This document shows positions 1 to 64,000 of a DNA stretch of 64,000 nt, one piece after another. The stretch comes from an uncultured Spirochaetota bacterium (GTDB taxonomy: Bacteria > Spirochaetota > Spirochaetia > SZUA-6 > Fen-1364), in NCBI GenBank assembly GCA_963781885.1, contig CAWAHW010000005.1:192001-256000 (forward strand). Direction: 5' to 3'. Made by a program: the position numbers and the translations under genes. The notes below the pieces were generated by a model that searched no databases, was not told the origin of the DNA, and saw only the letters and a list, made by a program, of their open reading frames with translations. Position 1 is the stretch's first letter; each line of letters begins with the position of its first letter.

Positions 1-2776
1 GCGGGCGATCTCCGTGCGCCTGCGCGGCATCAACCAGACCGGGACGGTGACGGCGTATCTCCAGATCGGGAGCATCTCAGAAGACCTCGACGGCCAGGCA
101 GCCGCCACGGCGACGCCAAAAAGTGAAGGATCGGCCGCGGATGCAGGGTTCGATTTCGTGGATGCCGCGAACGGTGTTACATTGAAGGTGGGCGCGAAAT
201 ATGACCAGAACGGGAGCCTGGTAGGAAACGGGGTCCTCGACACGGAGGACCGCAATGCCAACGGCATCCTGGACCTCGAGGATTCCAGCCGCGTCGTGAC
301 CCTGACGCTTCCGTCGTTGACGTCAGGTGCGGATTGGACGGCCGCGACATTTGCGCTTACCGACGATGAAAGGCAGGCGCTTGTTGCCGCGCGCTCGGTG
401 CGCATCATCATCATGTCGACGGGCCAGGCCTCAGGCGACATCATCCTCGATTCCATCTCCGTGGAGGCAACGCCATTCTGGCCCGAGGCATCGACTCCCG
501 ATCGTCCCCATATTTCCGTCCGGCAGATTCCCGAGTACCTGTCGGCGAACGACCCCGGATCCGGCCACCGCCTGGAGGACGCCTTCTCCGCAACGTACAA
601 GCTTTTCCACCCCAACGGCGAGCAGAACGAGGTGCTGGAAACGGGATGGGGAGTGGACGGGACGCCGATAACCAGCGCGTTTTCGATCAAGGGATTCGTG
701 CCGCAGGGCACGGGGGGCATACAGTACCAGACATTCGTGACTTATTTCCGCACCCCGACGTTGGGCGTGCAGTACACATTCTCCTTTGCCGATTCCACCG
801 CGAATGTCGCAGAGCCGCGCATCAAATGGCATTACACGCCCACGAGCACGGGCTGGCACGAGCTGAAGGTCACATCGTTGAACGGCGGCCAGGTCCTTGT
901 CGACGGGACGCCAATCGGCACGTGGGATAAGTTCGATTCGGGCTACGGGAGCCTCTCCTTCCTGCAGATCGACGTTCCGGCAGGGGTGCCGACAGGTTTC
1001 TTCTATCTGGATGAGGTTTACTGCACGGATCCCGCCGCTGACTTCGGCGCGGCATTCGTAGGAACCTTTTCCGCAAAGCTGCCGGGAACCATACTGGGAA
1101 TCGGCAGCGTGCCGATCCTGGCAAATGTCGCCTTCCGCCAGGACGTGTCGCTTGCCACGGCGGGCTTCTCCTCGCTCTATGGCATTCCCTTGCAGACATC
1201 CGACGTCTCGTCCCGAACGCACGTGGACGCGGATATCGCGACGGCCCGGACGAGCATCGACCTGCTCGTGCAGGACGAGGGAGGCACGCCATCGATCTCC
1301 GGCGGCCACCGCGTCACCCTCCCTTCATTCGGTCTGCCGGTCTCCCTCACCGATGCCTTTTCCCTCACCGACATCGGCGATTTCTCCCGGGAGGATTCGC
1401 TCGCGCTCACCGGTGGCTCCCTTCTGGGGCTCACGGTCGACGCAAGCGCGAACGCGGCAACGGGGAACACGGCCAATTTCGGGCTCCTCACGCAGACATG
1501 GCAGGGAGGGCTCACGTTCAATCCATTTTCCCCGCTGACGACCACGACGCAGCTCTCCCTTTCACAGGTGGTGGACGGCTATCCCTATCCCGTCATTCCC
1601 GAGTGGTACGGCGAGCGCTGGGTGCGGGAAGCGTCGCTCCTTCTGCCCTGGGAGGAGGGGAGCGATATTACCCGGACGGAAAAGCTGTCGTTCACCGCCG
1701 GGATGCCGGCCGCGCCGCTGGGCTTCAGCTTCGCGGCGTCGGCGGATGCGAATGGCAGCGACTATGCCCCCGCGGGCTTCACCCAGCAGAATGATCTTTC
1801 CGCCGCCCTTTCCCTTCTCCTGAACCTGGGACCCCAGTCCTCCTCGGACAGCTTCAGCATCACCTACAAGCGCGTCCTGAGCCTCGATACGACGCCTGCC
1901 CTGGGTCCCCGGTTCCAGGCGGAAACCGACGAGCTGGCCCGCATCCTCGGGCTGCAGGACTTTTTCGTGCAGGCCATCCCCATTGCCGAGATATTCACGG
2001 ACATCACGCCCCAGGCGCGCATTGCGTGGGCGACGGTGAGCCAGGGAAGCTACTCGCCGTCGCTCGCCTTCAACCTGCAACGCAGCTACGGCTCGCGCCT
2101 CATCGACCTGATCGTGCCGTCGAGCCTCGAGCTGGACATCGGCCAGGAGCTCGACAAGGCCGCCGACCTGTACCAGACCGTCGCATATATCCGGCCGCGC
2201 ATGACGACGCGCGCCGTGAATCTCTTCGGCGCGCTGGGCGCATACCCGCTCCTCACGGCGGTCCGCACCGACGAATACGACCTGGATCTCAGCGGGTCGC
2301 TGGAAGGGCCGCCCGGCGCCACGCCGGTCCTGGCAACCATCTCCGTCGAGGGATATGCGACGCTCACCGGCGCCGGGGACAACGCGCTCACGCTCCTGGA
2401 AACCTTTCGACGCGACCAGCCGACAGTTCCGCCGCTCGGTGTGACGCTCACGAACGACTCACAGGCGATCCTGGACTGGAAGCTCCTGCCGCAGAAAGGC
2501 ATCCCCCTGCCGCTCATCCCGCCGGACATCGCCGCAACGGGGCACTTCGAGAACCGCGAGAGCGCCGATCTCACCATTTCATGGCAGGAGTCGGGCGCCT
2601 TTCACCCCTTCACGGTGCTTTTCGGGCATGCGACGTCGCTCGTGTATGCCGGCCACGGATCGATTAAGGCCAGCGCGAATCTCGGCGTGGACGTCGAAAA
2701 CCCCGCGGTGACGGGCCAGGGGCTGGTCTGGCGTTTTGCCGTCAGCGCCGCGCTGGAGGCAAAGTTGACATTCTGA
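1..2776 (+). CDS. Large hypothetical envelope protein, probable outer-membrane beta-rich protein (5' partial)
   Basis: Frame open from the window edge; S/T/G/aromatic-rich alternating strands; C-terminal ALEAKLTF beta-signal-like end; acidic LDTEDRNANGILD motif. Confidence 0.7.
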   Translation, partial: RAISVRLRGINQTGTVTAYLQIGSISEDLDGQAAATATPKSEGSAADAGFDFVDAANGVTLKVGAKYDQNGSLVGNGVLDTEDRNANGILDLEDSSRVVTLTLPSLTSGADWTAATFALTDDERQALVAARSVRIIIMSTGQASGDIILDSISVEATPFWPEASTPDRPHISVRQIPEYLSANDPGSGHRLEDAFSATYKLFHPNGEQNEVLETGWGVDGTPITSAFSIKGFVPQGTGGIQYQTFVTYFRTPTLGVQYTFSFADSTANVAEPRIKWHYTPTSTGWHELKVTSLNGGQVLVDGTPIGTWDKFDSGYGSLSFLQIDVPAGVPTGFFYLDEVYCTDPAADFGAAFVGTFSAKLPGTILGIGSVPILANVAFRQDVSLATAGFSSLYGIPLQTSDVSSRTHVDADIATARTSIDLLVQDEGGTPSISGGHRVTLPSFGLPVSLTDAFSLTDIGDFSREDSLALTGGSLLGLTVDASANAATGNTANFGLLTQTWQGGLTFNPFSPLTTTTQLSLSQVVDGYPYPVIPEWYGERWVREASLLLPWEEGSDITRTEKLSFTAGMPAAPLGFSFAASADANGSDYAPAGFTQQNDLSAALSLLLNLGPQSSSDSFSITYKRVLSLDTTPALGPRFQAETDELARILGLQDFFVQAIPIAEIFTDITPQARIAWATVSQGSYSPSLAFNLQRSYGSRLIDLIVPSSLELDIGQELDKAADLYQTVAYIRPRMTTRAVNLFGALGAYPLLTAVRTDEYDLDLSGSLEGPPGATPVLATISVEGYATLTGAGDNALTLLETFRRDQPTVPPLGVTLTNDSQAILDWKLLPQKGIPLPLIPPDIAATGHFENRESADLTISWQESGAFHPFTVLFGHATSLVYAGHGSIKASANLGVDVENPAVTGQGLVWRFAVSAALEAKLTF

Positions 2777-2810
2777 AAAGTGCGAGATAGCTTTATGGCC
2801 ATGCGGGGTA

Positions 2811-2836
2811 TATAATTGTGGCAGGCTTCAAGGAGG
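2811..2836 (+). promoter_or_regulatory. -10 box TATAAT (2811-2816) and RBS AGGAGG (2831-2836)
   Basis: Perfect TATAAT in an AT-rich intergenic gap; AGGAGG 5 nt before ATG 2842. Confidence 0.6.
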
Positions 2837-2841
2837 TCGCA

Positions 2842-4212
2842 ATGACTGTTGTGTTCAAGCGTTGTGCGCTGGTTCTTGCCTTGTTCAGCCTTGCGGTCGG
2901 CTCGGTGTTTGCACAGAGCGCGCCGCCAGCGAACGCGTTCGGATTCAAAATGGGACTGGACTTGGGCGCGCAGACCTTCACGACTGGCGTACCCAACGAC
3001 CCAGACGCGGGAAGCTTCGAATTCCTCGGGCTCTCCCCGGACATCTCCTTCGGGCCGTTCGGAATCGGTCTCGACCTGACGATCAACTATACGTTGAATG
3101 GACCCCCGGGAGTGGCCCCCGTTGCCAACGAATTCTACATCCGCAAATCGGACTGGGTCCCCACGGATTTTGCCGACTTCCTGAGACTGTATCTGGGCAA
3201 GTTCTCCTACGTGCGATGGGGTGAGGCGGGCGATCCCCTGTTCATCAAGTTCGGCTCCTTCAAGGATGCCACGCTCGGTGACGGCTTCATCATGGGGGAT
3301 TACAACAACGCACTCTTTCTCCCCAACGACCGCCACCTGGGGCTTCAGGCGAACCTCGACGGATCGCTCTTCAAGTTCCCCTTCATTGGTCTGGAGACGG
3401 TGGTCGGCAATGTTTCCACCATGGACGTGGTGGGCGGCAGACTCTACGTGCGGCCGCTCGTCGCCACGCAGATCCCCATCCTCAGCAACCTTGAGATCGG
3501 GCTCACCGGCGTTTTTGACACGGGTCTGAATACCGACACGGCCGCCACTCCCGCCACGGTGTTGGGCGGCGACGTGCAGCTCCCGGTCGTATACGTCAAG
3601 GACATCGTTTCAATGCTGGCGTTTACGGATGTCGCTTTTGAGGGCAAGAGCGCGGGCGGCATGCTGGGCGTCGGCGGCAAGCTCCTGAACTTCATTTCCT
3701 ATGGCGCGCAGCTTCGCGTCCTCGGTTCCGGCTTCCAGCCGGGCTATTTCGGCACCACCTACGACGACTACGCGACGGGGCGCGGCGTGGAATACGCATC
3801 CCTCCAGAATGCTGCCGCGGGCGGCTTCACGTTCGGCTGGGAGTCGAGCCTGGGAACATCGTTCCTCAACGACAAGTTCATTTTCCTCGTGAAGCTCGAT
3901 TCGCCCTTCGTCACGACGGAAACGGATCCTGCGCTGACGCTGCCGCATCTCACCGGCATCCTTTCGCTGGCGGAGGGCGTCGTGCCCGGCATCACGTTCG
4001 ACTTCATCTATGACAAGACACAGATCGACAGCTTTGCGTCCCTGGTGAGCGCCAAGAACGCCCTCATCAAAGCTCAGGTGAACTTCCAGACCGGCGGGGC
4101 GGTGATCTCCTTCGTCTACAATATCACCTACACGGGAGTCCCGGACCGCAACAACAACAACAGCACGTGGGTGGTCCAGTCCGGGCTGCAGAGCTCGATC
4201 CCGCTGTTCTAG
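2842..4212 (+). CDS. Secreted putative outer-membrane beta-barrel protein
   Basis: Signal peptide (SVFA-QS), amphipathic strands, terminal Phe; similar to the C-terminal domain of the next gene. Confidence 0.75.
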   Translation: MTVVFKRCALVLALFSLAVGSVFAQSAPPANAFGFKMGLDLGAQTFTTGVPNDPDAGSFEFLGLSPDISFGPFGIGLDLTINYTLNGPPGVAPVANEFYIRKSDWVPTDFADFLRLYLGKFSYVRWGEAGDPLFIKFGSFKDATLGDGFIMGDYNNALFLPNDRHLGLQANLDGSLFKFPFIGLETVVGNVSTMDVVGGRLYVRPLVATQIPILSNLEIGLTGVFDTGLNTDTAATPATVLGGDVQLPVVYVKDIVSMLAFTDVAFEGKSAGGMLGVGGKLLNFISYGAQLRVLGSGFQPGYFGTTYDDYATGRGVEYASLQNAAAGGFTFGWESSLGTSFLNDKFIFLVKLDSPFVTTETDPALTLPHLTGILSLAEGVVPGITFDFIYDKTQIDSFASLVSAKNALIKAQVNFQTGGAVISFVYNITYTGVPDRNNNNSTWVVQSGLQSSIPLF

Positions 4213-4228
4213 GAAAAGGGAGGAAAGA

Positions 4229-6480
4229 ATGAAGACGAGAGTTTTCTTCGCGATTGCGCTCGCCGCCTTGCTGGTGATCCCAGGAATGCTGTTCGCGCAG
4301 TCGGCTCCGGCGAAACCAAAGCCGCCGGCGATATCGGTCACCATCAGCTACATCGAAAACAACAGCGGAAACTTCGACGTCAAGGACGAAAAGGGCGTCT
4401 CCGTGAGCCCGACGCCGTCCGAAGGCGACGAGCTGAAGCTGGGCTGGACGGTGCTCACGGGGGCAGGCGATTCCGCCGAGCTCCAGTTGAATCACACCAG
4501 CACCATCGTGAAGATTTCGCAGAACACGAACTTCCGGCTCGACAAGCTGCGCTCCGACACGGGCGGCCAGGACGTCTTCTCAATGGCGTTCGGCAAGGTC
4601 CGCACCGTCGCGGGCAAAGCCTCGGGCAAGGACCAGTACCAGATCAAGACCCCGTCGGCGGTCTGCGGTGTCCGCGGGTCCGACGTGGTCGTGGAGTTCC
4701 AGGAGGGAGCGTTCGCGAAGCTCTCCACCCTTGAAGGCACGGGCTGGATACAGAACGCGGCCGGCCAGGCGCTCGACGTGGCGCAGGGATTTGCCGCTGA
4801 CGCGCTCGCCGCCACCTTCACGGCGGTCCAGATTCCCCCCGACGTGCTTGACAGCCTGACGAAAGATATGACGTTCGTCCGCCTGGACCCGGCCGCGGTG
4901 CTGGCGATCAACAAGGCCTACCAGGCGTCCCTGCTGCCGTCCAACAACGCCGCAACCGGCAACGCGCCGTCGACACCCGCGGCCCCCGCCACTCCCCCGG
5001 CGCCGCCGAAGCCGACCTGGCTTGACGACGTGATGGCGAAGATCAAGCAGATACTCGGCGTGGAGATCGGCTCGATCACGATCAGCGGGACCACGTACAG
5101 CGAGGTTATTGCTCAGCCGACATTCGCGCTGGGAAGCCTGAAGATGTCGCTGTACCTCCCGATCATCTATCAGACCGACATGTTCAATACTAAAGACTGG
5201 TACCACCCCCAGGGAAATGACGAATGGAGTTTCGGCGGTCTTCTCACCGGGAAGATCAATCCCGACCCCTGGGCCTTTGCGCAGGATTTTGCGAATGACC
5301 TGTTCCTGAAGATCCGCTACATCGAATGGGGCCACCAGAGGGATCCCTTCTTCTTCAAGGTCGGAAACCTGGATGACATCACAATCGGCCACGGTCTCAT
5401 CATGAGCAACTTCGCCAACGACGCCGATTTCCCCGCGATCCGCCGCACCGGCGTGAACCTGGGTCTCGATTTCGGCGGCGTGGGAATCGAAGCGATGATG
5501 AACGACGCAGCGGCGCCGGACATCGTGGGCGGCCGCCTCTACGTGCGCCCGGTGAAGGGCTTCAAGGCAGCCCTCGGGGTCACGGGCATCGTTGACCTGA
5601 ACCCCGCCAAGGATTGGCCGGCGGGGGCGCCTGACGTCGGAAGCCCGATCTTCATCAATCCCGGCGTGGACCTCGATCTGCCCTTCGTGGAGAGCAATTT
5701 CTTCGGACTCGTGGCCTTTGCCGACGCGGCAGTCATGGTTCCGTACTTCCAGACCAAGCCCGACGAATCCGACCTATTCCAATATCCGCGCAGGGATTCG
5801 ACTTCAAGGCGGTGCTTCCCGACGCGAGCAACCTCGCGGACATCAAGAACTGGGGCGTCGCTGCCGGTCTGTTCGGCAACGTGGTGACGAAGGACATCAC
5901 CTGGCGCCTGGAGTTCCGCGACTACACCGGTGCATTCATTCCGGACTTCTACAACTCGGACTACGAACGGGACCGCACGCAGATGGTCTCCCAGGTTCTC
6001 CAGTACCTGGAGAACCCCGCGGCGTCGCAGTACAACCAGACCCTCGGCATCTTCGGCGAAGGGGGATTCACCTGGCCCAAGGTTTTCAGCCTCACGCTGA
6101 ACTACTTCTGGCCGTGGACCCAGGACCCGACGACGCACGCATTCACATTCGGCAACGACCATTTCCTGGCCAAGTTCACCCTGGAGCCGGGCGTCATCCC
6201 CGTTGTCAAGATATTCGGCTCCGTCTCCTATGAGAGGACGAACTTCGTTCCCGCGCTGCTGAACGGGACGACGAACGGGCCCACGCTGTTCGACGCAAAC
6301 ACGGTGGTTGCCGCCACCATTGGATATCCGATCAGCGACAGCCTCGACGTATCGGTGTCGTACACGGAGACGGCGCGCCGCGATTCGGCAGGAAACGTGA
6401 TGTACGATCCTTCGTCGCTTGGCGGGCTGCTGCCTTACATGGACAGCTCGGTCTCCATCACGATGAGCTCGCAACTCTGA
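4229..6480 (+). CDS. FecR-domain protein fused to a putative beta-barrel domain (apparent frameshift ~5760-5790)
   Basis: Signal peptide; FecR motif IKTPSAVCGVRGS...LSTLEG; Pro/Ala linker; ORFs 4229-5887 and 5812-6480 join into one protein. Confidence 0.75.
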
Positions 6481-6483
6481 TGA

Positions 6484-8175
6484 ATGTCTGATCCCACCCC
6501 TCGGTCCCGGAGGATACACTTCCTCCGGGACGAGGTCTTCCGCAAGATCGCGGCCGGCGAGGTAATCGACCGGCCGTTTTCCATTGTGCGGGAGCTTCTG
6601 GATAACGCGATTGATGCGGGATCTGCATCCATCGACGTGCACCTGGAAGCGGGAGGGCTTTCGCGTGTCCGCGTCGTCGACGACGGCGCGGGCATGGACC
6701 GCGACGATCTTTCTCTCTGCTGGCAGCCGCACACGACCTCCAAGATCGACAGTGAGGACGACCTGCTGCGCGTCACCAGCCTGGGTTTCCGAGGGGAGGC
6801 CCTGGCGAGCATCGGCATGTGCAGCAGGCTGGAGATCGTGAGCAAAGTGCAGGGCCCGGGACCGGCGCACCGGCTGGAGGTCCGCGACGGCAGGCAAAGC
6901 GCGCTCGAGCCCTGCCAGGGCAAGCCGGGCACAACCGTGGACGTGTCGGAGCTTTTTTTCAATTACCCCGCGCGGAAGAAATTCCTCCGCAGCGCGTCGG
7001 CGGAATCCGGTCTGTGCCGGACGGCTTTTCTCGACAAGGCGGTTGCGCACCCTTCAATTGCATTTCGTCTCTTCATCGATGGCGCGCTGAAGATGTCCCT
7101 GCCCGCGGGCACGGCCGTGCAGAGGATTTCACTGGCCTATGAGCCCCTGATCGGCGCGGCGCCGCTCACGGCGTCGGAGGAGCGCGGGGCAGGGTTCACC
7201 GTGTCGGTCGTGGCCGGGGATCGCGAATTGCGCCGGCGCGACCGCAAGCTGTTGCAGGCATTCGTGAACGGCCGTCGGGTCTTCGAGTTTGCGCTTCTCC
7301 AGGCCGCGGAGTTCGGATTCGCGGGTGCCGTTCCCGGCGGCTGGCATCCCGCGGCGTTCATCTTCGTGCGCATCGACCCCTCTCTGGTGGACTTCAATAT
7401 CCACCCGGCCAAGAAAGAAGTCAGGTTCAGGAATCTCGCCGACGTGCACCACGCGGTCGTCGAAGCTGTGAGGAAACAGGCGGCTCCCGCGCCGCCGCAG
7501 GCGCCGGTCGCGCCTTCGCTCCGCTCCGCAGCTTCCGGCCAAGCTGCCATTTCCCGACCGCGCACGGAGCAAGAGCTTACGCTTCCCCTTGCACCCGACC
7601 CAGTGCCGTCTCCGCAGGCCGACGGTGCCGGCATACGCTATCTCGGCCAGGTGTTCGGCGTCTTCCTCGTCTTTGAGCTCCCGGACAGGCTCGTGATCAT
7701 GGATCAGCATGCCGCCCACGAGAGGATCCTTTTCGAGCGGCTGAGCGCACGAGCTCCGGCGATGCAGGACATGCTTTTTCCGCTTTGCTTCGACGTGTCG
7801 GAGGAGGAAGAGAGCCGGCTGGAAAGATCGGCAGCCGACCTGCTCGGGCTCGGCGTGGAGCTGCGCAAGGCCGGTCCGCGCGCCTTCGAGGTGACCGCCC
7901 TGGCGGAGCACTTCGCGTCAATACCCGAGGAGGCGCTTGTGGAGCTCATTCGCGGTGTCGGCGGCGAGGAATGGCAGTATGCTTTCCGCGCAACGGCGGC
8001 CTGCCGCATGGCGATCAAGGAAGGCGACCGCGTGGACCCCGTCACTGCCCGCGAGCTCTGCAGCCAGGCCCTGGAGCTGCCCGTGCCCCGCTGCCCTCAT
8101 GGCAGACCCATCTGGCACCAGCTGAGCGAGGAATCGCTGCGCCGGCTCGTCGATCGGCCGGTTGACCGTCGATGA
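6484..8175 (+). CDS. mutL: DNA mismatch repair endonuclease MutL
   Basis: KIAAGEVIDRP, ELLDNAIDAG, GFRGEALASI, DFNIHPAKKEVRF, endonuclease motif DQHAAHER, ACR and CPHGRP. Confidence 0.97.
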   Translation: MSDPTPRSRRIHFLRDEVFRKIAAGEVIDRPFSIVRELLDNAIDAGSASIDVHLEAGGLSRVRVVDDGAGMDRDDLSLCWQPHTTSKIDSEDDLLRVTSLGFRGEALASIGMCSRLEIVSKVQGPGPAHRLEVRDGRQSALEPCQGKPGTTVDVSELFFNYPARKKFLRSASAESGLCRTAFLDKAVAHPSIAFRLFIDGALKMSLPAGTAVQRISLAYEPLIGAAPLTASEERGAGFTVSVVAGDRELRRRDRKLLQAFVNGRRVFEFALLQAAEFGFAGAVPGGWHPAAFIFVRIDPSLVDFNIHPAKKEVRFRNLADVHHAVVEAVRKQAAPAPPQAPVAPSLRSAASGQAAISRPRTEQELTLPLAPDPVPSPQADGAGIRYLGQVFGVFLVFELPDRLVIMDQHAAHERILFERLSARAPAMQDMLFPLCFDVSEEEESRLERSAADLLGLGVELRKAGPRAFEVTALAEHFASIPEEALVELIRGVGGEEWQYAFRATAACRMAIKEGDRVDPVTARELCSQALELPVPRCPHGRPIWHQLSEESLRRLVDRPVDRR

Positions 8176-8214
8176 CGGGTGGAAGCGGGGCCGGTGTCAG
8201 CGCACCCGCTCGGG

Positions 8215-10146
8215 CTATAGCTGGTGTAAAAGGCTCTGGGCCTCGTCCTTCAGCGACTGCTTGGGATTCTTCGCGATCAGCTTCGTGAGAAGGTCCTTGG
8301 CGTCCTTCGTGTTGTTTTCCTTCACGTAGACACGCGCCAGCTTGACGTAGACGTCCATATTCGTCGGATCCTTGCTCAGCACGTCGAGGAAGGCCGTCTT
8401 TGCGTCCGGCGTCTGGCCGTTCTCCGCGTAGGCGAGCCCCAGGTTGTATTCGGTCACCGTTGAGCTGGGCTGGATGGACAGCGCCTTGGAGAGATGCGTG
8501 ATGCTGTCCTGGTATTGCTGCTGGTGGAGGTAGACATTGCCCAGGTTATTCTGCACCTCGTACGATTCCGGCACGATCTGCTCTGCCGCCTGCAGCAAGG
8601 GCAACGCCTTATCCGCCATGCCTTTCGTGTCGTAGAGGGCGCCGAGGTTGATGAGGGCAGGGGAGAGCTTCGGGTCCTTCTGGACCGCAAGGGTGTAATA
8701 CTTCACCGCATCGTCGGCGTTTCCCAGCTTGTCGTTGACAAGACCCAGAACGTAGGTGCTCGACGCGGAGCCGCCGTCCTTGTCGACGGCCTTCTGGGCG
8801 TACGGCAGCGCCTCTCGCGCCTTGCCGAGCTTCACCTTGACCTGCGCCATGTTGTAGTTTGCGATGACGCTATCCGGTTCCAGCGTGAGCGCTTTCGTCA
8901 ATGTCGCCTCGGCCCCCGCGAAGTCGCCGCGCGCCATGTAGGCGGAACCAAGCTCGCGAGAATCAGCCGGCGTTGTCCGGCGCGAATTGCGCCGCCGACT
9001 TGAAGGAATCCAGCGCGCCCGCCGCATCGCCCTGGCCGCGCAGGAGGTAGCCGATCATGTAATAGGCGTCGGCGAAGTCCCTCTTGGTCGCGATGGCAGC
9101 CTTGAAGGCGCCGATCGCTTTCGTCGTGTCCCCGAGCTGCACGAGCGTCATGCCGCGGTTGAAATGCGCCGAGGTGAAATCGGGCTTCAGCGCCACGCAG
9201 GCCTCGAAGGATTTCTGCGCATCGGTGAAGAGCTTTGCACGGTACTGCAGCTTGCCCAGCGCGTAGAGGGAATCCGCGTCACTGGGATTCAGGCGGACCG
9301 CGGTCTGGTATTCCTTCATGGCCTGGTCGGAAAGCTTGCGGGCATCGTATATCTCGCCCAGAGTCTTGTGCGGCACCCAGTTGTCGGGGTTTTTTGCAAT
9401 AGCCGCGTTCGAAAAGTCCACTGCCTTCTGGACATTTGCCGGGTCAGAGGGATTTTCCCTCAGGTAGGAGAGACCCGCATAGCCAAGGGCGTCGGAATTG
9501 TCGGGTGCGAGCCCGGCGGCCTGCTCAAAGTCCTTCCTGGCTTCCGTGTAGCGGCCGGCGTTGAAGGCAGCGCCGCCCTTCTGCATGAGATCCGCAACTT
9601 TCTTCTGCAGCTCCTTTTCCTTCGCCGATGCGTCGTCCGGCGGCTTCACGGGCTGCTGCACGACGATCTGCTGGGGCTGACCGTTCTTGAGGGAGTCGCC
9701 CAGCCTCGCGAGGCTCGCCTTCAGCTGGTCCTGCTGCGCCTGCAGGGCGGCAAGCTCGTTCTGCTTGGCGGCATCGTCGGCTGCTTTCTTCTTCGCAAGG
9801 ATGTCGTCCAGGGCCGCCTTGACGCGAGGGTCGTCTATTTTCAAGGTGTCAAGAACGTTGAGCGCGCGGTCGTAGTCCCCTTCCCGGCGTAGTAATCGGC
9901 GAGCTTCAGGCCGTCGTCCACCCGGGAGGCCGCCGCGTGGCCGCTCACGATCACGCCGACACCGACCCCGGCGCCGGCAAGGACCACGAGGCCGATGATG
10001 AGGCCGATCACGAGCGGACGGGAGAGGCGCGCCCGTTCCGGGCCTTTCTTCCGCGGTGAACGCGGGCTCGCGGAGGCGCGCCCCGTTTTTGCAGCAGCGG
10101 CACGGCCCGCGGTGGACGCCTTGATGAGGGGTATTTTCTGCTGCAT
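8215..10146 (-). CDS. Membrane-anchored tetratricopeptide-repeat protein, ~640 aa (two apparent frameshifts at ~9880 and ~8965)
   Basis: Basic N-terminus plus TM helix, coiled coil, many TPR repeats; ORFs 9841-10146, 8963-9844 and 8215-9027 read contiguously if single-base indels are corrected. Confidence 0.75.
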
Positions 10147-10148
10147 CG

Positions 10149-10829
10149 TTAATCCTTGATGTCGACGCTGACGGGATCGCTCTGGCCGTTGATGGACTCG
10201 ACGCTCAGGTTTTTTGTCGCATCCCCGGCATTCTTGAGACTGTTCTGGACGTCGTTCATGAGCGCCTGTTGCTTGGCGACCTCCGCGAGGCGCGCCTTTT
10301 CCTTGTCATCCTGCGCCTTGCGCAGGAGGGCCATCACCTTTTCGATGTTCGGCCGCTGGGGATCCTGCGGCGAAAGCTGGAGGAAGAGCGTGTAGTCGGC
10401 GAGCGCGCCGTCGAAGTTGCCCAACTGCAGGCGGGAATTGGCCCTGTTGAGGTAGCCGTCGGAAAGCCCCTTGTTCGCGGCCAGCGCATTTGAGTACATG
10501 TCTTCCGCGAACGTGAACTCCTTGCGGGAGAAGAAATCGTTTCCCATGTTGAAATAGAACAGATCCTTGTACGCCGATGCCACCGGGAGCCCCTGCTTGA
10601 GGATGTCGATCGACTTCTGCGCGTCGCCGAGCTGCTGGTAGATGATACCGAGGTACAGATAGGTCTTTTCGTTGGAAGGGTCGTCATTCAGCGCGCTTTC
10701 AAGCAGCGGGCGGGCATCCTGCGGCTTGTTCTGGACGTACAGCGCCTCGCCCTTGTCGAAGAACTCGGAGGAACCGAATGCGCCCGACCCGACGACGATC
10801 AGGGCAAGGACAAGAGCAATCCGTTTCAT
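10149..10829 (-). CDS. Secreted TPR protein
   Basis: MKRIALVLAL signal peptide, TPR repeats, G-rich RBS. Confidence 0.85.
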   Translation of the reverse strand: MKRIALVLALIVVGSGAFGSSEFFDKGEALYVQNKPQDARPLLESALNDDPSNEKTYLYLGIIYQQLGDAQKSIDILKQGLPVASAYKDLFYFNMGNDFFSRKEFTFAEDMYSNALAANKGLSDGYLNRANSRLQLGNFDGALADYTLFLQLSPQDPQRPNIEKVMALLRKAQDDKEKARLAEVAKQQALMNDVQNSLKNAGDATKNLSVESINGQSDPVSVDIKD

Positions 10830-10967
10830 CGCGTTCCCCCCCCTACAAATATAGCGCAGCGGAGACAACCTGTCGCCTGCCGCGCACCCCCGGGACGCGG
10901 CCGCAACGGCCCTTACTCTATCGTCGGTCGGGAAAGGGGATGCGTGAAGCGCTTTCAGGCCTTCGAA

Positions 10968-11252
10968 TCAGGCCCTGTTGCCCTCAAGCGTGCGGTTCTC
11001 CCGCGGACCGTCCTGGAGCGCCTGATGGATGTAGTCCACGGTGTCCGCGACGGACAGGAGGCGCTCGGCCGAATCGTCCGGGATATTGATCCCGAATGCC
11101 TCCTCCAGCTCGTAGACGATCTCAGCGACATCGAGGGAGTCCAGTCCCAGGTCGAGCTTCAGATTCTTGTCGGGCGTGAAGGCGCTTCTTTCCGCGGCGC
11201 TGTGCCGGGATAGAATGTCGATCAGCTTCTCCTCGATCTCCCGTCTGTCCAT
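10968..11252 (-). CDS. acpP: Acyl carrier protein
   Basis: DLGLDSLD phosphopantetheine Ser motif, ELEEAFGINIPD; RBS AGGAGG. Confidence 0.9.
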   Translation of the reverse strand: MDRREIEEKLIDILSRHSAAERSAFTPDKNLKLDLGLDSLDVAEIVYELEEAFGINIPDDSAERLLSVADTVDYIHQALQDGPRENRTLEGNRA

Positions 11253-11280
11253 ACTGCCCTCCTGAGGGTGGTACCGGTCA

Positions 11281-11310
11281 TTTATAGCGCGGCCCTGCCG
11301 TCCGTGTCAA
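11281..11310 (-). promoter_or_regulatory. Sigma70-type promoter for the ACP gene
   Basis: TTGACA-N18-TATAAA on the minus strand. Confidence 0.5.
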
Positions 11311-11405
11311 AGCGCCCCGGCCGGTGGCGCACGACGGGGGGGGCGGGCGGTCGCGGGCCCGCGTTGCACCCCTCCGGCTCTTTCACTATATTCTTATGCC
11401 GACAC

Positions 11406-12065
11406 ATGAGACTCCTCTGTATTGCCGATCACGTCGATCCCGTCATCTACAGCTCCGGCCTCAAGCAGCGCTACGGGAAGGTGGACCTTGTGCTGAGCGC
11501 GGGGGACCTGACGCTCGGGTACTACGATTTCATTGTGAGCACGCTGAACAAGCCCCTCCTGTTCGTCTTCGGCAATCACCACCTCGAGCAACGGCAGGCC
11601 TATCGCGCGAAATACGACCCTTTCCAGGGAAGGGACGCCCTGGAGCACAGCGTCGGCGCCACGTGCCTGGAGGGCAAGGTCATGCGGGTCGCCGGGCTCA
11701 CGCTTGCGGGGCTGGGGGGAAGCATCTGGTACAATGGCGGGGAGAACCAGTACACCGACGTCGGCATGTTCCTGACCATGCTCCGCCTCATCCCGGGCAT
11801 GCTCTGGCACCGTGTCTTTCACGGCAGATTCCTCGACGTCCTCCTCACCCATTCGCCGCCCTATGGCATCAACGATCTCCCGGATCCCTGTCACACGGGG
11901 TTTCGCGTCCTCCTCTGGTTCATGCGGACCTTCAAGCCGCGCTACCTCATCCATGGCCACGTCCATCTCTACGACCGCAACGCGTCGCGGGAAGCCCGCT
12001 ACGCGGCGACGACCATCATCAATGCGTACGACCACATCGTCCTCGACCTGGAGAAAGCGCCATGA
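11406..12065 (+). CDS. Calcineurin-like metallophosphoesterase
   Basis: ADH, AGD, GNH, THSPP and HGHVH motifs. Confidence 0.9.
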   Translation: MRLLCIADHVDPVIYSSGLKQRYGKVDLVLSAGDLTLGYYDFIVSTLNKPLLFVFGNHHLEQRQAYRAKYDPFQGRDALEHSVGATCLEGKVMRVAGLTLAGLGGSIWYNGGENQYTDVGMFLTMLRLIPGMLWHRVFHGRFLDVLLTHSPPYGINDLPDPCHTGFRVLLWFMRTFKPRYLIHGHVHLYDRNASREARYAATTIINAYDHIVLDLEKAP

Positions 12066-12991
12066 ACGACACCCTGTACACCTCGATGGCCCGCACGGAC
12101 TTCGGTCGGCTGCGGACGCGCGAAACCCTCATGCGCATCGTGTCGCTCTTCAAGGCGCAGCGCGACGAGATGCTTTCCCTGGGGGACGTCCGCTCCATCC
12201 TGCGGCCCGCCTCCGAGACCTACCGGGGAATGCGGACGGTGCCCATCGACAAGATCGTGGGGAGCGAGGGGCGGTTCAAGGACTTTAACAAGGCCTTCCT
12301 GCCGCGGCACGACAAGATGGCGCGCCGCTGGATGCGCGTCGATATGGCCCACTACCAGAACGTCGTGCTGCCGCCCATCAGCGTCTTCGAGATCGGCGGC
12401 GTCTACTTCGTGCGCGACGGCAACCATCGCGTGTCGGTGGCAAAGTCGCAGGGCGCCGAGTTCATCGACGCGGAGGTCGTCTCCCTCGCGTCGAAAATCG
12501 CCCTCACGCCCGCCATGAGCCGGGAGGAGATGAAGCGCGCCGTCGTCGCCTTCGAGAGGAGGAGCTTCTTCGAGGAAACGCATCTGGACAGGCTCCGCCC
12601 CGATTGCGACATTTCGTTCACCGAGGTGGGCCGCTACGACGAGCTCCTGACGCACATCCGCGAGCATAAGTGGTACATCAATTTGAAAAAGGCGGAGGAG
12701 ATCCCCTTCGACAAGGCCGCGCTGTCCTGGTACGACAACGTCTATTTCCCGATTGTCCGCATCGTGCGCGAATCGCGGGTGCTCGCCCGGTTTCCGCGGG
12801 CCACCGAGGCGGACCTCTACGTGTACGTGGGTCGTCATTGGAGCGAGCTCATCAAGCGCTACGGACCGCTTTTCACGCTGGAAGAGGCGGCGGAGGACTT
12901 CACGATCCCGCCGCGCGCGCACGGGTTCGTCACAGCGCTGGGGTCCGCGGCCGGCCGGGTGGCCGCGCTGTTCAGGCGCCGCGGCGGCTAG
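12062..12991 (+). CDS. ParB/Srx-like domain protein (DUF4032-type)
   Basis: VPIDKIVGS...YFVRDGNHRVS motif; ATGA overlap with the upstream gene. Confidence 0.75.
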   Translation: MNDTLYTSMARTDFGRLRTRETLMRIVSLFKAQRDEMLSLGDVRSILRPASETYRGMRTVPIDKIVGSEGRFKDFNKAFLPRHDKMARRWMRVDMAHYQNVVLPPISVFEIGGVYFVRDGNHRVSVAKSQGAEFIDAEVVSLASKIALTPAMSREEMKRAVVAFERRSFFEETHLDRLRPDCDISFTEVGRYDELLTHIREHKWYINLKKAEEIPFDKAALSWYDNVYFPIVRIVRESRVLARFPRATEADLYVYVGRHWSELIKRYGPLFTLEEAAEDFTIPPRAHGFVTALGSAAGRVAALFRRRGG

Positions 12992-13362
12992 GCGCCCCGG
13001 ATGAAGGCGGCGTAGGCGTCCTCGTCCAGGAGCAGATCGAGCTCCATGGGATCCGACATCTCGATCGCGAAGAGCCAGCCGTCGCCCAGCGGGTCGCGGT
13101 TGACGAGGATGTAGTTCTCCTCCGCGGAGAGCGCGGCATTCACCTCCACGATGGTGCCCGTGACGGGGGCGTAGATCTCGCTGGAGGATTTCAGGGAATC
13201 GACCGTGCAGGCCACGTCGCCGCGCTGAACGGCCGTGCCGGCGGCGGGAAGCTCGATGTAGGCGATTTCGCCCAGCTCGCCCTGCGCGAAGTCGGAGATG
13301 CCCACCCGCGCGCGCGTGCCGTCCACGGCGATCCAGGTGTGATCCTTCGAATAGCGCCGCAT
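12988..13362 (-). CDS. gcvH: Glycine cleavage system H protein (lipoyl carrier)
   Basis: YSKDHTW, GISDFAQGELGEI, lipoyl-Lys in DSLKSSSEIYAPVTG, NRDPLGDGWL. Confidence 0.92.
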   Translation of the reverse strand: MRRYSKDHTWIAVDGTRARVGISDFAQGELGEIAYIELPAAGTAVQRGDVACTVDSLKSSSEIYAPVTGTIVEVNAALSAEENYILVNRDPLGDGWLFAIEMSDPMELDLLLDEDAYAAFIRGA

Positions 13363-13374
13363 GCCTGCCCCTCC

Positions 13375-15846
13375 TCAGTCCAGAAGCGGGTTGGCGCCGG
13401 GCGCCGCGGCCGTGCCGGTGTTGTCGGGGGCTGGCGTCCCCTGATCGGTCGCGGGGGGGGTGTCGAACGTGCTCCCCAGCGAGTTGCGCAGGTTGTCCAG
13501 CGTCTCGTTCGTCTGGTCGGCGTTGTACTGCTCGATCTCGTCGAATGTCTTCGGCTCGGTGCCGGTGAGGAAGATCTCCGTGATCTTTTTTGTCGTCGCA
13601 GCCGTGGGGAGGAGCCCGCTCACGGCGCTCACCTGGACGCTCACGAGACCCGTTTCCGGCTTGGCAAACTGGCGGATGGGAAGGTCCTTGTGGATGATCT
13701 TGTTGTACTGACCCCACACCGGGCCCGCCTTCAGCCCGCCCGTGATGGACGTGCCCATCGAGGTGTTGCCGTCGTCAAAACCGAAGTACAGCGCCGTGGT
13801 CACGTACGGCGAGAATCCCACGGTCCACGCATCTTCCCAGTTCTGCGTCGTCCCGCTCTTGCCCGCAAAGGGCTGCGCCTTGTCGTTCCAGATGTCGAGC
13901 ACCTGGCCGGCTCCCGTGAGCGTTCCCTCGCGGAGCGTGCTCTGCAGGATGCTCGTCATGATGTAGGCGGTCTGCGGGCTCATGACCTGCGCGGCATCGC
14001 CTTTGCGGTTCTCCATCGCGAGGGCTTCCTTGGCAGGCTCCAGGATGACCTTGCCGTCGCGGTCTTCAATGTAGCGGATGGCGACCGGCTCCACCTCCCT
14101 GCCGCCGTTGGCAAAAATCGAGTACGCGCGCGCCATTTCCAGCGGGCTCACGTAGGTCACGCCGAGCCCGAGCGGGTAGTACCGGGGGAAGCGCTTGTCG
14201 ATCTCCGCCGGGTCCGTCACGCCGAGCATCCGGCTGGCCCTCTGGATGGCGGCGTCGAAGCCGATGCCGTCGAGAATCTTGAGCGACGGGACGTTCATGG
14301 ATTCCGCGAGCGCGTTGCGGAGGAGAACCCTGCCGTGCCACGTGCCCTGGTAGTTCTGGGGCTCGTAGGTCGTGCCGTCCGCCTTCGTGAAGATCACCGG
14401 CGCGTCCAGGATCATGCTCGCGGCGGTGAACTTGCGCGAGTCGATGGCCGCGGAATAGTACAGGGGTTTGAAGGTGGACCCCGGCTGCACCCGTGACTGC
14501 GAGGCGCGGTTGAACTGGTCGCCGCGGGAGAACTGCCGCCCGCCGACCATGGCGAGGATGTAGCCATTGCCGGGATCCATGGAGACGAGCGCCCCCTGGA
14601 TCTGCGTCTTGCGCGTTACGGCGAGCGACGTGTCGATGCCGGCCGAGACGATGTCCTCCGCCTTTGTCAGGCCGAACAGGGACGAGACGATCTCCACCAC
14701 CGGGGCGATGTTCGTGGAGTATTCGCGCTTCGCATTGCCCGTCGCGTTGCGGTTGCGGATCATCAGGTCGTCGATGTCGAACGTGAAACCCAGCATGTCC
14801 ACGAGGGGGAGGAAAAGGCTGTTCGTGGAGGCGAGCTTCGTGCCCGCCGTCTTCAGGTACGTGTCGTTGACGTCGTCGATACCCTTCGCCATCTGGTCAT
14901 CGGCCGCTTTCTGGTAGTCGAGATTGAGCGTCGTGTGGACCACCAGGCCGTCCTTCAGGTAGTCATAGCCGCCCACGAGCAGGTCATCGAGCTTGCTCCG
15001 CACGTATTCGCTGAAATACGGCGCCTTGTCCTCACGGTCGAGGAAGGCGCTGGAGTTCGCGCGGGTGAAATCGTACTTGTCCCAGAACTCATTGTAGGAA
15101 TCGTCCGCCTGCTTCCGCGTCACGTACCCCAGCCGCACCATGCTGTCCAGCGTGTCCTTCTGGAGCTTGCGGGCGCGCTGGGGGTTGCGGATGGGCGAGT
15201 TGGCCGTGGGGCTGGAGAGCTGCACGACGAGCATGACCGATTCTGCCAGGGTGTCATTCCAGACGTCGTGCTTGAAGAAGAACTTGCTGGCGGCCTGAAC
15301 GCCGACGTTGCCGTGTCCGAAGGGCATCTCGTTGAGATACATCTCCAGTATCTCGTCCTTGGTGTAGCGCCTTTCCATCTGGACGGCCCACCAGAGCTCC
15401 GCGAGCTTGCGCTTGATCGTGATATCGCGCCGCGCCTGATGCAGCTGGCCCGCGAGCTCCTGCGTGATGGTGCTGCCACCGGAGACGTATCGCCCGGTGG
15501 CGATGTTGAAGCCGGCGCGCAGCAGGCCTTTGATATCGAAACCGTGGTGATGGTAGAAGTTCCTGTCCTCGCGCGTGACCACGGCGTCCTGCAGGTACTT
15601 CGGGATCTGGTCGATCGTCACCGGCTCCCTGTTCTGGTCGCCGAAGAACTCTGTGATCTCACGATCGTTGATATCGAGGATTTTCGTGGGCAGCACCGCC
15701 GCCGGATCGCTGAACTGCTCCATGGCGGAGGCGTTGTGCGTTGCGGCAAGGGCAAAACCAAGCAGAACACCCAGGACGATGGCAACCGCGAAGGACGAAA
15801 TCAGAAGGATTTCAAAAACAGATCTCTTTTTCGGGCGTGGTCGCAC
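13375..15846 (-). CDS. mrcA: Class A penicillin-binding protein 1A
   Basis: Transglycosylase motifs EDRNFYHHHG and GGSTITQ; transpeptidase motifs STFK, SMN, KSG; N-terminal TM; GTG start at 15846. Confidence 0.93.
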   Translation of the reverse strand: MRPRPKKRSVFEILLISSFAVAIVLGVLLGFALAATHNASAMEQFSDPAAVLPTKILDINDREITEFFGDQNREPVTIDQIPKYLQDAVVTREDRNFYHHHGFDIKGLLRAGFNIATGRYVSGGSTITQELAGQLHQARRDITIKRKLAELWWAVQMERRYTKDEILEMYLNEMPFGHGNVGVQAASKFFFKHDVWNDTLAESVMLVVQLSSPTANSPIRNPQRARKLQKDTLDSMVRLGYVTRKQADDSYNEFWDKYDFTRANSSAFLDREDKAPYFSEYVRSKLDDLLVGGYDYLKDGLVVHTTLNLDYQKAADDQMAKGIDDVNDTYLKTAGTKLASTNSLFLPLVDMLGFTFDIDDLMIRNRNATGNAKREYSTNIAPVVEIVSSLFGLTKAEDIVSAGIDTSLAVTRKTQIQGALVSMDPGNGYILAMVGGRQFSRGDQFNRASQSRVQPGSTFKPLYYSAAIDSRKFTAASMILDAPVIFTKADGTTYEPQNYQGTWHGRVLLRNALAESMNVPSLKILDGIGFDAAIQRASRMLGVTDPAEIDKRFPRYYPLGLGVTYVSPLEMARAYSIFANGGREVEPVAIRYIEDRDGKVILEPAKEALAMENRKGDAAQVMSPQTAYIMTSILQSTLREGTLTGAGQVLDIWNDKAQPFAGKSGTTQNWEDAWTVGFSPYVTTALYFGFDDGNTSMGTSITGGLKAGPVWGQYNKIIHKDLPIRQFAKPETGLVSVQVSAVSGLLPTAATTKKITEIFLTGTEPKTFDEIEQYNADQTNETLDNLRNSLGSTFDTPPATDQGTPAPDNTGTAAAPGANPLLD

Positions 15847-15852
15847 AAAAAA

Positions 15853-15881
15853 AGGATACGGGTGGGGGGAGGCTTTGTCAA
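15853..15881 (-). promoter_or_regulatory. Sigma70 promoter for PBP1A (leaderless)
   Basis: TTGACA-N17-TATCCT ending 6 nt before the GTG start. Confidence 0.65.
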
Positions 15882-15910
15882 CGGGTGGCGTTGCGCGGCA
15901 GGGCGTCGGC

Positions 15911-15944
15911 AAAAAAAGAGGCCGGCTCCCGAAGGCGCCGGCCT
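15911..15944 (-). terminator. Rho-independent terminator
   Basis: AGGCCGGCGCC-TTCG-GGAGCCGGCCT hairpin followed by CTTTTTTT on the minus strand. Confidence 0.85.
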
Positions 15945-16008
15945 ACCTGGTGTGGTGTCTTCCGACATAGTAAACTGGGAGGGGAACTATATCTTGGACA
16001 CCAACACC
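15911..16008 (-). ncRNA. Candidate small RNA (~98 nt) with a C-rich anti-SD apical loop
   Basis: Long hairpin GGTG/CACC, TGGTGTC/GACACCA, GATATAGT/ACTATGTC with loop TCCCCTCCCAGTTT; bounded by a promoter-like element and a terminator. Confidence 0.55.
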
Positions 16009-16012
16009 TTTC

Positions 16013-16041
16013 TTATCGTCACCCGATTACCCTAAACTTTA
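16013..16041 (-). promoter_or_regulatory. Sigma28 (FliA)-like promoter
   Basis: TAAAGTTT-N13-GACGATAA versus consensus TAAAGTTT-N11-GCCGATAA; spacer 2 nt longer than canonical. Confidence 0.45.
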
Positions 16042-16058
16042 GCCCAATATCGCCCTCA

Positions 16059-16985
16059 TCACGCTTTTACGCGGATGAGCTGCAGCGGATCGGTGGTCCC
16101 CTTCTTTGTCAGCACCTCGAAATGAAGGTGGGGGCCAGTCGCGCGCCCCGTGTGCCCGACGGCGCCGATCAAGGCGCCGGTACTCACCGCCTGATGAATA
16201 GTAGCACTTATGACCGACAAGTGTCCATAGACAGTTTGGTAGCCTCCGGGGTGCGTGATGACGATGAAGTTGCCCAGAACGTCGTTCCTTCCCACTTCTT
16301 CGACGACACCTTCCCGCGCCGCGTAGACCGGTGTGCCTTCCGCGGCCCCTATGTCGACGCCGGTATGGAACTCCGGGCTGCCGGTGAAGGGATCGCTCCG
16401 CCAGCCGTACATCGAGGTGATATGTCCGTGGTCGATAGGCGTGCGGTAGAGGATGAGCAGAAAAAAGGCCCTTTCGACACTCGAAAATGATTCAGCGGGG
16501 AAAAAATAGACCTGTTCCTGCCTGCCTCCCCGGGTCACGACAAGCGGGACAGGCTTTTTTCCCGCAGCCAGCCGGGTGGAAAGCACCATGTTCTCGAGGT
16601 CGCCCCGGGGCGGGTTATTGACGAAAAGGCCGTCCTCGCTCGGGATCAGTATCGTCGCAAGGGCATTGAACGCGTCCTTGTTTCCGGCGCCGTTCAGCGA
16701 GGCAAGCGACTCATAGCGGAGCCCGAGCCTCGCGTTCAGCGAGAAAAGGTCCTCGTTCTGCCGCTTCGCGTAGGCGAAAATGCTGAGAGCGGGAAACGTC
16801 GGGGGCTCGGGGCTGTGCGCTTCCGCGAGGCGGCGGAAATCGTCCAGCTCGGCCTGCTGCTGCACGAACAGCGCGTCATCATGGCTGAGGACCCTGAGCT
16901 CAGGGTACGTCGGCGAGGCCCCGACCGCGATGCCAGGGAGGCAGAAGAGCGCGCAGAGGGCCATCAAGGAGGCGACGTACTTCAC
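16059..16985 (-). CDS. M23 family metallopeptidase
   Basis: Signal peptide; HTGVD, YGHL and HLHFE zinc motifs. Confidence 0.9.
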   Translation of the reverse strand: MKYVASLMALCALFCLPGIAVGASPTYPELRVLSHDDALFVQQQAELDDFRRLAEAHSPEPPTFPALSIFAYAKRQNEDLFSLNARLGLRYESLASLNGAGNKDAFNALATILIPSEDGLFVNNPPRGDLENMVLSTRLAAGKKPVPLVVTRGGRQEQVYFFPAESFSSVERAFFLLILYRTPIDHGHITSMYGWRSDPFTGSPEFHTGVDIGAAEGTPVYAAREGVVEEVGRNDVLGNFIVITHPGGYQTVYGHLSVISATIHQAVSTGALIGAVGHTGRATGPHLHFEVLTKKGTTDPLQLIRVKA

Positions 16986-17452
16986 TCAATGCCATTTTCG
17001 GCAGGAATGCGTTGTTGCTTTCGCGGATTGAGCGCCCCCCGCGCGCGGCCCAGCAGCCAGAGAACGCCCATCCAGAGGAGCGCGCCGGGCACGGCGAATA
17101 TCCAGATGCCGCGGACAAAGAGCACGAGGAGGCCGTAGATGCCGCCCAGCGCCACAAGCGCGATCAGCACGGCGAGGCCTGCCCTCAGCGCGGACCGCAG
17201 GGGACGGCCGGGATCGCGGCGCGTGCGCCGCGCGCGGAGTATCGATCGGATCACGAGGAAAAAAAGGCCCGCGGCTGCAAGGGCGAGCACAAGCAGCGTA
17301 TAGGTTTCCCGCCGCGAGGTCGCCAGGAGCCAGAGCGGCCAGGCGATGAGGAAACCCAGCGCAGCGCTGCCGGCCAGGAGACCGAGAAAGAAGCCGACCT
17401 TCCGTGCCGCCTCGCCCGCGGCGGCAAGCGATGCGCGAAACCCGCCCTTCAC
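16982..17452 (-). CDS. Hypothetical membrane protein (4 TM)
   Basis: Four hydrophobic segments; start/stop overlaps with both neighbours. Confidence 0.7.
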   Translation of the reverse strand: MKGGFRASLAAAGEAARKVGFFLGLLAGSAALGFLIAWPLWLLATSRRETYTLLVLALAAAGLFFLVIRSILRARRTRRDPGRPLRSALRAGLAVLIALVALGGIYGLLVLFVRGIWIFAVPGALLWMGVLWLLGRARGALNPRKQQRIPAENGIE

Positions 17453-18366
17453 GGCGTGTCCAGCTCCGCGAGGCTCTTGCGGTAGGTGTCTGCATCCGCC
17501 GTGCGGCCCAGAGCGTCCGCCGCGGCAACAAGACCCGTCAGCGCCTTTTTCATGTCGGCCTTGATCCCGAGCGTCGTGAAGACCAGGTACGCCCTCTGGT
17601 AGTAGTCGAAGGCGGCTGCGGTGTCGCCCTTTTTCGTGGAGATCAGGCCCAGCGCGTAGAGATCCCCGGCGATGGCGCGTGAGCTCTCGATCTGCTTGTC
17701 CAGGCTGAGGGCGAGGGTGGCGTTCTTGAGGGCGTCGTCGTAGCGGCCCGCCAGCGAGTGCACGGAGGCGATCATGTAGTAGTCGGAGGCAGCCTGCTCG
17801 GTGAGCTTGCCGGCAAGGTCCAGGTCGAGCGCCTTGCCGTAGTATTCCAGGGCCTTGGCGGGATCGGAGAGATTCTTCGCGGCCGTGCCCAGATCGTGAT
17901 AGAGGATGGCCGTCTGCGCCGGCGTGCGGGAGCCTGCCGGCATGGCGAGGGCTTTCTCAAACGTCGCCCGCGCGCTGTCCGCGTTGCCCTTTGAGAGGTA
18001 CAGCTCCCCGAGATTCAGCGTCGTGACAAAAAGCAGGTCCGGCTTTGCCCCCTCGGCGAGCTCCCGCGCCCGGGTGAGGATGTCCTCCGCCATCGAAAGA
18101 GCGCCCATGGAGATATAGGTCTTTCCCAGCGCATTGTAGACGTCGATCACGCCTTCCGTGTCGTCGATGGAGGTGTATTCCCCGAGGGAGAGGGTGAAGA
18201 ACTGCACCGCAAGCTCGTAACGGCCCTGCCGGTAGTATCCGTCACCCGTCGCCGCATCCTGCGCGGCCTGGTTCTTCGTCGTGCTCACGGTGTCCGATTT
18301 CTTCGGCGGGGTGGAACAGGAGAGCACGATGAGGCAGCAGCCGAGCGCCGCGACCGCCTTCCGCAT
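17449..18366 (-). CDS. TPR lipoprotein
   Basis: Lipobox VLSC, TPR repeats. Confidence 0.85.
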   Translation of the reverse strand: MRKAVAALGCCLIVLSCSTPPKKSDTVSTTKNQAAQDAATGDGYYRQGRYELAVQFFTLSLGEYTSIDDTEGVIDVYNALGKTYISMGALSMAEDILTRARELAEGAKPDLLFVTTLNLGELYLSKGNADSARATFEKALAMPAGSRTPAQTAILYHDLGTAAKNLSDPAKALEYYGKALDLDLAGKLTEQAASDYYMIASVHSLAGRYDDALKNATLALSLDKQIESSRAIAGDLYALGLISTKKGDTAAAFDYYQRAYLVFTTLGIKADMKKALTGLVAAADALGRTADADTYRKSLAELDTP

Positions 18367-19493
18367 CAAAAGTTCTCGTCCCGGTAGCTTGAAACCGGTG
18401 CAGTCGGCGGAGCCGCCTGCGGCACGCCGCCCTTGAGGAGCGGATTGTTCTTCGCCGCTTCCAGAACGTCCTTGGCGGAGTCGAGGGTGTCGCTGCCCTT
18501 TTCCAGGATGCTGGAGACCTGCGGCCGGGAGCCATTCACGAAATCGACGAAGCTGCGGATCTGCGTGATGATGCCGTTGACGTTCTTCACCGCGGTATCC
18601 ACCTGGGTGTACAGCTCGTTGGAGTCGTTCAGGAACGTGTCCACTGAGCCCTTCGGATCCAGCAACCTCGTGGCAAGACCCTGCGTGTTGGAGAGCTGGC
18701 TCGTCATGGTTTTCAGGTTCTGCGAGATCACGTCGAGATTCGTCGACAGGTCGCCGATGACGCCGCGTGTCTTGACCGAAATATCGTTGAGATTGTCGGA
18801 GATGGCCGACAGCTTGTCCACGAGCGCGTCGATCTTCCCGTTGATGTCGCCCACGGCATTGTTCACCTTTGTCGGCGTCGCGGCGAATCCCGTGATCATT
18901 GTGCCGACGGGCCCACCGGTGCCGGTGAAGGCGACGTTGATGGACGTCGCCACCTTGCGGATCTCCAGGATGGCCGCCCGCGCATCGTCGAGCGCCGGGT
19001 TGAGCTTTGCGATCACCGAGCCGATGACGTCCGCGTCCTTAGGGATCTCCACCTTGCCGTCGACGACGAGCTGACGGCCTTCTGGCGTGTCATAGCTGGG
19101 GATGTAGGAGCCTTCAGCGAGGGGGGGCAAACTGTTGAGACCCGGGTGGAACTTCATCGTTGTGCCGAGGCCGATGGCGCTGGAGGTGAGCTCCAGGATC
19201 GAATCCGGCTTCACGCGGTCGTAGTAGGTGTCCTCGACGTAGAAGCGCACGTCGACATCGTTGTTCTCATTGAGGGTGATGCGAGTGATCCTGCCGATCT
19301 CGAAGCCCTTGAGGCTGATCGGCATTCCCTCCGAGATACCCGCGCCGGAGGAGAACTTGCTCGTGAACCAGTAGTTGCGCGCGAACCAGCGCTGGTTGAT
19401 CCCGATGAAAATCAGGATGGCCGCGGCGCCGAGTATGGCCAGGAGGAGGAAGAAACCTACGATCTGTTCGGAGAATCGGATCTTGAACCTCAT
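18366..19493 (-). CDS. mlaD: MlaD/MCE family protein
   Basis: N-terminal TM, MCE motif GISEGMPISLKGFEIGRI, long helical C-terminus. Confidence 0.88.
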   Translation of the reverse strand: MRFKIRFSEQIVGFFLLLAILGAAAILIFIGINQRWFARNYWFTSKFSSGAGISEGMPISLKGFEIGRITRITLNENNDVDVRFYVEDTYYDRVKPDSILELTSSAIGLGTTMKFHPGLNSLPPLAEGSYIPSYDTPEGRQLVVDGKVEIPKDADVIGSVIAKLNPALDDARAAILEIRKVATSINVAFTGTGGPVGTMITGFAATPTKVNNAVGDINGKIDALVDKLSAISDNLNDISVKTRGVIGDLSTNLDVISQNLKTMTSQLSNTQGLATRLLDPKGSVDTFLNDSNELYTQVDTAVKNVNGIITQIRSFVDFVNGSRPQVSSILEKGSDTLDSAKDVLEAAKNNPLLKGGVPQAAPPTAPVSSYRDENF

Positions 19494-19546
19494 CCCGGCA
19501 CCGATCCTATCCCGCCCTCTTGCACGCTGTCAATTCGATGCATTCT

Positions 19547-20377
19547 TCACCGCTCCCGTCCCCCGTCCTCTCCGTCGAGGAGCTGCAGGAGGTCCGTGTC
19601 GTAGCTGGCGATCTGGCCGAGGAGCTGCGAAAGGATGGCCCGCACGCGCGCGTTGCGCGATCCCTTGACCTCGTCGAAATCGCCGGCAGCGATCACCTGG
19701 CCCTCGTCCATCACGACGAGCCGGTCGGCAAGCTGTGCCGTGAGCTCGGGGTCGTGCGTGACGGCGATGATCGTGGCCCCGCGCGCTTTCAGCTCGCGGA
19801 TCATGGCGTTGACCTTCCCCGTCATGGCGTGGTCGATGGAAAGGGTGGGCTCGTCGAGGAAGAGGAGGGTGGGGTCCACGATGAGGGCGCGCAGGAAAGA
19901 GGCGATCTTGCGCTCGCCGCCGGAAAGCGCCGCCGGTCGCTCCGCCGCCGATTCCGCCAGACCCGCGTGCTCCAGGGAGTGGGCGACCTTCCTGTCGATC
20001 TCGTGCCGCGCAAGACCGGGGAAATGGATCTGCAGCGGCAGGGCGAGATTCTCATAGAGGGTCTTGTTCTCCCAGAGCGCCCCGTCCTGGAAGACGAAGC
20101 CGTTCGTTCGCCGCATCTCGAGTGCCGCGCGCTCCGACATCTGGAACACGTTCTTTCCCTTGAAGAACACCGCGCCGGCGTCGGCGGGGATGAGCCCCGC
20201 GGCGACCTTCAGGAGCGTGCTCTTGCCGCAGCCCGACGGCCCCATGATGACGGTGCTCTTGCCCGCGGCAAAGCCCGCGTTCACCCCCCGCAGCGCCGCG
20301 TAGCCGCCCAGCGTGAGATGCACGTCGCGCACCGAGATCAGCTCTTCCATACCCGTTCCATCGGCGTGCTCAGACAT
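19547..20377 (-). CDS. mlaF: ABC transporter ATPase, MlaF-like (alternative start 20350)
   Basis: GPSGCGKS, FQDGALW, LSGGE, FLDEPT, VTHD. Confidence 0.88.
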   Translation of the reverse strand: MSEHADGTGMEELISVRDVHLTLGGYAALRGVNAGFAAGKSTVIMGPSGCGKSTLLKVAAGLIPADAGAVFFKGKNVFQMSERAALEMRRTNGFVFQDGALWENKTLYENLALPLQIHFPGLARHEIDRKVAHSLEHAGLAESAAERPAALSGGERKIASFLRALIVDPTLLFLDEPTLSIDHAMTGKVNAMIRELKARGATIIAVTHDPELTAQLADRLVVMDEGQVIAAGDFDEVKGSRNARVRAILSQLLGQIASYDTDLLQLLDGEDGGRER

Positions 20378-21146
20378 AATAGATGAGTGTGATGATGGCA
20401 TCGGCAATGAAACACAGGACGAAGCCCTGACCGACCGCCTTGATCGCGGCGCGCGGGATCTCTGTCACCGACGCGCTCACCTTGAAACCCTGGAACGTCG
20501 CAACGACCGGTATGATCACCCCGAAGGCAAAGGATTTCACGAGCATGGAGACGATGTCGCGGGCCTGGAGGGCGCGCAGGAGCTCGCGGAAGTATTCCAC
20601 GATGGGAATGGGGTTGATGAGCTGGGCGACGAGGAAGGAGCCGATGAGCCCGAAGAAGTTGAAATAGATCGTGAGCGCCATGACGGAAATCGTGACCCCG
20701 AGCACGCGGGGCACCACGAGATAGGAGATGGGATTGATCCCCACCGAGACGTAGGCCTCGATCTCGTGCGAGACGACCATGTTGCCCAGCTCCGTCGCGA
20801 TCGCCGTCCCCGACCGCGCAATGATGACGAACGCGGTCAGGAGGGGACCCAGCTCCCGGGTGATCACGATGATGAGGATGTTGTACATGAGGGTCGTCTG
20901 TCCGAATCGGGGGAGGATGGAGCCTCCCTCCACGATGATCACCGCGCCGATGGAGAGCGCGATGAGGGCGAGCACGTTGAGCGCTTCCACGCCTGTAAAG
21001 AGAATCTGCAGGATCAGAACCTTGAAGGCGACCTGTTTGCGCCGCATGAAGAGCGCGGTCTCTTTGACGACCTGGTAGAAAAAGCCCAGCGCGTAGGCGT
21101 AATCACGCACCTTGCGGTGTGCCCAGTTGCCGAGCGCTGCGACCAT
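20370..21146 (-). CDS. mlaE: MlaE family ABC permease
   Basis: RELGPLLTA...GTAIATELG...EIEA...YLVVPR. Confidence 0.92.
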   Translation of the reverse strand: MVAALGNWAHRKVRDYAYALGFFYQVVKETALFMRRKQVAFKVLILQILFTGVEALNVLALIALSIGAVIIVEGGSILPRFGQTTLMYNILIIVITRELGPLLTAFVIIARSGTAIATELGNMVVSHEIEAYVSVGINPISYLVVPRVLGVTISVMALTIYFNFFGLIGSFLVAQLINPIPIVEYFRELLRALQARDIVSMLVKSFAFGVIIPVVATFQGFKVSASVTEIPRAAIKAVGQGFVLCFIADAIITLIYYV

Positions 21147-21161
21147 GCCGGGGAGTATAGT

Positions 21162-22004
21162 TCAGCCGTCGTGCCGTGGCAAGAAAAGCCTGTCGAGCAG
21201 CGCGTCGGCAACCTCGCGGCCCGCGGTGCTGAACCCAAGCTGCCGCTGCGGCACGTGCGGGCCATGGAAGTCGGAGCCGCCCGTCACGGCCATGTCCAGC
21301 TCCCGCGCGAGCTTCTCGAAGCGGTGTGTCTCTTTCAGCGTATGGTTGGGGTGCCACGCCTCGATTCCGCCGACCCCCTGGTCCCGGCAGGCGGAGAAAA
21401 AAGTGCGCAGGGCCGGCCCCCGTATGCCCAGCGAGACGGGGTGGGCGATGACTGCCACGCCGCCGGCCGCGCGGATGGCGGCGGTGGCCTCCCGGAGGGG
21501 CAGGCAGGCGCGCGGCTCGTAGTAGGGCATGCCCTTGCCAATGAGCCGCTTGAACGCGGCATCGATGGAATTGACGACCTTCTTCCGGGTGAGAAGCTGC
21601 GCGATATGCGCCCGGCTCACGATGTCGCCGCCGGCCATTGCCGCAAGCTCTTCCATCGTGATGTCCATGCCCGCCGCGCGCATCTTTTCGACCATGCGCT
21701 CGTTCCTTGTCCTTCGCGACTGCTGGACGGCCGCCAGCGCGCCTGCAAGGATTTTCCGATCGCCGTCCAGGCCGACACCGAGAAGGTGAAACTCGCCCGT
21801 CTCCAGCTCTATCTCGATCTCCACGCCGGGGACGAAGCGCAGCCCGCTGCCGTCTGCGCGCGCCCGCGCGCGGTCGAGCCCGTCCAGGGTGTCGTGGTCA
21901 GTCAGGGCGAGCGCGCGCAGACCCCGCTGGATCGCAAGCTCGATCAGCTTTTCCGGCGGGTACGCGCCGTCGGACGCCGTGGAGTGGGTGTGAAGATCTA
22001 TCAT
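21162..22004 (-). CDS. PHP domain phosphoesterase (TrpH/YciV-like)
   Basis: IDLHTHSTASDG, LTDHDT, GVEI, AHP, GGSDFHG. Confidence 0.92.
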   Translation of the reverse strand: MIDLHTHSTASDGAYPPEKLIELAIQRGLRALALTDHDTLDGLDRARARADGSGLRFVPGVEIEIELETGEFHLLGVGLDGDRKILAGALAAVQQSRRTRNERMVEKMRAAGMDITMEELAAMAGGDIVSRAHIAQLLTRKKVVNSIDAAFKRLIGKGMPYYEPRACLPLREATAAIRAAGGVAVIAHPVSLGIRGPALRTFFSACRDQGVGGIEAWHPNHTLKETHRFEKLARELDMAVTGGSDFHGPHVPQRQLGFSTAGREVADALLDRLFLPRHDG

Positions 22005-22040
22005 TTGACATGATAATAATTCATTGCGTAAGCTCGATCC
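22005..22040. promoter_or_regulatory. Compact divergent promoter region (PHP gene / aroA)
   Basis: Plus strand TTGACA-N18-TAAGCT 6 nt before the aroA ATG; minus strand TATTAT/TATCAT just before the PHP ATG. Confidence 0.55.
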
Positions 22041-23337
22041 ATGGACCCGATCTTTCGTGCACCGCGCGGGCTGGGCGGCAGCCTGCGTCCGCCGCCGGAC
22101 AAATCCATCACGCATCGGGCCCTGATGCTCGCCGGCGTGTCCTCGGGTCCGTGCCGCATCACCCATCCTCTGGCAACGGGCGACTGCATCTCCACCCGCG
22201 CGCTGCCTGGAAGCGCTGGGTGCCGCCTTCCGCGAATCGCGGGAGGGCCTGGAAGCGCAGGGCGTTGGTCTGCGGGGGCTGCGGGAGCCGCCGCGCGTTC
22301 TGGACGCCGAGAACTCGGGCACGACGACGCGGCTCCTCAGCGGGCTCCTTGCCGGGCAGCCGCATTTTGCAGTTCTCACCGGGGATGCCTCCCTCCTCAC
22401 GCGTCCCATGGGCAGGGTCGTGGAGCCGCTGCGAAAGATGGGAGCCTCCATCCAGGGCAGGGAAGGGGGCCGGTACGCACCGTTGTGCTTCCTTCCCGGC
22501 ACCGGCGCCCTTGCGCCCCTAGAGTGGAAGCTTCCCGTTCCCAGCGCGCAGGTGAAAAGCTGCCTGCTTTTCGCGGGGCTTCGCGCCACCGGGCCGTCCA
22601 CGATCGGCGGAATGACGGCCTCCCGTGACCACACCGAGCGGATGCTCCGTCACCTGGGTGTTCGCCTGGAGGAGCATGAAGGGACGCTCACGGTCCATCC
22701 GGTGAAAAGCCTGCCGGGTTTCGACGTCGTGGTGCCGGGCGACATCTCATCGGCGGCATTCTTCATCACCGCCGCCCTCATTGGAGGCCGCGAGCTTTCG
22801 ATTGCAGGCTGCGGGATCAACCCGACGCGCGCGGGCTTCCTGGAGGTCGTGCGCCGCATGGGCGCGCTCGTCACGACGCGGCAGGACGGCGAATCCCTCG
22901 GTGAGCCGGTGGGCACGATCGCGGTTTCTCCGGGCGATCTGCGCGGGACGACCGTTACGCCGGCGGAGGTTCCCGACCTGATCGATGAGATACCGCTGCT
23001 TGCCGTTCTGGGGCTTTTTGCGCGCGGCGTGACCGTCGTACACGGCGCGGAAGAGCTTCGCTTCAAGGAGAGCGACCGCCTGCAGATGATCGCCGCGATG
23101 GCGGAAGGCCTTGGCGGCAGGGTGGAGCTGCACGCGGACGGGTTCTCCGTGGAAGGGCCGCAGGCGCTCCACGGCGGAGCAGTCGATCCCCGGGGCGACC
23201 ACCGGATCGCGATGGCAGCGGCCGTTGCGGGCGCCGGGGTGCGCGATGGCGTGAAGGTCACGGGTTTCGACTGTGCGCGGGTCTCCTATCCCAACTTTGT
23301 CCGCGATTTTCTCTCACTCGGGGGGGAGGTCGCGTGA
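22041..23337 (+). CDS. aroA: 3-phosphoshikimate 1-carboxyvinyltransferase (apparent +1 indel at ~22200)
   Basis: DKSITHRA, NSGTTTR, RPM, SAQVKS, RDHTERM, PGDISSAAF, IDEIP, KESDR, DHRIAM. Confidence 0.93.
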
Positions 23338-24377
23338 GCGCGGAGCTTTCCTTTTCCATCGGCGGGTCATCCACGGAGGTCGTGTTCGCCGACTCCCCGC
23401 TCTGCGCCGAGGCGTCACTCACCGTGTTCGACGAGACGACCAGGTCGCTTTTCGGCGCGGGCGTCGCCAATGCGGTAAGCATCCCACCGGGTGAAAAGGA
23501 AAAGGGCTGGCAGAGCGTCCATGCCGTGCTGGAGGAGGCCGCGCGGAAAGGGGTGGGCCGCGACGGGGTGATCGCGGGGGTCGGCGGCGGCGTGGTCTGC
23601 GACGTCACCGCCTTTGCCGCATCGATCTACATGCGGGGCTGCGGCCTCGTGCTCGCGCCGACAACCCTGCTCGCGATGGTGGATGCGTCGCTGGGCGGCA
23701 AGACCGGCATCGACTTCCTCGGCTACAAGAACCTCGTGGGGAGCTTCTATCCGGCGTCGCGCATCATCATCAGCCTTTCCGCCGTGCGGAGCCTTCCCCC
23801 GCGGGAATATCTCTCGGGGCTCGCGGAGGTCATCAAGACGGCCGTGATCGGAGACGGCGAGCTTTTTTCGATGCTGGAGAGCCGCCGTGAGTCTATACTG
23901 GCGCGGGAACCTTCCGTGGTCCGCGAGATGATCCGACGCAGCCTCACCGTCAAGGGAAGGGTCGTGGAGCAGGATCCCCGGGAGAAGGGGATCCGCGCCC
24001 TCATGAACCTGGGACACACGTTCGGCCACGCGCTGGAAAGCGCGACGGGTTTCAGCGCCTGGACGCACGGCGAGGCGGTGGCCTGGGGCATGGGCCGCGC
24101 CCTGGCGGCGGGGATCAATGCCGGCATCACGGACACCGCATTTGCAGAGCGCCTGCGGGCATTGCTTGTCTCCTACGGCTACCGGCTTTCGGCCGGCATG
24201 GGCTACGATCAGCTTGCGGCCGCTTTCGCGCGCGACAAGAAGCGCAAGGACGGCCGGACGCGCCTGGTGATACCGTGCGGCATCGGTGACATCCGTGTCC
24301 GCGAGGCCACGGTGGAGGAATGCGCCGCCGCGCTCGTCGATGAGCGGCCGCGGCTGAAGGAGCGGGGGTCGCCATGA
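23334..24377 (+). CDS. aroB: 3-dehydroquinate synthase
   Basis: GGGVVCD, PTTLLAMVDASLGGKTG, KNLVGSFY, NLGHTFGHALE, HGEAV, DKK. Confidence 0.95.
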   Translation: MSAELSFSIGGSSTEVVFADSPLCAEASLTVFDETTRSLFGAGVANAVSIPPGEKEKGWQSVHAVLEEAARKGVGRDGVIAGVGGGVVCDVTAFAASIYMRGCGLVLAPTTLLAMVDASLGGKTGIDFLGYKNLVGSFYPASRIIISLSAVRSLPPREYLSGLAEVIKTAVIGDGELFSMLESRRESILAREPSVVREMIRRSLTVKGRVVEQDPREKGIRALMNLGHTFGHALESATGFSAWTHGEAVAWGMGRALAAGINAGITDTAFAERLRALLVSYGYRLSAGMGYDQLAAAFARDKKRKDGRTRLVIPCGIGDIRVREATVEECAAALVDERPRLKERGSP

Positions 24378-25009
24378 AGATAGAAAAAAGCACCTTCGAA
24401 AAGTCGGTGCGCTTCTACGACCAGGGAGCCGTGATCTTCCGGGAGAACGACGAAGGCGGGGAGATGTTCATCATCATCCAGGGCGTCGTGGAGATCCGCA
24501 AGTCCACGGGACCCGCGTCGAGCAAGATCCTCACGACGCTCCAGAAAGGCGACATGTTCGGCGAGATGGCCATCATCGAGAAGCAGCCGCGCTCGGCGAG
24601 CGCGGTGGCCATCCAGCCCACGCGCGTGCTCGTGCTCAACGACAAGCTTTACGATTCGATGGTCGGCACCAATCCCGACTTCGCCCGCAAGATGAACCGC
24701 GTGCTCTCGGAGCGCATCCGGCGGGCGGATGCCATCATCCAGAATATCATGACCACGAACCGTCAGAACCAGCTCTGGACGGGGCTCATGCAGTATGCGC
24801 GGGAAAAGGGCGTCGCCACGTTCAAGGGCAACCGCGTGGGGATTGCGGACTTCACCATCTGGGCGGTTCAGCACCTGGGCATGAGCGACAAGGACGTGCA
24901 GGGCATTCTCGCCCAATTCCTGAAGCGCGAAATCATCGCCTTTTCCGCGCGGGGCAAGGATGAGATCATCGTCGAGATCAAGGAAGACATGGTGCTTCCC
25001 GAGGGGTGA
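24374..25009 (+). CDS. Cyclic-nucleotide-binding (Crp/Fnr-type) domain protein
   Basis: IFRENDEG, GDMFGEMAII...PRSASA phosphate-binding cassette. Confidence 0.88.
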   Translation: MKIEKSTFEKSVRFYDQGAVIFRENDEGGEMFIIIQGVVEIRKSTGPASSKILTTLQKGDMFGEMAIIEKQPRSASAVAIQPTRVLVLNDKLYDSMVGTNPDFARKMNRVLSERIRRADAIIQNIMTTNRQNQLWTGLMQYAREKGVATFKGNRVGIADFTIWAVQHLGMSDKDVQGILAQFLKREIIAFSARGKDEIIVEIKEDMVLPEG

Positions 25010-25048
25010 GCAGCGATTCTCATTGCAATGAATGCCGCGGCGTGAAGG

Positions 25049-27517
25049 CTACTCCTCCAGCATGTCGGAGATCAGGTGATAGAGCCGGGCGGCGGTCTCC
25101 TTGTTTTCCGCCGACAGCATTTCACCGGGCTCATCGGCAAGACGTTCCAGGCTCGCAAGCGTCTCCGTCCGCGCCGTGAGGAGGCTCTTTTCCGACTTGA
25201 ACCAGTAGTTGCCCTTCCAGTCCGTGTACAGGGTGAGGAAACCCAGGGACCGGGCCTTTTTCTGCAGCGGGCAGAGACAGAGGAGGCGCGGCAGGTTCGC
25301 GCAGATCTCCCTTCCCTGCGATGCAAACGGGTAGGTCTTTCCCTGCGGCCAGCTCTCCCAGACGCCTTCCTCCGTATGGATGTACGGCGCCAGTGACAAC
25401 ACGACTCCCAGCTTCATGCCGGAAAGTATTTCCCTGCCCTCCCAGAGGATCGTGCCCCGCATGTTCTTGTGGGCGGGAAGACTGGACGGGGAAATCTCCT
25501 TGAGCAAGGGGCGAAGCTTCTGCCAGTCCAGCGAGACGAGCTTCCGGCCGCCTTTGATCGTTTTGATCGGGAACGCCTGGCCGCCGATCTTTATCTGGTT
25601 CGTGAAGTCGCGCGGCTTCTCCTTCTCCTCCACGGGTGCGGCGCCCTTCACGAATGCGCTCTGCAGAAGCGGAGAGATGCGCCCCAGCATGGGCTTCTTC
25701 AGCGGCGAGACCGAGCGCGCGTACATGCGCGACGTCCGCACGATCTCTCCTGCCACGATGTAGGGCGGATTCTCGCGGAACATCAGCGATCCCGGGTGAA
25801 TCTGGATGCGGTCAGCAGTGAGGCTGCGATAGATTCCCTTGCCCGTCCGCTCGCAGACGAACTGGATGAGCCCGCGGGAGACGGCGCAGAGGAAGTCGTC
25901 CCAGGGGCCGCCGGAGCCTATGGGCACGCCGATGGCGCTCACGATCTCTTCGAGCTGGCCCTTGATGTTGGCGATCTCGTTCATGGTCCGCAGGTCGAGG
26001 TAATGCGTGTCGCAGAACCGGGCGCGGTTGCCCGAGCGCATGAATGCCTCGAATATGCGCTGGTAGGAGACGAAGTCCCCCAGCGGGTCGTGGAATGTAT
26101 GGTGGGCGCGCCGTGCCTCCAGCTCTTCTCCCGCGGGAAGGAGAAAGGGAGAGTTCACGGAAAGGAACGTGGCGGCGATGATGACTTCCTCGATGACGGA
26201 GGGATACGCCCGGATGGCCTCCACGATCATGCGCGCGTGCTTGGGCAGGATGGGGAAGGTGCACATCATCCGGCCGGTCTCCGTGAGGAGGCGCTCGTCG
26301 TCCAGCGCGTCCAGGAGCTTCAGGGTCTCCACCGCGGAGCGGATGCCGTCCTGGCCCGGGGGAGAGAGAAAATCGAACGATTCGAAGTCCTGGATGCCGA
26401 GCTCCGCCATGCGGAGCACCACCTCCGAGAGATCGGTGCGGAGGATCTCCTCCATGGTGTACTGGGGGCGCGCCTCCAGGTCCTTCCGCGTGTAGAGACG
26501 GTAGCAGACGCCGGGCGCGGTGCGTCCGGCCCGGCCGCGGCGCTGGTTGCACGACGCCTTGGACACCGGCACCTCGATGAGCGATTCGGTGAACGTGCGC
26601 GGGCTGTAGAAGTTCACCTTGCCCAGGCCCGTGTCGATGACGTGCACAACGCCGTCGATCGTGATGCTCGTCTCGGCGATGTTCGTGGCGACGATCACCT
26701 TGCGCTTGCCGGGGTACTCGTCGAAGACCTTCGCCTGGTCCTCGTGCGAAAGCCTGCCGTACAGCGGGAGCAGGGCAAGCTCCTGTTCCCTGTCCATGTC
26801 GGCGAGCATCTTGATGCAATCCTTGATGGCGAGCTCCCCGGGCAGGAAGATGAGGATGTCGCCCTGCTGCTTTTTCTTCATGACGCCGATGACGATGTCG
26901 AGGATGCGCGCCTGGAGGCTCTCCGTGTCGCCTTCCACCTCGGGCGGCGCGTAGACGAGCTCCACCGGGTACATGGGCGCCTCGATGCTCACGACGGGGC
27001 AGCCGTCGAAGTATTCCGAGAAGACCTCGACATTGATGGTCGCCGAAGAGACGATGACGCGGAACTCGGGGCGCGCCGCCAGGATCCCCTTCAGCATGCC
27101 CAGGATGAAGTCGATGTTGAGGCTGCGCTCGTGCGCCTCGTCGACCATGAGCACGCTGTAGCGCGAGAGGAGGCGGTCGCTCTTCAGCTCTTGGAGAAGG
27201 ATGCCGTCCGTCATGATCTTGATCACCGTCTCCAGGGAGGTCTTGTCCTCGAAACGCATCGTATAGCCGACGATCCGCGGGATCTCCGTCTTGATCTGAC
27301 GCGCGATGAACTCGGAAACGGAGACGGCGGCGATGCGGCGCGGCTGGGTGACGCCCACCACGCCGTTGCGGGTGTAGCCCGCCTCGTGGAGGATGAGCGG
27401 GATCTGCGTCGTCTTGCCCGAGCCCGTCGGGCTTTCCACGACGATGACCTGGTGGCTCGCCAGGGCCGCCAGGATCTTTTCACGCTGCTCGTAGACCGGC
27501 AGCTTGTAGGGATTCAT
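25049..27517 (-). CDS. hrpA: DEAH-box ATP-dependent RNA helicase HrpA
   Basis: GSGKTTQ, TQPRRIAA, DEAHERS, SAT, TNIAETSITI, QRRGRAGR. Confidence 0.93.
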   Translation of the reverse strand: MNPYKLPVYEQREKILAALASHQVIVVESPTGSGKTTQIPLILHEAGYTRNGVVGVTQPRRIAAVSVSEFIARQIKTEIPRIVGYTMRFEDKTSLETVIKIMTDGILLQELKSDRLLSRYSVLMVDEAHERSLNIDFILGMLKGILAARPEFRVIVSSATINVEVFSEYFDGCPVVSIEAPMYPVELVYAPPEVEGDTESLQARILDIVIGVMKKKQQGDILIFLPGELAIKDCIKMLADMDREQELALLPLYGRLSHEDQAKVFDEYPGKRKVIVATNIAETSITIDGVVHVIDTGLGKVNFYSPRTFTESLIEVPVSKASCNQRRGRAGRTAPGVCYRLYTRKDLEARPQYTMEEILRTDLSEVVLRMAELGIQDFESFDFLSPPGQDGIRSAVETLKLLDALDDERLLTETGRMMCTFPILPKHARMIVEAIRAYPSVIEEVIIAATFLSVNSPFLLPAGEELEARRAHHTFHDPLGDFVSYQRIFEAFMRSGNRARFCDTHYLDLRTMNEIANIKGQLEEIVSAIGVPIGSGGPWDDFLCAVSRGLIQFVCERTGKGIYRSLTADRIQIHPGSLMFRENPPYIVAGEIVRTSRMYARSVSPLKKPMLGRISPLLQSAFVKGAAPVEEKEKPRDFTNQIKIGGQAFPIKTIKGGRKLVSLDWQKLRPLLKEISPSSLPAHKNMRGTILWEGREILSGMKLGVVLSLAPYIHTEEGVWESWPQGKTYPFASQGREICANLPRLLCLCPLQKKARSLGFLTLYTDWKGNYWFKSEKSLLTARTETLASLERLADEPGEMLSAENKETAARLYHLISDMLEE

Positions 27518-27653
27518 CCTATTTTCACCTCACTCTTGTCCGGAAGCGTGCCGGCGCGTTACACTATACCCGGTAGGGAGGAGGACGCCAATCCTTACGC
27601 CGGGCAAAAAGGGAGCGCGCGCCGAACGCTTCGACCAGGAGGTCGCGGCATTC

Positions 27654-28730
27654 GTGCGGACCGTCCCGCTCATGGTGCCCCGCGAGATCGAAGCGCATGT
27701 GGCGGCATGCGGATACGTGGGGCAGGAGAAAGCCGTGCGCGCGATCTCCCTGGGCGCCTACCGTCACGTGAGCCGCCTGCGCCGCATCTGGCTGGAAGGC
27801 GCGCGCCGCGAAGAGCTGCCGCCCAAGACCACGATGCTTTTCGTCGGGCCCACCGGCTGCGGCAAGACCTATCTTGTCGAAATCCTTTTCCGCGACATCC
27901 TGCGGCTTCCCACCGTGGTCATCGACATGACGGGCTTCTCTGAGACCGGCTACGTCGGACAGGACGTCAATTCCATCCTGACGCGGCTTCTCTATGCCGC
28001 CGACATGAGTCTGGCATACGCGGCAACCGGCATCGTCTGTCTCGATGAGTTCGACAAGCTCGCGTCGGGCCAGAACAGCGCGGTATTCTCCGGCGCCGGC
28101 ACGACCAAGGACGTCTCGGGTCTCGGCGTGCAGCGGGAGCTCCTGAAGATGCTGGAAGCAATAGAAATTCCCGTGCCGCTGGAGTACACCCATTCCGACT
28201 ATGCGCCCAAGGCGGTCATGTCGACGCAGGACGTGGGCTTCGTCGCCTGCGGGGCATTCTCCGGTCTCAAGGGCATGATCGAGCAGAGGGGGGAGGAGCA
28301 CATCGGTTTCGGCCGCACCCCCCTGTCGGGAGAGCAGGAGCGCATCGCGGTCACCTACTCGGAGGATGATGTGATGCTCGCGCGCAACTTCATGAGCTAC
28401 GGCTTCCTCCCGGAGCTGATCGGCAGGTTCCGCCGCATCGTGCCGTTCGGCGCGCTGAGCCGCGAGCAGCTCTCCCAGATCCTCCGCAGCACGCTTCTCG
28501 TGCAGTACGTCAATGAGTTCCAGCTCGAAGGCAAGGAGCTGGTGGTGGAGGAGGGCGTGCTCGACCGCGTCGTGGAGGAGAGCCTCCGCAAGGAGACCGG
28601 CGCGCGGGCGCTCGAAGCCAGCCTCATGCGCTACCTCGAAGAGGCGGCATTCGAGGCTTTCTCCGAGCCGTCGCTTCGCCGCGTCGCTCTCACCCTGAAA
28701 GAAGACAGGATTGTCCACGATATCTCCTGA
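27654..28730 (+). CDS. clpX: ClpX-like AAA+ ATPase without zinc-binding domain (start uncertain; frame open upstream to ~27585)
   Basis: GPTGCGKT, GYVG pore loop, LDEFDK, KDVSGLGVQ, IGF loop, PELIGR, TGARAL. Confidence 0.8.
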   Translation: MRTVPLMVPREIEAHVAACGYVGQEKAVRAISLGAYRHVSRLRRIWLEGARREELPPKTTMLFVGPTGCGKTYLVEILFRDILRLPTVVIDMTGFSETGYVGQDVNSILTRLLYAADMSLAYAATGIVCLDEFDKLASGQNSAVFSGAGTTKDVSGLGVQRELLKMLEAIEIPVPLEYTHSDYAPKAVMSTQDVGFVACGAFSGLKGMIEQRGEEHIGFGRTPLSGEQERIAVTYSEDDVMLARNFMSYGFLPELIGRFRRIVPFGALSREQLSQILRSTLLVQYVNEFQLEGKELVVEEGVLDRVVEESLRKETGARALEASLMRYLEEAAFEAFSEPSLRRVALTLKEDRIVHDIS

Positions 28731-29583
28731 GCGGATCGTCGGGGCGGAAATCATGCGGCTCGTGGAGGAGCAGGTCGCCATGGGGCCCCGTGCGCCGGGC
28801 AGCGATGCGCACGAGCGGTGCGCCGCGATGCTGGAGGAGAGACTGCGCGCCCACACGGACGCCGTCACGCGGCAGGGCTTTTCCGTGAGCTTCCGCGGCG
28901 CGCAGGTGGACTGCACGAATGTCGTCGGGATCTTTGCCGCCGACGGGGCGGGACCGGCGCTCCCGCCTCTTCTCCTGGGCGCGCACTACGACACGCGCAT
29001 ACGAGCGGACCGCGAGGAGAATCCTGCAAGACGCGCGCTGCCCATTGCCGGTGCCAACGACGGAGGCTCCGGGACGGCGGTGCTCCTGCACCTGCTCCCC
29101 CGGCTTGCGCAGGCCGCTCTCCCGCGCGACGTGGTGGTTGCATTCTTCGACGCGGAGGACATGGGGAACATCGACGGCAAGGAGTTCGCGCTGGGGTCGA
29201 CGTGGCTTGCCGATCACCCGGTCGGCGGCTGCGTGCCGGCGGAGGCCATCGTGCTGGACATGGTCGGCGGCAGGGACATGGTGCTCGACGTCGACGCGTC
29301 CATCCTCGGCCATGCGCCCAGCCGGCAGCTCACGACGAGCCTTTTCCGCATTGGCATGGACAATGGGTGGGAGCCGTTCACCCGGGAGAAGAACAACAAG
29401 GTGAAGTACATCATCGCGGACCACAGCCCATTTGCGCGCCGGGGAACCGCGTCGGCCATCCTTATCGACATCGACTATCCCGAGTGGCACACCCTCGGGG
29501 ACCTGCCCGCGGCGATGTCCGCCGGGTCGCTCGCCATCACCGAAGAAGCTCTCTGGCTTTATCTATCGCGGCAGCCAGACTGA
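28711..29583 (+). CDS. M28 family peptidase (glutaminyl cyclase-like)
   Basis: AHYDTR, GANDGGSG, FDAED, LDMVG, DHSPF, WHT. Confidence 0.9.
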   Translation: MSTISPERIVGAEIMRLVEEQVAMGPRAPGSDAHERCAAMLEERLRAHTDAVTRQGFSVSFRGAQVDCTNVVGIFAADGAGPALPPLLLGAHYDTRIRADREENPARRALPIAGANDGGSGTAVLLHLLPRLAQAALPRDVVVAFFDAEDMGNIDGKEFALGSTWLADHPVGGCVPAEAIVLDMVGGRDMVLDVDASILGHAPSRQLTTSLFRIGMDNGWEPFTREKNNKVKYIIADHSPFARRGTASAILIDIDYPEWHTLGDLPAAMSAGSLAITEEALWLYLSRQPD

Positions 29584-30844
29584 GCCCGTCGTAGCTCTGC
29601 CGGGACCGCAGGTCCTTCAGGCCGACAATGCCCCCGGCCATCTCGGCGCTCCCGCAGACAAGCGCAAGGGGTATCGCCCTTTTCTCCGCGTACGCGAACT
29701 GCACCGCGAGCTTCTTCTGCTCGGGATAGACCTCGGCCGGGATGCCCGCGGCCCGCAGGGACCGCGCGAACGAATGATAGGTGCCGACGAGCGAAGGCTC
29801 GATGAGAAGCACGAGGACCGAGGACCCCGTTCCGGTTCCCCGGGAAAGACCCAGCTCTTCCATGGCGGCCATGAGCCTGTCGATGCCGATGGAAGCCCCG
29901 ACGCCCGGCAGATTCTGCCGGGTGTAGAGCGACGCCAGGTCATTGTACCTGCCCCCCGAGCAGACAGAGCCGATGTCGGGCAGGTCGGTGAGGAACGTCT
30001 CGAAGACGATGCCGGTATAGTAGTCCAGCCCGCGCGTGATTGAAGGATCGAGCGTGAAGGAATCCGCGACGCCGAGGTCTTCCTGCGCCTTGCGCAGGTC
30101 GGAAAGCCGTACGATGCCGTCGTTGTCCGCGCCGACCGCCCGCCGCATCTTTTCCAGCGTCGCCTCCTGGCTCGCCTCCAGGCGCGTGAAATCCACGATG
30201 CGTGCGGCGTTCTGCTCGCCGGCTATGTCGGCAAGCAGCGCGCGCGTCTTTTCTTCCCCAATCTTTCTTTGCTTGTCGATGGCCCTGAGAAGCTCGACGG
30301 ATTTCCCTTCCAGCCCCAACCGGGCAAGGTAGGCGTTGAAGACCCCGCGGTGCGCGTACCGGATGGACGATTTTTCCATGCCGAGCGACGTCATGCTTTC
30401 CTTCATGAGGAGGAGTATCTCCAGGTCCGCCGAGGCGGAGTCGGTGCCGACCACGTCGAAATCGACCTGCATGAACTCGCGGTAGCGGCCGCGCTGGGTG
30501 TTCTCCCCGCGCCATACCTTTGCCGCGTGCCAACGGCGGAAGGGCAGGCCGACCTCGGCGAGATGCGCCGCCATGAAGCGGGCAAAGGGGACGGTCAGAT
30601 CGAAGCGCATCGCCACGTCGCGGCCGCCATGATCCGTGAACCGGTAGACCTCCTTGTCCGTCTCGCCGCCGCCCTTGCCGAGCAGCACCTCCGCGAACTC
30701 GAGCACCGGTGTGTCGATGGGCACGAAGCCGAAGCCCGCGAATACTTTTTCCAGCTTCCGCACGATCGCGATGCGCTGCAGCTCCTTGTCGGGAAGGAAA
30801 TCGCGAAAGCCCTTGGGGATGCGCGGCTCGATGAGGTCGTTCAT
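29537..30844 (-). CDS. hisS: Histidyl-tRNA synthetase
   Basis: PKGFRDFLP, RFDLTVPFAR, WRGENTQRGRYREFMQ, RGLDYYTG, GGRY. Confidence 0.97.
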   Translation of the reverse strand: MNDLIEPRIPKGFRDFLPDKELQRIAIVRKLEKVFAGFGFVPIDTPVLEFAEVLLGKGGGETDKEVYRFTDHGGRDVAMRFDLTVPFARFMAAHLAEVGLPFRRWHAAKVWRGENTQRGRYREFMQVDFDVVGTDSASADLEILLLMKESMTSLGMEKSSIRYAHRGVFNAYLARLGLEGKSVELLRAIDKQRKIGEEKTRALLADIAGEQNAARIVDFTRLEASQEATLEKMRRAVGADNDGIVRLSDLRKAQEDLGVADSFTLDPSITRGLDYYTGIVFETFLTDLPDIGSVCSGGRYNDLASLYTRQNLPGVGASIGIDRLMAAMEELGLSRGTGTGSSVLVLLIEPSLVGTYHSFARSLRAAGIPAEVYPEQKKLAVQFAYAEKRAIPLALVCGSAEMAGGIVGLKDLRSRQSYDGLSLAAAIDKARELLR

Positions 30845-30914
30845 CCTGGAAGTAAATGCGCCGTCGGGGGACCTGTCAATGGCTCCGGCGGGAGCGGGGC
30901 GGGCCGCCTGCTTC

Positions 30915-30942
30915 TTGACATTCCCCGTCAACGGGATAGGAT
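30915..30942 (+). promoter_or_regulatory. Sigma70-type promoter for pcnB
   Basis: TTGACA-N16-TAGGAT. Confidence 0.5.
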
Positions 30943-30970
30943 GTGGGCAGCAACATATTGGGACCGCACA

Positions 30971-32201
30971 TTGCTTTTCAGATACGGAAAAACATCAAAC
31001 GGCACCATCGAAAAAAAGGCCCACATCTACACGCCTGACGAGCACGGCATAGATCCGCGCCTTGTCGGCGCCGACGCCGTTCTGGGTGATCCGCGGGCTG
31101 CGGAAGGAAGGCTTCCAGGCCTACGTGGTCGGCGGGGCCGTGCGCGACTTGCTCGTCGGGCGCACGCCGAACGATTTCGACATCGCCACGAATGCGCACC
31201 CCCAGCAGATCAAGCGGATATTCCGCTCGGCGCGCATCATCGGCCGCAGGTTCCGTCTCGTTCACGTGTACAGCGGCAGGGACACGTACATCGAAGTGAG
31301 CACGTTCCGCTCCCACAGCCCGGTGGCGGAAGACGGAATGCCGCTGCCGGAGGATGCCAACAACCACTTCGGCACGATGGAAGAGGATTCGCAGAGACGG
31401 GACTTCACGGTGAATGCCCTCTACTACTGCCCCATCGACGGGCAGTTGATCGACTACGTGGGCGGCTACGAGGACATCCGCCAGAAGAGGCTGCGCACCC
31501 TGGCGAAGGCGGAAGCGTCGTTCGTGGAAGACCCCGTGCGCATGATCCGGGCGGTGAAGTACGCGAGCCTTCTCGATTTCCCCATCCCGCTTCCCATGGC
31601 CGGGCTCATTCGCCGGCTGCGCGAATCGCTTCTCACCTGCTCGCGCGAGCGGGTCACCGAGGAGGTGTTCAAGATCCTCACCTCGGGGGCATCGGCGACG
31701 ATCCTGGAAAATGCGCACAGGCTTCGTCTCTTTGAGATCATCCTCCCCGCGCACGAGCGGAAGCTGATGGAGAGCCGCGCGCGCTTCGCGGAGACGGCAT
31801 TCGGGATCAAGCTTGCGGAGCTCGACGCGCGCACGGCGCAGGGCGTCAGCCTGGACAGGGGCGACATGTTCGCCTTTCTCTTTGCCGACCTTGCGCGGGA
31901 GCGCGCCGAGCTCTTTGCCGGCGATGAGCCGGACCTGCTCGTGCAGCGATTCATCCGCAGCGAATCGGCGCCGCTTTTTCCGTCGAAAAAGGACCTCGCG
32001 GTCGCCGCGGCAGGGCTCCTGCGCGAGATGGCGCCCCACCGGACGCGGGCAGCGGCGCGCGCGCCGGGCAGCGCACGCGGACGGACGGGCCAGGGGGACG
32101 GGCAGGGGACGGTGAAAAAACGCCCCCGACATCGCAGGGGCAGGGGGGGGAGGCCCCGCGCGACGGGTGCCGGGCCGGGCGCGCCGCGCGGGCACGCCTG
32201 A
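30971..32201 (+). CDS. pcnB: Poly(A) polymerase (apparent +1 indel at ~31081)
   Basis: TTG start MLFRYG...; VGGAVRD, DFDIAT, PAP signature IIGRRFRLVHV, RRDFTVNAL, EDPVRMIR. Confidence 0.9.
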
Positions 32202-32229
32202 CCCGGGCGCCGGGAGCGGCGCGCCGTCT

Positions 32230-33423
32230 TTACTTCACCGAATCGATGCGCTTCAACAGGGCATCAACCCTGTCGCCGTACGTCGTCTTATCCGCCGTCT
32301 TTGCGAATGAAAGATACTTGCTGGCATCGGCGTTCTTGCCCGCGGCGAAGGAGTTCACGCCGAGGGCGTAGTTGATGACACCGGCCGTCGCGCCGAGCTG
32401 GAATGCCTTGAGATAGTCCTCTTCGGCCTTTGCATAGTCCTTCTTCGCGTAGCTCACCAGACCCTCGTAGTACCACGCCGTGCTGTTCGTCGGGTCGAGG
32501 TCGATGCACTTCTGCAGGGAGGAGTCGGCTGCCGCGAGATCGCCCGAGCCGTACTGATCGATGCTGTCCTTCAATAAGTCGGTGGATGTCTTGAGGGAGA
32601 GGATGTAGGTCTGGAAATCCTGCTGCAGCGCCTGGTCGGTGAACCAGGAGAACGCGCGGGCAACAACCTTCTGGGAGTTGTCATCGAGGCTCGCCTTCGG
32701 CGACAGCGCGGTCACGGAATCCCACATCGCCCGGCTGTAGGCGCGCTGGGAGGAGCCCAGGAGGAACTGCACGAATCCCCACGACTCCGGTGCAAAGACG
32801 TCCATCTGCGACTGCGCCTTGTCGCGGGAAATCGTGAGCAGGTCGGAGACCGAAAGAGGCGTCGTCGCGGAGCCGGCCGCCAGGAGCGACTTCAGCGGGT
32901 CCAGCCACGCGAAGTTCGGCTTCAGCGTATAGGTACCGGCCGTTGCATCCCAGGAGGCGGTTTCCAGGTACGTCGCGACGCCTTCCCGCAGCCACACGGG
33001 CGGGTTGTCCACGAACGCCTTCACGAACTGTATGGCCCCCTGGTGGAGCAGCGACGCGGTGAACGCGGGCTCGTCCTTGGGGAAGCACAGCAGCTCCGAG
33101 CGTTCGGGGTCCGACCAGGCAATGAAGACGAAGTCGGTGCGCGTCTGCGAGAGGACCTTTCCCAGGTAGCCGTTGAAGCTGTCGATGTCCTTGAATATGT
33201 GGACCCGGAGCTTCGTCGAGAGAGTGGAGAGGTCGAAGTGGTAGACGTCGTTGTACAGGGACACGGCGGCTTCCATCCGCTTCGCAACGTCATCCGACTG
33301 TGCCTGGCTGGCATCGGAAATGACGCGGTAATGGTCGGTTTCCGACGTGAACTGTGTCGCATCCTGCGCAAAAAGCACGAGCGGGATGCAGAAAAAGAGG
33401 GCGATCAAGAGGGTTTTCCGCAT
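32230..33423 (-). CDS. Secreted protein with a peptidase-MA/DUF1570-like domain and C-terminal TPR
   Basis: Signal peptide; PVWLREGVATYLE; HExxH position reads HQGAIQ; TPRs at the C-terminus. Confidence 0.75.
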   Translation of the reverse strand: MRKTLLIALFFCIPLVLFAQDATQFTSETDHYRVISDASQAQSDDVAKRMEAAVSLYNDVYHFDLSTLSTKLRVHIFKDIDSFNGYLGKVLSQTRTDFVFIAWSDPERSELLCFPKDEPAFTASLLHQGAIQFVKAFVDNPPVWLREGVATYLETASWDATAGTYTLKPNFAWLDPLKSLLAAGSATTPLSVSDLLTISRDKAQSQMDVFAPESWGFVQFLLGSSQRAYSRAMWDSVTALSPKASLDDNSQKVVARAFSWFTDQALQQDFQTYILSLKTSTDLLKDSIDQYGSGDLAAADSSLQKCIDLDPTNSTAWYYEGLVSYAKKDYAKAEEDYLKAFQLGATAGVINYALGVNSFAAGKNADASKYLSFAKTADKTTYGDRVDALLKRIDSVK

Positions 33424-33440
33424 ACCACCTCCTCGTATTG

Positions 33441-33469
33441 ATCATAGTCAGGGGGCACCGGGCTGTCAA
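33441..33469 (-). promoter_or_regulatory. Sigma70 promoter
   Basis: TTGACA-N17-TATGAT followed by RBS AGGAGGTG. Confidence 0.75.
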
Positions 33470-33471
33470 AT

Positions 33472-34125
33472 TTATCCTGCGGGTGGGGGGCCCGCAGGGG
33501 GGCGCCCGGCGGGGGGACGCAGCCGGCCGTACGCGGGCCGTACGACGGTCTTTTCCACGAATTCCTTCTCGCTCCTGCGCAGCCCTTTTTTCGAGGTGAG
33601 GAGGATCTTCACCGACTCGAAGAAAATGTGTGGATAGTTCCTTTTGATTTCCACGGCGGGCACGGGGATGATGTGCTTGCCCTGCTCCGCGCGCGTCTTC
33701 AGGGCGTGGGCGATCTCTGCCCGCGTGGAGACCTCCTCGATGCTGATGAAGCGCTGGATGGGCAGGAGGCCGAGCGTCGTGGCGATGCGCTGCACCATCT
33801 TGCGGGACGTCGCGATGATGAGGATGCGGCCGGCGCCCTGCGCCGCGAGCGCCTGACGCACCTCGTCGATCTGGTCGGGGTTGGCGAAGACCGCCGTCTT
33901 GATGGCGCTGAGGATGCCCTTCTCCTTCTTCGCCGATCTTCCCGCGATGATCTTTTGGCCGCGGATGAGGAGGCCGTCGTCGATGATCAGGTCGATGCGG
34001 AAGCGGCGCGCCACCTGTCGTGCCTTGAAGCTCTTGCCCGTGCCGCTCTTGCCCACGAGCGCAAAGACACGCCGCGCCCGGAAGAGCCAGGGAAAGAGAC
34101 GCCTCAAAACGGGAAAAGCCTGCAT
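33472..34125 (-). CDS. Uncharacterised P-loop nucleotide-binding protein
   Basis: VFALVGKSGTGKS Walker A, IIDDGLLI, GKHIIPVP. Confidence 0.8.
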   Translation of the reverse strand: MQAFPVLRRLFPWLFRARRVFALVGKSGTGKSFKARQVARRFRIDLIIDDGLLIRGQKIIAGRSAKKEKGILSAIKTAVFANPDQIDEVRQALAAQGAGRILIIATSRKMVQRIATTLGLLPIQRFISIEEVSTRAEIAHALKTRAEQGKHIIPVPAVEIKRNYPHIFFESVKILLTSKKGLRRSEKEFVEKTVVRPAYGRLRPPAGRPPAGPPPAG

Positions 34126-35600
34126 GCCGCGTCCGGTCCTGGCGGTAACAGTACACCGGGCGCGGGGGAATGCATACCGGCGCAGATGCCGGCGGGTGAC
34201 GGCCGGGGCAACCGCAGGAGGCGCAGGACGCGCAGGTAATCGCGCTCCTCTCTCTGCCAGCGCTTGTTGAGCATGCTCGCGTACAGTCCGATGAGGAAGC
34301 CCGGCAGCCTCCCGCGCAGGAGGCGCGCGGCGACGTGCACGGGTGAATAGAAACGGGTATGGGCGCGGATCTGGGCGCGCTGGAGCTCCCATGGCGTGAA
34401 TCCGCGGGGGAGGAACTTCACGTGGTGCGCGTCGTAGGTGTCCCATGCCTTGTCGATGAGCCTTCCCTCGGCGACCATCTGGGTGTAGAAGCCCGATCCG
34501 GGCAGCGGCGTGAGGATGAGGAACTGCGCCGAGTCGATCTTCTCCGCCAGGGCGAAGTCCACCGTCGCGCGGGCGGTTGCCGGCGTGTCCGCGTCGAAGC
34601 CGAAGACGAACATGCCGTGCACGTGGATGCGCCGCGCGCGTATCGCGCGGATGGCCTGCCGGATCTCCTCCACGGTCTGTTTCTTGTTCATCTCCTTGAG
34701 CGCCGTCGGGTCCACGGATTCGAGGCCGATGAAAAGCGTCGCGCAACCTGCCTTCGCCATCAGGTCGAGAAGCTCCGGGTCGCGCGCGACGTCGGTGCGC
34801 ACCTGCGTGGACCACTGGAAGCCGAGCTGGAGCCTGATCATCTCGCGCAGCAGCTCCTTCGTTTTCACGGGATTGGCGGTGAAGTTGTCGTCATAGAAAA
34901 AGATGATCTGCTTGCGCGGGTCGTAGTGCGCGAGCTCGGAGATGATGTTGGCGGTGCTTCGATGGCGGTAGCGGTGGCCGAACATGCCGGTGACCGAGCA
35001 GAAGGTGCAGTCGTACGGGCATCCACGCGAGGTCTGGACGGGGACGGTGACGCGCCCGAAACCCGACGAGCCGAGCTTCGACTTGCCTTCCATTTTGAGG
35101 AGCGAGAAATCGGGGAAGGGGAGACTGTCGAGGTCTTCGACGGGCGCGGCGGTCGGATTGCGCCGGACCACGCCTCCTTCTTTCCACACGAGCCCCGGCA
35201 CCTTGTCCAGGGAGCCATTGCCGTTCAACGCCTCCACGAGCAGGGGGAAGCCCTTTTCACCTTCGCCCACGACGCAGAAGTCCGCGTGCGCGAGCGCCTC
35301 CTCCGGCAGGAAGCTCACGTGCGGGCCGCCGATGACGACAGGCATGCCCCGGCGGCGACACTCGTCAGCGATGGCGTACGAAGCGCTCGCGGTTGCCGTG
35401 ATGGTGGAGATGCCGACAAGGTCTGCCTCCAGCCCCCGGGCCCAGATTTCCCGTGCCTGCATGAAAAGGCTTTCCGTCTGGTATCCCTTGTCGCGAAGAA
35501 TCGTCGCAAGGAGGATGCCTCCCAACCGGGGCAGCTCGAACTTTGAGAATATGTGCAGGTGATCGTTCTTGGGCTCGATGAGTGTGACCTTTCTGATCAT
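34104..35600 (-). CDS. B12-binding domain radical SAM protein
   Basis: VVIGGPHVS...GEGE; RGCPYDCTFC; FYDDNF; IGLES; LTPLPGS. Confidence 0.92.
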   Translation of the reverse strand: MIRKVTLIEPKNDHLHIFSKFELPRLGGILLATILRDKGYQTESLFMQAREIWARGLEADLVGISTITATASASYAIADECRRRGMPVVIGGPHVSFLPEEALAHADFCVVGEGEKGFPLLVEALNGNGSLDKVPGLVWKEGGVVRRNPTAAPVEDLDSLPFPDFSLLKMEGKSKLGSSGFGRVTVPVQTSRGCPYDCTFCSVTGMFGHRYRHRSTANIISELAHYDPRKQIIFFYDDNFTANPVKTKELLREMIRLQLGFQWSTQVRTDVARDPELLDLMAKAGCATLFIGLESVDPTALKEMNKKQTVEEIRQAIRAIRARRIHVHGMFVFGFDADTPATARATVDFALAEKIDSAQFLILTPLPGSGFYTQMVAEGRLIDKAWDTYDAHHVKFLPRGFTPWELQRAQIRAHTRFYSPVHVAARLLRGRLPGFLIGLYASMLNKRWQREERDYLRVLRLLRLPRPSPAGICAGMHSPAPGVLLPPGPDAACRLFPF

Positions 35601-35646
35601 GGTTCCCTCCCACATGAAAGCAAGCGAATAGAGATGTTTAAAAAAC

Positions 35647-35675
35647 AAGATATACGTATACGTATGGTTTGTCAA
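35647..35675 (-). promoter_or_regulatory. Sigma70 promoter with a palindromic operator in the spacer
   Basis: TTGACA-N17-TATCTT; perfect palindrome ATACGTATACGTAT at 35652-35665. Confidence 0.7.
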
Positions 35676-35728
35676 GAGCAAAAAAAACGGCGCGCCGCGC
35701 GTGCCGTTCTTTCGGGATTCCCGGGCTG

Positions 35729-36670
35729 CTACTGCTCGAATATCGTGCTGAGACCGGTCACGACCTTCTGCGCGTCGTGAGTGACCGTCACGAGGCCCTT
35801 GGAGATCTCCTGGAGGTTGTTCACCGTGTCTTCCAGGCTCTGGGCCGTCGCGGGGGCGCTCAGGGCGCCAATGACGGACTTGTCCGACGTGAGCTGGGTG
35901 ACCGCGCTCTGTATGTCCGCGGTGCTCTTGCGGACAGCCTTCAGCGAGGCGGCGAGGTCATCGGAGCTGTCCGTGAGATTCGTATCGAGCTTCGCCAGGA
36001 GCTTCTCCGTGGTGACCGTCACGTCGGTGACGGCGCCCTGCAACTGGGTGATGGACGACGTGATCTGGTTCGTGATGGTGGGGACCGCGGCGGTCATGGT
36101 CACGGCCCTGTCCGTGATGATCCGCACGTTCTTCGCCGTGGCCGCGATGTCCTTCAGCGAGCTGTCCAGGGCGGCCTGGTTCTTGTCCAACGTGTCAATG
36201 ACCCGCTTCAGGCTCGTGGCGAGGTCCGTCACCATGCCGACGGTGTCGCCGCCGAGCAGGTCGGTGATGTTGAAGGACGGCACGCCTTCGAAGACCTGGC
36301 CCTCCTGGACCCGGGGATTTTCCTTCGGTCCGGGCTTCTGCTCGATGTACATGTCGCCGAGGATCCCCTTGGAGACCAGCGCGAACTGGTCGCCCGTCCG
36401 CACGATCTGCCCGGGCTTGAACGTGAGGGTGGCGACGATGGTCTTCTCATCCTCTTCCGGCACGATGCTCGTCACCGAGCCCACCTTGAGCCCCGACTTC
36501 CGCACCCACGCGCCCGAGTTGAGGTCGCCGACGGAGGTGAAATGCACCTTGATGGATACCCCGCGGGTGAACTGGAAATTATTGATCAGGAGATAAAGGA
36601 AGAGCGATGCCGCGAGGGCCAGGAGGGTGATGACGATCACCCGGAGTATGCGCGATGCCTTAGTAGCCAT
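35729..36670 (-). CDS. mlaD: MlaD/MCE family protein (second copy)
   Basis: TM helix, GDLNSGAWVRKSGLKVGSV, GILGDMYIE. Confidence 0.88.
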   Translation of the reverse strand: MATKASRILRVIVITLLALAASLFLYLLINNFQFTRGVSIKVHFTSVGDLNSGAWVRKSGLKVGSVTSIVPEEDEKTIVATLTFKPGQIVRTGDQFALVSKGILGDMYIEQKPGPKENPRVQEGQVFEGVPSFNITDLLGGDTVGMVTDLATSLKRVIDTLDKNQAALDSSLKDIAATAKNVRIITDRAVTMTAAVPTITNQITSSITQLQGAVTDVTVTTEKLLAKLDTNLTDSSDDLAASLKAVRKSTADIQSAVTQLTSDKSVIGALSAPATAQSLEDTVNNLQEISKGLVTVTHDAQKVVTGLSTIFEQ

Positions 36671-37410
36671 TGCTCTGCCCGGATCCTTTCTCGGTTTTCA
36701 ATGAAGTGGACGTAGATCGGGGAATCCTTCCGAAAGCCGTCCTCTCTTCCCGCCTGGGCGATGATTCTCTGGTCTTCGAGCAATGCGATGCGGTCCGCGA
36801 TAAAGCGCGTGAGGTCGATGTCGTGCGTGACGACGAGCGACGTGATTGCCCGCTCGTCCTGGAGTCTCTTGATCATCGATTCAACGATTGCCGAGCTCGC
36901 CGGATCCAGGCCCGAGGTCGGCTCGTCGTAGAGCAGGTAGCGCGGCTCCAGGATCATGGCGCGCGCGATGGCCACCTTGCGCTTCATGCCGCCGGAAAGC
37001 TCCTGCGGCATCGAGGTCGCGCTGTCCTGCATGCCCACGAGGTCGAGGTAGCTGTCCACCTTCAGGTTGATCTCCCGCGGCGTCGCGGACTTGTGATAGA
37101 CGAGCGGGAAGGCGACGTTCTCCCGGACGTTCATCGAATCGAAAAGCGCCCCTTCCTGGAACAGCATGCCGATTTTGCGCCGGATGGAACGAAGCTCCGC
37201 CCGGCCGGCGTTCACCACTTCGTCCCCGTCGATCGTGATGCTTCCCGCCTGCGGCCGGAGGAGACCCGTGATGCATTTGAGGAAAACCGACTTGCCGATG
37301 CCGCTCCGTCCGACGATCACGGTGGTGAGGGATTCCTCCACGTCGATGCTGAGCTCGTGGAGAACCTCGCGTCCGGGAAAGGAGAAATGAACATCGCGCG
37401 CGCTGATCAC
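36637..37410 (-). CDS. mlaF: ABC transporter ATPase, MlaF-like (second copy)
   Basis: GRSGIGKS, FQEGALFDSM, LSGGMKRKVAIARA, YDEPTSGLDP. Confidence 0.9.
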   Translation of the reverse strand: MISARDVHFSFPGREVLHELSIDVEESLTTVIVGRSGIGKSVFLKCITGLLRPQAGSITIDGDEVVNAGRAELRSIRRKIGMLFQEGALFDSMNVRENVAFPLVYHKSATPREINLKVDSYLDLVGMQDSATSMPQELSGGMKRKVAIARAMILEPRYLLYDEPTSGLDPASSAIVESMIKRLQDERAITSLVVTHDIDLTRFIADRIALLEDQRIIAQAGREDGFRKDSPIYVHFIENRERIRAEQWLLRHRAYSG

Positions 37411-37495
37411 GGCCCGCTCCCGATGACGACCCACGGCGCGGCCGGGCGCTCTCCTCCGTCGTGATCATCGCGGTGCGGCTGGAGCATGCAGGACG

Positions 37496-37524
37496 ATAGT
37501 AGTGTCCCCGCGACGGGCTGTCAA
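37496..37524 (-). promoter_or_regulatory. Sigma70 promoter for the second mlaF-mlaD pair
   Basis: TTGACA-N17-TACTAT. Confidence 0.7.
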
Positions 37525-37568
37525 GATTTTCCCGCTCCCGGGCGCCCATTCCGGCTTGACACAATCGA

Positions 37569-38075
37569 ATGCTCCAAGGGACACTCAGCCAGATGCTTCC
37601 CCAGCGCACCCTCGACACGCTTACCCGCATTTTCGAGAATCCCGTCTTCCTCTCCGCCCTCTCCAGCTGGCTCGTCGCGCAGGTCCTCAAGTCGTGCATC
37701 ATGCTCGTCCGCAACCGCCCGCGCTCCGCGCGGGAGATACTCCTCCACATCTTCTGGGCCACGGGGGGAATGCCCAGCAGTCACTCCGCGGTCGTCGCAT
37801 CGCTTGCGACATCCGCCGCATTCGTGGAAGGCCCCAATTCGACCCTTTTCTTCGTGACCCTCTTCTATGCAATGCTCACCTTGCGGGACGCGCTGGGTGT
37901 TCGGCGTTCTGCCGGCGCGCAGGCCAAGGTGATCAACCAGCTGATCAAGGATCTCTCGCCCCATTTCGCCCTTCGCAGCCGGTTCGTGAAAGAGGTCCAT
38001 GGACACACCATGCCGGAAGTGTTCGTGGGCACGCTGCTGGGCTTCTTCATCGCGGTCGCCTTTTGCACGCTGTAG
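37569..38075 (+). CDS. Divergent PAP2 family (DUF212) membrane protein
   Basis: AQVLK...GGMPSSHS...DALGVRR...GHT. Confidence 0.9.
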   Translation: MLQGTLSQMLPQRTLDTLTRIFENPVFLSALSSWLVAQVLKSCIMLVRNRPRSAREILLHIFWATGGMPSSHSAVVASLATSAAFVEGPNSTLFFVTLFYAMLTLRDALGVRRSAGAQAKVINQLIKDLSPHFALRSRFVKEVHGHTMPEVFVGTLLGFFIAVAFCTL

Positions 38076-39626
38076 GAGGCGCCGCCGGTCGGCCGGGAAA
38101 GAACGCGACCCCCGCGTCCTGGGGGCTGGGACTGCTCGTCTGCGCGGCCCTTGCCGCGTGGCTTCCGCTGGCGCGCATGCCCGCCTTCCAGCCGACGCGC
38201 ATCTGGCGCGGATACCAGACCCTCCTTCTGAGTGCGGGACCTTCCGGGGCGGGAGCCGCGCGGGTGATTGCCCAGGCGCTCGGGCCCGGGGTGGCGACAG
38301 AGGAGACCTCGACTGTCGACTTCTGGAGCTTCACCGGCCTGGAGAGTGTTTCCCTTTCAGGGCTGGATGCCCGCATCGATCCGCGGGACCCGCGCCGCGA
38401 CTCCTTCATGGACCGGGCAAAGGGATACTTCCAGGCGTCCAACGGCGCCGAGATTCTCTACATCCCGGCGCGCCTCCCCGCGGCGCGGGTGTTCCTCCGC
38501 ATCGCCGCGCACCTGGGCTTGCCCGCGCGGGGCGCGTGGCATCTCATAGAGTTCGACCCGGTGGAGAAGTTGCTCGCCGTGCTCGGGCTTTTTGCACTTG
38601 CCCTCTTGCTCGCAGCAGGCCAGGAATCGCCGCGCCGCATCGCGTTTCCCATTGCCGCTGCAGGGGCGCTGGTCTGGATCCCGTACGTGCTTTCCGGCGG
38701 GCTGGACCGGCTGGCAATCGCCCTGGCCTCCCTCCTGCCGTGGTCCGAGCTGATGAGGGTGCTCGTGCTGCTCCACGGATGGGACGAGAAGCTCGTGCGC
38801 GAGATGAGGCCCTGGCTTGTCGCGCTGGCGGGGGTTGCCGGTGCCGGCCTTGTGGTGGAGTGTTTGCTCGCCGGGCCGTCTCTCCTGCCCTTGATCGCCT
38901 CCATCGCGCCCTTTCTCGGAGCTCTCCTCCTCCTGGCCGGCATCGCAGGAGTCTGGGGAAGGGCAAAGAGGAAACGGAAAAAGCGGGCGGCTTTCGCGCC
39001 CATCCCAATTGTGCGGCCAGCCCGGAAGGCTGCGCGTTTCCCGCGCGCGGCGCTCATCGTTGGTGCAGGTCTTCTCGTCGCGGCCGCCATCGTTCCCCTT
39101 CTGCGCGACCAGCCCCTGCCGACGCCGCTTCCTCTCGCGGACGCACGGGGTTTCTCGTGGGAGGCAGTCGCGCGGCTGGGCAGGGGAGCGGGCTCCGGAC
39201 GCCTGCCCGATTTTGCAGGGCTCGTCCTCCACGAGGCGTTCCAGGAAGCGATGACCTTCGGGCGCAGCGAAGGCCTGCCCGTTCCCGATGAGCGCGTCTA
39301 CCTGCGCACCTACACGGACGATGGTTCGACGGGGGTCGTGACCGAACGCCAAAGAATGGCAAAGACATTCGACGCGGTTCTGGCTGAGGAGCGTGCTCGG
39401 GCGCTCGACGCCGGGAAGCATCGGTGCGCTGCTCCAGGCGCAGGAAAGGCCTGCTGCGGTCGCGGTCCGGGGACCGTTCCGCTGGATCGCAGGGGAGCTG
39501 CTCGCGGTCCTCCTTGCCCTGGCGGCGCTGCTCGTGCTGGTCGCCCGGGATCCCGACATGCGACCCTTGATCGAGGGCATTCTTCTACGCTTTAATAGCA
39601 AGGCGCGGCGAAATCAGATTCCATGA
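38063..39626 (+). CDS. Hypothetical multi-TM membrane protein (start uncertain; apparent +1 indel at ~39379)
   Basis: Multiple hydrophobic helices; ORF 39393-39626 continues the frame and ends overlapping the rnfC start. Confidence 0.6.
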
Positions 39627-40930
39627 CGGACACAAGGAAACTCCCGAACGGCGGCGTCAACCCGCCCAACGACAGTCACATTTCGCGCATGGCGCCCATC
39701 TCGAACGCCATGGTGCCGTCGCGTGCCGTCATTCCCCTGCTCCAGCACGCGGGAACCCCCGCACGCTGCGTTGTACAGCCGGGAGATACCGTCACGGAGG
39801 GCATGCTCATCGGCAGGGCGGAGGGAGCGCTGTCAGCCAATGTCCACTCCTCCATTCCCGGCACGGTGGTCGCCATGACGAACCTCACGCTGCCCGGCGG
39901 CCTTGCAAGCCAGGCCGTCGTCATAGACCTCGAGGGGGAGTTCGGGAAATCCGGCAAGCCGCGGCAGCCCCGGCCCTGGGAGGGCATGTCGCGAAAGGAG
40001 CTGCTCGGATGCATCCAGTCGGCGGGCGTGGTGGGGCTTGGCGGCTCGCTCATGCCGACGCACCTGAAACTGGCGACCGCACCGGGCAGTCGGGTCGCCC
40101 TGCTCGTGGCCAATGGCATCGACGGGGAGCCGGCGCTGAGCGCGGATTTCACGCTCCTGCGAGAGAAGACGGCGGAGATCGCGGAGGCCCTGCGCATCTG
40201 CCGCGCGCTGCTTGAGCCCGAGCGCATTGTGCTCGCCCTCGGGGAGGATGCGCGGGAGCTTGCGGCCGGCTTCGAAGCGGCATTCGCCTCGGCAAAGCTC
40301 GCCGGCGAGGTCGTGATCCTTCCTTCCACCTATCCGCAGGGGCACGAGCAGCTCGTGTTGGGCTCCCTTGGCGTCACCGGGGCGACCGGCGGCTCCGTGA
40401 TCCTCAACGTCGCGACCCTCCATGCCGTCTACGAGGCCATCGTGCTCGACCGGCCGCTCATCGAGCGGGTCGTCACCATCGCCGGTTCACCCGTGGCCAG
40501 GCCGCGCAATCTCAAGGTCCGGCTGGGCACGCGCCTGGGAGACCTTTTCGAGGAATGCGGCGGTCTGCTCGCGGCGCCGGGGAAGATCGTGGTGGGTGGT
40601 CCGATGCGCGGGGTCGCCGTGAGCTCGCTCGACATTCCCGTCACCAAAGGGACGTCGGGCGTGACGGCGTTCGACGAATCTGCCGCCCGCACGCGCCCCG
40701 AATGGCCGTGCATCCGCTGCGGGGCGTGCGTCGAAGTCTGCCCGTGGGACCTCGTCCCGACGCGTCTCTACAAGCTGGTCCGGCTGGGATCCCTTGCCAT
40801 TGCCGACAAGGAAGGCCTCTCCCGGTGCACGGAATGCGGCTGCTGCGCTTTTGCCTGCCCCTCGCATATCCCCCTGGTCGCCGTCTTCCATGACGGGAAG
40901 AGAGCTCTTGCGGAGGACGGGAATGGCTGA
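39623..40930 (+). CDS. rnfC: RnfC-like electron transport subunit
   Basis: QHAG, HSSIPG, GVVGLGG, GGPMRG, PVTKGTSG; two [4Fe-4S] motifs CIRCGACVEVCP and CTECGCCAFACP. Confidence 0.88.
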   Translation: MTDTRKLPNGGVNPPNDSHISRMAPISNAMVPSRAVIPLLQHAGTPARCVVQPGDTVTEGMLIGRAEGALSANVHSSIPGTVVAMTNLTLPGGLASQAVVIDLEGEFGKSGKPRQPRPWEGMSRKELLGCIQSAGVVGLGGSLMPTHLKLATAPGSRVALLVANGIDGEPALSADFTLLREKTAEIAEALRICRALLEPERIVLALGEDARELAAGFEAAFASAKLAGEVVILPSTYPQGHEQLVLGSLGVTGATGGSVILNVATLHAVYEAIVLDRPLIERVVTIAGSPVARPRNLKVRLGTRLGDLFEECGGLLAAPGKIVVGGPMRGVAVSSLDIPVTKGTSGVTAFDESAARTRPEWPCIRCGACVEVCPWDLVPTRLYKLVRLGSLAIADKEGLSRCTECGCCAFACPSHIPLVAVFHDGKRALAEDGNG

Positions 40931-42022
40931 CGAACGCGCCTCGACGGGGCCCGCCGGGCTTGTTCTATCGTCGGCACCGCACCTGGGCATGCGCTCGTCA
41001 TCCGCCCGCATGTCCTGGCTGGTGGCGGCAGGCCTCGTTCCCGCTGCGGCCTGGGGATCTTCATCTTCGGTGCCCCTGCTGCCATCGTCTTGGGAGTTTC
41101 GGTGGGCTCGGCGCTGGCAGCAGAGCTCCTGTCGTCGCTTTTCTTCAAGAGAGTGACGATTGCCGATGGCAGCGCGTTTCTCACCGGTCTCATGATCGGT
41201 CTCTTCATGTCCCCGGCGACGCCGCTTTATGTGCCAGCAGCGGCATCGGTATTTGCGATCCTCGTCGTCAAGCAGAGCTTCGGCGGTCTGGGGCGCAACT
41301 GGATGAACCCGGCGATGGGGGGGGTGCTCTTCTCCCTCCTCTCCTGGCCCGGGTCCACCTCCCATTGGGCCGGAGCGCTCGCCGCGGACAACGCGCTGCC
41401 GCCCCTGGTGGCGCTGCGCGCGGCGCTTCCGTCGTCCACCGGGGGGACGCCGCTTTCCCTGCTTGCGGCGAGCGGCTATCGCTGGAGCGATCTGGACGCG
41501 GGTGTCATCTCCTGGGTCAACACGCACGTGCTTTCGCCTCTGGGCACTGCTCTTCAGCCGGGGACCTTTGACCTGCTGATCGGGCGGGCCCCCGGCCTGA
41601 TCGGTGAGCTTTCCGTGCCTCTCCTCCTGCTCGGCGCCGCTTTCCTGCTGCGGCAGAGGATCATTCGGTGGCGCGTGCCGGTCTTCTTCCTCTCCACGTT
41701 CTTTCTCCTGAGTCTGCTCCTCGGCGGGATCGCTTCCGGCGGGAGCTGGCTTTCCGGCGGCCCAGGGTTCCACCTCTTCTCAGGAAGCGTCGTGCTTGGC
41801 GCTCTCTTCGTGGCGAGCGACCCGGTCACCTCGCCGCTCGCAAAGCGCGGGCAGAGCATCTACGGCGGCTGCCTGGGCGTTCTTGCATTCGTCATGCGGT
41901 TCTTCGGCTCGCTCGGCGATGGCGTCGCGGTCGCGATCGTCCTGGGCAACTGTATCGTGCCGCTCATCGATCGCCTGGTCGAGCACCGGGCCGTTGCCGT
42001 GAGCCGGGAGCGCCGATCATGA
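40923..42022 (+). CDS. rnfD: RnfD-like subunit (apparent indel in the G-run at 41053-41056)
   Basis: SSAPH, DGSAFLTGL, KQSFGGLGRNWMNPA, GLIGELS, ASDPVTSP. Confidence 0.88.
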
Positions 42023-42696
42023 AGTCACCGGGAGCGCGCGACAACCCGTACAACGGGGAGCTTGCCCTGCTTATGAGCCTCACCCCTGCAATTGCCGTGG
42101 CAGTCCGGGTTATCGATGCGTTGTGGTTGGCGGCCGGTGTCGTGGCCGTTCTCTTTCTTTCCTGCGCGTGCATGTCCCTGATCGTGCGGGCAGGGATTCC
42201 CGTCATGCAGAAGGATGCTTCAACCTCGCGCGGCCGCTTTTTCTCCGCGCTCGTCGTGAGCTCGGTGCTCACGGCGTCTTTCGAAATCCTCCTGATGAAG
42301 GCTGACCCGGCGGCGAGCGCAAGTCTCGGCATCTATGCGCCTCTGATCGCCGTGAACTTCCTCGTTCTCGGCATGACGCGCAATGCGGGAACCGCGGCCT
42401 CCCCGGGAGGCGAGCTTGTCGATGCGTTGGCCAAGGGCATCGGTTTCGCGGCGTGCCTGCTTCTTATTGCGATTCTGCGGGAAGTGGTGGGTGCCGGGAC
42501 GATCACGCTTTTCCCTGTCGGCACGTTCAGAGGCGTGATCGCCGTTCCCGGGCTGATCGATGACCCCGCCCGCGCGCTGGGGCTCAGCGGTGGCGGGCTG
42601 ATCTGCCTGGGCTATCTTGCCGCCCTCAGGCGTGTTGCGCAGAAGCGGCGGGCCGCCGCTGTCGCGGTCGGGCCGACGAAGGACGGCGCCGCATGA
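42019..42696 (+). CDS. rnfE: RnfE-like subunit (divergent)
   Basis: DNP, LGIYAPLIAVN, LREVVGAGTI; operon position. Confidence 0.8.
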   Translation: MKSPGARDNPYNGELALLMSLTPAIAVAVRVIDALWLAAGVVAVLFLSCACMSLIVRAGIPVMQKDASTSRGRFFSALVVSSVLTASFEILLMKADPAASASLGIYAPLIAVNFLVLGMTRNAGTAASPGGELVDALAKGIGFAACLLLIAILREVVGAGTITLFPVGTFRGVIAVPGLIDDPARALGLSGGGLICLGYLAALRRVAQKRRAAAVAVGPTKDGAA

Positions 42697-43286
42697 GCTG
42701 GATGGGCATCATCCTCACCTTCGCGCTGGTCGACAACGTGGTGCTCTCCCGGCTCCTCGGGGTTACCTCCGGAGTCTGCATGCCGATCGATATGCGGACG
42801 GCGCGCCTGGTCGGGCTTTTCACCGCGATCCTCATGGCGCTGGCCGGCTTCGCGGGCTGGGCGGCGGACAGCCTCCTCCTGCTTCCGTTTGGTTTCGTTT
42901 TCCTGCGCACGCCCGTTTTCGTGCTGCTCGTCGCCGGGCTCGCCTGCGGCCTGCATGCCCTTGCGCGAAGCGTCGCGCCCCGGCTCCTGGATGCGGCAGG
43001 CGTGTCGTTGCCCGAGATCGCCGTCAACTGCGCGACGATCGGCGTCGTCCTGATCAGCACGCGGGTGGGCTTCAGCGCGGCGCAGAGCGTCGTGGTCGGA
43101 CTCTCCGCGGGCCTGGGCTACTTCATCGTGACGGCGCTGATGACGGCGATCCGGGAGCGGCTTGAGGTCGAGCAGACGCCGGAAGCGCTGCGGGGCTTTC
43201 CCCTCCACCTGATCTCCGCGGGGTTGCTCGCCTTTGCGTTCATGGCATTCGATCGCGCGTTCCTCTTGCGTCTCCTGGGCGGCTGA
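42693..43286 (+). CDS. rnfA: RnfA-like subunit
   Basis: DNVVLSRLLG, LPEIAVNCA, IRERL...RGFPLHLISAGL. Confidence 0.85.
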   Translation: MSWMGIILTFALVDNVVLSRLLGVTSGVCMPIDMRTARLVGLFTAILMALAGFAGWAADSLLLLPFGFVFLRTPVFVLLVAGLACGLHALARSVAPRLLDAAGVSLPEIAVNCATIGVVLISTRVGFSAAQSVVVGLSAGLGYFIVTALMTAIRERLEVEQTPEALRGFPLHLISAGLLAFAFMAFDRAFLLRLLGG

Positions 43287-43296
43287 AGGAGTGTGA

Positions 43297-45318
43297 ATGG
43301 GGCGGACGGGAATCATCGTCGGCACGCACAACCATCTTCCCCTGGGACGCAGCGAGGCGTCCGCCGAGCGGCTCTACCAGGAGGCCCTGAAGCCGCTCCT
43401 CGCCGTGCTCTACCGCTGCCCGGCGTTTCCCATGACGCTCCACTACAGCGGGATCCTGATGGAATGGCTGGAAGAGGCGCATCCCGAGTTCCTTGCGCTC
43501 CTGGGTGAAATGGTGGGCCGCGGCCAGATCGAGGTACTTGGCGGCGGCTACTACGACCCGATCCTGCCGATGCTCCCGATGAACGACAAGCTCGGACAGC
43601 TGGAGAAGATGACCACGTGGCTGCGCGTGCACTTCGAGACGCGGCCCCGCGGGTGCTGGATCGCGGAGAAGGTATGGGAGCCGGCGCTCGCGTCCGTGCT
43701 CCGCGCGAGCGGCATCGACTACACGTTCGTCGACGACGGGCAGTTTGCCCTGGCAGGAGCCGCGGAGGGATCCCTGTGGGAGCCGGCGATCATGGAGGAC
43801 CAGGGGAAGATCATCTCGCTCCTCCCCGTCGCGGACAGGCTGTCGCGGCTTGCCACCACCTCGTCGCCCGGGGAGGTCATCGAGCGCCTGCGGCACCTGC
43901 CCTCGACGTCGGGGAAACCCGGCGGTGGGGGGCATCCCCTTGCCGTCATCATGGACGACGGCGCGACGGCGGTTTCGACCTTGCTGCGCGACGGCTGGCT
44001 GGAGGAGCTCGTCCGCTGCGTCGCGGAGAACGCCGACTGGCTGGAACCGGTGACGGCGGGGCAATACCTCAAGGATCATCCGCCGACGCATCGTCTCTAC
44101 GTTCCCGCGAGCGCTTCGGCGAGCATCATGAGCTGGAGCCTCGCTCCCGGCCGGAGGGAGGCGTACGAGCGTCTGCGCGGCCAGGCGGACGCCGGGGAGG
44201 AGCAGTTCCTCGTCGGCGGGAATTTCCGCAACTTCCTGGAGCGCTACCCCGAGGCATGGCTCCTCTACGCGAAGATGATGAACACGCACGTCATGGTGAG
44301 CCAGGTGCGGGGCGACAAGTACAAGAAGAAGGCCGCGCAGAACGAGCTGTGGAAGGGGCAGTGCCACTACGCGTACTGGCACGGTGTGACCGGCGGCATC
44401 TATGAGAACGAATTGCGCAAGGCGACGTATAGGTCCCTCATCGAGGCGGAAAAGATCACGCGCGCCACGGAGATATTCGCTCCGTCGATCATCGGCGTCG
44501 ATTTCGACATGGACGGCAGCATCGAATACCTCTACCAGGGCTCGGAGCTGAACGCGTACATCCACACCGAGGGTGGGGCGCTTTTCGAGCTGGACTTTCT
44601 CCCCGCCTCCTGGAATTACCTGGACACAATGGTCGATCGTGATCCCCTGCCCGGGAACGGTGCGGAGGAAAACGCCGGATCGTCCGCGCCCTATACGCGC
44701 AAGGCTTTCATCGACCATTTCTGCACATCGGACTGCTCGATCGCGGACTTCGAGGCGGGTCGCCACCGCGAGGCGGGGGACTTCACGCGCGGGCTGTACG
44801 ACCTCGTGGAGCTCAACCGCGCGCTTCCCGAGCTCCTGATGCGCCGTGACGGCTCCGTGCTCGTCGACGGCGTGCCGCGGCCCGTCCGCATCGAGAAGCG
44901 CTTCGTGTTCCGTCCCCGGTCGATCGACGTGTACTACCGCGTCACGAATCTTGCCGAGAGCGACCTGGCGACGACATTCGGCGTGGAGATCAATCTCTCC
45001 CTTGCCGCGCGCGGGCCCGAGCATGGAAGGCTTTTCCAGATCGAGGAGAACAGGAAGATGGAGTTCGGCTCCGATGCCTCGGAGATCGACGGCGTGGGCG
45101 CCCTGCTCGTGCGGGACGTGCGCAACGAGGTCTCCGTCACGCTCTCATCGGCAAAATCCTTCCGCTCGTGGAGCGTGCCCGTGCAGACCGCGTCGCGCGC
45201 GGGCCAGAGCGAGTTCCAGTCGCACTGCTTCGTGCCGCTCTGGGCGCTGGCGCTCCACGCGGGGGAGTCCTGGGAGAACCACATGTCCGTGGGCTTCGAG
45301 AAATCCCAGAGCGCCTAG
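43297..45318 (+). CDS. Glycoside hydrolase family 57 (4-alpha-glucanotransferase-like, with C-terminal DUF1926-type domain)
   Basis: HNHLP, LHYSG, GGGYYDPIL, WIAEKVWEP, FRNFLERYPE, GQCHYAYWHG. Confidence 0.85.
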   Translation: MGRTGIIVGTHNHLPLGRSEASAERLYQEALKPLLAVLYRCPAFPMTLHYSGILMEWLEEAHPEFLALLGEMVGRGQIEVLGGGYYDPILPMLPMNDKLGQLEKMTTWLRVHFETRPRGCWIAEKVWEPALASVLRASGIDYTFVDDGQFALAGAAEGSLWEPAIMEDQGKIISLLPVADRLSRLATTSSPGEVIERLRHLPSTSGKPGGGGHPLAVIMDDGATAVSTLLRDGWLEELVRCVAENADWLEPVTAGQYLKDHPPTHRLYVPASASASIMSWSLAPGRREAYERLRGQADAGEEQFLVGGNFRNFLERYPEAWLLYAKMMNTHVMVSQVRGDKYKKKAAQNELWKGQCHYAYWHGVTGGIYENELRKATYRSLIEAEKITRATEIFAPSIIGVDFDMDGSIEYLYQGSELNAYIHTEGGALFELDFLPASWNYLDTMVDRDPLPGNGAEENAGSSAPYTRKAFIDHFCTSDCSIADFEAGRHREAGDFTRGLYDLVELNRALPELLMRRDGSVLVDGVPRPVRIEKRFVFRPRSIDVYYRVTNLAESDLATTFGVEINLSLAARGPEHGRLFQIEENRKMEFGSDASEIDGVGALLVRDVRNEVSVTLSSAKSFRSWSVPVQTASRAGQSEFQSHCFVPLWALALHAGESWENHMSVGFEKSQSA

Positions 45319-46625
45319 AGGTCGATCCTCTCCAGCTTCTGGAAACAGGCGTCGATCCACGCCGCGCTTTCCTGGTAGAAGGAGTCCTGCGCGGAGAGGA
45401 ACTCCAGGAGGGCATCGCGATCGCGCCCCTCGATGAAGTAGACCTGACCGAGATAGAATCGCGCGCGGGCCTCGACATCCGGGGAACGCGGCAGGCTCAG
45501 GAAATCGTCGAGCTTTTTCTGCGCGCCCGGCATGTCGCCGCCGAGGAAGGGACCCTGCACGATCTCCTGGAGACGCGCAATCTCCCCGTTCGGGCTCGGT
45601 GTCAGATCGGAGCGCAGCACCTGCGGCGCGGGTTGGAACGCCGCGGCCGGCGGGAGTTGCGACAGGAGCCGGCCGATCGCTCTTTCGGTGTCCGGCGCAA
45701 CCTTCCGTTCGGCGGGCAGGTCGGGGACGTCCGCGGCGGGCAGGGCGGCTCCGGATTCCACCCCGAAGCTCAAGGCGAGGGAAGGAAGCGGGAGGGCTCG
45801 ACGCTCGGCAACCGGCGCCCGCAGGGAGATGTTCCCCGATCCGACGGGAAGCTGGACCGGCTGCGCGGTGACATTGTCGCCTTTGACGAGCGGAGTCTGG
45901 CCGATCTTGTACAAGCCGCTATCGAGCACGGCGAACCAGTAATCCACCCCGGGGAGCGCGGCAAGAACATAGCGCGTTGTACCGGCCTTCAAGGCCGCCG
46001 TGGAGGTGGTCTTCAGGAGGTCTTCGGGAACCGTGAGGGGCGCGGTGCCCCAGAAGAGGAGAAGGTCGCGGCCGGGATTCGACGTTGAAAATGAAACGGC
46101 GATTCCGTCCCCACCGGTCGTGGGGGCTGCCCGGATGCCCGTGATTGCCGCCGCCAGCTTCTCCTCGGGAGCGGAGGAAGTCGGTGCAATGGGAGCGCTC
46201 GTCTTGTTGCGGAACGGGATGATGAGCGGATAGACCGTGCCGTCGGAATCCTCGAACAGCACGGCGTAGAAGTACCCGTTCCTGTCGGGAGGCGTATCGA
46301 TGTAATACTGCGTTCCCGACGCGGCCTTGCCCACGAGCTGCGCCGTCCCGATGTTTTGCGTCGTGATCTCCACGGACGAGCGGTAGACAAGGCATGTGCC
46401 CTTGGCCCCTGGCGGGTCGACCCACGAAAGCTTCACCTGGTAGTCCACCGGCTCGGCGCTCAGCCGGGAGACGAACAGGGTGCTGGTCGCATCCCCCGCG
46501 GGAGCGGACGCCTGCTGGGCCCCAAGGGGCGCGCCCAGGAGCAGCGCGATGCACAGCAGCGCGAAGCGGCGCCGCGCCGCCGGGCGGTCGAGCGATGCAC
46601 ATGCAAGGTCCGGGCGCTTCGGCAT
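45315..46625 (-). CDS. Secreted hypothetical protein with beta-rich N-terminal domains and a C-terminal TPR
   Basis: Signal peptide, RBS GGAG, ARFYLGQVYF TPR-like helix. Confidence 0.75.
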   Translation of the reverse strand: MPKRPDLACASLDRPAARRRFALLCIALLLGAPLGAQQASAPAGDATSTLFVSRLSAEPVDYQVKLSWVDPPGAKGTCLVYRSSVEITTQNIGTAQLVGKAASGTQYYIDTPPDRNGYFYAVLFEDSDGTVYPLIIPFRNKTSAPIAPTSSAPEEKLAAAITGIRAAPTTGGDGIAVSFSTSNPGRDLLLFWGTAPLTVPEDLLKTTSTAALKAGTTRYVLAALPGVDYWFAVLDSGLYKIGQTPLVKGDNVTAQPVQLPVGSGNISLRAPVAERRALPLPSLALSFGVESGAALPAADVPDLPAERKVAPDTERAIGRLLSQLPPAAAFQPAPQVLRSDLTPSPNGEIARLQEIVQGPFLGGDMPGAQKKLDDFLSLPRSPDVEARARFYLGQVYFIEGRDRDALLEFLSAQDSFYQESAAWIDACFQKLERIDL

Positions 46626-46677
46626 TCGATTCTCCTTCCCTCCATTGTTGTCGGCTTTTCAGGGTGTTGTCCATAGC

Positions 46678-46890
46678 CATGGATGGCGAGGGCCGACGAG
46701 TCCAGGGACGGACGAGAGGAGGCCCATAGCCATGGATGGCGAGGGCCGACGAGTCCAGGGACGGACGAGAGGAGGCCCATAGCGTAGCGCGGTACGCCGC
46801 GCGAAGGGCGGCAGCCCCGCTTGCGCGGCGAGAGCCGCATGGATGGCGAGGGCCGACGAGTCCAGGGACGGACGAGAGGAGGCCCATAGC
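46678..46890 (+). repeat. Three identical 53-bp repeats (46678-46730, 46731-46783, 46838-46890) containing ANGGAN-loop hairpins
   Basis: CATGGATGGCGAGGGCCGACGAGTCCAGGGACGGACGAGAGGAGGCCCATAGC occurs three times; copies 2 and 3 also share a 3' extension GTAGCGCGGTAC[G/A]CCGCGCG. Confidence 0.95.
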
Positions 46891-46967
46891 GTAGCGCGGT
46901 ACACCGCGCGTGAGGCGCTCTCCGCTTTACAGGCCTGTGCCGCGCCATTGCCGTACTATTGGCCATC

Positions 46968-47240
46968 ATGTTTGTCGCCGTGGCCTGCGATTTTGCAAAT
47001 GACGATCACCGCAAGGCAGGCTATGACCTGATGGTGCAATATGGTTTCCGCAAGGTCCTGAAGGACGCTTTCGAGAGCGCGACACTCTCCGAGACGGCGC
47101 TCAACCGTCTCAAGAAGGACCTTGACCGGATCGCCGATTCGGACGACAGCATCCGCCTCTACCAGTTTCCCGTCGATGGCACACTCGCCATCACGATATT
47201 GAAGGACAAGAAGTGGCGGCGGCTGATCGTGAAGGCGTAG
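46968..47240 (+). CDS. cas2: Orphan Cas2-like small protein (90 aa)
   Basis: MFVAVACDF (Asp at end of strand 1), YGFRKVLKDAFE, DDSIRLY follow the Cas2 ferredoxin-fold pattern and size. Confidence 0.7.
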   Translation: MFVAVACDFANDDHRKAGYDLMVQYGFRKVLKDAFESATLSETALNRLKKDLDRIADSDDSIRLYQFPVDGTLAITILKDKKWRRLIVKA

Positions 47241-47255
47241 AAGGCGGGAGGGGAT

Positions 47256-48387
47256 ATGGTGCTCAGCGAGCTGGAACAGAAACTGCAGGCCCTCGGGGCG
47301 CAGATCGAAGAAACCTGGAGGGGTCTTTGACCCTGCGGCGCTCGAGCGGGAGATCGGCGAGATCGAGAACAAGACAGCGCAGCCCGATTTCTGGCAGGAC
47401 AAGGAAAAGGCCGGCGAGGTTCTGTCGCGTCTGAAGGCGCTGAAGCGCCGCTACGACCCGTGGGCGAAGCTTCGTACGGATTTCGACGACCTTTCCGGGA
47501 TCTGGCGCCTGGCCGTCGAGGAAAAGGACGAGTCGCTGGAAGCGGACCTGCGCGCGTCGTGGGAGGGGCTTTCAAGGCGCTACGGCGAGCTCAAGGTGCT
47601 GGAGCTGCTCGGCGGCGAAAACGATCCCTCCTCGGCGTTCCTCACCATCCACTCGGGAGCGGGCGGCACGGAGGCGTGCGACTGGGTGAGCATGCTCTAT
47701 CGCCTCTATACGCGCTGGTCGGAACGGCACGGGTACACGGTGGAAATACTGGACATCCTGGAGGCGGAAGGCGGCATCAAGAGCGTGACCGCGCAGGTGA
47801 ACGGGGCCTACGCCTATGGGTACCTCAAGGCGGAGACCGGCATCCATCGGCTCGTGCGCATCTCGCCGTTCGATTCCAATGCGCGGCGCCACACTTCCTT
47901 CGCTTCCGTCTTCTGCTTCCCGGTGCTGGACGACACGATCGACGTCGACATCAAGCCTGAAGACATCCGCATCGACACCTATCGCGCCGGCGGGGCCGGC
48001 GGTCAGCACGTCAACAAGACGGACTCGGCCGTGCGCATCACCCACCTGCCGACGGGCATCGTCGTGCAGTGCCAGAACGAGCGCAGCCAGTACAAAAACA
48101 AGGCCTTCGCGATGAAGGTCCTCCGCTCGCGTCTGTACGAATACTACAAGAACGAGCGCGACAAGGACCGGGAGAAGATTGAGCAGGAGAAGAAGGACAT
48201 CTCCTGGGGCAACCAGATCCGCTCCTACACCTTCCAGCCGTACACGCTCGTGAAGGATCACCGCACGAAGTTCGAGGCGGGCAACATCCAGGCGGTGATG
48301 GACGGCGAGATCGACTCCTTCATCGAGGAATATCTCAAGATGCTTTGGCGGGGAAAGAACGATGGCGGTCAACGTTCTGATAGTTGA
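47256..48387 (+). CDS. prfB: Peptide chain release factor 2 with programmed +1 frameshift
   Basis: GGAGGGGT CTT TGA C slip site at 47325-47331; SPF and GGQ motifs; downstream frame open from 47329. Confidence 0.97.
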
Positions 48388-48730
48388 CGACCTCGCCTTC
48401 ATCAAGATCGTCCTGCGCGACATCATCGAGAAGTCGGGTTTCCGTGTCGTCGGCGAGGCGTCCAATGGCGAGCAGGCCATCGCGATGTACCAGGACACCC
48501 GGCCCGACGTCGTGCTCATGGATATCACCATGCCTGGCATGGACGGCCTCACCGCCCTGGAGAAGATCCGTGCGATCGACCCCGCCGCGCGGGTGATCAT
48601 CTGCTCCGCCCTCGGTCAGCAGCGTCTCATCGTGCAGGCGATACAGCTCGGGGCAAAGGATTTCATCGTGAAGCCCTTTCAACCCGCCCGGGTCGTGGGC
48701 GCGCTCAAGAAAGCGCTCGACATCACGTGA
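48362..48730 (+). CDS. cheY: Single-domain response regulator, CheY-like
   Basis: IVDD, MDITMPGMDG, CSALGQQ, FIVKPF. Confidence 0.9.
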   Translation: MAVNVLIVDDLAFIKIVLRDIIEKSGFRVVGEASNGEQAIAMYQDTRPDVVLMDITMPGMDGLTALEKIRAIDPAARVIICSALGQQRLIVQAIQLGAKDFIVKPFQPARVVGALKKALDIT

Positions 48731-50233
48731 TGAGAAAGGCGGCCGCGCTTCTCCTCCTTGCCCTCTCCGTCGTTCCCGCCTTCCCGCAGACGACGGGGCA
48801 GACCGCGAGCACGCAGCCGGCGACGGGCGACACCAGCAAGAGCAGCACGCAAGGGGCACCGGCCGGCGCGACGCAGAATGCGCCGGCGGCACCGACCGGG
48901 CCGGACCTCAGCATTCCGAAGGACGGCGACGCGTCGTGGACGATCGGCTTCAGCGCATTCTCCGCCGAGGGCCTGTCCACGGAAAATGAGTATCTCGCCT
49001 ACAGTCTTCCCCTCCTCCTGATGGACGCCGCGAGCGGTCTCACGACGCACACGCTTTCCGACGAGGAAAAGGGGCTCGTCGCGCGCGCCGTCATCGACCG
49101 GGAGCTCGCCACCGCCGATGCCGCCATCACCAGCGCGCGCCACGACCGCAGCGCATTGGTCTTCGGCGATGCGCCCCCCACGGACGCTGCCCGCGCGGCG
49201 GCTGACGCGAAAATCACCTTCGCCGAGGCGCGGCGCACGTTTCTCGAGGCGCTCGATCTTTCCAAGATTGCGGTCGCCGATACGAAACCGATCGCCGTCA
49301 AGAAAGGAACGGGCGCGGGCATGCTCCTGGACACGCCCCTCGTGCCGCCCGCCGTCTACTGCGCGCGCCAGGGCATCGCCATGCTGGTCGGGGGATCCAT
49401 ACGCGAGGGGCAGGGTTATCTCCTCCTTGATGTCTGGGCCTTCGACGCGGCGCGCGGCAAGACGGTCTTCACGTCGCGCAACGCGGCGCAGCGGGACGAG
49501 CTGTATACGTCGGTTGCATCGATGGGAAGGGACCTCGCGGCGGACATCCTCGGCACGCCGTGGGCGCTCGTGGTCTTTTCCCCGAGCCCGCAGCAGGCGA
49601 GCCTCTCCGTCGATGGGAAGCTGGCGGTCACCGGAGGCTCGCCGGCTCTGTACCTGTCTCCGGGGCCTCACGAGCTTCGCATCGCAGCGCCCGGTTACGA
49701 CGAGGTCGTCCGTTCGGTCACGCTGGAGCAGGGGACCGAGACGCGGATTGATGATGCGCTCGTGCGCTCCTCCCCGGGAGCCGTCACCGTCTCGACGGAC
49801 CCTGAAGGGGCCGATCTCTACCTCGACTCGGTTCTGGAAAGGAAAGACACCCGTATCGGTCGACGTTCCGTCTCTCCGGACACGGGGGCTGCTGTCGTTG
49901 GACGGCTACTATGACAAGTCCTTTTCGTTTTCGACGGGTCCTGCCACCGCATATTCCTTTTCCCTGGAGAAGGACATTGGGTCCCGGGATGTCCAGCAAA
50001 AACAGGCGCGTGACGAGTTCTACAACTCGTTCGGATGGTTCGCTCTCTCCATTCCGATTCCCCTGTTCTCGATCGCCCTGGAGAACAATTATGCAAACGT
50101 TGGGCTCGCCACGCCGACGTACATACTCACCGGCACCTATTACGCGGGCGTCGCGTTGAGCGCGGCGCTTTTCACCTGGATGGTGTTCCGCATCATTCAC
50201 TACGTCACCGTGTCCAACGGGACAGCGGGCTGA
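48730..50233 (+). CDS. PEGA-domain protein (apparent +1 indel at ~49833)
   Basis: Signal peptide; PEGA repeats (SPQQASLSVDG...PGPHELRIAAPGY, TDPEGADLYLD); C-terminal TMs in the shifted frame. Confidence 0.78.
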
Positions 50234-50242
50234 GGGGGGAGA

Positions 50243-51121
50243 ATGGCCTGGAAAGGCATCGGCCGGAGACTTCGCGAGATTTTTCAGTCCCGGGACTTCG
50301 ATGAGGGATTCTACCAGGAGCTGGAGGATGCGATGATCGAGGCCGACATGGGAGTCCGCGTCGCTTCGGAAGCGTCCTCCTACCTTCGCCAGGCCGCCCG
50401 CGACGAGCACCTGGGGACGCGAGAGGACATCCTGTCGACTTTGAAGGGATGGCTTGCGGACTTTCTTCGCGCCGGTGAGATCCCGCTCGCCGCGGACTCG
50501 CTCACGGTGCTGCTCGTTCTCGGCGTCAACGGGGTGGGAAAGACCACGACCATTGCAAAGCTCGCCCACCACTTTCGCGCGCACCGGGGCGTGAACGACA
50601 TCGTCCTTGTCGCGGGGGACACTTTCCGGGCAGCGGCCATCGACCAGCTCAAGGTCCTTGGCGGGAGGCTCGGGCTCCCCGTGGTGGCGCAGGAGCCCGG
50701 CGCGGACCCCGGCGCGGTGATATACGATGGCATCTCCTTCGCGGCGGCGCGCGACGCGCGGCTGGTCATCGCCGACACCGCGGGCCGTCTGCACAACAAG
50801 GATGCCCTGGTCAAGGAGCTCGCCAAGGTGGACAAGATCGTGCGTGCCCGGGTGCCGCAGGCGGCGTATCGAAAGGTGCTCGTCCTGGACGCGACGACGG
50901 GTCAGAACTCGCTCGCGCAGGCGGAGGTGTTCCACGCGGCCGTCGGGGTCGATTCGATCGTGCTGTCGAAGTGCGACTCGACCGCAAAAGGCGGCATGGT
51001 CGTTCCCATCTGCCGCCAGCTTTCGATTCCCTTCTCCTATCTCGGCCTGGGTGAAAAGCTCGACGATCTGGAAGTGTTCGAGCCTCTTGCGTACCTCGAT
51101 TCGCTCTTCGGAGAGACATGA
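50243..51121 (+). CDS. ftsY: Signal recognition particle receptor FtsY
   Basis: GVNGVGKTTTIAK, DTFRAAA, DTAGR, DATTGQN, KCDSTAKGG. Confidence 0.96.
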   Translation: MAWKGIGRRLREIFQSRDFDEGFYQELEDAMIEADMGVRVASEASSYLRQAARDEHLGTREDILSTLKGWLADFLRAGEIPLAADSLTVLLVLGVNGVGKTTTIAKLAHHFRAHRGVNDIVLVAGDTFRAAAIDQLKVLGGRLGLPVVAQEPGADPGAVIYDGISFAAARDARLVIADTAGRLHNKDALVKELAKVDKIVRARVPQAAYRKVLVLDATTGQNSLAQAEVFHAAVGVDSIVLSKCDSTAKGGMVVPICRQLSIPFSYLGLGEKLDDLEVFEPLAYLDSLFGET

Positions 51122-52200
51122 AAGCGACCTGCGCCGTTCTCCTTCTGCTTGCCCTCGCACCGTGCAGCCACGCTGATCCCCTCCTGTACAGGTCGAACAG
51201 CTTCGGCATGCTCCTGGAGCCCATCCAGCGCTTCCGCCGCGACCAGACCGAATGGGTAGTGGAAGTGGAGAAGAACGGCGCGAACGAGACGCGGCGGCTC
51301 TACGACAATGGCACAGAGACCCACCGGTGGGAAACGACGGCGTTGCGGAAGGACGGGGGAAGGATCGAGCGCGAGCTTGCCGGCTCCACGCTGGTCGCCG
51401 TGCGGACATATGACGCGGCGGGATCCGTGCTCCAGGAGGAGCAATTCACGGGCGGCGCATTGTCGCAGCGGGCCGTCTACTCCTATGCGGGCGGAAGGCT
51501 CCTGCGCGTGCGGGTGCAAAACGCCGACGGAAGCCTCAGCTACACGGAAGACTACCTTTACACCACCACCGGGGCACTCCGCCAGGTGCGGCGTACGCCC
51601 GCCACGGGCGATGCGAATCTCGCGGCCTATACCTATGGGTCGCAGGGGCTCTCGGTGACCCGCACCACTGTCGGCGCCGTGACGAACCTCGATCGCTACG
51701 ACTCCCGCGGCCGCGTCGTCCAGAGGGAAAGAAGCGTCGACGGAAGCCCGGTGTCCCGGGAGGATTTCACCTTCCGGCCGGATGCGGATTACCTGCTTTC
51801 CTCGGTGGAAGTCTTTCCCGCTGATTCACGGCGCATCGACCGCGGCTACGACGAGAAGGGGCACCTGACGGGCGAGACGACAACAGTGGCGGGGAAAGTG
51901 ACGGACACGGTCCTATACGCGCGGGACGGGGAGGGCCGCGTGACGATGGAGACCCGGCACGGACCGAATGGCCTCGAGGTGTGGAAATACACCCTTGACG
52001 ATGCGGGGAAAGTGACGCGCGAAACCTACGCGGTGGGAGGGACGCTTGCCAAGGTGACGGTGTACGGCGCCGACAAGCTCAGGACAGAGGACCTCTACCG
52101 GGAAGGGGAGATGTTCCTCAGGGTCTTCTACGACGGGGACACCCGCCTGCGCGAGCAGGTCTTTGTCGACGGCGCCATGGTGCGGGAGAGACACTACTGA
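51118..52200 (+). CDS. Secreted YD-repeat-like hypothetical protein
   Basis: Signal peptide; repeated YDxxG turns (YDAAG, YDSRG, YDEKG). Confidence 0.75.
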   Translation: MKATCAVLLLLALAPCSHADPLLYRSNSFGMLLEPIQRFRRDQTEWVVEVEKNGANETRRLYDNGTETHRWETTALRKDGGRIERELAGSTLVAVRTYDAAGSVLQEEQFTGGALSQRAVYSYAGGRLLRVRVQNADGSLSYTEDYLYTTTGALRQVRRTPATGDANLAAYTYGSQGLSVTRTTVGAVTNLDRYDSRGRVVQRERSVDGSPVSREDFTFRPDADYLLSSVEVFPADSRRIDRGYDEKGHLTGETTTVAGKVTDTVLYARDGEGRVTMETRHGPNGLEVWKYTLDDAGKVTRETYAVGGTLAKVTVYGADKLRTEDLYREGEMFLRVFYDGDTRLREQVFVDGAMVRERHY

Positions 52201-53534
52201 TGCGGGGCTCGCTGCCGCTCCTGCTGGCGTCCCGTCATTTCCGCACCCGACGGCGCGAGGCGGGAAACGCCTCGACGATACTCTCGGTGGCGGGAATCGC
52301 GGTCGGCGTGATGACCCTCACCGTCGTGCTCGCGGTCATGAACGGTTTCCAGCTTGGGTTCATCGACAGCATCGTGGAGATCAGCTCCTATCACCTCCAG
52401 GCACGACCACGCGTCGACGCCGGCTCGGCGGCGCCCTCCCCGACGCTCGATGCCGCCGTGATCGCGGCGCTGCACGACGTCCGCGGCGTGACGGCCGTCG
52501 TGCCCTATGCGGAGCGGCAGGCGCTCGTCGAGCGCGCCTTCCAGCGCCCCCGCGCGTGCATCGTCCGCGCTGTGCCACCTGACCTCACGGTCATGGACCC
52601 GGCGCAGGCCCGCATGCTCGCGCTGGAAGACGGCAGCTTCGACCTGCGGGATCCGGCCGACGTCGTCATCGGCGCGGAGCTGTCCCTGGCGCTGGGCGCG
52701 CGGGTGGGGGATGCGCTCTCGCTCAGCTCCTACACACCCGGGGCGAACGGTCGGCCCGTTCCCCGGCGCGACGGGTTCCGCGTGACCGGCATTTTCCGCT
52801 CGGGCAATTACGACTTCGACACCGGAATGGTTTTCATCTCGCTCGCCGCCGCCGATACCCTGTACGGCGGGGGGGCGCCGCTGCCCCGCACGTGGGGGAT
52901 CAAGCTCGCGGACCGGTTTGCCGACGGTCCCGCCCTCCGTGCCGTCACCGCGCTCCTGGCGGGGACGGGCTTCGTTGCGGAAAGCTGGCGCACGTACAAC
53001 AGGTCCTTCTTCGACGCGCTTTTCGTTGAGAAGCTCATGATGATGGTGCTCGTCGGCCTCATCTTCCTCGTGGTGGGTTTCAACGTGTACCATTCGCTGC
53101 GCCGCAGCGTGCACGAGCGGATGGAGGAGATCGCGGTGCTCAAGTCACTCGGCGTGCCCCCGCGGCGCATCCAGGCCACATTCATTCTCGAGGGATTCTT
53201 CATCGGCGGGGCAGGCGCCGTCCTCGGGATGCTCGCGGGGCTGGTTCTCTCCGTGAACGTGAACGAGGTGTTCGCTCTTGTGGAGTCGCTCGTGAACGGC
53301 ATCCTCGGCCTGGGCCGCGTGCTCTTCCTCGCCCTTTCCGCGAAAGGGGGCTCCTCTTCATTTGCCATCTTCTCGCCGACGAGCTTCTATCTCACGCAGG
53401 TGCCGTCGCACGTCTACCTGCGCGAAGCGTTCATGGTGGCCGCTTTCGCGGTTGCCGCGTGCACGGTCGCCGCGCTTGGCGCGTCGCGCGCCGTCTCCCG
53501 GTTCCGACCCGCCGAGGTGCTCCGCTATGAGTGA
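52200..53534 (+). CDS. lolC: Lipoprotein-releasing ABC permease LolC/E
   Basis: GIAVGVMTLTVVLAVMNGF, EIAVLKSLG, PAEVLRYE. Confidence 0.88.
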   Translation: MRGSLPLLLASRHFRTRRREAGNASTILSVAGIAVGVMTLTVVLAVMNGFQLGFIDSIVEISSYHLQARPRVDAGSAAPSPTLDAAVIAALHDVRGVTAVVPYAERQALVERAFQRPRACIVRAVPPDLTVMDPAQARMLALEDGSFDLRDPADVVIGAELSLALGARVGDALSLSSYTPGANGRPVPRRDGFRVTGIFRSGNYDFDTGMVFISLAAADTLYGGGAPLPRTWGIKLADRFADGPALRAVTALLAGTGFVAESWRTYNRSFFDALFVEKLMMMVLVGLIFLVVGFNVYHSLRRSVHERMEEIAVLKSLGVPPRRIQATFILEGFFIGGAGAVLGMLAGLVLSVNVNEVFALVESLVNGILGLGRVLFLALSAKGGSSSFAIFSPTSFYLTQVPSHVYLREAFMVAAFAVAACTVAALGASRAVSRFRPAEVLRYE

Positions 53535-54234
53535 TGGAATGCCTTCTCCCGCGGCGGCGGCGCCGCTCGTCAAGACCCTCGGCCTGGAGCGTCGTTTCCT
53601 CACCGGTGTCGAGACGCTGGAGGTGTTGCGGGGCGTGGACTTGAGCGTGCCCCGGGGCGCAACCGTGGCGATCTCGGGTGAGAGCGGCTGCGGCAAGAGC
53701 ACGCTGTTGGGGCTCATCGGGGGACTGGATCGACCTACCGCGGGCCGGGTGATCGTCGAAGGCACCGACATCACCGAGCTCACGGAATCCGCTCTCAGCG
53801 CCTACCGAAACCGCGCCGTGGGTTTCATCTTCCAGTTTCATTTTCTGCTGAAGGATTTCACCGCGCTGGAGAACGTCGTCATTCCCGCGATGATGCGGCC
53901 CGAGTCGCGCAAGGCGCTGCGGGAGCGCGGCCGCGCGCTCCTTGCCGAGGTGGGGCTTGAGGGCAGGCGGGACGCGTGGCCGCACGAGCTTTCCGGCGGG
54001 GAGCGCCAGCGCGTGGCCGTGGCGCGCTCCCTCATCAATGGGCCGCCGCTCGTCCTGGCCGACGAACCGACGGGCAATCTCGACGAGCGCAACGCGCGCG
54101 CCGTGGAGGACATCCTGTTCGACCTTGCCCGCGCGCACGGCAGGACGATGATCATCGTCACGCACGACCCCGCGCTCGCCGCGCGCGCGAGCAGCCGTTA
54201 CCTGCTCGCCGGCGGCGTGCTCTCACCCCTATGA
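53527..54234 (+). CDS. lolD: Lipoprotein-releasing ABC ATPase LolD
   Basis: GESGCGKS, FIFQFHFLL, LSGGERQR, ADEPTGNLD. Confidence 0.92.
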   Translation: MSDGMPSPAAAAPLVKTLGLERRFLTGVETLEVLRGVDLSVPRGATVAISGESGCGKSTLLGLIGGLDRPTAGRVIVEGTDITELTESALSAYRNRAVGFIFQFHFLLKDFTALENVVIPAMMRPESRKALRERGRALLAEVGLEGRRDAWPHELSGGERQRVAVARSLINGPPLVLADEPTGNLDERNARAVEDILFDLARAHGRTMIIVTHDPALAARASSRYLLAGGVLSPL

Positions 54235-55532
54235 TGAGGTTCGTTGCCTTCCTGGGCGTGCGCGTGCTGCGCGGAAAGGGGGGCACGGCACGCTACCTGC
54301 GCGGCGCGGTCATCGGGATCGCCGTGAGCCTCGTTCCGCTCATCGTCGTGATGGAAGTCTCCACGGGCATGATCGAGGGGATCACCGCCCGGCTCCTGGA
54401 GGTCGGCACCTACCACCTGCAGCTCGCCCTGCCGCCCGACACGTCGGTGGAAAGGCTCGACAGTCTTGCGGGAGCCATCGGCGCCGTGTCCGGTGTGATT
54501 GCCGCGGTGCCCGAGCGGCAGGGAACGGCCCTTCTCGTTTCCTCCCGGGGCGCCGCGGGCGTGAGCGTCCGGTTCGTCCCGCCGGATGTTTTCGCGCGGG
54601 ACGGCGGTTTCCGCTCCTTCATGACAATGCGCGACGGCGCAGACGATCTCACCCGGACCGATTCGATCCTCGCAAGCTCGGCAACCGCGGCAAGCCTCGG
54701 CATCAAGGCCGGCGACCGCGTGACCCTCCTCACGACCTACGGGGAGGACATGAGCGGGCTGCCCCGGCTCACGCCGCTCACGGTCAGGGGCATCTACGAG
54801 ACGGGCTACCAGGAGCTGGATGCAACGCTGGCATACGCGCCGCTCGCGCTTGCCGACCGCGTGCTTTCCCCGCGCACCGTGCGCACGATGATCGGGATCA
54901 AGGTAACTGATCCCTTCGGCGATCTTTCCACCGTGAGCCAGGCAGTGGCGGACGCGACGGGCGGGAGCGTCCGGGTGGCGACCTGGCGCGAGATAGAGTT
55001 TGCGCGGCTGGGGAGCTTCGCCACCACCAAGGCGCTTCTCCTCCTCATCATGGCGCTCGTTGTCATCGTGGCCTCCGTGAACGTCTCATCGTCGGTGCTC
55101 ATGATCCTGTTCGAAAGGCGTTTCGACCTGGGCATCCTCAAGAGCGTCGGCGCGAGCCCGCGCTCCCTCGCCCTTTCCTTCCTGGGCGCGGGTTTCGCCA
55201 CGGGCCTTCTCGGGACCGTGCTGGGGATCTCGGCGGGTCTTCTCGTGGCCGTCAATATCAACGAGGTGATGGCGGGGCTGGAGTGGATCGTGAACCAGGG
55301 CATCGCCTTTGCATCCCTTGTGCGGACGTCCTTCAATCCGGCGGCAACGCCCCTGGGCTCGTTCACCCTTTTCAACAGCGCGTACTACCTGAAGCAGATC
55401 CCCATCAGGATAAACGCGGGCGAGGTGATCGCCGCCGCCGTGGCATCGCTCGCCCTTTCAGCCGTTGCCTCCTACATCCCCGCCGCTCGCGCGGCGCGAA
55501 CCCGACCGCTGGAGGTCCTGCGAAAGGTGTAA
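54231..55532 (+). CDS. lolE: Lipoprotein-releasing ABC permease LolC/E (second)
   Basis: FtsX-type topology, LGILKSVGAS, YIPAARAARTRPLEVLR. Confidence 0.85.
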   Translation: MMRFVAFLGVRVLRGKGGTARYLRGAVIGIAVSLVPLIVVMEVSTGMIEGITARLLEVGTYHLQLALPPDTSVERLDSLAGAIGAVSGVIAAVPERQGTALLVSSRGAAGVSVRFVPPDVFARDGGFRSFMTMRDGADDLTRTDSILASSATAASLGIKAGDRVTLLTTYGEDMSGLPRLTPLTVRGIYETGYQELDATLAYAPLALADRVLSPRTVRTMIGIKVTDPFGDLSTVSQAVADATGGSVRVATWREIEFARLGSFATTKALLLLIMALVVIVASVNVSSSVLMILFERRFDLGILKSVGASPRSLALSFLGAGFATGLLGTVLGISAGLLVAVNINEVMAGLEWIVNQGIAFASLVRTSFNPAATPLGSFTLFNSAYYLKQIPIRINAGEVIAAAVASLALSAVASYIPAARAARTRPLEVLRKV

Positions 55533-55651
55533 ACGCCGCCACGCGCCGAAACCGAAATGTCGCCAGGAGCGACCGCGTTGGCACCTTCCGCACGGTGTAC
55601 CGTGCTCCACATAGAAATCCCACACTGTTTTATGTATACTTGGGCGTGGCG

Positions 55652-56146
55652 ATGAAATGCGAGATTTGCGGCCTGAAGGACGCAGTCATACACATCCGAC
55701 AGATACAAAAAGACCTCGTGCACGAGCTGCACATCTGCGAAGAGTGCGCGCAGGAGAAGGGCCTGATGCGCGAGGAGGATTCCGAGCTCCCCATCGCCAA
55801 CCTCCTTTCCGGGCTTCTGGAGGGCAAGGACCTGACGGGCGCCGGTGAAGTGAAAGAGGCATGCCCGAAGTGCGGCATGAAGGCCTCCGAGTTCCGCAAG
55901 CAGGGAAAGCTCGGCTGTCCGGAGTGCTTCCATGCGTTCGAGAAGGATGTGCGGGCCATCATCTCGCAAATGGCGGCACGGCCGCGGCACTCTGGCAAAG
56001 CGCCCCGGGCGGCGGCAAGCGAAGCCGCGGCTGCCGTGAAGGAAGACGGCTTGCGAGAAGAGCTGCGGGACGCGGTCGAGCGGGAAGAGTACGAGCTGGC
56101 GGCACGGCTGCGCGACCGGCTGCGGGAGCTTGAACCGGATGTTTGA
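55652..56146 (+). CDS. mcsA: McsA (UvrB/UvrC motif protein)
   Basis: Four CxxC motifs, GKLGCPECF, EEYELAARLRDRL UVR motif. Confidence 0.92.
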   Translation: MKCEICGLKDAVIHIRQIQKDLVHELHICEECAQEKGLMREEDSELPIANLLSGLLEGKDLTGAGEVKEACPKCGMKASEFRKQGKLGCPECFHAFEKDVRAIISQMAARPRHSGKAPRAAASEAAAAVKEDGLREELRDAVEREEYELAARLRDRLRELEPDV

Positions 56147-57219
56147 GTTCACCGGCCTCGCCGACATGAAGGGGTGGATGAATCTGCCGGCGCCGGACGC
56201 GGAGCCGGCGGGCTCGGTTGTCATTTCCAGCCGGGTGCGTCTGGCGCGGAATCTTGCCGCCTATGCGTACCCGGGACGCATCCCGGCGGACCAGGAGAAT
56301 GAGTGCCGCGAGCGGGTCGTCGGCGCATTCCGCGGCTTGCCGAACGCGGAAGATTTTACGATATTGTCATTGGACGACCTGCCGGCGCTGGACCGGCGCA
56401 TCCTCTTCGAGCGGAATCTCGTTTCCCAGGGATATTCAGTAGAGAAGCGCAGGGCTGTTGCCCTCAGCATCGACGAATCAGTCGTCGGCACCATCGGGGA
56501 CGAGGATCATCTGCGCCTGGCCGCGCTGGGCTGCGGCTCGTGTCTGGAGCCCCTCCTCGCGCGCCTGGATGCGCTGGACACGGCTCTGGAGGAATCGCTT
56601 TCCTACGCCTTCTCGCCCGAATGGGGCTACCTGAACACGGCGATCACGAACCTCGGCACGGGTCTGAAGGCGTCCATGATGCTCCACCTGCCGGCGCTGT
56701 CGATGAGCGGCCTCATCAAGAGGGCCGTGAAGGCATCGGCGCAGCTGGGGCTTTCGATACGCGGCTTCTACAGTGAAAGCATGGACTCGCTGGGCGACAT
56801 GTACGTGATCGCCAACGAGATCACGATCGGGCTCGCGGAGAAGGAGATCATCGGAAACTTGGGGCGCATTGCCGTCCAGCTTGCCGGCTATGAGAACCGC
56901 ACCCGCGAGGAGCTCCTTGAAAAAAGGAGGGTGGATATCGAAGACAGGGTTCTACAGGGCGTGGGGTCTTCTCACGTGGTGCCGCTACATGACGCACCGG
57001 GAGGCCATCGAGGCGCTTTCCGCGCTCCGCATGGGCATTGCACTGGGGCTGATCACGTCGGTGGAGATGGCGACCATCACCGCGCTGTTGTTCCTGTCGC
57101 AGAAGTCGCATATCCAGCGGGTGCTCCAATCCCAGGCCGACGTGGTCGACAGCAAGCTGATCGACTACACGCGGGCGAAGATCATCCGCGATGCGCTCAC
57201 GCAAACGAGGGGAGGCTGA
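56139..57219 (+). CDS. mcsB: Protein-arginine kinase McsB-like (apparent +1 indel at ~56951)
   Basis: [32 protein letters not shown]; lies between mcsA and clpC. Confidence 0.88.
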
Positions 57220-57223
57220 GGCT

Positions 57224-59752
57224 ATGTTCAAGGGTCTGACGCAGCGGGCGCAAAAGGTTCTCACCATACTCGCGCAGGAGGAGGCGAAACGGTTCCATTC
57301 GGACCAGCTCCTTCCCGAGCACATCATCCTCGCCCTCGTGAAGGACGGCGAAGGGGTGGCGGTCAAGGCGCTGCAGCGCATCAAGGTGGACGTCGGCGAG
57401 ATGCAGGCGGAGATCGAGAAGAGCCTGCCGAAGGGGAAGGGCGGCCTGATCCTCGGCGACGTTCCCCCCTCAAAGCGCGGCCAGAAGATCCTGGAGGACT
57501 CCGCGGAAGAAGCCCGCAACATGGGCCACGAGTACATCGGAACGGAGCATCTCCTGCTCGCCTCGATCAAGGAGCAGGGCAGCATCGTCGCGCGGTATCT
57601 GGCGCGCTACAACATCACGCCCAACGGCCTGCGGGAGGCCATCCTCCAGATCAGCGGCACCGGCGACTACAAGGGCTCGCCCGCCCAGGCGGCCAAGAAG
57701 AAGGCGCAGGCCCCGACGAAGAAGCCGACCCCGACGTTGGACGAGTTCGGCCGCGACCTCACGTCGTTTGCACGGGAGAACAAGCTCGACCCCGTGATCG
57801 GCCGGGAAAAGGAAATCCAGAGGGTTATCCAGATCCTCGCCCGACGCACGAAGAACAATCCCGTTCTCATCGGCGAGCCGGGCGTCGGCAAGACGGCCAT
57901 CGTGGAAGGTCTGGCGCAGAAGATCGTGGACGGCACGGTGCCGGAAGTGCTCGTCGGCAAGCGCGTCCTCACGCTGGACCTCGCCTCGCTGGTCGCCGGA
58001 ACGAAGTACCGCGGCGAGTTCGAGGAGAGGCTGAAGAGGGTCATGAAGGAGATCCTGAGCGCCGGCAACGTCGTTCTTTTCATCGACGAGCTCCATACGA
58101 TCATCGGCGCCGGCGGCGCGGAAGGCGCCATCGATGCCTCCAACATGCTGAAGCCGGCCCTGTCGCGTGGAGAGCTACAGTGCATCGGCGCCACGACGCT
58201 GAACGAATACAAGAAGCACATCGAGAAGGACGCAGCGCTGGAGCGCCGGTTCCAGCCCATCTACGTGTCCGAGCCTTCCGTGGAAGAGACCGTGGAGATC
58301 CTCAAGGGCATCAAGAAGAACTACGAGGAGCACCACCGGGTGGTCTATACCCCGGCCGCCGTGGAGGCCGCGGCGACGCTGTCGCGGCGCTACATCACGG
58401 AGCGCTACCTGCCCGACAAGGCCATCGACCTGATCGACGAATCCGGCTCCCGTCGCCGCATCAAGAACTCCATCCGCCCGCGCGAGCTCGCGGACCTGGA
58501 AAAGGAGATCGAGCGGCTGAACCTGGAAAAGACCAGCCTCGTGAACACCCAGAACTATGAGAAGGCCGCGGCCGTGCGCGACATGGTCCGGCAGCTCAAG
58601 GGCAAGGTGGACGAGATCAAGAAGAGCTGGGAGAGCACGATCACGGTGGAAGAGAACGTGGTCGACGTGGAGGACATCCAACAGGTCATCTCCGACATGA
58701 CCGGCATCCCGCTCGCGCGCATCGTGCAGAGCGAATCGCAGAAGCTCCTGAAGATCGAGGACGAGCTGCACAAGAAGGTCATCGGCCAGGAGGAGGCCAT
58801 TTCGGTCATCGCCTCCGCCATCCGCCGGTCGCGCACGGGTCTCTCATCCGCGCGCCGGCCCCTGGGCTCCTTCGTCTTCCTCGGGCCCACGGGCGTCGGC
58901 AAGACACTCGTGGCAAAGACGCTCGCGGAGTTCCTCTTCGGCGACGCGGACGCTCTGGTGCGCATCGACATGTCGGATTTCATGGAGAAGCACAATGTCT
59001 CGCGTCTGGTCGGCGCGCCCCCCGGGTACGTCGGCTATGAAGAGGGCGGCCTGCTCACGGAGAAGGTGCGGCGACGGCCCTTCAGCGTCATCCTCCTGGA
59101 CGAGATAGAGAAGGCGCACCCGGATGTGTTCAACATCCTCCTGCAAGTGCTCGAGGAAGGACAGCTCTCCGACAACCTGGGCCACGCCGTTTCCTTCCGC
59201 AACTCCGTGATGATCATGACCTCCAACCTCGGCGCACGGGAGATCAACAAGGACTCATCCCTCGGCTTCCAGTCGGAAGAGGGCGGCATGAACTTCAAGG
59301 ACATCCGCAACTACGTGATGGCCGAAGTGAAGCGGGCGTTCAACCCCGAGTTCATCAACCGCATCGACGAGATCGTCGTGTTCCACAACCTCGACAAGAC
59401 GCACCTCAGCCAGATCTTCGACCTGATGGTGAAGGAGATTTCCGACAGGCTTGTGGAGCAGAAGATCACGATCACCGTGCGGAAGAAGGTGCGGGAGCAT
59501 CTCATCGACAAGGGCTTCGATGAGAAGTTCGGCGCGCGTCCCCTGCGGAGGCTTCTCCAGAAGGAAGTGGAAGACCCCCTGTCGCTGGAAATACTCAAGG
59601 GGCGGTTCACGGCCGGCGACGCCATCGACATCGAGATGCGCGGCGACAAGATCCTTTTCCGCAAGCAGGAGATCCGCAAGGCGCTGAAAGCTCCTGCACA
59701 GCCCGCGGGGCTGCTCATGGACGAGAAAGAGGCGGAGAAAGTCACCACATGA
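57224..59752 (+). CDS. clpC: ATP-dependent Clp protease ATPase ClpC
   Basis: Clp N repeats, [20 protein letters not shown] middle domain, [16 protein letters not shown] loop. Confidence 0.96.
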
Positions 59753-62698
59753 ACGTCGGCGGGAGGGCGGGGGTGAGGCGTCTCCTTGCTCTCGCGTTCC
59801 TCCTGCTCGTGACCCCCTGCTTCGCCGGCCCGGTTGATGACCTGCTCACCGTCGGCAAAAAGGCTTTTGCCGATGCCCAGTACACGCTCGCCATCTCGAG
59901 CTTCCAGAAGATACTGGACGAATATCCGGACTCCGCATCCGCGGAGGAGGCCGCATACCTGCTGGGCATCTCCCAGTTCTATGCCGGACGATGGGCGGAG
60001 TCGCTGGATGCCTTCTCAGGCTTCCGCACGCGCTTTCCCTCGTCGAGCCTGATACCGCGCACCTCCTACTGGATGGGCGCCGCCCTCGTGAACCTCGGCA
60101 GGTTCAAGGATGCGCTTGATTCGCTTGGCCCGGTCTCAAACGACGCGGGAGGCGGGAATCCCTATCGGCTCAATGCAAAGCTGATTTCCGGCGTCGCCCT
60201 CGAAGGCCTCGGCCGCGACGCGGACGCCGCGGCAGCCTACGGCGCGGTGCTCGCCGATCCGGCGGCCGGCTCCCTTGCAGCGGAGGCGACCTATCGGCTC
60301 GCGGGCACCGAGCTCCGGGCGGGCAGGTATGCATCCGCGCGCGATCTCTACGGCAGGGTGCTCATCGACGATGCACGAAGTCCCTTTGTCCAGGATGCCC
60401 TGTTTTTCCTGGCGGAGTGCGAGCTTTCACTCGGCAACCTTGCAGAAGCGCAGAAACGCTATGAGACGCTCCTTTCCCTCTATCCCGATTCCACCCACCG
60501 GGAGACCGCAGCGTACCGCCTGGCCGAGATTGCCTGGCGCCAGAAGAAAGGGCCGGCCTCGATCGACCAGCTGGATTCGCTGGAGCGGCAGTATCCCGGC
60601 GGCGCATTCACGGGGAGCACTCTTCGGCTTCGCGCGGACATCGCCATGGATCAGAGGAGGTACGATGATGCCGCTGCCGGATACGAGGCGGCAGCGGCGG
60701 CCCTGCCGGATGGCAGGGAAAAGCAGGAGGCCCTCTATTCGCTGGGCATCGCGGAAGCCGATCTCCAGCACACCGATGCAGCCGCGTCGGCATTCGCGCG
60801 CGCCGGCTTCGGCGGCTCCGCTGAAGTCGCGCAGGCGGCGGGATACCAGGCCTCGCTCCTGCTGGCGCGCGCGGGTGAGACCGCACAGGCCATTCCGCCT
60901 CTTGACGCCTGGCTGCGCGCGTTTCCCGACAGCCCGGACGCGGAACAGGCTCTCGGGCTGTCGGCGGAGCTGAAGAAAAACCAAGGTGACCTGCCAGGGG
61001 CCATTTCGCGGTGGGGTGAGCTCATCAAAGATTTCCCGCAGTCGGCATCGCTTTCCGAATACCTTTTCCGCAGGGCCGCCGCGTTGCGCGCGGCCGGCAA
61101 CCCCTTCGCGGCCCTGGACGACTACCAGCGCATTGTTTCCGACTTTGCTTCCTCCCCATGGCGGGATGAAAGTGCTTTTGCAATCGGGTCTATCTACGCC
61201 GAAAGGGGGGAGTATCCGCGCGCCCTCCCTTTTTTTCAGTCCGCGGCCCAGTCATCCAAAGAGGGTGATCTGGGCGAGCGCAGCCGCCTCTCCGTTGCGC
61301 TCTGCCAGTTCAACATGGGAAGCTTCTCCGCGGCCCTTGCAAGCTTCCAGTCGTTGCGCGCAGCCATGCCCGCGAGCATTCCCGAGGGAACGATCGTCCT
61401 TTACATGGGTCGGGCCTTGTATCGCATGGAAAGGCTCGACGATGCAGCAGTCCGGCTCCGGGAGGCGGCCGATCTCCTGTCCGGCAGCGCCGATCCCCTT
61501 GGCGCCGATGCCCGCTACTGGCTGGGATGGTCGTACCTGAGGCTCGGCCGGCTGGCGGAATCCCGCGATGCATTTCTCGACCTTGCCCGGACGTATCCGC
61601 AGGATGCCCGCGGCCCCGAGGCGCTCTTTCGCGCGGCTGTCGCCGAGACGATGCGTTCCAACGACGCGGCGGCAATCGGGCTCTTCGACCAGGTGCTCAT
61701 GCTTCCCCATGACGCGGTGAGCGACGACGTGCGTGAGCAAACGCTCTATGAACGGGCATGGGCTTTGAGCCGGACGGGCACGGCGGCGGAGAGCTCCCCC
61801 GCATTTCGAAGATCTGGCGCGGCAGTATCCGACGGGCAGGCTCGCGCCGCAGGCCTTCTTTACGCTCGCGGAAAAAGCCTTCGATGCCGGGCGCTATCCG
61901 GAGGCCCGTGATGGGTTTTTTCGTGTTGCCCACGATTTCCCGCGCAGCCCGCTTGCGCTGCAGGCAGGCTACTGGGGCGCCGAATCCATGCGCCGCGACG
62001 GGGACGCGGCAGGCGCCGTCAAGGCTTTCTGGGCGTGTCTTTCCGCCGGTGCGAGGTCGAGCGTTCTGACGGCCGGTCTCGACGGGTTTTCCGCGGCGCT
62101 TCACGCTGCCGGCGACGTTGACCTGGCCCGCACCTATGCCAGACTTGCGTCCGGCGCCGGCGCTCTTTCTCCCGATGCCGCGGCAGGCGTGCGTCTTGCC
62201 GCCGCGGACATTCTTGTCGCCTCCCAGCCCGACGAGGCGCTCGCCATCATCACGGATGTGCGGCGGGATGCCCCGGCCGAGCCTTTTGCCGGCCAGGCAA
62301 GCCTGCTCCTTGCGAAGTGCTACGCGGCGGAGAAAGACTGGGACCATGCGCTGGATATCCTCGGCGTGCTGGAAAGCTCGCGCGCCGACGAGATTGGCGC
62401 TCAGGCCGCCCTCCAGCGCGGCGACACGCTGGAAGCCATGGGACGCACCGCCGATGCAATCGATGAGCTTGTCAAGGTGGGATACCTTTTTCCCGATTTT
62501 GCCGATCTTGCCGCCGAGGGGCTTTTCAACGCGGTGAGACTGGCGCACGCCCGGGGGGACGAGCAGAGGGCCGCGCGCCTTGCCCAGAATCTCCTTGCAT
62601 CGTATCCGACCACCAAGTGGGGCTTGCTGCTCAAGGCCCAGGAGAGGAAGGGGCCGGCGCCCGCACCGCGCGCGGACGCCTTGCGAAAGCAGGACTAG
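59749..62698 (+). CDS. Large secreted TPR protein, ~980 aa (apparent +1 indel at ~61800)
   Basis: Signal peptide; repeated BamD/YbgF-like YPDS TPR units; ORF 61988-62698 continues in the +1 frame. Confidence 0.8.
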
Positions 62699-63396
62699 GA
62701 GCCGCGGGCCCTTTCGATGTCCCTGCTCAGCACGCGAGCGACTTTTCGCGCCGTTTCCCGCGCAAGCTGGGAAAAGCCAGCGGCAAGCTCGTCCGGCGTC
62801 AGGTCTGAAAACACCGTGGCGCTCACCATGTTGCCGACGATCTGGCCGAGGCCGAACATGGCGGGGCTGGCAGCCTGCTCGACCGTGATGTCGCGGCTCC
62901 AGATGATATCCCGGCTCATGCTGTCGTGCAGCTCCGCGACGAGCCTGATGCGAAGCGACACGGCCGTCCCTGCGGTGCGCGCCTCCATGCCCCAGTCGGT
63001 GATGTCGAGCGAAAGGACATAGTTGGCGTCCCGCAGCGATCCGGCCGACTCGGCGCCGAGCGCGGTGGCGCAGGCGGTGAATGTCTCGTCGCGGATCATG
63101 CCCGGCACGTCGATGGAGGCAAGGCCTTCCCGCATGGCGTTTTCCGCCTGCTGTGCCTGGTTGGCCTTCGCGAGGTTGGTCATGACGCTGAGCGCGCTGA
63201 ACACGAGATTGTGCCCGTCCAGCGTAACGTCGTACTGGACGTCCAGGCGCGGAGCCGGTGGCATGGGCATGTCGACGGCGAGCTGCGCGCCCCGGAAATC
63301 GTACGCATCCAGCCTGTTCATCGAAGCGCACGAGGCGAGCAGCACGGATGCGGCAATACCCGCCGCAACAACTGTCATCTTCAGCACCGTTTTCAT
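62695..63396 (-). CDS. Hypothetical lipoprotein
   Basis: Lipobox LASC; RBS AGGAG. Confidence 0.8.
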   Translation of the reverse strand: MKTVLKMTVVAAGIAASVLLASCASMNRLDAYDFRGAQLAVDMPMPPAPRLDVQYDVTLDGHNLVFSALSVMTNLAKANQAQQAENAMREGLASIDVPGMIRDETFTACATALGAESAGSLRDANYVLSLDITDWGMEARTAGTAVSLRIRLVAELHDSMSRDIIWSRDITVEQAASPAMFGLGQIVGNMVSATVFSDLTPDELAAGFSQLARETARKVARVLSRDIERARGS

Positions 63397-63487
63397 TTGA
63401 GCTCCTTGTCAATGCAACACCGGGAAGGCTTTCGCGGGGCACCCGGCTTATTCTACCAGGAGCGAGCGAGGGACGTCACTCCCGGAC

Positions 63488-64000
63488 TTAGCCGCCCTGA
63501 ACGAGCGCGGCGCTGCGTCGGCGCAGGCTCTCTGCGGCGGCGTCGGCGGCGCGGCGGACCGCCGTGCCTGACAGCCTGACGGGAAATGCCTGAACCGCAA
63601 CGACGCGTCCCGCCAGGACGCCGACCTTCAGGATGATGGAATCCTCTCCGCCGGCAGTGCCGTCCATGCCGGGGAATATGAAATTGCCCAGCGAGTAGGC
63701 AATCAGAGCCCCCCCGCGCGCCTCCAGGCCCTGGATGACATGCGGATGTGAGCCGATCACGAGATCGGCGCCCGCGTTCACCAGCGCGCGGTAGGAGCTC
63801 TCCTGCTGCGGCGTCGGGCGCGTGTTCCACTCCTCGCCGCCGTGCACGAAAGCTATGTTGAAGGACTGCGGCGAAAAGGCGCGCGCGGCGGCAGCGAGGC
63901 CGGCATCGTCCAGCCAGAGCATGCCGGCGGCATCCCCGGCGGCGCGCGCATCCCGCCTGCCGTCGAACCCCTTTGGGTCCGCCGGAAATGCGCCGAATGA
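63488..64000 (-). CDS. CapA/PGA_cap family metallophosphatase (5' partial)
   Basis: VHGGEEW, GADLVIGSHPHVIQ, YSLGNFIF; frame open to the window edge. Confidence 0.88.
   Translation of the reverse strand, partial: SFGAFPADPKGFDGRRDARAAGDAAGMLWLDDAGLAAAARAFSPQSFNIAFVHGGEEWNTRPTPQQESSYRALVNAGADLVIGSHPHVIQGLEARGGALIAYSLGNFIFPGMDGTAGGEDSIILKVGVLAGRVVAVQAFPVRLSGTAVRRAADAAAESLRRRSAALVQGG

Follow-up and report, generated by a model that had tools for sequence, protein, structure and literature searches.

The window, i.e. the whole 64,000-nucleotide stretch of DNA analysed here, carries a repeat array in a 333-bp spacer between a minus-strand gene for a 436-aa protein and a plus-strand ORF for a Cas2-like protein, which is followed downstream by prfB. 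The genes, promoter-like sites and array parts are these:

45315..46625, minus strand: gene for the 436-aa protein, divergent, no Pfam match; the anchor by which syntenic relatives were found
46644..46673, minus strand: promoter-like site for the 436-aa gene (TGGACA, 18 nt, AACAAT), from a consensus scan, in a block conserved in relatives
46671..46676, plus strand: native CCATAG, kept in relatives without the array; 5' tag or insertion point of the first unit (spacer alignment by eye)
46672..46725, plus strand: module A copy 1 (54 nt; covariance model R1, 73.7 bits, and structure counts), made up in order of CNTAG tag, hairpin 1 GCC-AUGGAU-GGC, outer stem 5' arm, hairpin 2 GUCC-AGGGAC-GGAC, GAGA internal loop and outer stem 3' arm
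46725..46778, plus strand: module A copy 2, identical to copy 1, one C being common to both
46782..46835, plus strand: module B, with tag GTAG, a GCGCGG-UAC-hairpin and a GGGCGGCAGCC...GGCGAGAGCCG stem (nhmmer iteration)
46833..46885, plus strand: module A copy 3, without a CNTAG tag of its own (R1, 49.0-49.9 bits)
46886..46911, plus strand: truncated module B (tag and first hairpin only), the right end of the inserted block
46926..46959, plus strand: putative promoter of the Cas2-like gene (TTTACA 46926-46931, TACTAT 46954-46959), read by eye, not flagged by the scan
46968..47240, plus strand: solo Cas2-like gene (PF09827, 29.3 bits), also described as a 93-aa ORF

The order within the array is A-A-B-A-B'. 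Tandem Repeats Finder returned a 53-bp period with 2.1 copies and 100% matches at 46671-46783, a third unit copy lies at 46838-46890, and a motif count placed CANGGANG at 46678, 46703, 46731, 46756, 46838 and 46863 of the plus strand (span 46678-46870, ~190 nt). Both confirm what had been noticed in an earlier, sequence-only reading of this DNA, namely six CANGGANG sites on the plus strand in three 53/54-nt units, which amount to three copies with two sites each and not to six independent events. Over the 64-kb window and both strands, CANGGANG has 86 matches versus 44.7 +/- 6.5 in shuffles. As RNA, the plus strand of the array is predicted to fold at -154.5 kcal/mol (z -5.56) and the minus strand at -129.4 kcal/mol (z -2.39), and hairpin 2 is present in 3/3 copies of the plus-strand minimum-energy fold. 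The same reading had seen a weaker hairpin 1 in copy 3, and its 5' arm is indeed weaker there, with an R1 score of 49.0-49.9 as against 73.7 bits for copy 1. Its 'unpaired GAGAGGAGG' holds in part: GAGA does form an internal loop, whereas GGAGGCCC is the 3' arm of an eight-pair outer stem, in which it joins GGGCCGAC through tandem G.A/A.G pairs.

R1 gave no match in the orthologous spacer of any of 14 related loci (14/14), 12 of which keep the Cas2-like neighbour. In these 12 the Cas2-like gene is divergent from the same neighbour, with an identity of 81-90% for 11 of them and 65% for the twelfth. The neighbour itself reaches 47-73% identity only, so that the Cas2-like gene is far better conserved, and a tblastn search of the genome with its protein brought up no other close copy. 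Beside it, prfB shows a classical CTT-TGA-C +1 frameshift site at window 47325-47331 (plus strand), after a GGAGGGG stretch. A CRISPR array, considered for the adjacent Cas2-like gene, was rejected on the grounds that the units stand head to tail without spacers and the gene is conserved in array-less relatives.

Where the Cas2-like gene is kept, the spacers of relatives measure 66-160 nt and contain a conserved block ending in CCATAG and no element; three relatives have the variants CTATAA/CTATAC and one has CCAGAG. The block comprises ~33 nt (window 46640-46676 and related loci L038-L049), and both its strands show promoter-like hexamers. In this genome the array begins exactly after the conserved CATAG, and in the closest relative module B begins at the same point. 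Since the array sits right after CATAG, where relatives are without module A, we read it from these alignments as an insertion, specific to the lineage and placed behind a CATAG that pre-existed.

The -35 of the promoter-like site of the 436-aa gene abuts the left edge of the array. On the other side, TACTAT lies 8 nt before the Cas2-like ATG at 46968, with 22 nt between TTTACA and TACTAT versus 17 nt in relatives, where TTTACA, 17 nt and TA(C/G)ACT end 8-9 nt before the ATG. These motifs common to relatives suggest that the Cas2-like mRNA is leaderless. With the putative Cas2-like promoter downstream of it, the array would sit between two divergent promoters and need not be transcribed, and the window copy is probably outside the transcript of the downstream gene. 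These observations bear on the main claim of the sequence-only reading, which saw in the array a dedicated CsrB/RsmZ-like sponge RNA gene or else a CsrA-controlled leader of the downstream operon. Six consensus sites on one strand within ~190 nt, in a genome that has csrA, are what such a gene or leader would offer, but the site is empty in all syntenic relatives examined in spite of their conserved Cas2-like gene (81-90% in 11/12), the units belong to a family dispersed over 32 loci, and a consensus scan of 46400-47300 flagged neither a plus-strand promoter-like nor a terminator-like site. The array is also placed upstream of the predicted -35 of a seemingly leaderless gene. To our minds, sponge gene and leader are both highly improbable at this locus.

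Structure and covariation of module A

The genome comprises 4.64 Mb in 7 contigs at 63% G+C, and a BLAST-type search found pieces of the array region at many places in it. Iterated nhmmer collected 39 module A copies at 32 loci, and R1 scored 51 matches at E<=1, 42 of them at E<=0.01. Twenty-five simple copies of this genome were placed in a structure alignment of 54 columns, in which the CNTAG tag comes first. It is followed by hairpin 1 (an A-N-G-G-A-N loop on 3 bp), then by CGAG, by the 5' arm of the outer stem (8 nt), by GAG, by hairpin 2 (again an A-N-G-G-A-N loop, on 4 bp), by C-G-N-R-A and lastly by the 3' arm of the outer stem. The eight pairs of the outer stem enclose hairpin 2 together with a GA/GNRA-like internal loop and leave hairpin 1 outside. 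GGA is invariant in both loops (25/25 aligned copies), which bears out the expectation that the loops be kept among genome-wide copies, and the closing C-G pair is found in 25/25 copies for hairpin 1 and 24/25 for hairpin 2, so each loop reads C-ANGGAN-G. The GGA motifs of a module stand at a distance of 25 nt.

Across the 25 copies, 86.3% of cells are paired versus 30-34% with the partners slid, the covariation score is 0.395 versus 0.095 in shuffles, and 57 cells have changed on both sides; all three helices covary and RNAalifold recovers the same helices. A second set of 92 copies from other MAGs was gathered by a pattern that fixes the loop motifs, so that only its stem statistics are independent of selection, and these give 89.8% paired cells versus <=37.8% slid with 225 double changes. 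On the GGA strand, G.U/U.G pairs outnumber A.C/C.A by 16 to 6, an excess that lends weak support to folding of this strand.

The outer stem forms GGGCCGAC/GGAGGCCC and GGGCGAGC/GCGAGCCC include tandem G.A/A.G pairs, which fall at pairs 23-50 and 24-49 or at 24-49 and 25-48 (two subfamilies); others, GCUGCGCC/GGCGCAGC among them, have Watson-Crick pairs throughout. Any base occurs at position 2 of loop 1 (G 34, T 29, C 15, A 9), and the variable loop positions favour GGAU-G, with T in 52/88 for loop 1 and 63/89 for loop 2. Among the 92 copies the tag has C at position 1 in 90 and G, C or A at position 2 in 57, 19 and 15, followed by T in 81, A in 86 and G in 90. Some copies hold an extra hairpin nested in a loop and still keep UGGAU.

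Four other identities were considered for the module and set aside. A mini-ORF, suggested by AGGAGG before the ATG of each window unit, fails on an ATG that is not conserved, loop position 2 being T in only 29/87. Stop-codon read-through or a PYLIS-like element after UAG does not agree with variation that follows a paired-stem and not a codon pattern. A kink-turn reading of the GA/GNRA internal loop does not seem to agree with the kink-turn consensus, and an integron attC site was thought improbable on account of its core sites.

Distribution, gene context and turnover

Module A has companions. Module B occurs in 14 copies (nhmmer iteration) and module C, the palindrome CCACGG-N4-CCGUGG that is often followed by CATT, in 137 copies in both orientations; many module A copies are nested in a module C loop or adjoin module B. 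Modules A, B and C are a mosaic of the BIME kind. R1 matches were found in 20/20 other sampled species of the genus (14-93 each) and in 4/4 sampled genomes from other genera of the family (5-35 each). In other families of the order, 4/16 genomes had a match and only one had several (18), and an even sample of further Spirochaetota yielded 1/150 genomes with matches, a distant lineage (G147, 6 matches) in which twin GGA hairpins, outer stem and tandem order are preserved and the TAG tag is absent. An exact pattern scan over one genome per GTDB species returned at least 113 stretches, and 80/80 among the matches listed are from Spirochaetota MAGs; the relatives of the 436-aa neighbour protein are in Spirochaetia and Spirochaetaceae MAGs. 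Together, these matches and the neighbour's relatives agree with the spirochaete host surmised before. In these samples the module A family is largely confined to one group of soil spirochaetes, a single family of uncultured high-GC Spirochaetota, and the literature searched offered no account of it in spirochaetes.

Other assemblies of the genus likewise show units doubled head to tail at a period of ~53 nt. At about 3855-3950 of the locus in one relative (L043), the sequence is a run of N, either masked or unassembled, precisely at the place of a repeat cluster behind the 436-aa gene. Repeats of this family may break or mask assemblies.

To relate the copies to genes we relied on our own crude gene calls. 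By these, 20 copies (15 loci) between co-directional genes are in sense orientation and one is antisense; nine copies lie between convergent and nine between divergent genes. TAG is the stop of the co-oriented ORF upstream in 20/24 clusters, and in 18/19 of those within 200 nt; genome-wide, TAG closes 34% of gene calls. In at least five clusters the TAG of the element is itself the stop codon, and several others begin right at the stop. In other MAGs, a coding-like frame ends at the TAG of the tag in 25/75 copies versus 4 and 2 in the other frames. Replication strands cannot be called from the weak GC skew (53.5% of genes are on the G-rich strand), so a replication effect cannot be shown to explain the orientation bias. 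At the DNA level the sense bias can be explained by TAG stops that act as seeding sites and by cluster growth that preserves orientation. Two module A copies at C1:304661-304769 (L053) are flanked by tRNA genes, and one of them starts immediately behind a tRNA 3' end; judging from this position, the two copies would belong to the tRNA precursor transcript.

Protection or formation of 3' ends is a role that has been proposed for REP and BOX elements. Module A might likewise be a structural 3'-UTR element that has nothing to do with CsrA, its GC-rich fold guarding the upstream mRNA from 3' exonucleases or aiding 3'-end formation. Copies just after stops and in sense orientation fit this idea, as does the stable plus-strand fold, but stability alone leaves the invariant loop and linker bases unexplained, and the consensus scan showed no terminator-like site in the window array. 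Even with mRNA stabilisation having been proposed for REPs (PMC3733652, in the part we draw on), we find such a purely structural role improbable.

Turnover of the modules is evident at several gene ends. A copy after csrA occurs in 1/19 csrA loci of the genus: in this genome only, a ~140-nt repeat cluster at the csrA 3' end (C4:176503-176690; L031 1314-1500, minus strand) has replaced the end of the reading frame, so that the protein now closes with a Pro/Gly-rich tail up to a TAG within a repeat module. The C-terminus is lengthened by this, and two GGA hairpins follow the new stop at a distance of 2 nt. The closest relative, with flanks 86-88% identical, has an empty site at csrA. An autoregulatory csrA 3' UTR was considered and discarded, the copy being present in just that one of the 19 loci. 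Another case is the gene that converges with the 436-aa gene: at its TAG stop, five relatives carry differing module sets; the same gene end has no modules in this genome and none in a relative with a TGA stop. Of seven sets of candidate orthologous copies from different species, five have retained the element at one and the same gene end, four of these with a different stem subfamily; the remaining two align poorly. Such subfamily switches at kept gene ends point to replacement or conversion and not to slow drift.

All this might also be understood in DNA terms alone, the hairpins and CNTAG being signals for an enzyme acting on ssDNA (HUH/Y1 or other), the CsrA likeness being coincidental and the RNA being without a role. 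The nesting of module A inside the loop of a palindromic module, a site that is filled here and empty in relatives, and different subfamilies at the same gene end in different species are all in line with this possibility; two similar hairpins would also suit a dimeric enzyme, and the tag resembles that of GTAG REPs, which is cleaved by RAYT (PMC3733652, as far as drawn on here). The search for the enzyme points the other way. PF01797 (Y1_Tnp) has five copies in this genome, all low-GC and IS200-like with hairpin ends unrelated to module A, and matches in 12/21 genus genomes (genomes that are incomplete, this one being searched except for 16 kb); three genomes that are 96-97% complete, with 55-62 element copies each, have zero matches. 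No strong element match was found at 29 Y1_Tnp loci, where R1 gave one weak match (20.4 bits), and among the PF01797 matches of the 21 genus genomes we found no cognate RAYT flanked by repeats. The RAYT/REPIN idea finds no support in these counts, as Y1_Tnp presence does not track the elements and the genome's own copies are IS200-like. These own copies are located at C5:309402, C2:1128940, C2:1141082, C4:799806 and C6:11014, four of them nearly identical, and each has a 150-aa Y1 transposase between two CCACC...GGTGG hairpins; the IS200-like element looks like a recent arrival that is unrelated to the module A family.

Candidate CsrA sites

The sequence-only reading presupposed csrA and fliW in the genome, and both are there, adjacent to each other. 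The 96-aa CsrA most resembles the FliW-bound protein of Geobacillus (5dmb), its whole core aligns with E. coli CsrA, and by these alignments we take it for a typical FliW-type protein. To our knowledge, the protein FliW is the only antagonist of CsrA known in the spirochaete phylum. A two-site CsrA layout is known for hag, flaA and flaB leaders. In three of four flagellin leaders of this genome (C2:1269647, C4:~168420, C4:~167040) we found a C-ANGGAN-G hexaloop hairpin (CAGGGAAG, CACGGAUG, CAUGGAUG) 20-30 nt before a CA(A/G)GGAGG Shine-Dalgarno sequence, which corresponds to that two-site layout, and these three hairpins are candidate native CsrA sites. As the flagellin leaders have the same C-ANGGAN-G hairpin, the repeat hairpins share the form of expected CsrA sites. 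The GGAU-G preference of module A agrees with the CsrA SELEX consensus, and a 25-nt spacing could be bridged by one CsrA dimer. Three-pair CANGGANG hairpins number 453 genome-wide, 327 inside coding calls and 126 outside, and 48 of the latter are module A; none of the five Flagellin_N loci has module A beside its flagellin genes.

With csrA and fliW present and hairpins of this form in flagellin leaders, CsrA binding to module A is plausible, as far as can be judged from sequence. That CsrA binds module A in vivo is a stronger claim, on which we are nearly evenly divided and lean slightly to the negative. Conservation and covariation among mobile copies can reflect copying needs and not host function. 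Conversely, the purely DNA-level explanation has to account for the same hairpins in flagellin leaders, where CsrA sites are expected, for the distant lineage that keeps the GGA hairpins and not the tag, and for the 16 G.U versus 6 A.C pairs on the GGA strand. We regard that explanation as unlikely.

The explanation we favour and think reasonably probable is that the array represents a local A-A-B-A-B' cluster of a family-specific mosaic repeat, which combines REP/BIME-like spread with candidate CsrA sites in 3' UTRs. The modules would spread and turn over at the DNA level like GTAG-tagged REP/BIME, presumably by means of an enzyme; most copies would be co-transcribed in 3' UTRs; and the 3'-UTR RNA would present two CsrA-consensus C-ANGGAN-G sites, 25 nt apart. 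If CsrA binds them, the ~45 copies would constitute a distributed CsrA-binding pool or CsrA-dependent 3'-UTR modules instead of one sponge gene. A bolder version sees a self-propagating RNA module with a dual CsrA site settle after TAG stops, by which the 3' UTRs of the lineage would be loaded with CsrA decoys as a species-variable titration layer; this we find rather doubtful. Should CsrA bind, FliW-type bacteria would have an RNA-titration component that is borne by mobile repeats and differs from species to species, and REP-like 'junk' repeats would be linked to a global regulator, the same idea that has been raised for TwoAYGGAY in Gammaproteobacteria. Should it not bind, module A would represent an ordinary, neatly defined REP-like family of an uncultured lineage. 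With its 54 nt, its pronounced structure and its abundant covariation, module A makes the CsrA link cheap to test.

Comparison with known systems

Among RNAs, the closest analogue of module A is TwoAYGGAY, even though module A falls short of its Rfam model: TwoAYGGAY is the only Rfam signal in the array, at 22.9 bits versus a gathering score of 43 and across the tandem junction, and it had no match at E<=1 in 20 further, mostly single-copy loci. In the portions of the sources used here, TwoAYGGAY (RF01731) is proposed to bind CsrA/Rsm and has tandem G.A pairs in its stem (PMC4333381), and it is described as mobile-element-like and as a potential multivalent sponge (bioRxiv 10.64898/2026.09.22.753630). 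Module A and TwoAYGGAY both have two A-N-GGA-N hairpins and tandem G.A pairs, and both are multi-copy, variable in number and accompanied by other repeats. Module A differs in stems of only 3-4 bp, in a hairpin 1 that lies outside the outer stem (both TwoAYGGAY hairpins sit on a common basal stem), in a loop position 2 that takes any base where TwoAYGGAY has C or U only, and in its home in a different phylum with a FliW-type CsrA.

At the DNA level, the likeness to GTAG REP/BIME elements consists in a GC-rich hairpin element with an unpaired (C)NTAG tag on one of its ends, in an extragenic location mostly downstream of genes, in mosaic clusters and species differences, and in the supply of a TAG stop, which GTAG REPs often provide to flanking ORFs (Di Nocera 2013, PMC3733652). 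In contrast to GTAG REP/BIME, no RAYT was found for module A. Moreover, a REP is a simple 20-40-bp palindrome, whereas module A is a 54-nt element with three helices and conserved loops that occurs in tens of copies, not hundreds, and nearly always in a single orientation relative to genes. No GTAG repeats are listed for Spirochaetes in the part of the GTAG-repeat survey that we draw on (PMC3733652).

With CsrB, CsrC and RsmX/Y/Z the array has in common the repeated GGA hexaloop hairpins on one strand and the CsrA consensus. Unlike these, it comes without a promoter or terminator of its own (consensus scans) and as part of a dispersed family, not as a discrete conserved gene, and in an organism that has the protein antagonist FliW; the array is not a CsrB-like gene. 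The CsrA sites of hag, flaA and flaB leaders, too, read C-ANGGAN-G on a short GC stem, but in leaders such a site is joined by a second one that covers the Shine-Dalgarno sequence, and translation is under their control, whereas module A sites lie after stops or between genes.

New in the present case are the host phylum, a background with CsrA of the FliW type, an architecture that differs, and a clear preference for CNTAG tags and stop codons. We take the module A family to be a variant of the GTAG-REP and TwoAYGGAY-like kinds, for which its sequence and structure make a link to CsrA plausible.
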